Position numbers and translations under genes: made by a program | IMG/VR virus record: IMGVR_UViG_3300029468_000145 | Source of the DNA: a virus | Lineage: Duplodnaviria; Heunggongvirae; Uroviricota; Caudoviricetes | Reading direction: 5' to 3' (one strand) | DNA: 4,389 bases | Notes under the pieces: model-generated | What the model was told of the DNA's origin: nothing | Database searches by the model: none | What the model saw: only the letters and a program-made list of their open reading frames with translations | Shown: positions 1 through 4,389 of the stretch, one piece after another | Numbering within the stretch: the stretch's first letter is position 1 | How the letters are laid out: every line of letters begins with the position of its first letter

Positions 1-18
1 GCTGAAATTACCGCTGCT

Positions 19-352
19 ATGGAAAATAAATTGAAGATCAACATGGAACGTCAGTGGCCTGAACCAAAAGATGGTGAGCCTCGTTTGCACATTAAAGAAC
101 CCGGCAACTCTCCGGTAACTCCGGATGGTTGGGTTATAGTGCCGAAGAAACTAACCGCTGAGAACGGCGCTAAGGGTGTGCTATCCGGTGAATTTTCAGA
201 AACTACGTTTATAAGCTGCCCGGAATGCTTTGGTGATGATGATTGCGAAACTTGTGACGGCAGCGGGAGAATCGAAATCAAGGTTCCAGTCAGTTGGACA
301 ACTATCAAAACTATTTGGGCTAAAGGGTGTGAGTACTTTTCAATAGTAGCAC
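19..352 (+). CDS. Hypothetical protein with a C-x2-C-x6-C-x2-C-x-G-x-G zinc-ribbon motif (DnaJ-like CxxCxGxG signature); C-terminus lost in the N gap, N-terminus may extend upstream of the window
   Basis: Frame-1 ORF is open from base 1 (no in-frame stop in 1-18) and the ATG at 19 has no obvious Shine-Dalgarno, so the true start may be upstream. Translation contains ...ISCPECFGDDDCETCDGSGRIEIK.... Composition looks protein-like, whereas the opposite-strand ORF 51-308 is S/P/L-rich. The ORF runs into the 42-N gap at 353, so the annotated end at 429 is not trustworthy. Confidence 0.45.
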
Positions 353-394
353 NNNNNNNNNNNNNNNNNNNNNNNNNNNNNNNNNNNNNNNNNN
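353..394. other. Run of 42 N: assembly/scaffold gap or masked sequence
   Basis: Uninterrupted N characters at 353-394. True length and content unknown; reading frames cannot be carried across it. Confidence 0.95.
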
Positions 395-444
395 TTTATA
401 ACTTAAAAGCATTAAAAAACCGCTTATAGATCAAAAGAAATCTA

Positions 445-478
445 CGTCAAATATTACTATATTTCAATGTGTTATAAT
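445..478 (+). promoter_or_regulatory. Candidate sigma70 promoter with extended -10 (TGtTATAAT at 470-478) for the downstream 80-aa ORF
   Basis: Perfect TATAAT hexamer at 473-478 preceded by TG at 470-471, in a strongly AT-rich stretch (395-480). No good -35 hexamer, which extended -10 promoters can tolerate. Predicted start about 484-487, 25 nt before the ATG at 511. Confidence 0.35.
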
Positions 479-510
479 TACCCCGTACATAAAATGGGGG
501 GGGACACAAA

Positions 511-753
511 ATGTTCAAACGCTGCATCACCAAGTGTGGAAGCACACCTGACATCCAAGCTTTTATTAATGAAGATGGTAAGCTTGTTGTTGAGAGGAGT
601 GGTCCTTTTATTAGCAAACAACTTATCATTACCTCTCCAGCGGAGATGGCCGGGGAATGGATAGTTTCTGAACCAGAGGAGTTGCACATCCCGCTTCCTT
701 ATGGCCCTCAGGGACTGATTTATAACCGTTATGTTCAGAAGGAGGCGGGTTGA
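511..753 (+). CDS. Hypothetical small protein (80 aa)
   Basis: ORF with ATG at 511, preceded by a G8 tract (496-503) 7 nt upstream that can pair with the anti-SD. The candidate extended -10 promoter lies just upstream. An in-frame stop at 490-492 fixes the start. Balanced amino-acid composition. The competing antisense ORFs (478-924, 447-689) are low-complexity and run through the promoter. No family recognised. Confidence 0.45.
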   Translation: MFKRCITKCGSTPDIQAFINEDGKLVVERSGPFISKQLIITSPAEMAGEWIVSEPEELHIPLPYGPQGLIYNRYVQKEAG

Positions 754-1032
754 CAATGTCAGGCATAACATCGCCGAGAAATCGAAAGAAAAACAGAACA
801 AGGTAAACGTTGACCTTGCAGCATCAGGCATGGAGTACAGAGAGCGCCTTAACATGCCTGTTATCACTGAGCAGGTATCATGAGAGCAACCTGAGCACTC
901 ACGCGAGTATTTCATGGAGCGCATCAGATACTATCGCGAGCAGTCGTTAAACATGCCCAAGGGAAGCAACCCATGGTATATCGATATGGATGAACAGAAC
1001 GCCAAGAAGTAAACGCAATTTGAACGAATGCG

Positions 1033-1058
1033 AACCCGCCGAGTGCGGGTTTTCTTTT
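1033..1058 (+). terminator. Intrinsic (rho-independent) terminator T1
   Basis: Stem ACCCGC (1034-1039) pairs with GCGGGT (1045-1050) around a 5-nt loop CGAGT, followed by T-run TTTTCTTTT (1050-1058). Lies 21 nt after the TAA at 1010-1012 that closes the frame-2 reading frame. Confidence 0.6.
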
Positions 1059-1063
1059 ATCTG

Positions 1064-1088
1064 AACTCGCTACGGCGAGTTTTGTTTT
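1064..1088 (+). terminator. Intrinsic terminator T2, tandem to T1
   Basis: Stem AACTCGC (1064-1070) pairs with GCGAGTT (1075-1081) around tetraloop TACG, followed by TTTGTTTT (1081-1088). Ends 3 nt before the GGAGA Shine-Dalgarno of the 1102 ORF. Confidence 0.55.
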
Positions 1089-1101
1089 ATGGAGACAAGA
1101 A

Positions 1102-1446
1102 ATGTCAGATTTGGCTATGAAAGTTTTGAAATGGCAATCGACTGGCGATGTTGGCATCAGTAGCGCAACTCTTGCCTCAATCGCATGTGGACTGAAAAAG
1201 AATATCTATGATCATGGCTTCGGTGCTCCACATGACGCAGCCGATTTCAGACGATGCGTTGCACTTGTTGAGCAGATTCCAGAAATCAGAGATTCATTCG
1301 ACAAGGTTGCAAAGCGCGTTCCGGCATTCAAAGGCATCCTCAACGAATGGGATTCTCTCGTTGCTCTGTTGAAGTCTGAAATGAAGATACACGGAAACAA
1401 AGCACCAGAGACTTACAGAAGAATCAGCGAGCTACGCAAGGACTAA
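1102..1446 (+). CDS. Hypothetical protein (114 aa), function unknown
   Basis: ATG at 1102 with GGAGA (1091-1095) 6 nt upstream; TAA stop at 1444-1446. Clean ORF with ordinary composition and no overlapping plausible alternative. I do not recognise a family from the sequence (MSDLAMKVLKWQSTGDVGISSATLASIACGLKK...). Confidence 0.65.
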   Translation: MSDLAMKVLKWQSTGDVGISSATLASIACGLKKNIYDHGFGAPHDAADFRRCVALVEQIPEIRDSFDKVAKRVPAFKGILNEWDSLVALLKSEMKIHGNKAPETYRRISELRKD

Positions 1447-1483
1447 CGCCTCACACTCGATGAGGCCTGTACATATCTGATAG

Positions 1484-1508
1484 AGCCGCTATATGGCGGT
1501 TTCTTTTT
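1484..1508 (+). terminator. Intrinsic terminator-like hairpin T3 directly upstream of the alpA-like gene
   Basis: Stem CCGC (1486-1489) pairs with GCGG (1496-1499), extendable by G-U/A-U pairs, loop ATAT(G), followed by TTTCTTTTT (1500-1508). A second hairpin without a T-run sits at 1448-1466 (GCCTCA/TGAGGC) right after the 1102-1446 stop. Confidence 0.5.
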
Positions 1509-1523
1509 GCCTGGAGAATTAAG

Positions 1524-1715
1524 ATGACCGATACCAGCCTGATTCCTGAGAAAGAAGTGATGAACAAGCTCGGTGTTTCATCACGTCAGACAATCTGGAA
1601 CTATACCAAACGGCACGGATTTCCGAAGCCAGTCAGAACCCACCCCAAATCATACCTTCGTGAAGCTGTTGAAGGGTGGATTCTTAACGGTGGCGTTAAT
1701 CAGAAATGCTCCTGA
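1524..1715 (+). CDS. alpA: AlpA/Vis-family small helix-turn-helix protein (prophage transcriptional regulator / excisionase-like), 63 aa
   Basis: ATG at 1524 with GGAGA (1513-1517) 6 nt upstream; TGA at 1713-1715. Translation has the characteristic AlpA/Xis-type HTH (...EVMNKLGVSSRQTIWNYTKRHGFPKPVR...YLREAVEGWI). Size and position next to a P4-type integrase fit this family. Confidence 0.75.
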   Translation: MTDTSLIPEKEVMNKLGVSSRQTIWNYTKRHGFPKPVRTHPKSYLREAVEGWILNGGVNQKCS

Positions 1716-2874
1716 TGTGCCAGAACAATTTATCAGCGTGAAGCTCATACGCTTTGCGCTGAGCCTCTATCCAGTCGTGTTTATTGTACACGGACATTAT
1801 CCCGCCAAGTTCATGACCGAGCATTCGCTCAGTAACATGAGGCTCGACATTCATCTCGGACAGACGTGTAACAAGCGTTCTTCTGAAATCGTGTGTTCGC
1901 CAGTAACCTAGATCCATCCCTCCCCTTATTCTATTTACGAATCGGTTGGCTGCAGCGATGCTGATCGGTTTGTTTATGTCTTCTCCAGGGAAAAGAACAT
2001 CATTGTACGTTGTCATGGCCTTTTCGAGAAAAGGCTTAATTTGTTCGAAGATTGGACGGCGGATAACATTACCCATCTTGCTATGCTCTTTCGGTACGGT
2101 CCATACGTTGTCCAGCAGGTCAAATTCTGTCTTTGTTGCCAGCCTAAGCTCTGAGAGCCTCGCCCCCCACAGCATAAGCATCTGATGAAGGAGCTTATTT
2201 GACGTAGACGCACGGCTTCTTTCAATAGCAAGCCAAATCTTAGCCAGTTCGTGATACGACAGTACCCGATCCCCTACCTCAGCGCGGGAGCCGAAGTCCC
2301 TTGGTTGGATGCTCATAATTGCGCAACTATCTATCAACTGACGTCGCATGCACCAACTTATTGCTGATCTTAGTTGACTTAGCACTTGCCTTGCTCGGCG
2401 TGGATTATCTCTTTCTTCTTCGGTAAGCAGGTCAACCCATTGCTTAACCGTGATAGAAGATGCCGGACGATTAGGAAAGGCGTCATGCATGCGCTTCATA
2501 ACCGTTGATCGGTAAAGTGCCTGGGTCTTTTCTCTGAGAGTTGTAGAGACGTAGTTGTCGAACCAGTAGTCGAGACACTGGGCGACCGTCATGGAGTTCT
2601 CCACCTTCTCTTCAAAATAAGTGCGTGGATCCGTTCCTGAGAAATAGAGCTTTCGCAAGTCAGCAGTGATCTGTCTGGCATCCTTCAAAGACAGGGATGG
2701 GTATCGACCAAGCCCAAGTCGATTAGGCTTGCCATGCCAGCGATAGCGGTACTGGAACTGGATGACCCCCTTCGGTGAAATTCGTACGCTGAGGCCATCG
2801 GCATCAGCCACTTCTTGTGGGCCCGAATATGGTTTACCATAAATAGTACGCAGTTTTGTGTCGCTTATAGCCAT
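1696..2874 (-). CDS. int: Site-specific tyrosine recombinase, P4-type phage integrase (392 aa)
   Basis: Full-length ORF on the minus strand. N-terminus MAISDTKLRTIYGKP... resembles the P4-integrase arm-binding domain. The C-terminal catalytic region has the recombinase signature: R in ...GARLSEL..., H-x-x-R in ...THDFRRT..., and the H/Y pair in ...LGHELGGIMSVYNKHD.... Stop is TAA (reverse complement of 1696-1698). Confidence 0.95.
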   Translation of the reverse strand: MAISDTKLRTIYGKPYSGPQEVADADGLSVRISPKGVIQFQYRYRWHGKPNRLGLGRYPSLSLKDARQITADLRKLYFSGTDPRTYFEEKVENSMTVAQCLDYWFDNYVSTTLREKTQALYRSTVMKRMHDAFPNRPASSITVKQWVDLLTEEERDNPRRARQVLSQLRSAISWCMRRQLIDSCAIMSIQPRDFGSRAEVGDRVLSYHELAKIWLAIERSRASTSNKLLHQMLMLWGARLSELRLATKTEFDLLDNVWTVPKEHSKMGNVIRRPIFEQIKPFLEKAMTTYNDVLFPGEDINKPISIAAANRFVNRIRGGMDLGYWRTHDFRRTLVTRLSEMNVEPHVTERMLGHELGGIMSVYNKHDWIEAQRKAYELHADKLFWHIRSISD

Positions 2875-3055
2875 AAATAATATTTGGTACGCTCAGAAAT
2901 AATGGTTTGGTACACATCTGGTACACAATATCACATGGACAACAGCGCACAGTAAACAACTATATTTGACGTTCGTAGACATACTCAGGTGAAAAAATGG
3001 TTGTTTTTCGAGTTATAACAGACAGTTAATTAACTACAGTGGACAATGCTAGACA
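2875..3055. promoter_or_regulatory. int-sbcB spacer: expected to hold the int promoter, the sbcB promoter and the element/chromosome junction (att)
   Basis: 181 bp between the divergent starts of int (2874, -) and sbcB (3056, +). Contains the repeat cluster above, a 12-bp perfect palindrome AGTTAATTAACT (3024-3035) and a tandem GACAATG (3042-3048, 3052-3058), the second including the sbcB ATG. No tRNA-like sequence. Individual promoter hexamers could not be assigned confidently. Confidence 0.4.
2883..2927. repeat. Cluster of direct repeats (TTTGGTAC x2; TGGTACACA x2) in the integrase 5' leader/promoter region; candidate Int arm-type or operator sites
   Basis: TTTGGTAC at 2883-2890 and 2906-2913; TGGTACACA at 2908-2916 and 2919-2927, 11 bp apart (one helical turn). 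All lie within 55 bp upstream of the int start codon. Confidence 0.45.
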
Positions 3056-4389
3056 ATGACAGACGCAGATAAACAACCTACCTTCCTCTTTCACGATTAC
3101 GAAACCTTTGGAACGCACCCCGCGTTAGATCGCCCTGCACAGTTCGCAGCCATTCGCACTGATAACGAATTCAATGTCATCGGCGAACCCGAAGTCTTTT
3201 ACTGCAAGCCCGCGGATGACTATTTACCCCAGCCTGGAGCAGTATTAATTACCGGTATTACCCCGCAGGAAGCACGGGCGAAAGGAGAAAACGAAGCCAC
3301 GTTTGCCGCCCGTATTCACTCGCTTTTTACCGTACCGAAGACCTGTATTCTGGGCTACAACAATGTGCGTTTCGACGACGAAGTCACACGCAACGTTTTT
3401 TATCGTAATTTCTACGATCCTTACGCCTGGAGCTGGCAGCATGATAACTCGCGCTGGGATTTACTGGATGTTATGCGTGCCTGTTATGCCCTACGCCCGG
3501 AAGGAATAAACTGGCCTGAAAATGATGACGGTCTACCGAGCTTTCGCCTTGAGCATTTAACCAAAGCGAATGGTATTGAACATAGCAACGCCCACGATGC
3601 GATGGCTGATGTGTACGCCACTATTGCGATGGCGAAACTGGTAAAAACGCGTCAGCCACGCCTGTTTGATTATCTCTTTACCCATCGTAATAAACACAAA
3701 CTGATGGCGTTGATTGATGTTCCGCAGATGAAACCCCTGGTTCACGTTTCCGGAATGTTTGGGGCATGGCGCGGCAATACCAGCTGGGTGGCACCGCTGG
3801 CGTGGCATCCTGAAAATCGCAATGCCGTAATTATGGTGGATTTGGCAGGAGACATTTCGCCATTACTGGAGCTGGATAGCGACACATTGCGCGAGCGTTT
3901 ATATACCGCAAAAGCCGATCTTGGCGATAACGCCGCCGTTCCGGTTAAGCTGGTGCATATCAATAAATGTCCGGTACTGGCCCAGGCGAATACGCTACGC
4001 CCGGAAGATGCCGACCGACTGGGAATTAATCGTCAGCATTGCCTCGATAACCTAAAAATTCTGCGTGAAAATCCGCAAGTGCGTGAAAAAGTGGTGGCGA
4101 TATTCGCGGAAGCCGAACCGTTTACGCCTTCAGAGAACGTGGATGCACAGCTTTATAATGGCTTTTTCAGTGACGCCGATCGTGCAGCAATGAAAATTGT
4201 GCTGGAAACCGAGCCGCGTAATTTACCGGCACTGGATATCACTTTTGTTGATAAACGAATTGAAAAACTGTTGTTCAATTATCGAGCACGCAACTTCCCG
4301 GGGACGCTGGATTATGCCGAGCAGCAACGCTGGCTGGAGCACCGCCGCCAGGTCTTCACGCCAGAGTTTTTGCAGGGCTACGCTGATGA
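3056..4389 (+). CDS. sbcB: Exodeoxyribonuclease I (exonuclease I), 3'-partial: the ORF runs off the end of the window
   Basis: ATG at 3056 with an in-frame TAG immediately upstream (3050-3052). Translation MTDADKQPTFLFHDYETFGTHPALDRPAQFAAIRTDNEFNVIGEP...NVRFDDEVTRN...HDAMADVYATIAMAKLVK... matches enterobacterial SbcB as I recall it, including the DEDDh exonuclease motifs. Frame is open for 444 codons to base 4389. The ORF track omits it only because it has no stop in the window. Confidence 0.95.
   Translation, partial: MTDADKQPTFLFHDYETFGTHPALDRPAQFAAIRTDNEFNVIGEPEVFYCKPADDYLPQPGAVLITGITPQEARAKGENEATFAARIHSLFTVPKTCILGYNNVRFDDEVTRNVFYRNFYDPYAWSWQHDNSRWDLLDVMRACYALRPEGINWPENDDGLPSFRLEHLTKANGIEHSNAHDAMADVYATIAMAKLVKTRQPRLFDYLFTHRNKHKLMALIDVPQMKPLVHVSGMFGAWRGNTSWVAPLAWHPENRNAVIMVDLAGDISPLLELDSDTLRERLYTAKADLGDNAAVPVKLVHINKCPVLAQANTLRPEDADRLGINRQHCLDNLKILRENPQVREKVVAIFAEAEPFTPSENVDAQLYNGFFSDADRAAMKIVLETEPRNLPALDITFVDKRIEKLLFNYRARNFPGTLDYAEQQRWLEHRRQVFTPEFLQGYAD

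Follow-up and report, generated by a model that had tools for sequence, protein, structure and literature searches.

The window analysed here, a stretch of 4,389 nucleotides from the virus record IMGVR_UViG_3300029468_000145, leads from a run of small genes through an integrase gene into sbcB, and raises the question of what these integrase-proximal genes represent. A first-pass annotation, made from the sequence alone, could not assign any of four genes to a family and proposed the region as the likeliest place for an undescribed anti-phage system. The window is 100% identical to Escherichia coli EH01-18-04-A (NZ_CP063515.1), of which 1702 bases are the counterpart of positions 1–1715; a masked run of 42 N at 353–394 stands in for 29 real bases (cgcagcaagatgggtgatgaaaacaagta). 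Two general features described in that annotation were confirmed, namely that region 1–1715 is more AT-rich than sbcB (GC 45.1% vs 50.4%, Ns excluded) and that co-directional small open reading frames lie on the + strand to the left of alpA/int (511–753, 731–1012, 1102–1446 and 1524–1715).

The context of these genes was read from the host locus (L001). Its gene order is N, Ral, ..., RecT, Gp157, ..., two Ea22-like genes, ..., DUF550, ORF80, an interrupted theta frame, ORF114 and Xis, with Int on the opposite strand after Xis and sbcB beyond it, while TerL, lysis, Q, Nin and replication genes are found further left in the prophage. The morphogenesis and lysis set includes TerL, the terminase small subunit, a DUF1073 (portal-type) protein, holin, lysozyme and an Rz-like lysis protein; the regulation and replication set comprises Q, Nin genes, a replicative helicase and CI/Cro/CII/N, accompanied by Ral, RecT and the Ea22-like genes. 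The host element is a complete lambdoid prophage in the 5′ end of sbcB. A reading as a phage satellite (PICI, P4-like or cf-PICI) was rejected because the prophage gene content is full.

The right-hand end of the prophage has a familiar layout. The excisionase (Xis; 1524–1715, + strand) is probably of the AlpA/HTH_17 type and matches phrog_66 'excisionase and transcriptional regulator' with E=1.9e-8; with the Pfam AlpA and HTH_17 models it reaches 17.8 and 16.8 bits, short of the respective cut-offs of 21 and 27. In mEp234 this gene is annotated as AlpA, similar to the phi24B excisionase, and its overlap with the 3′ end of the tyrosine integrase gene is canonical. The integrase (1696–2874, − strand) is of the phage 2851/1717/mEp234 type with the sbcB site. 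It is followed by sbcB, encoding exonuclease I (3056–4389, + strand), with attR at ~3072–3101 within the first codons: genomes with an empty site match the window only from ~3072, the annotation of phage 1717 lists a 13-bp duplication, and the mEp234 record remarks on the similarity of its attP to sbcB.

The position of the small genes can be compared with that of known lambdoid early regions. In L001 they lie between the recombination genes and xis on the strand transcribed from pL, and region 1–1715 is the variable, xis-proximal end of the exo-xis region of the pL early-left operon. Exo-xis regions have been described as a conserved block through ea22, followed by variable genes and then xis, all expressed early from pL (PMC8614690). 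The window resembles lambda ea22-ea8.5-orf55 and the exo-xis regions of phi24B and 933W in this position, and it shares with lambdoid and Stx phages the pL strand, Ea22-like genes directly upstream, variable small genes before xis and a non-essential accessory character (PMC8614690, PMC3824215). The gene sets differ, with ea8.5 and orf55 in lambda and DUF550-zinc finger, ORF80, theta and ORF114 in the window. In addition, RecT/Gp157 take the place of Exo/Bet as recombination genes, and Xis is probably of the AlpA type, unlike that of the lambda-type region. The ORF114/xis/int end is also present in the Stx2 phages 1717 and 2851 and in mEp234.

Profile searches demonstrated the identity of the first gene. 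What had been taken for a small zinc-ribbon protein corresponds to residues 108–229 of a DUF550 protein that is 229 aa long and begins beyond the window. The assumption that only the edge of the cargo is visible here is supported. Positions 1–352 (+ strand) hold the 3′ part of this PF04447 dATP/dGTP pyrophosphohydrolase-domain gene (codons 108–223; full gene L001:19680–20369), and the N run takes the place of its final six codons and stop. A 136-aa open reading frame listed at 19–429 is an artefact of reading through the 42 N, which replace the true stop codon. The full-length L001 protein matches PF04447 over residues 48–143 (E=4.5e-42, 142.7 bits, gathering score 23) and covers profile positions 1–96 of 97. 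The catalytic domain ends at about window position 107, and only its last 36 residues fall within the window; it is followed by a GNSPVTPDGW linker and a C-terminal Cys4 motif (CPEC...CETCDGSG) of the DnaJ-like CxxCxGxG kind. By its sequence, the gene is the tail of a DUF550, MazG-like enzyme with predicted dATP/dGTP pyrophosphohydrolase activity, and a relative from a Z-genome phage is reported to act as a dGTP/dATP pyrophosphohydrolase, yielding dNMP and PPi (PMC12884076). The strong profile match is shared with MazZ-type PF04447 enzymes, and MazZ itself (7ody) gives a weak sequence match. In contrast to the MazZ type, the domain partner is the DnaJ-like Cys4 module rather than DUF5664, and the PurZ/DatZ context of Z-genome phages is not evident in this ordinary lambdoid prophage. 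The zinc-finger module (103–352, + strand) is itself shuffled, with a breakpoint at the linker (codon 142). Many E. coli matches, annotated as Ea22-like, DUF551, DnaJ or DUF550, begin at query position 103, and the GNSPVTPDGW linker is found again in many proteins of the slot.

ORF80 (511–753, + strand) encodes an acidic protein of 80 aa (pI 5.3) that belongs to phrog_9613 (E=2.6e-50). A dN/dS of 0.12–0.15, calculated against P0068, indicates a real coding gene under purifying selection. It has only 9 clusters at 90% identity, of which the named ones are all from E. coli; PADLOC, Pfam and NCBIfam profiles gave no match, and the AF2 model is unreliable (pLDDT 46). Upstream lies a conserved promoter-like element (441–478, + strand) with the extended −10 sequence TGTTATAAT at 470–478. 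A second prophage (L116) carries this block almost unchanged, while the ORF80 coding sequence has reached a dS of ~1.6. The extended −10 was read by eye with conservation as its support, and a consensus promoter scan of the window called no + strand promoter. The Shine-Dalgarno position is occupied by a G8 homopolymer (496–503, + strand) of polymorphic length, aligned with GAGGAG in L116 and GGGGAG in a further allele (L103), and ORF80 is annotated in 94-aa and 80-aa forms, each on at least 1000 contigs.

The ORF80-theta unit is closed by tandem intrinsic terminators (1032–1052 and 1063–1082, + strand), each followed by a T run, and a further intrinsic terminator follows ORF114 (1483–1502, + strand). 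Seven terminator-like hairpins were found, against 2.7 expected in shuffled sequences, and these three have folding energies of −12.0, −11.9 and −10.5 kcal/mol, respectively; an Rfam scan returned only a sub-threshold rsmX match over the terminators, which we judged to be due to chance. The extended −10 of ORF80 and the terminators at 1032–1082 and 1483–1502 agree with the proposed punctuation, but this does not extend to every gene: the theta frame shares 23 nt with ORF80, and a promoter of the 114-aa gene is not evident. The ORF80(-theta) unit appears moron-like because it combines a conserved putative private promoter of the extended −10 type with tandem terminators. This promoter-gene-terminator plan, here predicted from sequence, is that of lambdoid phage morons; however, classic morons reside in late regions, whereas this unit is part of the early-left operon and runs in its direction. 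In the L116 prophage ORF80 occurs in another context, after the replication genes.

The frame overlapping ORF80 (731–1012, + strand) had been described as interrupted and unassignable. Its in-frame TGA at 881–883 was confirmed, but the frame is a homolog of P1 Hot and the DNA polymerase III theta subunit (PF06440, 102.4 bits with a cut-off of 34.6, E=1.1e-29; P1 Hot 1se7, E=7e-29 over 73 residues). It shares the VNVDLAASG and REQPE motifs with P1 Hot (PDB 1se7, 2ido) and E. coli HolE, whereas the TGA falls on the conserved Arg of REQPE (CGA to TGA), leaving a 50-aa fragment at most. The score of 91.8 against the NCBIfam model of chromosomal theta is below its cut-off of 97, and the gene is located in a lambdoid early-left operon, while Hot belongs to the late genes of P1. 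Hot is reported to take the place of theta and to be made in the lysogenic as well as the lytic stage (work cited in PMC7556043 and PMC2528190).

The distribution of this allele could suggest that the TGA is functional, either through programmed read-through or recoding or because the 50-aa fragment is selected, for example as an epsilon-binding modulator. The TGA is fixed (24/24 IMG/VR copies), with the remainder of the frame open; the 50-aa product is found on >700 contigs and the allele in ~91 complete genomes, and the databases list no intact form of 93 aa. However, all copies are at least 95% identical, so that the lineage appears young and the open downstream frame may merely reflect this youth. 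A single transition (CGA>TGA) in the codon of a conserved Arg accounts for the stop, the Rfam scan revealed no recoding RNA element, and PGAP flags an 'internal stop' and calls a pseudogene. Furthermore, the sister allele L103 (97% identical) still has CGA, yet its frame is disrupted by a 2-bp deletion of its own 13 nt further upstream, an independent inactivation as expected for a dispensable gene. A functional TGA is therefore, in our estimate, highly improbable. The theta gene is a pseudogene that reflects decay rather than recoding, because the allele with CGA carries its own frameshift, and it has been inactivated twice, independently. Selenocysteine insertion or programmed recoding at the TGA was considered as a separate candidate and rejected on account of the same frameshift allele. 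As a side observation, the abundance of the nonsense allele with no intact sibling on record is somewhat unexpected for pure junk.

The last gene before xis, ORF114 (1102–1446, + strand), encodes a basic, all-alpha protein of 114 aa (pI 8.95, phrog_1229). It corresponds to ORF114 of phage 434 and p30 of HK022, both named in the record note of NC_011357, and belongs with these and gp03 of Stx2-1717 to the same family, placed directly upstream of xis. Abundant E. coli prophage proteins are 95–98% identical to it, and nothing sets the window copy apart. ORF114 is a real gene and a member of a large uncharacterised phage early-gene family with ~2,800 clusters at 50% identity, ranging over phages of Enterobacteria and Burkholderia, marine phages and one actinobacterial phage. 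Family members typically occupy the last or near-last place before xis or lie beside recombination genes, and the neighbours of distant homologs in the early regions of prophages are RecT/RdgC, SSB, or xis plus int. PADLOC, Pfam and NCBIfam profiles did not match ORF114. A search of 69 relatives against Pfam, PADLOC and PHROGs returned only PHROGs of 'unknown function' and one marginal BrxF hit (E=0.0097), and sequence searches of the PDB with single proteins and the family profile gave nothing below E=0.39. For the family as a whole we found no Pfam model, solved structure or published function, and nothing relevant came up in the literature under ORF114, HK022p30 or the N-terminal peptide.

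The predicted structure is confident, with seven helices and no fold counterpart in the PDB. The polar residues S20, D45, D48, R51 and C52 are invariant and belong to an invariant family constellation (S-S / P-x-D-P-x-D-F-x-R-C / W-D), which suggests a specific catalytic or ligand-binding function. A label such as 'generic early accessory gene' leaves these residues unexplained. In fusion proteins carrying the ORF114 domain, the N-terminal extensions are mutually unrelated and without Pfam match, except in a single protein joined to a CCA-adding/poly(A) polymerase plus HD protein. A homology between ORF114 and DUF550 was considered on the basis of P0063, a PF04447 protein 38% identical to ORF114, and was rejected, as P0063 is a deletion chimera of DUF550 and ORF114. 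ORF114 might be an enzyme or ligand-binding module of a new kind with a universal host target, possibly serving counter-defence or host takeover in DNA metabolism, since it adjoins recombination genes and xis. Separately, the ORF80 cassette with its conserved putative promoter might encode a conversion or exclusion function expressed in the lysogen. These readings appear unlikely.

Whether these genes belong together was addressed by comparing the slot among related prophages. The comparison used IMG/VR loci whose integrase shows 99% identity or more and whose AlpA is identical, apart from three loci with an AlpA of 97–98% identity or a partial match. The genes beside AlpA differ widely among these loci, and the full arrangement of the window is found in only 14/582 E. 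coli genomes with the same sbcB prophage junction. The first-pass reading of accessory cargo in a variable slot next to the integrase is supported, and such variability has already been described for exo-xis regions. The single pieces are far more widespread than the whole: ORF114 occurs in 963 genomes, ORF80 in 88 of 5426, the theta allele in ~91 and the zinc-finger module in 189, so these genes are not co-inherited as a conserved multi-gene unit but assort independently. The terminators mark the joints. Phage matches begin at 1047, 1074 or 1090, within or just beyond the tandem terminators at 1032–1082, and other matches end at 1466–1478, near the terminator at 1483–1502. Altogether, region 1–1715 is most probably an accessory-gene mosaic at the xis-proximal end of the pL operon of a lambdoid prophage and not one system.

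This result has to be weighed against the proposal that the region is defence or counter-defence cargo, that is, an undescribed system expressed from the prophage in a variable, integrase-proximal hotspot. Such a reading would fit the hypervariability of the slot among elements with the same integrase, the conserved putative private promoter and the terminators, which could allow ORF80 to be expressed in the lysogen in moron fashion, the absence of an assigned function for ORF80 and ORF114, and a pL neighbourhood that includes known counter-defence genes, namely Ral in this prophage and anti-RecBCD genes in relatives. However, PADLOC gave no meaningful defence match for either the window ORFs or the 69 ORF114 relatives; for the former, PADLOC-DB v2 returned only PDC-M01B (E=0.02, 25 residues) and a match of the Xis HTH to mad1 (E=3.7e-4). 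The genes assort independently and never form a conserved multi-gene unit. Of the four genes that could not be assigned at first, two were assigned to PF04447 and PF06440, and only ORF80 and ORF114 remain without a function. The two assigned genes are nucleotide and replication accessory homologs, one of them dead; matches to well-characterised structural or replication proteins had been named in advance as speaking against cargo, and this partly applies here. Moreover, ORF114 relatives in very diverse phages lie in lytic early regions by recombination genes, a setting that fits an early function of benefit to the phage better than a host-protective system. A multi-gene defence system is not evident in 1–1715, and we regard the defence reading as quite unlikely.

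The opposite view would be that the region is a decaying, non-functional remnant of a defective prophage. Besides the theta pseudogene, this could be argued from the many database deletion chimeras of DUF550, ORF114, Ea22, Erf or Kil fragments (for example P0015, P0047, P0053, P0063, P0026 and P0033), from IS3 insertions in some copies of the region, and from the lack of a close copy of ORF80-theta among 50,697 deposited phage genomes. Yet ORF80 is under purifying selection, ORF114 with its confident fold is kept throughout its large family, the gene set of the host prophage is apparently complete, and the ORF114/xis/int end is carried by phages isolated as viable particles (mEp234, 2851 and 1717). 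We therefore give this view very little credence.

Returning to the accessory-gene mosaic, its modules are the DUF550 MazG-like tail with a swappable DnaJ-like zinc-finger module, the cassette of putative extended −10 promoter, ORF80, the Hot/theta gene (dead through CGA>TGA) and tandem terminators, ORF114, and the AlpA-type Xis. For their transcription pattern and physiological roles, including pL read-through and the activity of the ORF80 promoter, we infer a scheme from the sequence and the lambda paradigm. Once the prophage is induced or a cell is infected, RNA polymerase that has set out from pL and been modified by N would pass the intrinsic terminators, as in lambda, and all window genes would thereby be expressed as early non-essential functions. 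These functions may modulate the nucleotide pool of the host, replication and the point at which lysis or lysogeny is decided; an intact theta, for instance, would bind epsilon, the proofreading subunit of Pol III, and make it more stable. While the lysogen is repressed, the modules would be insulated by the terminators, and the private promoter of ORF80 alone could fire. The terminator hairpins and the conserved peptide linker may double as recombination joints and in this way promote mosaicism.

In this E. coli prophage, an integrase-proximal run of small and seemingly 'unassignable' genes proved to be the well-described variable exo-xis end, and two of the genes can be assigned by simple profile search, one of those being dead. 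The region provides a worked example of lambdoid mosaicism with joints at terminator hairpins and the GNSPVTPDGW linker, and the two independent inactivations of theta illustrate the decay of an accessory gene. Structural and functional studies of phage 'dark matter' could reasonably turn to ORF114, whose very large family lacks a Pfam model and whose confidently predicted fold has no counterpart in the PDB.

The region to the left of the integrase (1-1715) aligns with E. coli EH01-18-04-A (NZ_CP063515.1) with 100% identity across 98% of its length; the remaining 2% is unmatched because a run of 42 N (353-394) stands for 29 real bases (cgcagcaagatgggtgatgaaaacaagta in NZ_CP063515.1), which also shifts the window coordinates by 13 relative to the source. 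The annotated context of this locus (41.7 kb) is a complete lambdoid prophage, including TerL, the terminase small subunit and holin/lysozyme/lysis protein, Q, Nin genes, a replicative helicase, a replication protein, CII, and Cro-like and CI-like (LexA family) repressors. Its early genes N, Ral, RecT and Gp157 are followed by two Ea22-like genes and then by DUF550, an 80-aa gene (ORF80), a theta pseudogene, a 114-aa gene (ORF114), an HTH excisionase, the oppositely oriented integrase and sbcB. The ORF114-xis-int end is common to the Stx2-converting phages 1717 and 2851 and to phage mEp234, whose records note integration at sbcB. In view of this gene content and the matching phages, the element is a prophage and not a satellite. 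Region 1-1715 forms the far end of its early-left (pL) operon and lies in the exo-xis region, as the literature names what is found between the recombination genes and xis. It is a phage genome segment of a kind already described, for which a RefSeq annotation already exists.

The prophage is inserted within the first sbcB codons, with the sbcB 5' end and attR at 3056-3101. Genomes with an empty site align only from ~3072 onward, so that both the promoter region and the N-terminus (MTDADKQP...) of exonuclease I are newly supplied by the phage end. This prophage-type junction was found in 582 of 5,426 complete E. coli genomes.

The first-pass annotation described a run of four small plus-strand genes, none of which it could place in a family. 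The plus-strand ORFs at 511-753, 731-1012 (with a TGA at 881-883), 1102-1446 and 1524-1715 were confirmed as real by the ORF check, and ORF80 and ORF114 indeed remain without an assigned function. However, the supposed small zinc-ribbon protein is part of a 229-aa DUF550 protein, and this gene and the interrupted frame could both be assigned to families (PF04447 and PF06440, respectively). Positions 1-352 encode residues 108-223 of the DUF550 protein, whose gene extends beyond the window; only the edge of the module is visible, as the first-pass annotation had suggested. The final six codons and the stop codon of the gene fall within the N run, which explains a spurious 136-aa ORF (19-429) in the mechanical ORF list. 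At full length, the protein has a PF04447 (dATP/dGTP pyrophosphohydrolase) match with E=4.5e-42 over residues 48-143 and a weak one to the MazG-like MazZ structure 7ody; dGTP/dATP pyrophosphohydrolase activity has been reported for a DUF550-containing protein of a Z-genome phage (PMC12884076). Its C-terminal 86 residues hold CPEC...CETCDGSG, a DnaJ-type CxxCxGxG Cys4 motif. In E. coli, numerous matches start at position 103 (codon 142), within the linker GNSPVTPDGW, and the zinc-finger module beyond this point is also attached to proteins annotated as Ea22-like, DUF551, DnaJ or DUF550. Among the slot proteins encoded beside AlpA/xis in related prophages (L030-L106), the linker GNSPVTPDGW(ISCSERMP) connects numerous N- and C-terminal domains that are unrelated (DUF550, Ea22-like, DUF551-type 'THWMPLPEPP', zinc finger). 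Since the shared linker coincides with a DNA mosaic breakpoint, it represents an in-frame domain-shuffling joint.

The interrupted frame (731-1012, theta*) is a homolog of DNA polymerase III theta (PF06440, 102 bits), closest to P1 Hot (1se7, E=7e-29). Its TGA takes the very place of the conserved Arg in the REQPE motif and is present in 24/24 IMG/VR contigs carrying the allele. At ≥95% identity, theta* occurs in ~91 complete E. coli genomes, with the next matches at only ~74%; PGAP flags an 'internal stop' in theta in three unrelated prophages, and the 50-aa product is found in >700 contigs. None of three reconstructed intact theta sequences was found among ~15 billion proteins. Programmed recoding at the TGA was considered and rejected. 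The decisive point is a sister allele (L103, 97% identical), which keeps CGA but has lost 2 bp at a separate site 13 nt upstream. In so young a lineage, two lesions of independent origin indicate that a dispensable gene is decaying. Intact Hot is described as able to substitute for theta and to stabilise the epsilon subunit (references quoted in PMC2528190 and PMC7556043).

ORF80 (511-753) matches phrog_9613, and its relatives form only nine 90%-clusters, all those with a source name being E. coli; AF2 gave no reliable model of it (pLDDT 46). Judged from sequence conservation, ORF80 is a real gene, with a dN/dS of 0.12-0.15 (dS ~1.6) in comparison with P0068, the most divergent of its homologs (70% identity). 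No plus-strand promoter was called by a consensus scan; a perfect extended -10 (TGTTATAAT) lies at 470-478, 5' of the gene. The ~40 nt upstream, including this element, are near-invariant compared with the P0068 gene despite saturated synonymous sites, which points to a putative conserved private promoter. As the P0068 gene lies in another prophage region, downstream of replication genes, the cassette appears to be mobile, or moron-like. At the Shine-Dalgarno position of ORF80, a length-polymorphic G8 tract (496-503; 8 G in the window, 6 G where a 94-aa form is annotated, GGGGAG in L103) accounts for competing annotations of 80, 85 and 94 aa, with the 80- and 94-aa forms each present in at least 1000 contigs. 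The tract could modulate translation or act like a phase-variable tract. The ORF80-theta* unit (440-1012) was detected in 24 IMG/VR contigs and in 88-91 of the complete E. coli genomes. The 50,697 deposited phage genomes contain no close copy (>80% identity), the phage theta genes that come nearest (Klebsiella phages, HK639, P1) being ~70-79% identical.

ORF114 (1102-1446), which the NC_011357 record equates with HK022 p30 and ORF114 of phage 434, falls in phrog_1229 and is matched by nothing in Pfam, NCBIfam or PADLOC. A profile search yielded 2,803 representatives at E≤1e-3 (622 at E≤1e-10), and 0/69 family members match Pfam. Residues S20, P43, D45, D48, R51, C52 and W83 are invariant. Distant homologs occupy phage early regions. 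In a Burkholderia prophage the homolog lies two genes 5' of the HTH_17 excisionase and the integrase, and in a marine phage it follows RecT and RdgC; a position close to SSB was also seen, and Salmonella P22-like prophages have the order Ea22, DUF551, ORF114-like, xis. N-terminal extensions of longer members are mutually unrelated. The only fusion found with a recognisable partner function is P0182 (558 aa), in which a C-terminal ORF114-like domain is joined to the head of a CCA-adding/poly(A) polymerase, an RNA-binding domain and an HD domain. Databases also contain many in-frame deletion chimeras of ORF114 parts with fragments of DUF550, Ea22, Erf or Kil (P0015, P0047, P0053, P0063, P0026, P0033), joined at short shared motifs such as '...AGIS|SATL...', which capture the decay of prophages through microhomology-mediated deletion. 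The adjacent gene (1524-1715, plus strand) encodes a probable AlpA/HTH_17-type excisionase, Xis, according to profile matches and phage annotation.

In line with the proposed terminator punctuation, three terminator-like hairpins lie on the plus strand at 1032-1052, 1063-1082 and 1483-1502 (-12.0, -11.9 and -10.5 kcal/mol), with seven terminator-like sites in the scan versus 2.7 expected from shuffles. A weak Rfam match to rsmX over 950-1085, overlapping the tandem terminators, reached 24 bits (E=0.14), below the gathering score of 56, and was judged a chance, hairpin-driven hit. The higher AT content relative to sbcB holds modestly (GC 45.1% vs 50.4%, Ns left out).

Among the 5,426 complete E. 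coli genomes, ORF114 occurs in 963, the zinc-finger module in 189, theta* in about 91 and ORF80 in 88, while the full arrangement is present in 14. These very unequal counts show that 1-1715 is not one system, and no evidence was found for the suggested defence system or coherent multi-gene unit. The idea of variable accessory cargo fared better. In IMG/VR loci with an integrase ≥99% identical (AlpA identical save three near-identical or partial exceptions), ORF114 adjoins AlpA in only a minority and ORF80-theta occurs in just one. Among the genes in the other loci are a 55-aa MHFRVTGEW gene, one for a 59-aa zinc-ribbon protein, and genes for DUF551 and Ea22-like proteins. The 55-aa gene (MHFRVTGEWNGEPFNRVIEAE...) is the commonest alternative directly 5' of AlpA (L017-type loci, L030, L035, L040, L070, L072, L106) and in some prophages, e.g. 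L005, lies between theta* and ORF114. The edges of matches lie at terminator hairpins (1047/1074/1090; 1466-1478) and at the peptide linker (103), mosaic boundaries that fit recombination at shared joints.

Altogether, the initial observation was partly confirmed and its interpretation partly supported. In the lysogen, the terminators would insulate the modules, the ORF80 promoter being the only one possibly active. After induction, N-modified RNA polymerase from pL would pass through the hairpins, and the genes of 1-1715 would be expressed as non-essential early functions. DUF550 might act on nucleotide pools, ORF80 and ORF114 on host targets, and theta would have acted on replication fidelity, a function now lost. 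What interest the region retains lies only in ORF114, whose family is large and uncharacterised, and in the small ORF80 cassette.

Follow-up and report, generated by a model that had tools for sequence, protein, structure and literature searches.

In the passages of two papers that deal with it (PMC2528190, PMC7556043), DNA polymerase III's theta subunit is described as non-essential and as stabilising the proofreading subunit epsilon. The same passages, which summarise Taft-Benz & Schaaper 2004 and Chikova & Schaaper 2005, 2007, report that the Hot protein of phage P1 can replace theta and stabilises epsilon (Chikova & Schaaper 2005, cited in PMC2528190 and PMC7556043), and that Hot is expressed both in lysogeny and in lytic growth (PMC2528190, PMC7556043). 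In the relevant part of PMC2528190, suppression of dnaQ49 temperature sensitivity is given as the Chikova & Schaaper 2005 assay of epsilon stabilisation.

We analysed a 4,389-nt stretch of viral DNA (IMG/VR record IMGVR_UViG_3300029468_000145), hereafter the window, which carries a homologue of theta and Hot at positions 731-1012 of the plus strand. The region retains clear homology to the family, bears two lesions, is distributed among many genomes as one predominant allele, and has accumulated substitutions in a relaxed pattern. We are confident that it is a non-functional remnant of a phage gene for a theta (HolE) homologue of ~85 residues. By analogy with Hot and theta, the ancestral gene presumably stabilised epsilon for its phage.

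Genomic context of the theta-like gene

E. coli EH01-18-04-A (NZ_CP063515.1) contains the window with 100% identity. There it makes up the right, int-proximal end of a lambdoid prophage whose insertion site immediately adjoins sbcB. The genes run in the order cII, cI-like, N, ral, RecT, ead/Ea22, DUF550, an 80-aa ORF, the theta-like gene, a 114-aa ORF, an HTH/xis-like gene and integrase, with the theta-like gene in the early-left accessory region, between the ead/Ea22-type genes and xis/int. Immediately upstream, the 80-aa phage ORF (511-753, plus strand; phrog_9613, 169 bits), annotated as a hypothetical protein, ends in a stop that abuts the native theta start. The 114-aa phage ORF downstream (1102-1446, plus strand; phrog_1229, 173 bits) is under purifying selection. 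Beyond it lie an AlpA/excisionase-like HTH gene (1524-1715, plus strand; phrog_66, E 1.9e-8; a weak match to Pfam Phage_AlpA; HTH regulator according to PGAP) and a prophage tyrosine integrase (1696-2874, minus strand), identified by its annotation and by the Pfam domains Arm-DNA-bind_3 and Phage_integrase in the identical gene of L078 and other loci. The integrase is the last prophage gene before chromosomal sbcB (ATG 3056). It is convergent with the xis/AlpA-like gene, the 3' ends of the two overlapping by 20 nt, and a terminator-like hairpin (1483-1502) lies just upstream of the latter.

Two hairpins separate the theta-like gene from the 114-aa ORF. T1 (1032-1052, plus strand) resembles an intrinsic terminator, with an 8-bp stem containing five GC pairs followed by a T-run, and T2 (1063-1082, plus strand), likewise terminator-like, falls within a conserved segment at ~1047-1100 that serves as the leader of the next gene. 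This segment, comprising T2 and the leader and Shine-Dalgarno sequence of the 114-aa ORF, is 96-100% conserved in >1200 E. coli genomes and recurs in many Stx-converting and lambdoid phages; in phage 2851 it stands directly upstream of a homologous 114-aa ORF, next to int. Its carriers far outnumber those of the theta pseudogene.

Several further features of the region were recorded. A run of 42 N at 353-394 hides the DUF550 gene's 3' end together with the spacer behind it, where the identical genome reads cgcagcaagatgggtgatgaaaacaagta..., with nothing unusual. Two antisense ORFs (478-924 and 924-1157, minus strand) and a +1-frame ORF (810-950) gave no Pfam match and were taken as incidental. 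The same module occurs in visibly degraded prophages of other strains (L002:769-1185, L003:181-1409), and in strain E308 cII lies almost directly before a truncated dATP/dGTP pyrophosphohydrolase gene.

Homology to the theta/Hot family

A preliminary description of this DNA had drawn attention to a frame at 719-1012 with a lone internal TGA (881-883), and translation of 716-1012 in frame 2 bears this out: a stop is followed by 54 sense codons (FITVMFRRRRVDNVRHNIAEKSKEKQNKVNVDLAASGMEYRERLNMPVITEQVS), the TGA, 42 sense codons (EQPEHSREYFMERIRYYREQSLNMPKGSNPWYIDMDEQNAKK) and a TAA (1010-1012), so that the frame extends over 98 codons with a single interruption. The TAA is the original stop of the theta-like gene and is followed by T1, as had also been described, the stem beginning 19-21 nt downstream depending on the stem edge chosen. 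By a rough estimate, a 98-codon ORF with one stop has a chance of ~4-5% per such stretch, and the six-frame ORF list of the 4.4-kb window contains many ORFs of comparable size. The length of the frame alone is therefore not beyond chance, and it is homology that makes 719-1012 real as the relic of a gene.

When the stop is read as Arg, the translation scores 104.4 bits with Pfam PF06440 (DNA_pol3_theta; cut-off 34.6; E 2.6e-30), the match extending over profile positions 2-67 of 70 and across the stop. The alignments to P1 Hot (PDB 1se7/2ido; E 7.4e-29) and to E. coli theta (PDB 1du2; E 1.5e-16) likewise pass straight across it. The best PHROGs family is phrog_1105, 'DNA polymerase III theta subunit' (115.5 bits), and 834 homologues were found among the 5.8 billion proteins searched, the majority of them 85 aa long and named theta subunit. 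The region thus reaches the profile score of the family, but the uninterrupted frame of ~76-87 codons that members possess is broken by the TGA at codon 43 of 85, and the native start and ribosome-binding site are out of frame with the theta domain. Judged by sequence, the region would be classed as a relic of the theta/Hot family and not as a functional member. The option of an inactivated gene, one of several raised in the preliminary description, is the one that proved right.

In an alignment of 25 close homologues (81-99% identical), residues V26, A27, A42 and R43 are invariant; the window has M, E, S and the stop at these positions, and all four states are derived in its lineage. Theta itself carries E at the A42 position. 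An AF2 model of the intact homologue P0004 (pLDDT 84) comprises helices at residues 11-31, 38-44, 47-64 and 73-84. Measured against this model, the longest possible product of the window stops at residue 42 and would be without helices 3 and 4, and positions 884-1012 (plus strand), into which the Pfam match continues past the stop, would represent an untranslated remnant of the coding sequence for the theta fold's third and C-terminal helices.

A different derivative of the family was seen in ~16 viral contigs (L062-L077, e.g. L064:1501-1950), in which the first ~30 residues are theta-like (MSKWSIAAKPKDEQNKVNVDLAFSGVACK...) and are joined to an unrelated C-terminal part of ~120 residues that includes a hydrophobic segment. 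This ORF looks like a chimera built on a fragment of a theta gene.

A displaced start and a nonsense codon

The native translation start lies at 741-758 on the plus strand, with a Shine-Dalgarno sequence, GGAGG, at 741-745 and the ATG at 756-758. This ATG sits 2 nt past the stop (751-753) of the upstream 80-aa ORF, an arrangement that, from its sequence, would be typical of a coupled start. It is in frame 3 and reads a 16-codon ORF to a TAA at 804-806, while the theta domain is in frame 2. DNA alignment to the intact locus L004 places a 1-nt deletion between G763 and C764 (plus strand), after codon 3: the start region reads ATGTCAGGTCATAACATCGC in L004 and ATGTCAGG-CATAACATCGC in the window, the 1-nt gap falling directly after ATG TCA GG (ATGTCAGGTCATAAC against ATGTCAGG-CATAAC). 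The deletion is common to 49 of 49 close loci, all of which have ATG(T/C)CAGGCATAAC. Because the GGAGG at 741-745 serves ATG 756, which the deletion has put out of frame, the theta frame retains no ATG with a Shine-Dalgarno sequence, and ATG 731 is a surrogate in-frame start without one. The preliminary description was correct in that no ATG of frame 2 has a good Shine-Dalgarno, but overlooked the start-proximal deletion as a second lesion. A programmed -1 frameshift leading from ATG 756 into frame 2 was also considered and set aside: the only candidate site, the non-canonical run CGA AAG AAA AAC (783-794), lacks an X XXY YYZ heptamer of the canonical kind, and translation of the product would in any case end at 881.

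The other lesion is the nonsense codon itself, TGA at 881-883 (plus strand), which stands in place of Arg43 (85-aa numbering) and differs from CGA by one C>T transition. CGA is the sole Arg codon that lies one transition from a stop. The sister allele (L035, L007; ~97% identical) has GTA GCA CGA, and the window GTA TCA TGA, at the corresponding codons. A search for homologues with a sense codon at this position, as proposed in the preliminary description, returned Arg in all intact homologues, encoded by CGT, CGC, AGA or CGA in those of viruses, and the residue is invariant across the 25 aligned homologues; the stop aligns with the R of 'vaREQPE' in Hot and of 'veREQPEH' in theta. A second, decayed and far more diverged theta copy in two IMG/VR contigs (L058:1501-1665, L060:1501-1665; ~60% protein identity, several stops) also carries TGA in the position of this Arg codon ('PVITEQVA*EQQEH'), which reflects either a recurrent CGA>TGA change or an old shared tract.

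The motif ME..R..LNMP does recur on the two sides of the stop, as had been noticed, but it is not an ancestral internal repeat. The changes VA>ME (830/834) and L>M (953) created it; L035 has GVAYRERLNIP and MERVRYYREQSLNLP at the corresponding places. Since neither the sister allele nor the outgroups have the repeat, we regard it as a coincidence of derived, lineage-specific substitutions.

Together these features suggest a path of inactivation. The 1-nt deletion after codon 3 would have uncoupled the body of the gene from ATG 756 and its Shine-Dalgarno sequence at 741-745, and a C>T change would have turned the CGA of the invariant Arg43 into the TGA at 881-883. The deletion probably came before the nonsense mutation, since the CGA sister lineage also has it. 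Ribosomes starting at ATG 756 would make a 16-residue out-of-frame peptide, and weak initiation at ATG 731 would end at 881, past helix 1 and most of helix 2; with a product that ends there, the modelled helical bundle is predicted not to form. The remnant would then drift neutrally and hitch-hike with its neighbouring genes as prophage modules recombine. We infer that the gene is neither expressed nor functional, and the present copy most likely does nothing; low-level translation from ATG 731, or a function of the 50-residue fragment, is possible.

Distribution and age of the TGA allele

The two alleles were counted with allele-specific 41-mers in which no 28-nt seed can avoid the variable base. 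Of 5426 complete E. coli genomes, 84 have the TGA allele and 0 the CGA allele. IMG/VR, NCBI, Logan and ENA together supply ~40 independent loci with this TGA. Its 50-aa truncated product is recorded in 29 variants, the commonest of which, P0123, occurs on 706 contigs and differs by one residue from the window's own 50-aa product. Besides modules with the sbcB-type integrase, the allele is found in modules with a lambda-type int/Exc beside a pectinesterase gene (L080), with an excisionase of torI type next to a gene for an MFS transporter (L003), and in a LysR/GntP neighbourhood (L083). The phage collection contains no isolated phage with the allele: none of its records covers >=80% of 700-1100, and the best theta matches there are Klebsiella phages with 72-79% identity.

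An error of sequencing or assembly at 881 in an otherwise intact gene would need only a one-base difference from CGA, but the independent assemblies, with the TGA in the 84 complete genomes and the ~40 further loci, refute it, and its probability is negligible. The occurrence of the allele in so many complete genomes and in several integration modules means that it is neither an error nor recent. The preliminary description had named a recent inactivation as one option, and the recency does not hold: the allele extends over hundreds of contigs and has since acquired further changes. We conclude that this is an old pseudogene, spread with its neighbours through mosaic recombination. The predominance of TGA over CGA (84 versus 0) fits such hitch-hiking and would equally fit selection for the truncated form.

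Public annotation already records the pseudogene. NCBI's pipeline PGAP gives 731-1012 the label 'DNA polymerase III subunit theta', pseudo, internal stop (IQS17_RS05250, NZ_CP063515.1), and two other inspected genomes carry the same annotation. The label names the internal stop alone; the 1-nt deletion that displaces the true start is absent from it.

Decay and substitution pattern

Further changes have accumulated among the relatives that share the start deletion. A 1-nt deletion at 970 is present in L007, L008 and L037, and the resulting forms, P0002 and P0141, continue through the terminator; in L055 and L059 two nucleotides (865-866) are deleted; L036 has a second stop, GAG884>TAG; and ATG 756 is lost in L006. 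In L003 (CUVET18-1475) an IS3 insertion lies just upstream of the pseudogene, and L028 has a different upstream breakpoint. These lesions represent further independent decay within the start-deletion clade.

The substitutions tell a similar story. Between the window and its CGA sister L035 there are seven replacement differences and the nonsense change, with 0 silent differences; the probability of the 7:0 pattern is 5e-4 at a family-typical omega of 0.12 and 0.22 under neutrality. Outgroup polarisation assigns V26M, A27E and A42S, all at invariant residues, to the derived changes on the window lineage, whereas dN/dS among intact family members is 0.05-0.15. Variants among the close loci amount to 5 silent, 13 replacement and three indel events in the pseudogene; the downstream 114-aa gene, taken as a control, has 26 silent and 14 replacement variants in these loci (Fisher p=0.011). 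This pattern in the sequences points to relaxed constraint, as evidence that is supportive and not decisive, because few variants are available (7 and 18) and related loci do not provide independent samples. The upstream 80-aa ORF has 7 silent and 12 replacement variants among the close loci, including one nonsense allele at 683, and may itself be weakly constrained or decaying; as it also looks relaxed, part of the signal could be regional.

Alternative readings of the interrupted frame

The preliminary description had left room for stop-codon recoding, two small genes and a non-coding RNA ending at T1, none of which our results support. Recoding of the UGA, whether by readthrough as Trp or Arg or by insertion of selenocysteine, would allow a full-length theta-like protein still to be made. 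Of the E. coli stop codons UGA leaks the most, which lends this reading some appeal, as do three 93-aa 'intact' database versions with Trp at the site (P0001, P0138, P0139). However, the DNA of the P0001 locus (L006:493-774) has the TGA and does not translate to P0001 under code 11; the caller on this short metagenome contig must therefore have used a code in which TGA is Trp, presumably genetic code 4, and P0001 was rejected as an intact homologue with a sense codon, being an artefact of the translation table. P0138 and P0139 come, like P0001, from short ENA/Logan metagenome contigs. The RNA at 881-945 folds no better than shuffled sequence (z -1.14), which leaves no SECIS-like element downstream of the UGA, and no tRNA was found in the window or in 29 kb of the prophage. 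Selenoproteins and recoded genes are marked by a SECIS-like hairpin and by a UGA within otherwise intact, constrained genes; here the native start is already out of frame, relatives have a second adjacent stop or frameshifts, purifying selection is seen on neither side of the stop, and intact homologues have Arg at the site. We consider recoding exceedingly unlikely. The same low standing is given to a non-coding RNA that ends at T1 and in which the open frame is incidental. Two strong terminator-like hairpins do follow the region, and an Rfam scan of the whole window gave as its sole match a weak, sub-threshold one to rsmX (950-1085; 24.2 bits, E 0.14), but the family's gathering score is 56, far above this value, and the two hairpins themselves make up the match. 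No promoter-like site is predicted upstream. The protein homology, at E 1e-30, comes with a divergence from intact homologues of dS ~1 and dN/dS 0.13-0.15, and protein homology with third-position divergence identifies the region as former coding sequence; that the frame is an accident of an RNA gene is hardly credible.

Two small genes, of 50 aa (731-883) and 32 aa (914-1012), or a selected truncated theta fragment that contacts epsilon, would account for the fact that both pieces are called in many assemblies (706 contigs for the commonest 50-aa variant, 32 for the 32-aa form), that they have matching PHROGs families (phrog_10131, 50 positions; phrog_29833, 52 positions), and that the TGA allele is dominant in its lineage. 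Yet fragment 'families' of this kind arise from any common pseudogene through gene callers and clustering. Neither ATG 731 nor ATG 914 has a Shine-Dalgarno sequence, the sole good one serving the out-of-frame ATG 756; the 50-aa piece terminates inside helix 2 of the helical bundle, going by the P0004 model; and the derived replacements fall on invariant residues, with a replacement/silent ratio that is about neutral. This reading is very unlikely. A related one, that the truncated allele is kept for a function of its N-terminal fragment or of low-level readthrough, is a long shot. If it were true, ~40-50 N-terminal residues (helix 1), made in small amounts from ATG 731 or through rare -1 slippage after ATG 756 at 783-794, would bind epsilon without stabilising it and could in this way modulate the mutation rate of the host; alternatively, UGA readthrough at a low level would supply Hot-like protein in a very small, tuned amount. 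Selection, and not hitch-hiking, would then lie behind the predominance of TGA (84 versus 0) and its spread across modules.

The reading that we prefer is that of an ordinary pseudogene, a small accessory phage gene that is dead and drifting and carries little biological weight. What it illustrates lies mainly in annotation: a common pseudogene can yield 'families' of fragment proteins in protein databases and PHROGs (phrog_10131, phrog_29833), and a switch to TGA=Trp on short metagenome contigs creates false 'intact' homologues that could mislead tests of stop-codon recoding, while the 'internal stop' label of PGAP misses a second lesion. As a dead gene of 280 bp in ~1.5% of complete E. coli genomes, it also provides a modest example of hitch-hiking in mosaic prophages.

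Comparison with Hot, theta and intact prophage homologues

P1 Hot shares with the window copy the Pfam family PF06440, the repaired window sequence aligning to Hot residues 5-77 (E 7.4e-29), and both are phage-borne copies of a host replisome accessory subunit. Hot is intact, expressed and 83 aa long, whereas the window copy is frameshifted near its start, has a nonsense codon at an invariant Arg, and resides in a lambdoid prophage and not in P1. E. coli theta (HolE) is homologous over residues 3-67 (E 1.5e-16), with the common core 'KVNVDLAA.G...ER.NMPVI.E.V.REQPEH'; it is chromosomal, intact and 76 aa long, in contrast to the window copy, an inactivated prophage paralogue that is nearer to Hot.

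The remaining counterparts are the intact 85-aa theta homologues of enterobacterial lambdoid prophages (P0004, P0006, P0099; phrog_1105), also found in phages HK639 and SEN34 and in Klebsiella phages. The window copy agrees with them in length, in the C-terminal ...QN.KK and in 72-80% of protein residues, and their start, MSGHNIAEKS, corresponds to that of the window's out-of-frame ATG 756. Some of these homologues are placed elsewhere in the phage genome, for example in the nin region in L004. Unlike the window copy, they are uninterrupted and under purifying selection (dN/dS 0.05-0.15).

Follow-up and report, generated by a model that had tools for sequence, protein, structure and literature searches.

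Expression of xis and int in phage lambda takes place from pL and by way of N antitermination. The N protein binds boxB RNA and, with NusA, NusB, NusE and NusG, leads the polymerase to ignore intrinsic and Rho-dependent terminators over many kilobases. The tL1, tL2 and tL3 sites of lambda have reportedly been characterised experimentally by Luk and Szybalski. In a more distal region of lambda, believed to be transcribed from pL (PMC4195576), three further terminators, t3, t4 and t5, have been predicted at exactly the hairpins considered below (PMC4195576, Table 4). The position of the first of these hairpins also carries a label in GenBank, 't-L4' in the record of phage 434 (M60848) and 'tL4 terminator' in that of HK022 (X51962), and the 434 record goes on to annotate ORF55, ORF114, a second terminator named t'I, and then xis and int. 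Both tL4 labels are annotations, and no measured termination at lambda t3/t4 or at the hairpins described here, nor any measured tL4 function in lambda or HK022, was found in the searchable literature.

We analysed a 4,389-nt stretch of viral DNA (IMG/VR record IMGVR_UViG_3300029468_000145, hereafter referred to as the window) containing two such hairpins, T1 and T2, upstream of a 114-aa gene.

Results

The window lies at the int end of a lambdoid prophage

Positions 400-1750 of the window were 100% identical to E. coli EH01-18-04-A, and the whole window gave an end-to-end alignment with the same locus at 99.0% identity (local blastn). The annotated neighbourhood in this strain (hereafter referred to as L001) is a complete lambdoid prophage adjoining sbcB, of which the window constitutes the int end. 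A cro-like gene, cII and genes for replication run in one direction of the prophage; in the opposite direction come the gene for a LexA-family repressor, N, ral, recT, ea22-like genes, a DUF550 gene and an 80-aa ORF, followed in the same direction by a theta-like pseudogene, a 114-aa ORF and the gene for a small helix-turn-helix (HTH) protein, after which come an integrase gene on the opposite strand and host sbcB. Window positions 353-394 are a run of 42 N, opposite which the near-identical L001 has 29 nt comprising the end and stop codon of the DUF550 gene; the masked stretch therefore differs in length from L001 or is other than the sequence found there.

The original prediction had viewed the locus within a P4 framework, in which the hairpins might form part of an RNA-based termination or immunity switch. 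The P4/CP4-island flavour of the window is limited to the integrase family and a weak, sub-cut-off AlpA-like match of the HTH protein, whereas cI, cro, cII, replication genes, N, nutL, ral, recT and ea22-like genes mark the element as a lambdoid prophage. No P4-related RNA family was detected in the window, the genomic context does not provide a P4-like element carrying an immunity RNA and target sequences for it, and the hairpins are homologous to those of lambda. The P4 framing was therefore abandoned, and a switch of this type is considered to have practically no chance of being the correct explanation.

The N protein of the prophage was recognised by Pfam family N36 (E 3e-25) and has the N-terminus MDAQTRRRERRAEKQAQWKAAN; the sequence upstream of its gene is GGCTCTTAAAAATTAAGCCCTGAAGAAGGGC. 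The nutL boxB within this upstream sequence, GCCCTGAAGAAGGGC, at L001 4998-5012, is identical to the annotated nutL hairpin of lambda and lies on the same strand as T1, 7.6 kb upstream from it, the corresponding distance in lambda being about 6.2 kb. All genes from N to the excisionase-like gene are on the + strand, with no other-strand gene between the nut site and T1. The same pL operon contains another terminator-like tandem pair (L001 6518-6535 and 6556-6575), the hairpins of which match those of the lambda tL2 region, in the interval between ral and cIII.

Two intrinsic-terminator hairpins lie just upstream of the ribosome-binding site of the 114-aa gene

Upstream of the hairpins, the window contains an 80-aa ORF (511-753, + strand; phrog_9613, function unknown, a hypothetical protein in L001) and a DNA polymerase III theta-like (HolE/Hot-like) gene (731-1012, + strand), after the 3' end of which T1 is found. 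The theta-like gene has an in-frame TGA at 881-883. Pfam family PF06440 matches both of its halves (E 2.5e-16 and 1.3e-7), and it is annotated as a pseudogene with an 'internal stop' in L001 and in two other prophage copies, L207 and L208. The TGA was identical in every prophage copy examined (L001, L207 and L208), and the two halves sit in separate PHROGs families. The gene could represent a conserved pseudogene, a pair of small ORFs or a case of stop-codon readthrough.

T1 (1032-1060, + strand; stem 1032-1052) was identified by pattern scan as a hairpin of eight pairs, five of them G-C, with a loop of 5 nt and the tail TCTTTTATCT. Its RNA reads GAACCCGC-CGAGU-GCGGGUUU followed by a U-tract, corresponding in DNA to GAACCCGC-CGAGT-GCGGGTTT. 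T2 (1063-1090, + strand; stem 1063-1082) has eight pairs, four of them G-C, a UACG loop and the tail TGTTTTATGG; it reads GAACUCGC-UACG-GCGAGUUU followed by UUUUGUUUU as RNA, and GAACTCGC-TACG-GCGAGTTT as DNA. RNA folding gave -12.0 kcal/mol (z -2.65) for T1 alone, -11.9 kcal/mol (z -4.65) for T2 alone and -23.9 kcal/mol (z -3.67) for the 62-nt segment comprising both, for which the minimum free energy structure and the centroid were the same two hairpins. On the reverse strand, the stems are followed by A-rich rather than T-rich sequence, indicating that T1 and T2 are signals for the + strand only. The window is not short of terminator-like patterns in general (8, against 4.1 +/- 1.9 in shuffles, about a twofold excess), and conservation is the stronger evidence for T1 and T2. 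The presence of two tandem hairpin and T-run terminators on the + strand before the 114-aa gene, as first proposed, was thus borne out by scanning, folding and conservation. T2 does lie directly before the GGAGA of this gene, as had also been proposed, but the gap is of 2 nt (AT) and not the 3 nt quoted: the T-run ends at 1088 and is followed by AT, GGAGA (1091-1095) and the ATG at 1102.

The T1 and T2 units of the window are alike at about 22 of 31 positions (stems GAACCCGC and GAACTCGC), and the window type of T1 may be a diverged duplicate of T2, to judge from this resemblance. A T2 variant in one further locus (L216), GAACCCGCTGCGGCGGGTT, is nearer still to the T1 of the window. We also considered whether the hairpins could be the 3' end of a known prophage sRNA and rejected this identity: the Pas sRNAs and the AgvB/AsxR anti-sRNAs are encoded elsewhere, at loci near tRNA-like sequences or downstream of PR'.

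T2 and the T1 tail are homologous to the tL4 region of lambda-like phages

A distant search of a phage collection returned 281 records, with homology starting from window position 1047. For lambda, 434, HK022 and Stx2 phage 1717, homology begins at 1047-1048, in the 3' arm and tail of T1, and the T1 tail plus T2 is 89.7-91.4% identical to lambda, 434 and HK022 over 57-58 nt. The lambda sequence is AATCCTCGCACTCGCGGGGATTTATTTTATCTGAACTCGCTACGGCGGGTTTTGTTTTATGGAGA, located between ea8.5 and orf55 at roughly 29356-29305. T2 and t4 of lambda are homologous and one base apart (A for G), so that a pair which is U.G in lambda is U-A in the window. In 434 and HK022, the first hairpin has the form ATCCTCG...CGAGGAT or ATCCTCGC...GCGGGGAT; it is followed by the same U-tract, TTTCTTTTATCT, the same second hairpin, GAACTCGCTACGGCGGGTTTTGTTTTATGGAGA, and orf55, and then by a further hairpin holding the orf55 stop codon, GGAGACAAGAAATG and ORF114. 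T1 of the window takes the place of tL4 of 434 and HK022 and of t3 of lambda, but its stem (GAACCCGC...GCGGGTT) is unrelated both to AATCCTCGC...GCGGGGATT of lambda and HK022 and to the stem of 434. Since this stem is not homologous, the window is assigned to the tL4 type through T2 and position. Position, strand, homology, a G+C-rich hairpin with a U-tract, and the presence of N and a nut site upstream all agree with this assignment.

The downstream side of the pair also differs between these phages. T2 abuts orf55 in lambda, 434 and HK022, whereas the window lacks orf55 and its T2 abuts the ribosome-binding site of ORF114, forming a direct T2-ORF114 junction like that of Stx2 phage 1717. Two features are therefore particular to the window: the absence of orf55, and the non-homologous T1 stem, which travels with the upstream theta-like gene. 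The alignment with HK022 falls into two pieces overlapping by 20 nt in the window (1085-1104), and this overlap corresponds to a repeated motif, TTTTAT(T)GGAGA / TTTTAT(T)GGAGACAAGAAATG, present on both flanks of orf55 in HK022. This is a pattern that recombination at the repeat formed by the terminator tail and the ribosome-binding site could leave, whether orf55 was lost or acquired.

In both lambda and HK022, the TGA stop codon of orf55 is located in the loop of the next terminator hairpin (GCCGCC-TGAT-GGCGG; L084 1729-1710, corresponding to about 29128-29109 of lambda, and L002 499-520). A ribosome ending the translation of orf55 would therefore cover the 5' arm of this hairpin, which could couple translation to readthrough.

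The pair is widespread and its pairing is conserved

The unit consisting of the T1 tail and T2 was found in 1457 of 5426 complete E. coli genomes (about a quarter) and in more than 140 viral contigs, in addition to lambda, 434 and HK022; the full window-type version was present in 79 of the 5426 genomes. Among 113 viral contigs chosen by the T2 core alone, about 102 had a hairpin at the T1 position, with at least five types of stem on the same U-tract, and the other 11 (about 10%) had no convincing T1 hairpin, which indicates that the tandem layout is not obligatory. The window type of T1 stem was always preceded by the theta-like gene and followed by T2 (32 of 32 viral contigs). After the T2-GGAGA unit, the 113 contigs had orf55 (77 contigs), ORF114 (20), a 99-aa ORF (9), an 83-aa ORF (4) or other genes. 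The direct T2-ORF114 junction was observed in about 35 of the 80 viral contigs bearing ORF114.

Across 40 distinct T1/T2 variants, 95.9% of cells were paired overall, and 99.4% for T2. The changes were mostly wobble-compatible: one T1 pair occurs as U.G, U-A or C-G and one T2 pair as U-A or U.G, with a C-G form of the latter in L216, and there is one double change. Covariation in these 40 variants was not distinguishable from that in column shuffles, because the sequences are 96% identical. The support for T1 and T2 from sequence comparison is thus the conservation of pairing, the replacement of whole stems, and wobble-compatible and isolated double changes, and no statistical covariation is claimed.

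No promoter-like site accompanies the pair

The consensus scan identified no promoter on the + strand anywhere in the window. A relaxed scan (-10 of at least 5/6, or TG plus at least 4/6, or at least 9/12 overall) likewise identified no -10/-35 site on the + strand between 877 and 1206, in agreement with the earlier proposal that there is no promoter between the terminators and the start of the 114-aa gene. Expression of this gene must therefore come by readthrough from upstream. The view that it relies on readthrough or antitermination is accordingly upheld, the gene having no promoter of its own, and N and the nutL boxB lying upstream.

It had alternatively been suggested that a promoter embedded in the terminator DNA drives constitutive expression of the 114-aa gene. 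The T-rich tails do contain weak -10-like TTTTAT sequences (1055-1060 and 1085-1090), and an overlap of terminator and promoter has been predicted for another lambda terminator, t2/p1 (PMC4195576), but neither the strict nor the relaxed scan gave a site at 877-1206, and the best promoter that could be assembled by hand in the T2 tail scored 7/12, with a start at about 1097, downstream of the ribosome-binding site. We consider an embedded promoter very improbable.

A trp-type attenuator was also considered, in which the 3' arm of T1 and the 5' arm of T2 would form an antiterminator, with control exerted by translating ribosomes on either a short ORF (1028-1120) or the theta-like gene. This 30-codon ORF spans both hairpins, and the near-identity of the T1 and T2 stems (GAACCCGC and GAACUCGC) makes cross-pairing possible. 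The cross-paired form has an energy of only -5.2 kcal/mol, however, far weaker than the -12 kcal/mol of each terminator, and T2 is the only one of the two that it could block. A ribosome-binding site is lacking for the short ORF, the ATG of which is missing from lambda-type T1 variants, the stop codon of the theta-like gene is located 20 nt upstream of the T1 stem, and no Rfam leader or riboswitch family was matched. With no comparable antiterminator, conserved leader ORF or Rfam match, attenuation of this kind appears highly unlikely. The sole Rfam match in a whole-window E-value scan was to rsmX, at 24 bits, below the gathering threshold of 56; it is explained by the two terminal hairpins and was rejected as noise.

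On the + strand of the window, TGnTATAAT is matched perfectly at one place only, the candidate extended -10 element TGtTATAAT at 470-478, which precedes the 80-aa ORF by 33 nt. All of 32 related copies (13 sequence variants) preserve it unchanged while their flanking bases vary, and no -35 match accompanies it. This candidate is a possible source of unmodified transcription for T1 and T2 to stop, should it be active in lysogens. In the ribosome-binding site of the 80-aa ORF (495-510), the G-run differs among copies (GGGGAG, or 6, 7 or 8 G).

A third hairpin precedes the excisionase-like gene

The 114-aa gene, with its GGAGA (1091-1446, + strand; ATG at 1102, stop codon at 1444-1446), corresponds to ORF114 of phage 434 and to HK022p30 (phrog_1229). 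ORF114 had no Pfam family and no solved-structure relative, and its PHROG matches were confined to families of unknown function. Directly 3' of its stop codon, at 1448-1466, is a hairpin (GCCTCA-N7-TGAGGC) with no U-tract, which is kept in 434, HK022 and torI-type prophages; a mosaic joint at 1474-1478 lies just past it. ORF114 resembles the morons in being a small accessory gene with terminator-like hairpins on both sides that is exchanged as a unit (1047-1478), and was rejected as a moron in the strict sense, since it has no promoter of its own (no + strand site at 877-1206).

A third terminator-like hairpin, T3 (1483-1510, + strand; stem 1483-1502), was identified by pattern scan and RNA folding. 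It has an 8-bp stem (GAGCCGCT-ATAT-GGCGGTTT) and the tail CTTTTTGCCT (-10.5 kcal/mol, z -3.12), and is separated by 4 nt from the GGAGAA that serves the excisionase-like gene downstream. T3 is the positional analogue of t'I of 434 and t5 of lambda, to which it is unrelated in sequence. The gene that follows, the last of the leftward operon, encodes a 63-aa HTH protein (1524-1715, + strand) that is probably an excisionase, given its position and its match to phrog_66, 'excisionase and transcriptional regulator' (E 1.9e-8); its Pfam AlpA match is a weak one (E 0.0032), with 17.8 bits falling short of the curated cut-off of 21. The convergent tyrosine integrase gene (1696-2874, - strand; Arm-DNA-bind_3 and Phage_integrase domains) overlaps the 3' end of the excisionase-like gene by 20 bp (1696-1715). 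The integrase gene is not in the pL transcript, its orientation being inverted with respect to lambda.

A terminator-like hairpin is therefore found before each of three unrelated excisionase modules, those of lambda xis, TorI and the HTH protein of the window: lambda-type xis is preceded by t'I or t5 of lambda, and torI, in L207, by a hairpin resembling t'I. This recurrence supports selection for such placement. K-12, whose CPS-53/KplE1 was considered as a source of published 3'-end data, has neither ORF114 nor the T2-ORF114 junction.

The mosaic structure of the region also bears on a further explanation, according to which the hairpins are mainly stabilisers of mRNA 3' ends or conserved boundaries for cassette exchange, termination being incidental. 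Mosaic joints do coincide with hairpins: homology to lambda, 434, HK022 and 1717 runs from 1047, that to torI-type prophages stops shortly ahead of T3 (1474-1478), the T2-GGAGA unit is followed by five or more different genes, and the junction without orf55 overlaps both orf55 flanks of HK022 by 20 nt. Such a role would not, however, exclude termination, for which the G+C-rich stems and the U-tracts of 8-9 nt are precisely what is needed; a recombination linker would have no need to keep its pairing when the stem is replaced, and the exact linker, TTTTATGGAGA, occurs just once in the prophage. As a replacement for termination, this explanation is unlikely, although a boundary or stabilising role is compatible with the data and may be additional to termination.

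Discussion

We propose, with a probability of about 85%, that T1 and T2 are tandem intrinsic terminators of the distal pL operon that are read through by N-modified polymerase. According to this proposal, polymerase that has not been modified at nutL, whether it came from leaky pL transcription in the absence of N or had started at an internal promoter, for which 470-478 is a candidate, would be released at T1, or at T2 if it escaped the first hairpin, in either case some 7-9 nt beyond the stem. The terminated transcripts would thus stop short of the ribosome-binding site from which the 114-aa gene is translated. On induction or infection, N bound to the nutL boxB RNA would, together with host Nus factors, produce a termination-resistant polymerase able to pass T1, T2 and T3, resulting in expression of the 114-aa and excisionase-like genes. 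From the hairpins, their conservation and the N-nutL system upstream, we infer termination at T1 and T2, N-dependent readthrough and an insulating role. With int inverted and outside the pL transcript, the three stacked terminators would serve mainly to tie xis, and hence excision, to the antiterminated state. The lysogen would thus be predicted not to express the 114-aa and excisionase-like genes, for which N-antiterminated transcription from pL would be the sole route of expression.

A more speculative extension, which we regard as possible but doubtful, is that the unit formed by the T1 U-tract, T2 and GGAGA does two jobs, insulating the xis-like gene from transcription initiated at 470-478 in the lysogen and serving as a preferred crossover point for lambdoid phages. 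The 470-478 promoter may then drive the 80-aa and theta-like genes, and exchange may take place on either side of the unit, involving upstream genes that each bring a T1 stem of their own and downstream cassettes that include orf55, ORF114 and the 99-aa ORF, among others. Were this so, the terminator stack would be the main barrier to spurious excision in phages with an inverted int.

The analysis changes the classification of the element from P4-like to lambdoid and re-identifies a conserved lambda-like regulatory feature, with little import beyond correct annotation. Its comparative value is modest: the junction made by the terminator tail and T2 is very widespread and is a place where mosaic exchange occurs, and unrelated excisionase modules all keep a terminator directly upstream.

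Comparison with known systems places T1 and T2 among the terminators of the pL operon. Like tL1, the tL2 cluster and tL3 of lambda, they are intrinsic, arranged in tandem or clusters, and located in an operon dependent on N and nutL. The integration module of the window is arranged like that of Phi24B, in which int is inverted and escapes CI control, xis still being under pL, as shown experimentally (PMC3064807); in both cases, int lies outside the pL transcript and xis is in the pL orientation, which makes excision alone dependent on the derepression of pL. Terminators upstream of xis are not discussed in the Phi24B paper (PMC3064807), and the likeness is one of arrangement, the only other link being a note on the phage 86 integrase in the 1717 record. 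The closest counterparts are the tL4 region of 434 and HK022 and t3/t4 of lambda, which, as in the window, occupy the distal pL operon between the accessory (ea/exo-xis) genes and xis and consist of tandem hairpins separated by a 10-nt spacer, with GGAGA directly after them; in 434 and HK022, ORF114 lies downstream of the pair, as it does here. T1 and T2 are thus the known and very widespread tL4 region of lambda-like phages and not a new termination switch.

Follow-up and report, generated by a model that had tools for sequence, protein, structure and literature searches.

The open reading frame at positions 1102–1446 of the window (the whole stretch of 4,389 nucleotides that was analysed) is almost certainly a real coding gene and a member of the ORF114/phrog_1229 family. 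It stands immediately ahead of the xis-type gene in the N-dependent early-left (pL, or 'exo-xis') operon of a complete lambdoid prophage that lies beside sbcB in E. coli, where it forms a self-contained and dispensable mosaic module of about 430 bp. The gene is already known, as ORF114 of phage 434 since about 1990 and as phrog_1229, and has no assigned function; it is a well-catalogued 'known unknown'. The reading that I favour, and hold tentatively, is that it may encode a non-essential early product that interferes with the host or counters its defences and binds a universally conserved ligand.

The coordinates of the gene and of the signals around it are collected in Table 1. The frame comprises 114 codons and is ATG-initiated in the ORF call; the clean frame, the good Shine-Dalgarno sequence and the terminator context described in the initial annotation all hold, with GGAG 7 nt ahead of the start codon and hairpins on both sides of the gene. 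The first upstream hairpin occupies the position of the terminator annotated as t-L4 (tL4) in the phage 434 record. The letters of its stem differ from those of 434 and lambda while the hairpin and its T-tract are kept, and the start of homology to many relatives falls inside it, at 1047/1048. Downstream, the 434 record likewise carries an annotated terminator, t'-I, between ORF114 and xis. Six hairpin/T-run sites were found between 400 and 3060 against 1.9 expected from dinucleotide shuffles, and the upstream pair of hairpins folds at -26.4 kcal/mol (z -2.6). A simple consensus scan, which a weak or non-sigma-70 promoter could escape, found no sigma-70-like promoter site upstream of ORF114. 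Rfam and tRNA scans of the window gave no match at threshold, and an rsmX candidate was put down to chance (24 bits; the gathering score is 56).

Table 1. Features of the ORF114 region, in coordinates of the window.
Feature	Position	Strand	Basis or remark
ORF114-family gene (phrog_1229), 114 aa, soluble seven-helix single-domain protein	1102..1446	+	ORF list, family match, selection, model
Shine-Dalgarno GGAG	1091..1094	+	7 nt before ATG; read from sequence; GGAGACAAGAAATG also in phage 434
Upstream hairpin 1 with T-run, terminator-like	1032..1052	+	8-bp stem, 5 GC pairs; fold
Upstream hairpin 2 with T-run, terminator-like	1063..1082	+	within leader common to lambda/434 orf55
Downstream hairpin with T-run, GAGCCGC-TATA-TGGCGGTTTCTTTTT	1483..1502	+	counterpart of 434 t'I; joint to xis-type gene
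Mosaic module common to relatives	1048..1478	+	gene, 17-55 nt upstream and ~30 nt downstream
AlpA/Xis-like HTH gene, 63 aa (context, outside module)	1524..1715	+	Phage_AlpA E=0.003, below Pfam cut-off; phrog_66
Tyrosine integrase (context)	1696..2874	-	Arm-DNA-bind_3 8e-18; Phage_integrase 1e-16

The initial annotation had presented the gene as an ORFan, which it is not. Its product matches phrog_1229 over the full length (E=3e-51, unrounded 3.2e-51; residues 1–114 against profile positions 1–113 of 116) and, along its entire length of 114 residues, shares 95.6% of its amino acids with the ORF114 protein of phage 434 (GenBank M60848.1, protein AAA67902.1). A tblastn search of a phage collection found the gene in 275 records, among them the 1990-era entry M60848. 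It is present in 963 of 5426 complete E. coli genomes (~18%), O157:H7 included, with up to four copies per genome and the invariable annotation 'hypothetical protein'; Stx phages also carry it, and the classical laboratory phages that have it are 434 and mEp043. In a profile search of 1.84 billion representative proteins the family came to 2,846 clusters (50% identity) at E<=1e-3 and 647 at <=1e-10, with hosts in the Proteobacteria, Acidobacteriota, Chloroflexota, Bacteroidota, Patescibacteria and Actinomycetota, in an archaeal Methanoperedens MAG, and also with a giant virus. All 74 diverse members examined match both phrog_1229 and phrog_15291. That no domain could be recognised, as the initial annotation stated, is thus correct for Pfam but not for PHROGs and GenBank, in which the family is already catalogued. 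Pseudogenisation in most relatives, which had been envisaged, was not observed: ORF114 is intact in 81 of 81 full-length close relatives. The dN/dS ratio is ~0.10 (Nei-Gojobori, 55 distinct alleles compared with the window allele), and the gene is under strong purifying selection.

AlphaFold2 predicted the same seven-helix domain in two independent runs, with pLDDT values of 93.4 and 96.5 for 12 close and 74 diverse sequences, respectively. A confident match to a known structural or housekeeping family, the other outcome that had been considered, was found neither in Pfam or NCBIfam nor in the PDB, and PADLOC held no match to ORF114 either. When the 74 members were scanned permissively against Pfam, no weak match was consistent, the best families being hit by 3 of the 74. 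The PDB contains no relative by sequence, by profile or by fold, including among its solved phage counter-defence proteins (nucleotide sponges, AsiA-like helical inhibitors), to which there is neither fold nor sequence similarity; BFVD gave only uncharacterised relatives, namely PY54 ORF50, a protein of Clavibacter phage CN1A and a Sylvanvirus protein (TM 0.70). Helix-turn-helix and winged-helix families (Phage_AlpA, HTH_17, Excisionase-like) are absent from the window protein and from 74 relatives even at E<=1; the weak AlpA/HTH_17 match in this region belongs to the 63-aa neighbour and not to ORF114.

The sequence of the protein is nonetheless sharply constrained at a few positions. In a set of 114 members with mutual identities below 50%, W11, S20, P43, D45, D48, C52 and W83 are invariant, G18, S21, R51, L55 and P60 are at least 95% conserved, and E61 is conserved in 79%. 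The resulting signature is W, G-x-S-S, P-x-D-P-x-D-[FL]-x-R-C-x2-L-x4-P-E, W, in which the window protein has W11, G18, S20, S21, P43, D45, D48, R51, C52, L55, P60, E61 and W83; at position 46 it carries Ala, against Pro in 84% of members. On the model, S20-S21 lie at the start of helix 2, P-x-D-P-x-D and then R51-C52 at that of helix 3, P60-E61 at that of helix 4 and W83-D84 at that of helix 6. Judged from this model, the invariant S-S, D-P-x-D and P-E at helix N-termini could in part have the structural role of helix caps and not form a binding site. The window protein has a pI of 8.95 and a net charge of +3, within a family whose pI ranges from 4.5 to 9.6 (median 6.1), and there is no hydrophobic segment of transmembrane quality. 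The wide pI range and the lack of a transmembrane segment together indicate a soluble protein that is neither a DNA mimic nor a generic nucleic-acid binder. A DNA-mimic anti-restriction protein of the Ocr/ArdA type was rejected on the same side, the protein being not strongly acidic and finding no fold match in the PDB.

The window matches E. coli EH01-18-04-A at 100% identity, and in that genome the gene lies inside a complete lambdoid prophage. Outward from the immunity region, one side of this prophage carries genes for a cro-like protein, cII, a replication protein, a helicase, NinB-H, Q, holin/lysozyme, TerS and TerL. The early-left side carries N, Ral, RecT, a gp157-like gene, two Ea22-like genes, a DUF550 gene, an 80-aa ORF, a theta-like pseudogene, ORF114 and the 63-aa HTH gene; the DUF550 gene of this operon encodes a dATP/dGTP pyrophosphohydrolase, and a cI-like gene is also present in the prophage. 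The description of ORF114 as the cargo gene of an island was therefore wrong, as the element has terminase, lysis, Q, replication, cI/cro/cII, N, Ral and RecT genes. Cargo of a phage satellite (PICI-type) was rejected because the element has its own structural, lysis and replication genes, and the helper-interference protein suggested in the initial annotation falls with it, the element being a full prophage and not a satellite. Beyond the 63-aa HTH gene, which matches phrog_66 (excisionase/regulator) at E=2e-8 and is annotated in RefSeq as an HTH regulator, come the integrase, on the opposite strand, and then sbcB (~3056). The integrase is convergent with the early-left operon and at its 3' end shares 20 nt with the HTH gene; since the two genes converge with this overlap, alpA and int do not form an operon. 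The placement of ORF114 directly upstream of 'alpA-int' is accordingly accurate for the AlpA-like HTH gene, which does follow at 1524–1715, but not for the integrase on the minus strand.

Comparison with phage 434 and lambda delimits the module. ORF114 of 434 and the window gene are the same gene, with the same Shine-Dalgarno sequence GGAGACAAGAAATG and the same place as the last ORF before a xis-type gene, and with a hairpin/T-run terminator, t'I in 434, behind it. In 434, however, orf55 precedes ORF114 and a lambda-type xis-int follows on the same strand, whereas the window has no orf55 and has a different 63-aa HTH gene and a convergent integrase downstream. Positions 299–548 (tL4 and orf55) and 985–2560 (xis, int, attP) of 434 are 96–97% identical to lambda and contiguous there, so that ORF114 is an insertion of ~436 bp in 434, between orf55 and xis, that is absent from lambda. 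When 434, lambda and the window are compared, the joints fall in hairpin/T-run elements: the lambda joint reads GCCGCCTGATGGCGGTTTTTTCTTGCG..xis, the 434 joint GCCGCCTGATGGAGGTTTTTTTTATTGGAGACAAGAAATG[ORF114]...GCCGCATCAATGCGGCTTTTCTTGCG..xis, and the window joint ...GCGAGTTTTGTTTTATGGAGACAAGAAATG[ORF114]...GAGCCGCTATATGGCGGTTTCTTTTTGCC..HTH. In the window, which is without orf55, ORF114 stands directly behind an orf55-type leader, positions 1048–1104 being 90–91% identical to the orf55 leader of 434 and lambda. Among 82 related loci the homology starts at 1047/1048 (31 loci) or at 1074–1085 (45 loci), and in 67 of them it ends at 1447–1478, 62 of these ends lying at 1474–1478. The genes ea8.5 and orf55 of lambda are like ORF114 in that they fill the distal pL slot between ea22 and xis and are early and non-essential, but they have no sequence or fold relationship to it; Orf55 has been modelled as a small alpha/beta protein, and the structure of Ea8.5 has been solved (PMC8614690). 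ORF114 itself is dispensable, because lambda and many lambdoid phages lack it.

What lies on the 3' side of the gene varies from one relative to another. Near-identical copies of ORF114 are followed by a lambda-type Xis and Int in 22 loci, by a 66-aa AlpA-like Xis and a 386-aa Int in 28 loci, and by the window-type 63-aa HTH gene in 14 loci, and other Xis types replace the 63-aa HTH gene in 50 related loci; at least three unrelated Xis/Int modules are thus paired with near-identical copies. Recombination has set the ORF114 module beside several unrelated integration modules. The homologues in P22-like Salmonella phages and in a Mannheimia phage (62% and 33% identity, respectively) also stand just upstream of the integration genes, and in the Mannheimia phage terminators are annotated on both sides of it. 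No more than 20 of the 114 diverse viral and genomic loci have an integrase-like ORF within 6 kb, which makes the xis-proximal position a trait of lambdoid architecture and not of the family.

Family members occur in phages of other kinds as well. In Mu-like phages the family gene, recognised by profile hits, lies between Gp11 and GemA/Mor in the Gam-Gp11-GemA-Mor region; in PY54 its neighbours are Lar-like, exonuclease and methyltransferase genes, in ~60-kb Vibrio phages it lies near Lar-like and SSB genes, and in an Arthrobacter phage behind an HNH endonuclease gene, and a Clavibacter phage also has a member. The PY54 protein, ORF50 (Q7Y3W5), is 50% identical to ORF114, with a TM-score of 0.94 for its BFVD model; like ORF114, it is uncharacterised and encoded in an early operon. 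The same holds for the Mu-like gene between Gp11 and GemA, which is also unnamed. The neighbours of these genes (Lar-like, exonucleases, Gam, GemA, Mor) differ from those of ORF114. PY54 is a linear-plasmid prophage and the Mu-like phages are transposable, and neither integrates via Int/Xis.

Throughout the family the gene tends to be embedded among co-oriented genes (80% of cases upstream, 72% downstream), and the gaps to them have medians of 4 and 2 nt, respectively. These early-operon neighbours comprise Ral, Lar-like proteins, Abc1/Abc2, Erf/RecT, Gam, RdgC, exonucleases, methyltransferases and MazG- or HD-type nucleotide hydrolases. On clustering, the most recurrent neighbour family was present in at most 8 of 72 non-redundant viral loci, and targeted searches found CCA enzyme, MazG-like, DUF550, HD and RdgC neighbours each in at most 9 of 114 diverse loci, all of them lineage-specific. 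Since no partner exceeds 8 of 72 loci, ORF114 is taken to work on its own. In a scan of 38 multi-domain members for gene fusions the sole annotated partner was a CCA-adding enzyme, in one fusion (P0176) on a 1.9-kb contig without context, and the remaining extensions are heterogeneous, with a largest group of n=4. E. coli 'fusions' with Ea22, Kil, Erf and PF04447 were rejected as a functional clue, as they are mosaic or deletion chimeras. Guilt by association is weak in phage early operons because these operons mix many functions.

Morons of lambdoid phages are extra genes that lie between genes adjacent in relatives. ORF114 is moron-like in being a discrete insertion with respect to lambda, in having a terminator directly downstream (1483–1502) and in being shuffled independently of its neighbours. 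Unlike classical morons, it has no promoter detectable by the consensus scan and is preceded by two terminator-like hairpins, and it is, again unlike these, probably not expressed from the repressed prophage; a swappable early-operon cassette is the better description. In lambda, N antitermination carries pL transcripts through the tL terminators. Because ORF114 has no detectable promoter of its own and tandem terminators stand just upstream, it would be made only on N-antiterminated pL read-through, that is early after infection or induction, and would be silent in the quiescent lysogen. This N-dependent early expression, read from the anatomy of the operon and from established lambda biology, is probable. 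The exo-xis genes are among the earliest transcribed (PMC8614690).

How such an early product might act is suggested by its conservation pattern and by its gene neighbours. In the proposed mechanism, a putative invariant polar site (S20, S21, D45, D48, R51 and C52, together with P43, P60, W11 and W83) would bind or act on one universally conserved cellular ligand, which would be either a small molecule or nucleotide or a highly conserved host macromolecule. In doing so the protein would blunt a response of the host or prepare the cell for lytic growth. A universal ligand is suggested by the presence of one invariant polar site, conserved across phyla, on a surface of variable charge, while a role in host takeover or counter-defence is suggested by neighbours such as Ral, Lar, Abc2, Gam, RdgC, methyltransferases and nucleotide hydrolases. 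The logic of ORF114 in its operon would then be that of Ral, Lar, Gam, Abc2 and RdgC, which are found beside it; it has no part in regulating excision. The accessory factor that the initial annotation had put forward in general terms is compatible with all findings (a dispensable gene, a mosaic module, anti-restriction, anti-nuclease and recombination neighbours), whereas its more specific ideas of a regulator, a helper-interference protein or a defence protein are not retained.

The alternative that survives best, although I regard it as unlikely, is an accessory factor of phage DNA replication or recombination that binds a conserved component of DNA metabolism (the replisome, a recombinase, SSB or DNA ends) and has no role against immunity. 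Depending on the lineage, the neighbours include RecT/Erf, Gam, RdgC, PD-(D/E)XK and other exonucleases, HU-like and SSB proteins, the theta (HolE/HOT-like) pseudogene and dNTP hydrolases of the MazG, HD and DUF550 types, and residues that are invariant across phyla would suit a target conserved to the same degree as the machinery of replication. Yet phages such as lambda and many of its lambdoid relatives do without the gene, none of these partners recurs in more than 8 of 72 loci, and the protein has no nucleic-acid-binding signature, no conserved charge and no resemblance in fold to the known mediators of replication or recombination.

Somewhat less probable again is a modulator of lysis-lysogeny or host physiology which, like the exo-xis products Orf73/TraR-like, Orf63, Ea22 and Ea8.5, would tune host transcription or SOS and hence the efficiency of lysogenisation and induction. 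The exo-xis genes are early and non-essential and shift the lysis/lysogeny balance (PMC8614690; also PMC3824215 and PMC7093339), ORF114 lies in the variable, xis-proximal part of this region, and it takes the same slot upstream of xis in lambdoid phages of E. coli, Salmonella and Mannheimia. A function of this kind sits poorly with the non-lambdoid members, found in Mu-like phages, PY54, ~60-kb Vibrio phages, Arthrobacter and Clavibacter phages and a giant virus, and with the lack of similarity to any exo-xis protein or transcription-factor fold.

Two further readings are much weaker. Prophage defence, superinfection exclusion or interference of a satellite with its helper would suit a mobile module at the prophage end near the integrase, a common place of lysogen-protecting morons. 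Such a protein is improbable here: no PADLOC-DB 2.0 family is matched at E<=1, the gene lies co-oriented inside the repressed pL operon with two tandem terminators and no promoter-like site upstream, the element is complete, and the family is embedded in the early operons of many phages with gaps of 2–4 nt; the defence gene of the initial annotation is given up on these grounds. Finally, a regulator of induction or excision, or a cofactor of integration, coupled to the adjacent alpA/xis-int genes, as also first suggested from the xis-type gene that adjoins ORF114 here, in 434, in the P22-like Salmonella phages and in the Mannheimia phage (33% identity), is rejected as highly improbable, given the unrelated Xis/Int partners of near-identical copies (22, 28 and 14 loci), lambda's possession of the same Xis/Int as 434 without ORF114, the rarity of a nearby integrase (20 of 114 loci), the members in transposable Mu-like phages and in the plasmid prophage PY54, which make no use of Int/Xis, and the failure to detect any DNA-binding domain or family in the protein.

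No mention of phrog_1229 was found in the literature, the 434 genome paper is silent on ORF114 (PMC9119081), the modelling review of the exo-xis region does not discuss it (PMC8614690), and the ORF114 protein motif does not occur in the available part of the text supplements of two phage accessory-gene screens, an absence that counts against the counter-defence reading. As a sequence, ORF114 is an ordinary conserved hypothetical gene of very wide occurrence. It is attractive as a target, one that combines a very large family, strong purifying selection, a sharply conserved polar motif and a confident model without a relative in the PDB, and its presence in 434 and mEp043 makes deletion, complementation and pull-down easy. 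The negative outcome is useful in its own right, in that the gene is neither novel island cargo nor an excision regulator. If the proposed role in counter-defence or host takeover is true, one experiment would annotate thousands of phage genes.

The 3' ends of the gene for the 63-aa HTH protein and of the tyrosine integrase gene overlap by 20 nt. In lambda and 434, xis and int are co-oriented and overlapping; in the window, by contrast, the HTH gene and int are convergent, which implies that transcription enters int from the sbcB side, and antisense interplay at the overlap is possible. The HTH protein (1524-1712) weakly matched mad1 of the 'mads' system among the defence-system profiles of PADLOC (E=4e-4), a match that most likely reflects generic AlpA-type HTH similarity.

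Features of the window flanking the 114-aa gene (ORF114)
Feature	Position	Strand	Remarks
42-N run	353-394		counterpart in the identical E. coli EH01-18-04-A genome (L001), 19954-19995
80-aa ORF, conserved hypothetical	511-753		same operon as ORF114; full-length phrog_9613 match, E=3e-50
Broken DNA polymerase III theta (HolE / phage HOT-like) homologue	731-1012		two ORFs, 731-883 and 914-1012
AlpA/Xis-like HTH gene, 63 aa	1524-1715	+	3' end overlaps integrase
Tyrosine integrase	1696-2874	-	convergent with HTH gene

Upstream of ORF114, the run of N conceals nothing remarkable: as read from the identical genome, it masks only the final codons of the DUF550/PF04447 gene (…APQQDG, then the stop) and some spacer. 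The 80-aa ORF had no match in Pfam, NCBIfam or PADLOC. The theta homologue is split in two by an internal stop, and the RefSeq annotation of the identical genome marks it as a pseudogene; its C-terminal piece matches phrog_1105 (theta subunit).

Two unusual architectures, each a single occurrence, were found among database proteins that carry the ORF114 domain. In P0067 (333 aa) the domain is present twice in tandem, which hints that it may act as a dimer. In P0176 (558 aa; 37-1713 of the 1.9-kb contig L203) it forms a C-terminal fusion to a CCA-adding enzyme comprising a PolyA_pol head, an RNA-binding part and an HD domain. Two members of the family seem to lie outside bacterial viruses: a giant-virus protein, Sylvanvirus A0A3G5AI15 (from the viral structure models of BFVD; TM 0.70, 21% identity), and one encoded at 6001-6324 of a locus (L191) in an archaeal MAG, Ca. 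Methanoperedens; contamination or a binning error is possible for both.

The first hairpin upstream of ORF114 (1032-1052) occupies the position of the annotated terminator tL4 of phage 434 (it was compared with 295-325 of the 434 record and with lambda). The T-tract is the same but the stem sequence is entirely unlike that of tL4, and the homology of relatives to the window starts within this hairpin, at 1047/1048. Hairpin/T-run elements seem to be recombination joints between modules. Five database proteins (P0015, P0026, P0033, P0051 and P0063) consist of ORF114 joined to parts of Ea22-like, Kil, Erf or dATP/dGTP pyrophosphohydrolase. These chimeras testify that, in E. coli prophages, this operon often undergoes illegitimate or short-homology recombination and deletion.

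Follow-up and report, generated by a model that had tools for sequence, protein, structure and literature searches.

A gene for a tyrosine integrase has its start close to that of sbcB, the protein-coding gene for exodeoxyribonuclease I (ExoI), in a 4,389-nucleotide stretch of Caudoviricetes DNA (the window), which raises the question of what kind of element has integrated there, by what site, and what becomes of the host gene. The original prediction saw a mobile element with a P4-type integrase at the 5' end of sbcB, the int start lying 181 bp from the sbcB ATG, and the spacer between the two is indeed exactly of that length. The window is 100% identical to part of NZ_CP063515.1 (E. coli EH01-18-04-A). 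By sequence comparison, it very probably holds attR, the right-hand prophage-host junction of a 42.4-kb lambda-like prophage that entered sbcB by site-specific, Int-mediated integration via a 13-bp core (Table 1).

The junction was mapped by aligning attL, attR and the empty site of K-12. A second copy of the core TTTCACGATTACG lies at attL (L001, positions 4838-4850), at a core-to-core distance of 42,383 bp leftward. Before the core, attL is identical to K-12 and attR is phage sequence; past it, attL diverges from K-12 and attR matches it, and the K-12 empty site joins both outer flanks exactly at these 13 bp. The attP of the free phages mEp234 and Sf101 is collinear with the left side of attR, the core and the right side of attL. 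The empty-site alignment and the far direct repeat, both proposed earlier as checks, thus bear out integration at the 5' end of sbcB; the boundary itself falls neither in the spacer nor at 3080, but 33 nt inside the sbcB frame. There the core lies in codons 12-16 of the gene in the lysogen and, in native sbcB, in codons 13-17. Its reverse complement matches exactly the attP 5'-CGTAATCGTGAAA-3' published for two phages, 2851 (Stx2c) and Sf101 (Shigella) (PMC4159516), and the mEp234 record annotates the core as 'prophage attachment site (type 2851)'. The GTTTC/GAAAC inverted repeat of attB may serve as core-type binding sites, and the overlap region may lie in ACGATTAC.

Table 1. Features of the window, with positions counted from its first nucleotide.
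Feature	Position	Strand	Basis
Prophage right end (distal early-left operon genes, xis, int, P arm of the attachment site)	1..3088	.	
Further terminator-like hairpins	1032-1052 and 1063-1082		pattern scan
Intrinsic-terminator-like hairpin just upstream of xis	1483..1502	+	pattern scan
AlpA/Vis/Xis-family helix-turn-helix protein, 63 aa, probable excisionase	1524..1715	+	PHROG 66, likeness to P4 Vis
Tyrosine integrase, 392 aa, phage 2851 type	1696..2874	-	Pfam, PHROG, nucleotide identity
Phage-derived spacer, P arm of attP, 181 bp	2875..3055	.	collinear and near-identical with free-phage attP
Arm-type repeat TTTGGTACGC, P arm site 1	2883..2892	+	TYTGGTACRC motif
Two adjoining arm-type repeats TTTGGTACAC and TCTGGTACAC, P arm sites 2 and 3	2906..2926	+	TYTGGTACRC motif
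sbcB (exodeoxyribonuclease I), intact chimeric frame, runs off the window end	3056..4389	+	Pfam, PDB ExoI
Phage-borne surrogate sbcB start, ATG and 10 codons (MTDADKQPTFL), replacing native MMNDGKQQSTFL	3056..3088	+	attB/attL/attR alignment
13-bp attachment core TTTCACGATTACG, attR copy	3089..3101	.	attL/attR/K-12 empty-site alignment

The element between the cores is a complete lambdoid prophage, situated between dacD and sbcB in EH01-18-04-A and running ~39 kb past the left edge of the window. RefSeq names in the interval (NZ_CP063515.1, 958-1000 kb) comprise N, cI-like, cro, cII, O/P-type replication, nin, Q and holin/lysozyme genes, together with terminase, portal, capsid, sheath/tube and baseplate genes of a contractile tail; the lambdoid assignment rests on these annotation names, which place N and Q, cI/cro/cII, nin and a lysis cassette in lambda order. 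The structural half is 96% identical to Escherichia myophage vB_EcoM-611R5 and its relatives, the annotation of the prophage contains no stx genes, and at least one pseudogene, theta-like, lies inside it. Seen through the window alone, where nothing is visible but int, an AlpA-like ORF and small ORFs of hypothetical proteins, the element could pass not for a phage but for a small int-alpA genomic island, such as a phage-inducible chromosomal island or a satellite like P4, and the distant kinship of Int and Xis with P4 Int and Vis would fit such an islet. There is almost no chance that this is so, as the annotated whole element already refutes it: 42,383 bp and a full phage gene set separate the cores, no far att copy lies within about 15 kb, the structural half matches sequenced myophages, and int modules of identical type occur in the isolated virions of mEp234, HK544, Sf101 and 2851. 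Identity as a chromosomal island or P4 satellite, for which a size of ~10-15 kb and absent virion and lysis genes would be expected, was dropped for an element of this length that has both. The element is a full lambdoid prophage with structural, lysis and replication modules, and no small int-alpA islet.

The integrase belongs broadly with the P4-like enzymes. Its N-terminus carries the arm-binding domain PF13356 (Arm-DNA-bind_3, DUF4102; 64.8 bits against a 27-bit cut-off) and matches the arm domains of CP4-like integrases (3jtz, E=1.7e-11; 3ju0), its C-terminus carries the catalytic domain PF00589 (Phage_integrase; 61.5 bits against a 27.1-bit cut-off), and the protein falls in PHROG 1 (integrase, E=3e-74) and aligns over its full length with the lambda Int structures 1z1b and 5j0n. 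Kinship with P4 Int itself is distant (25% identity over 330 aa, E=5e-13), and NCBIfam PRK09692 is matched at only 51 bits against a 434-bit cut-off, whereas the nucleotide sequence of int is ~99% identical to that of phages 2851, 1717, mEp234, HK544 and Sf101. The label 'P4-type' consequently holds for domain architecture, relatedness to P4 Int and arm-site layout, but does not extend to the tRNA/tmRNA 3'-end target, which is typical of the subgroup without strictly defining it and is absent here. The convergent 63-aa ORF, which shares 20 bp with the 3' end of int, was originally named alpA. Its probable place in the AlpA/Vis/Xis family is suggested by matches to PHROG 66 ('excisionase and transcriptional regulator', E=1.9e-8) and P4 ORF88/Vis (33% identity over 45 aa, E=2e-4), with a score for Pfam AlpA (PF05930) of 17.8 bits, below the 21-bit cut-off; the protein is best read as a probable phage excisionase, and the mEp234 record notes similarity to the excisionase of phage 24B. 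Expression of xis would come only from N-antiterminated pL transcripts that pass the three terminators, and int would be transcribed from its own minus-strand promoter in the spacer.

The arm-type sites around the core have a P4-like layout. TYTGGTACRC occurs five times in the 49.9 kb scanned (0.25 expected), thrice near int and twice beside the attL core, so that arm repeats are present only beside the two cores. Three of them adjoin the int start, with the core 214 bp upstream of int, and two tandem copies stand 55-77 bp past the core on the far side; the P arm repeats TTTGGTACAC and TCTGGTACAC recur in the attP of mEp234 and Sf101. This plan agrees with the annotated attP of P4: in both, arm repeats lie by the int start, the core is 115-215 bp upstream, and a tandem pair of arm repeats at 12-bp spacing stands 54-77 bp past the core.

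Since P4-type integrases as a family generally target tRNA or tmRNA genes, a small RNA gene overlooked in the spacer could in principle be the true integration site; beyond this general habit, nothing favours the idea, and we give it practically no weight. ARAGORN detected no tRNA or tmRNA in the whole window, and an Rfam cmscan at E<=10 returned nothing in the spacer, giving only sub-threshold matches at 950-1085 and 591-639, so that the original statement that the spacer lacks tRNA-like sequence is upheld. The match at 950-1085, to rsmX (24 bits against a gathering score of 56), corresponds to two tandem terminator hairpins. Moreover, the spacer is phage DNA that is found in free attP, not host DNA, and the breakpoint falls within the coding part of sbcB, which by itself already refutes an RNA target.

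The same attachment module is carried by a wide set of phages. Over window positions 1400-3060, int, xis and attP are 98.7-99.2% identical to those of 2851, 1717, mEp234, HK544, Sf101 and Stx1a/2a/2c phages. The prophage has the features of a phage 2851-type module, namely near-identical int and xis, the 13-bp core, and the 5' end of sbcB as a target with an empty site in non-lysogens. Integration of phage 2851 at sbcB was published in 2008 (Strauch et al., Infect Immun 76:5466, as cited in PMC4159516). With this phage the prophage shares 99.0% identity across int/xis/attP (1,661 bp) and an identical core and sbcB target, but it differs in cargo and morphogenetic modules, having no annotated stx and a contractile tail like that of vB_EcoM-611R5 and SEN34. 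Sf101, a serotype-converting phage of Shigella flexneri whose core was published in 2014 (Jakhetia et al., PMC4159516), likewise has an O-antigen-type acyltransferase gene just past the P' arm in equal orientation, whereas it is a P22-like podovirus (Lederbergvirus), in contrast to the myovirus-like virion module here, and its surrogate N-terminus differs at two residues. The lambdoid phages mEp234, HK544 and HK140 share the int-xis-attP module at ~99% identity but have HK97-like siphoviral virion modules. Satellite P4 is more remote: its Int also combines a DUF4102-type arm-binding domain with a catalytic domain, and Xis is related to its Vis, yet the Int proteins share 25% identity, P4 targets the 3' end of a tRNA-Leu gene rather than, as here, coding sequence at the 5' end of a protein gene, and the carrier here is a full phage and not a satellite.

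Occupancy of the site varies among strains. Among 5,426 complete E. coli genomes, the attR junction was found in 582 and the empty attB in 4,841, which together account for all 5,423 genomes with any match, and the attL junction was found in 572, nearly equal to attR. The locus is accordingly not a fixed ancestral feature without an empty site, the outcome that the original prediction had named as contradicting it. In a scan of GTDB species representatives for exact matches, the attR junction occurred in a single E. coli contig, giving no evidence for its use outside E. coli/Shigella in that set. A circular 39-kb P22-like phage with the same int module (NZ_CP063485.1, a 'plasmid' record) has its record origin at the core, which, like the existence of infectious relatives, bears only indirectly on excision and integration by the module; the record lacks one core G at that origin and could be an assembly product. 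Could int, xis and attR instead be a fixed or decayed, immobile remnant, a domesticated locus and not an active attachment site? The theta-like pseudogene in the prophage and the IS-disrupted remnants upstream of sbcB in Shigella (PMC4159516) would suit such decay, but neither the cores nor any of the five arm repeats are damaged, int and xis have their full length and ~99% identity to their counterparts in phages recovered as infectious particles, 89% of the complete genomes have an empty site, and the two junctions are about equally frequent, which together make a remnant very improbable.

Everything at and to the left of 3088 is phage DNA, including the sbcB ATG, the first 11 codons and the whole upstream region. 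The phage thus supplies the start codon, the first codons and the upstream DNA, all of which also occur in free-phage attP, and this bears out the earlier proposal of a reconstituted 5' end of sbcB; a working promoter would be supplied with them. The frame opened by this ATG runs for 444 aa without a stop to the window end and matches Pfam RNase_T and Exonuc_X-T_C as well as PDB ExoI chains at E=0. In RefSeq, sbcB is 1425 nt long in EH01-18-04-A and 1428 nt in K-12, and from F10/F11 onward the two proteins agree at 459 of 465 residues. Integration leaves the native promoter and first 12 codons at attL, where they encode only a 20-aa peptide, and fuses the body of sbcB in frame to the phage-supplied start, so that full-length ExoI is kept, with 474 aa against 475.

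Whether the fused gene is expressed depends on the spacer. A promoter pattern scan detected no strong sigma-70 consensus on either strand of its 181 bp, the best candidate being TGGACA-19-TATATT at 2936-2966, and the same scan found none in the native dacD-sbcB intergenic region. Because no strong consensus is detectable, we can only infer expression of sbcB and int from the spacer, which would hold the minus-strand int promoter and, on the plus strand, a working promoter and ribosome-binding site now serving sbcB. Conversely, the surrogate ATG is preceded by neither a convincing promoter nor a strong Shine-Dalgarno sequence, and some papers write of the sbcB site as undergoing 'disruption'; integration could on this view inactivate or silence sbcB, the in-frame start being fortuitous and lysogens being functionally ExoI-deficient or strongly altered in ExoI level. 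We regard this as improbable, given that the native upstream region is likewise without a strong consensus promoter and that the sbcB frame is intact, with no excess substitutions. Furthermore, independent free phages, among them mEp234 and Sf101 in their attP, conserve the surrogate 5' end and vary it only conservatively (MTDADKQPTFL, MTDTDKQPTFL and MTGTDKQPTFL), keeping the frame and the residues QxTFLFHDY. A bioRxiv paper in which sbcB and attP are mentioned is unrelated to integration; it deals with retron-dependent essentiality of sbcB and shows only that losing the gene may carry a cost for some strains.

A further reading, which we consider unlikely, is a reciprocal promoter swap with physiological effects, in which sbcB is driven by phage DNA containing Int arm sites, the orphaned native promoter reads into the prophage, and the core sits on a catalytic motif. 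The core coincides with codons of the ExoI motif FHDYE, with catalytic Asp15 and Glu17 (PDB 1FXX), and under this reading that position would explain why an invariant stretch of protein-coding sequence is chosen, much as a tRNA gene would be. At attL, an O-antigen acyltransferase gene is co-oriented with the orphaned native promoter at a distance of 322 bp, and no terminator is predicted between them. Were the swap real, ExoI level would be coupled to the state of the phage, and the native promoter at attL may help to express the acyltransferase gene for lysogenic conversion.

The sbcB site, its 13-bp core and its integrase were already known (2008, 2014) and are neither unusual nor new. sbcB is a standard insertion locus of Stx prophages; its occupancy is PCR-typed in the epidemiology of E. 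coli O157 because Stx2c phages use it, and as it is routinely typed in this way, the junction itself is known and of low interest. The locus is instead a textbook case in three respects: protein-coding genes are among the possible targets of integrases with P4-like architecture; the phages that use them bring along a substitute gene end, by which the host gene stays intact; and one int/attP cassette is shuffled among virions of very different type, in P22-like, HK97-like and Stx phages and, here, a myovirus-like prophage.

The original prediction placed a P4-type integrase next to the 5' end of sbcB, a site free of tRNA-like sequence, and this description is accurate because the integrase and sbcB frames, the spacer and the RNA-gene scans all agree. 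The integrase ORF matches PF13356 Arm-DNA-bind_3 (64.8 bits) and PF00589 Phage_integrase (61.5 bits), each above its curated cut-off, and the frame opening at 3056 is identified as sbcB by its RNase_T and Exonuc_X-T_C domains and its E=0 match to solved E. coli exonuclease I structures. By ORF coordinates the spacer between them (2875-3055) is exactly 181 bp; ARAGORN detected zero tRNAs or tmRNAs in the window, and an Rfam scan at a permissive E<=10 returned no match inside the spacer. The observation is confirmed and its interpretation as an integration site is supported.

The NZ_CP063515.1 chromosome (E. coli EH01-18-04-A) is 100% identical to the window, and in its annotation the interval from dacD to sbcB is taken up by a complete lambdoid prophage. 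From the dacD side, this comprises an acyltransferase gene followed by tail-fibre, baseplate, sheath/tube, head, portal and terminase genes; Rha, a lysis cassette, Q and a nin region; a replication protein, DnaB-like helicase, cII, cro and a LexA-family repressor; N, Ral, RecT and ead/Ea22-like genes; and, at the sbcB end, the small ORFs of the window, a 63-aa helix-turn-helix protein (putative Xis) and the integrase. The virion half shares 96% identity with Escherichia phages vB_EcoM-611R5 and relatives, and 82% with Salmonella phage SEN34. An int-alpA islet is therefore ruled out, and the element is a phage. For the 63-aa ORF the family hit is PHROG 66 ('excisionase and transcriptional regulator'), while its Pfam AlpA score stays below threshold. 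Elsewhere in the prophage, the annotation of a 'membrane-puncturing spike protein' (9757-10512 of the 49.9-kb NZ_CP063515.1 locus, L001) has its family word masked as 'xxxxx'. Within a DUF550/dATP-dGTP pyrophosphohydrolase-like phage gene, a 42-N run (353-394) seems to stem from masking of the dataset and not from the biology; in the public record these positions hold ordinary sequence, and the record spans 4,376 nt over the window versus 4,389, 13 nt shorter. The phage DNA also holds a DNA polymerase III theta homologue (HolE/Hot-like, 731-1012), a pseudogene according to the annotation, interrupted by a stop codon; its translation halts after 50 codons and then continues in frame.

BLAST of the dacD-proximal against the sbcB-proximal end gave a 30-bp imperfect match with a terminal exact 13-mer, and breakpoints were set by three-way alignment of the dacD-side junction (attL), the sbcB-side junction (attR) and the empty K-12 locus (L002). 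attL follows K-12 up to ...ATGATGAATGACGGTAAGCAACAATCTACCTTTTTG TTTCACGATTACG and is phage DNA thereafter, while attR is phage DNA until ...ATGACAGACGCAGATAAACAACCTACCTTCCTC TTTCACGATTACG and thereafter identical to K-12 sbcB. Comparison with the empty site thus defines a 13-bp core, TTTCACGATTACG, common to both junctions, and the direct repeat expected at the far end was found at attL. Given the position of the attR copy, the true boundary lies 33 nt within the sbcB frame, slightly beyond the predicted end at 3080.

Features of the integration module (window coordinates unless marked L001)
Feature	Position	Strand	Remark
Integrase ORF, 392 aa	1696-2874	minus	Arm-DNA-bind_3 + Phage_integrase domains
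Arm-type repeats TYTGGTACRC, three copies	2883-2892, 2906-2915, 2917-2926		9-53 bp from int start
sbcB open frame	ATG 3056 to window end	plus	RNase_T + Exonuc_X-T_C
attR core copy	3089-3101		
attL core copy	L001 4838-4850		42,383 bp from attR copy
Arm-type repeats, two tandem copies	55-77 bp past attL core		

The 49.9-kb locus holds 5 copies of the arm-type decamer where 0.25 would be expected, and 0/100 shuffles reached 5; the N-terminus of the integrase matches CP4-like integrase arm-domain structures. The annotated attP of P4 follows the same plan, with arm repeats at the int start, a core, and two tandem 12-bp-spaced repeats 54-77 bp beyond; P4 Int is 25% identical to the integrase here (E=5e-13) and P4 Vis 33% identical to the 63-aa ORF. 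In the empty host site of K-12 (attB), the core sits within a perfect 5-bp inverted repeat, GTTTC-ACGATTAC-GAAAC (N8 spacing; L002 3793-3810), which retains 4/5 positions in attR and loses its right arm in the free-phage site, attP. This repeat suggests core-type Int sites around an 8-bp overlap, though it is short enough to occur by chance. The core spans the ExoI FHDYE motif with catalytic Asp15 and Glu17 (PDB 1FXX), an overlap that would make the core an unusually invariant target.

xis is the final gene of a plus-strand early-left operon, with three terminator-like hairpins upstream, and is convergent with int, the two overlapping by 20 bp (1696-1715). By lambda-type logic, int would have a P-arm promoter of its own, and Xis would be made only upon induction, when N-antiterminated pL transcripts read through. 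Early-left transcripts continuing through xis would be antisense to int. Two tandem intrinsic-terminator hairpins 3' of the theta-like gene (1032-1082) account for a weak, sub-threshold Rfam rsmX match (24 bits versus a gathering score of 56).

Since the phage accounts for all sequence up to position 3088, the start codon, first 11 codons and whole upstream region of sbcB in the lysogen are phage-supplied. The chimeric N-terminus reads MTDADKQPTFL-FHDY... versus native MMNDGKQQSTFL-FHDY..., and attP of free phages encodes MTDTDKQPTFL (mEp234) or MTGTDKQPTFL (Sf101), so that the predicted supply of the first sbcB codons by the element is borne out. sbcB is 1425 nt in the lysogen versus 1428 nt in K-12; beyond the junction, 459/465 residues are as in K-12, with evenly distributed substitutions. 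That the element also supplies the promoter follows by necessity, but scans identified no functional one: a strict scan of 1400-3200 returned none, and a lenient scan gave TGGACA-19-TATATT (2936-2966) as sole candidate, the native intergenic region scoring no better than the phage spacer. attL keeps the native sbcB promoter and a 5' fragment encoding only MMNDGKQQSTFLFHDYAQHP*. Co-oriented with this orphaned promoter, 322 bp inside attL, is the acyltransferase-family gene (L001 5173-6360), whose product is probably an O-antigen acetyltransferase; oacB occupies the matching position in Sf101. The stretch between promoter and gene has no predicted terminator, and the gene start has two or three weak promoter-like sites nearby. 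The orphaned promoter may contribute to transcription of the acyltransferase gene. On the other flank, plaP directly follows sbcB in EH01-18-04-A (L001 48611-48683, just right of the window), and tsuB and tsuA (yeeD/yeeE; ~1.5 kb in K-12, L002 5183-6702) are missing there.

Among 5,426 complete E. coli genomes, a 211-bp attR query centred on the core was present at >=80% coverage in 582, and the equivalent K-12 empty-site query in 4,841, the two together accounting for every one of the 5,423 genomes that matched at all; attL, queried likewise, was covered in 572. Occupancy of the site thus varies among genomes, most occupied sites keeping both junctions, and the 4,841 empty sites rule out a fixed ancestral feature without any empty site. 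In an exact-match scan of species-representative genomes, the attR junction appeared in E. coli only. NZ_CP063485.1 (L006), a deposit labelled as a 39-kb circular plasmid, is the genome of a P22-like phage that has the same int/xis/attP, and the origin of the record coincides exactly with the 13-bp core, from which one G is missing (L006 1-100 and 38860-39096); this fits a phage circle, excised or replicating, that was caught by assembly, though it may be an assembly artefact.

The int regions of Stx2c phage 2851, Stx2 phage 1717, several Stx1a/2a/2c phages, mEp234, HK544, HK140 and Sf101 share 98.7-99.2% identity with window 1400-3060. The contiguous attP of mEp234 and Sf101 is collinear with attR-left, core and attL-right, without rearrangement, and the mEp234 GenBank record has a misc_feature 'prophage attachment site (type 2851)' at the corresponding position. 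Read on the opposite strand, the attP core of phages 2851/Sf101 given in PMC4159516 is identical, base for base, to the 13-bp core mapped above. In junction-PCR typing of E. coli O157, sbcB is among four routine insertion loci, occupied mostly by Stx2c phages (PMC8309913; PMC3519850). The feature is thus an attachment site that has been described before, belonging to a well-known integration module that here sits in another mosaic phage.
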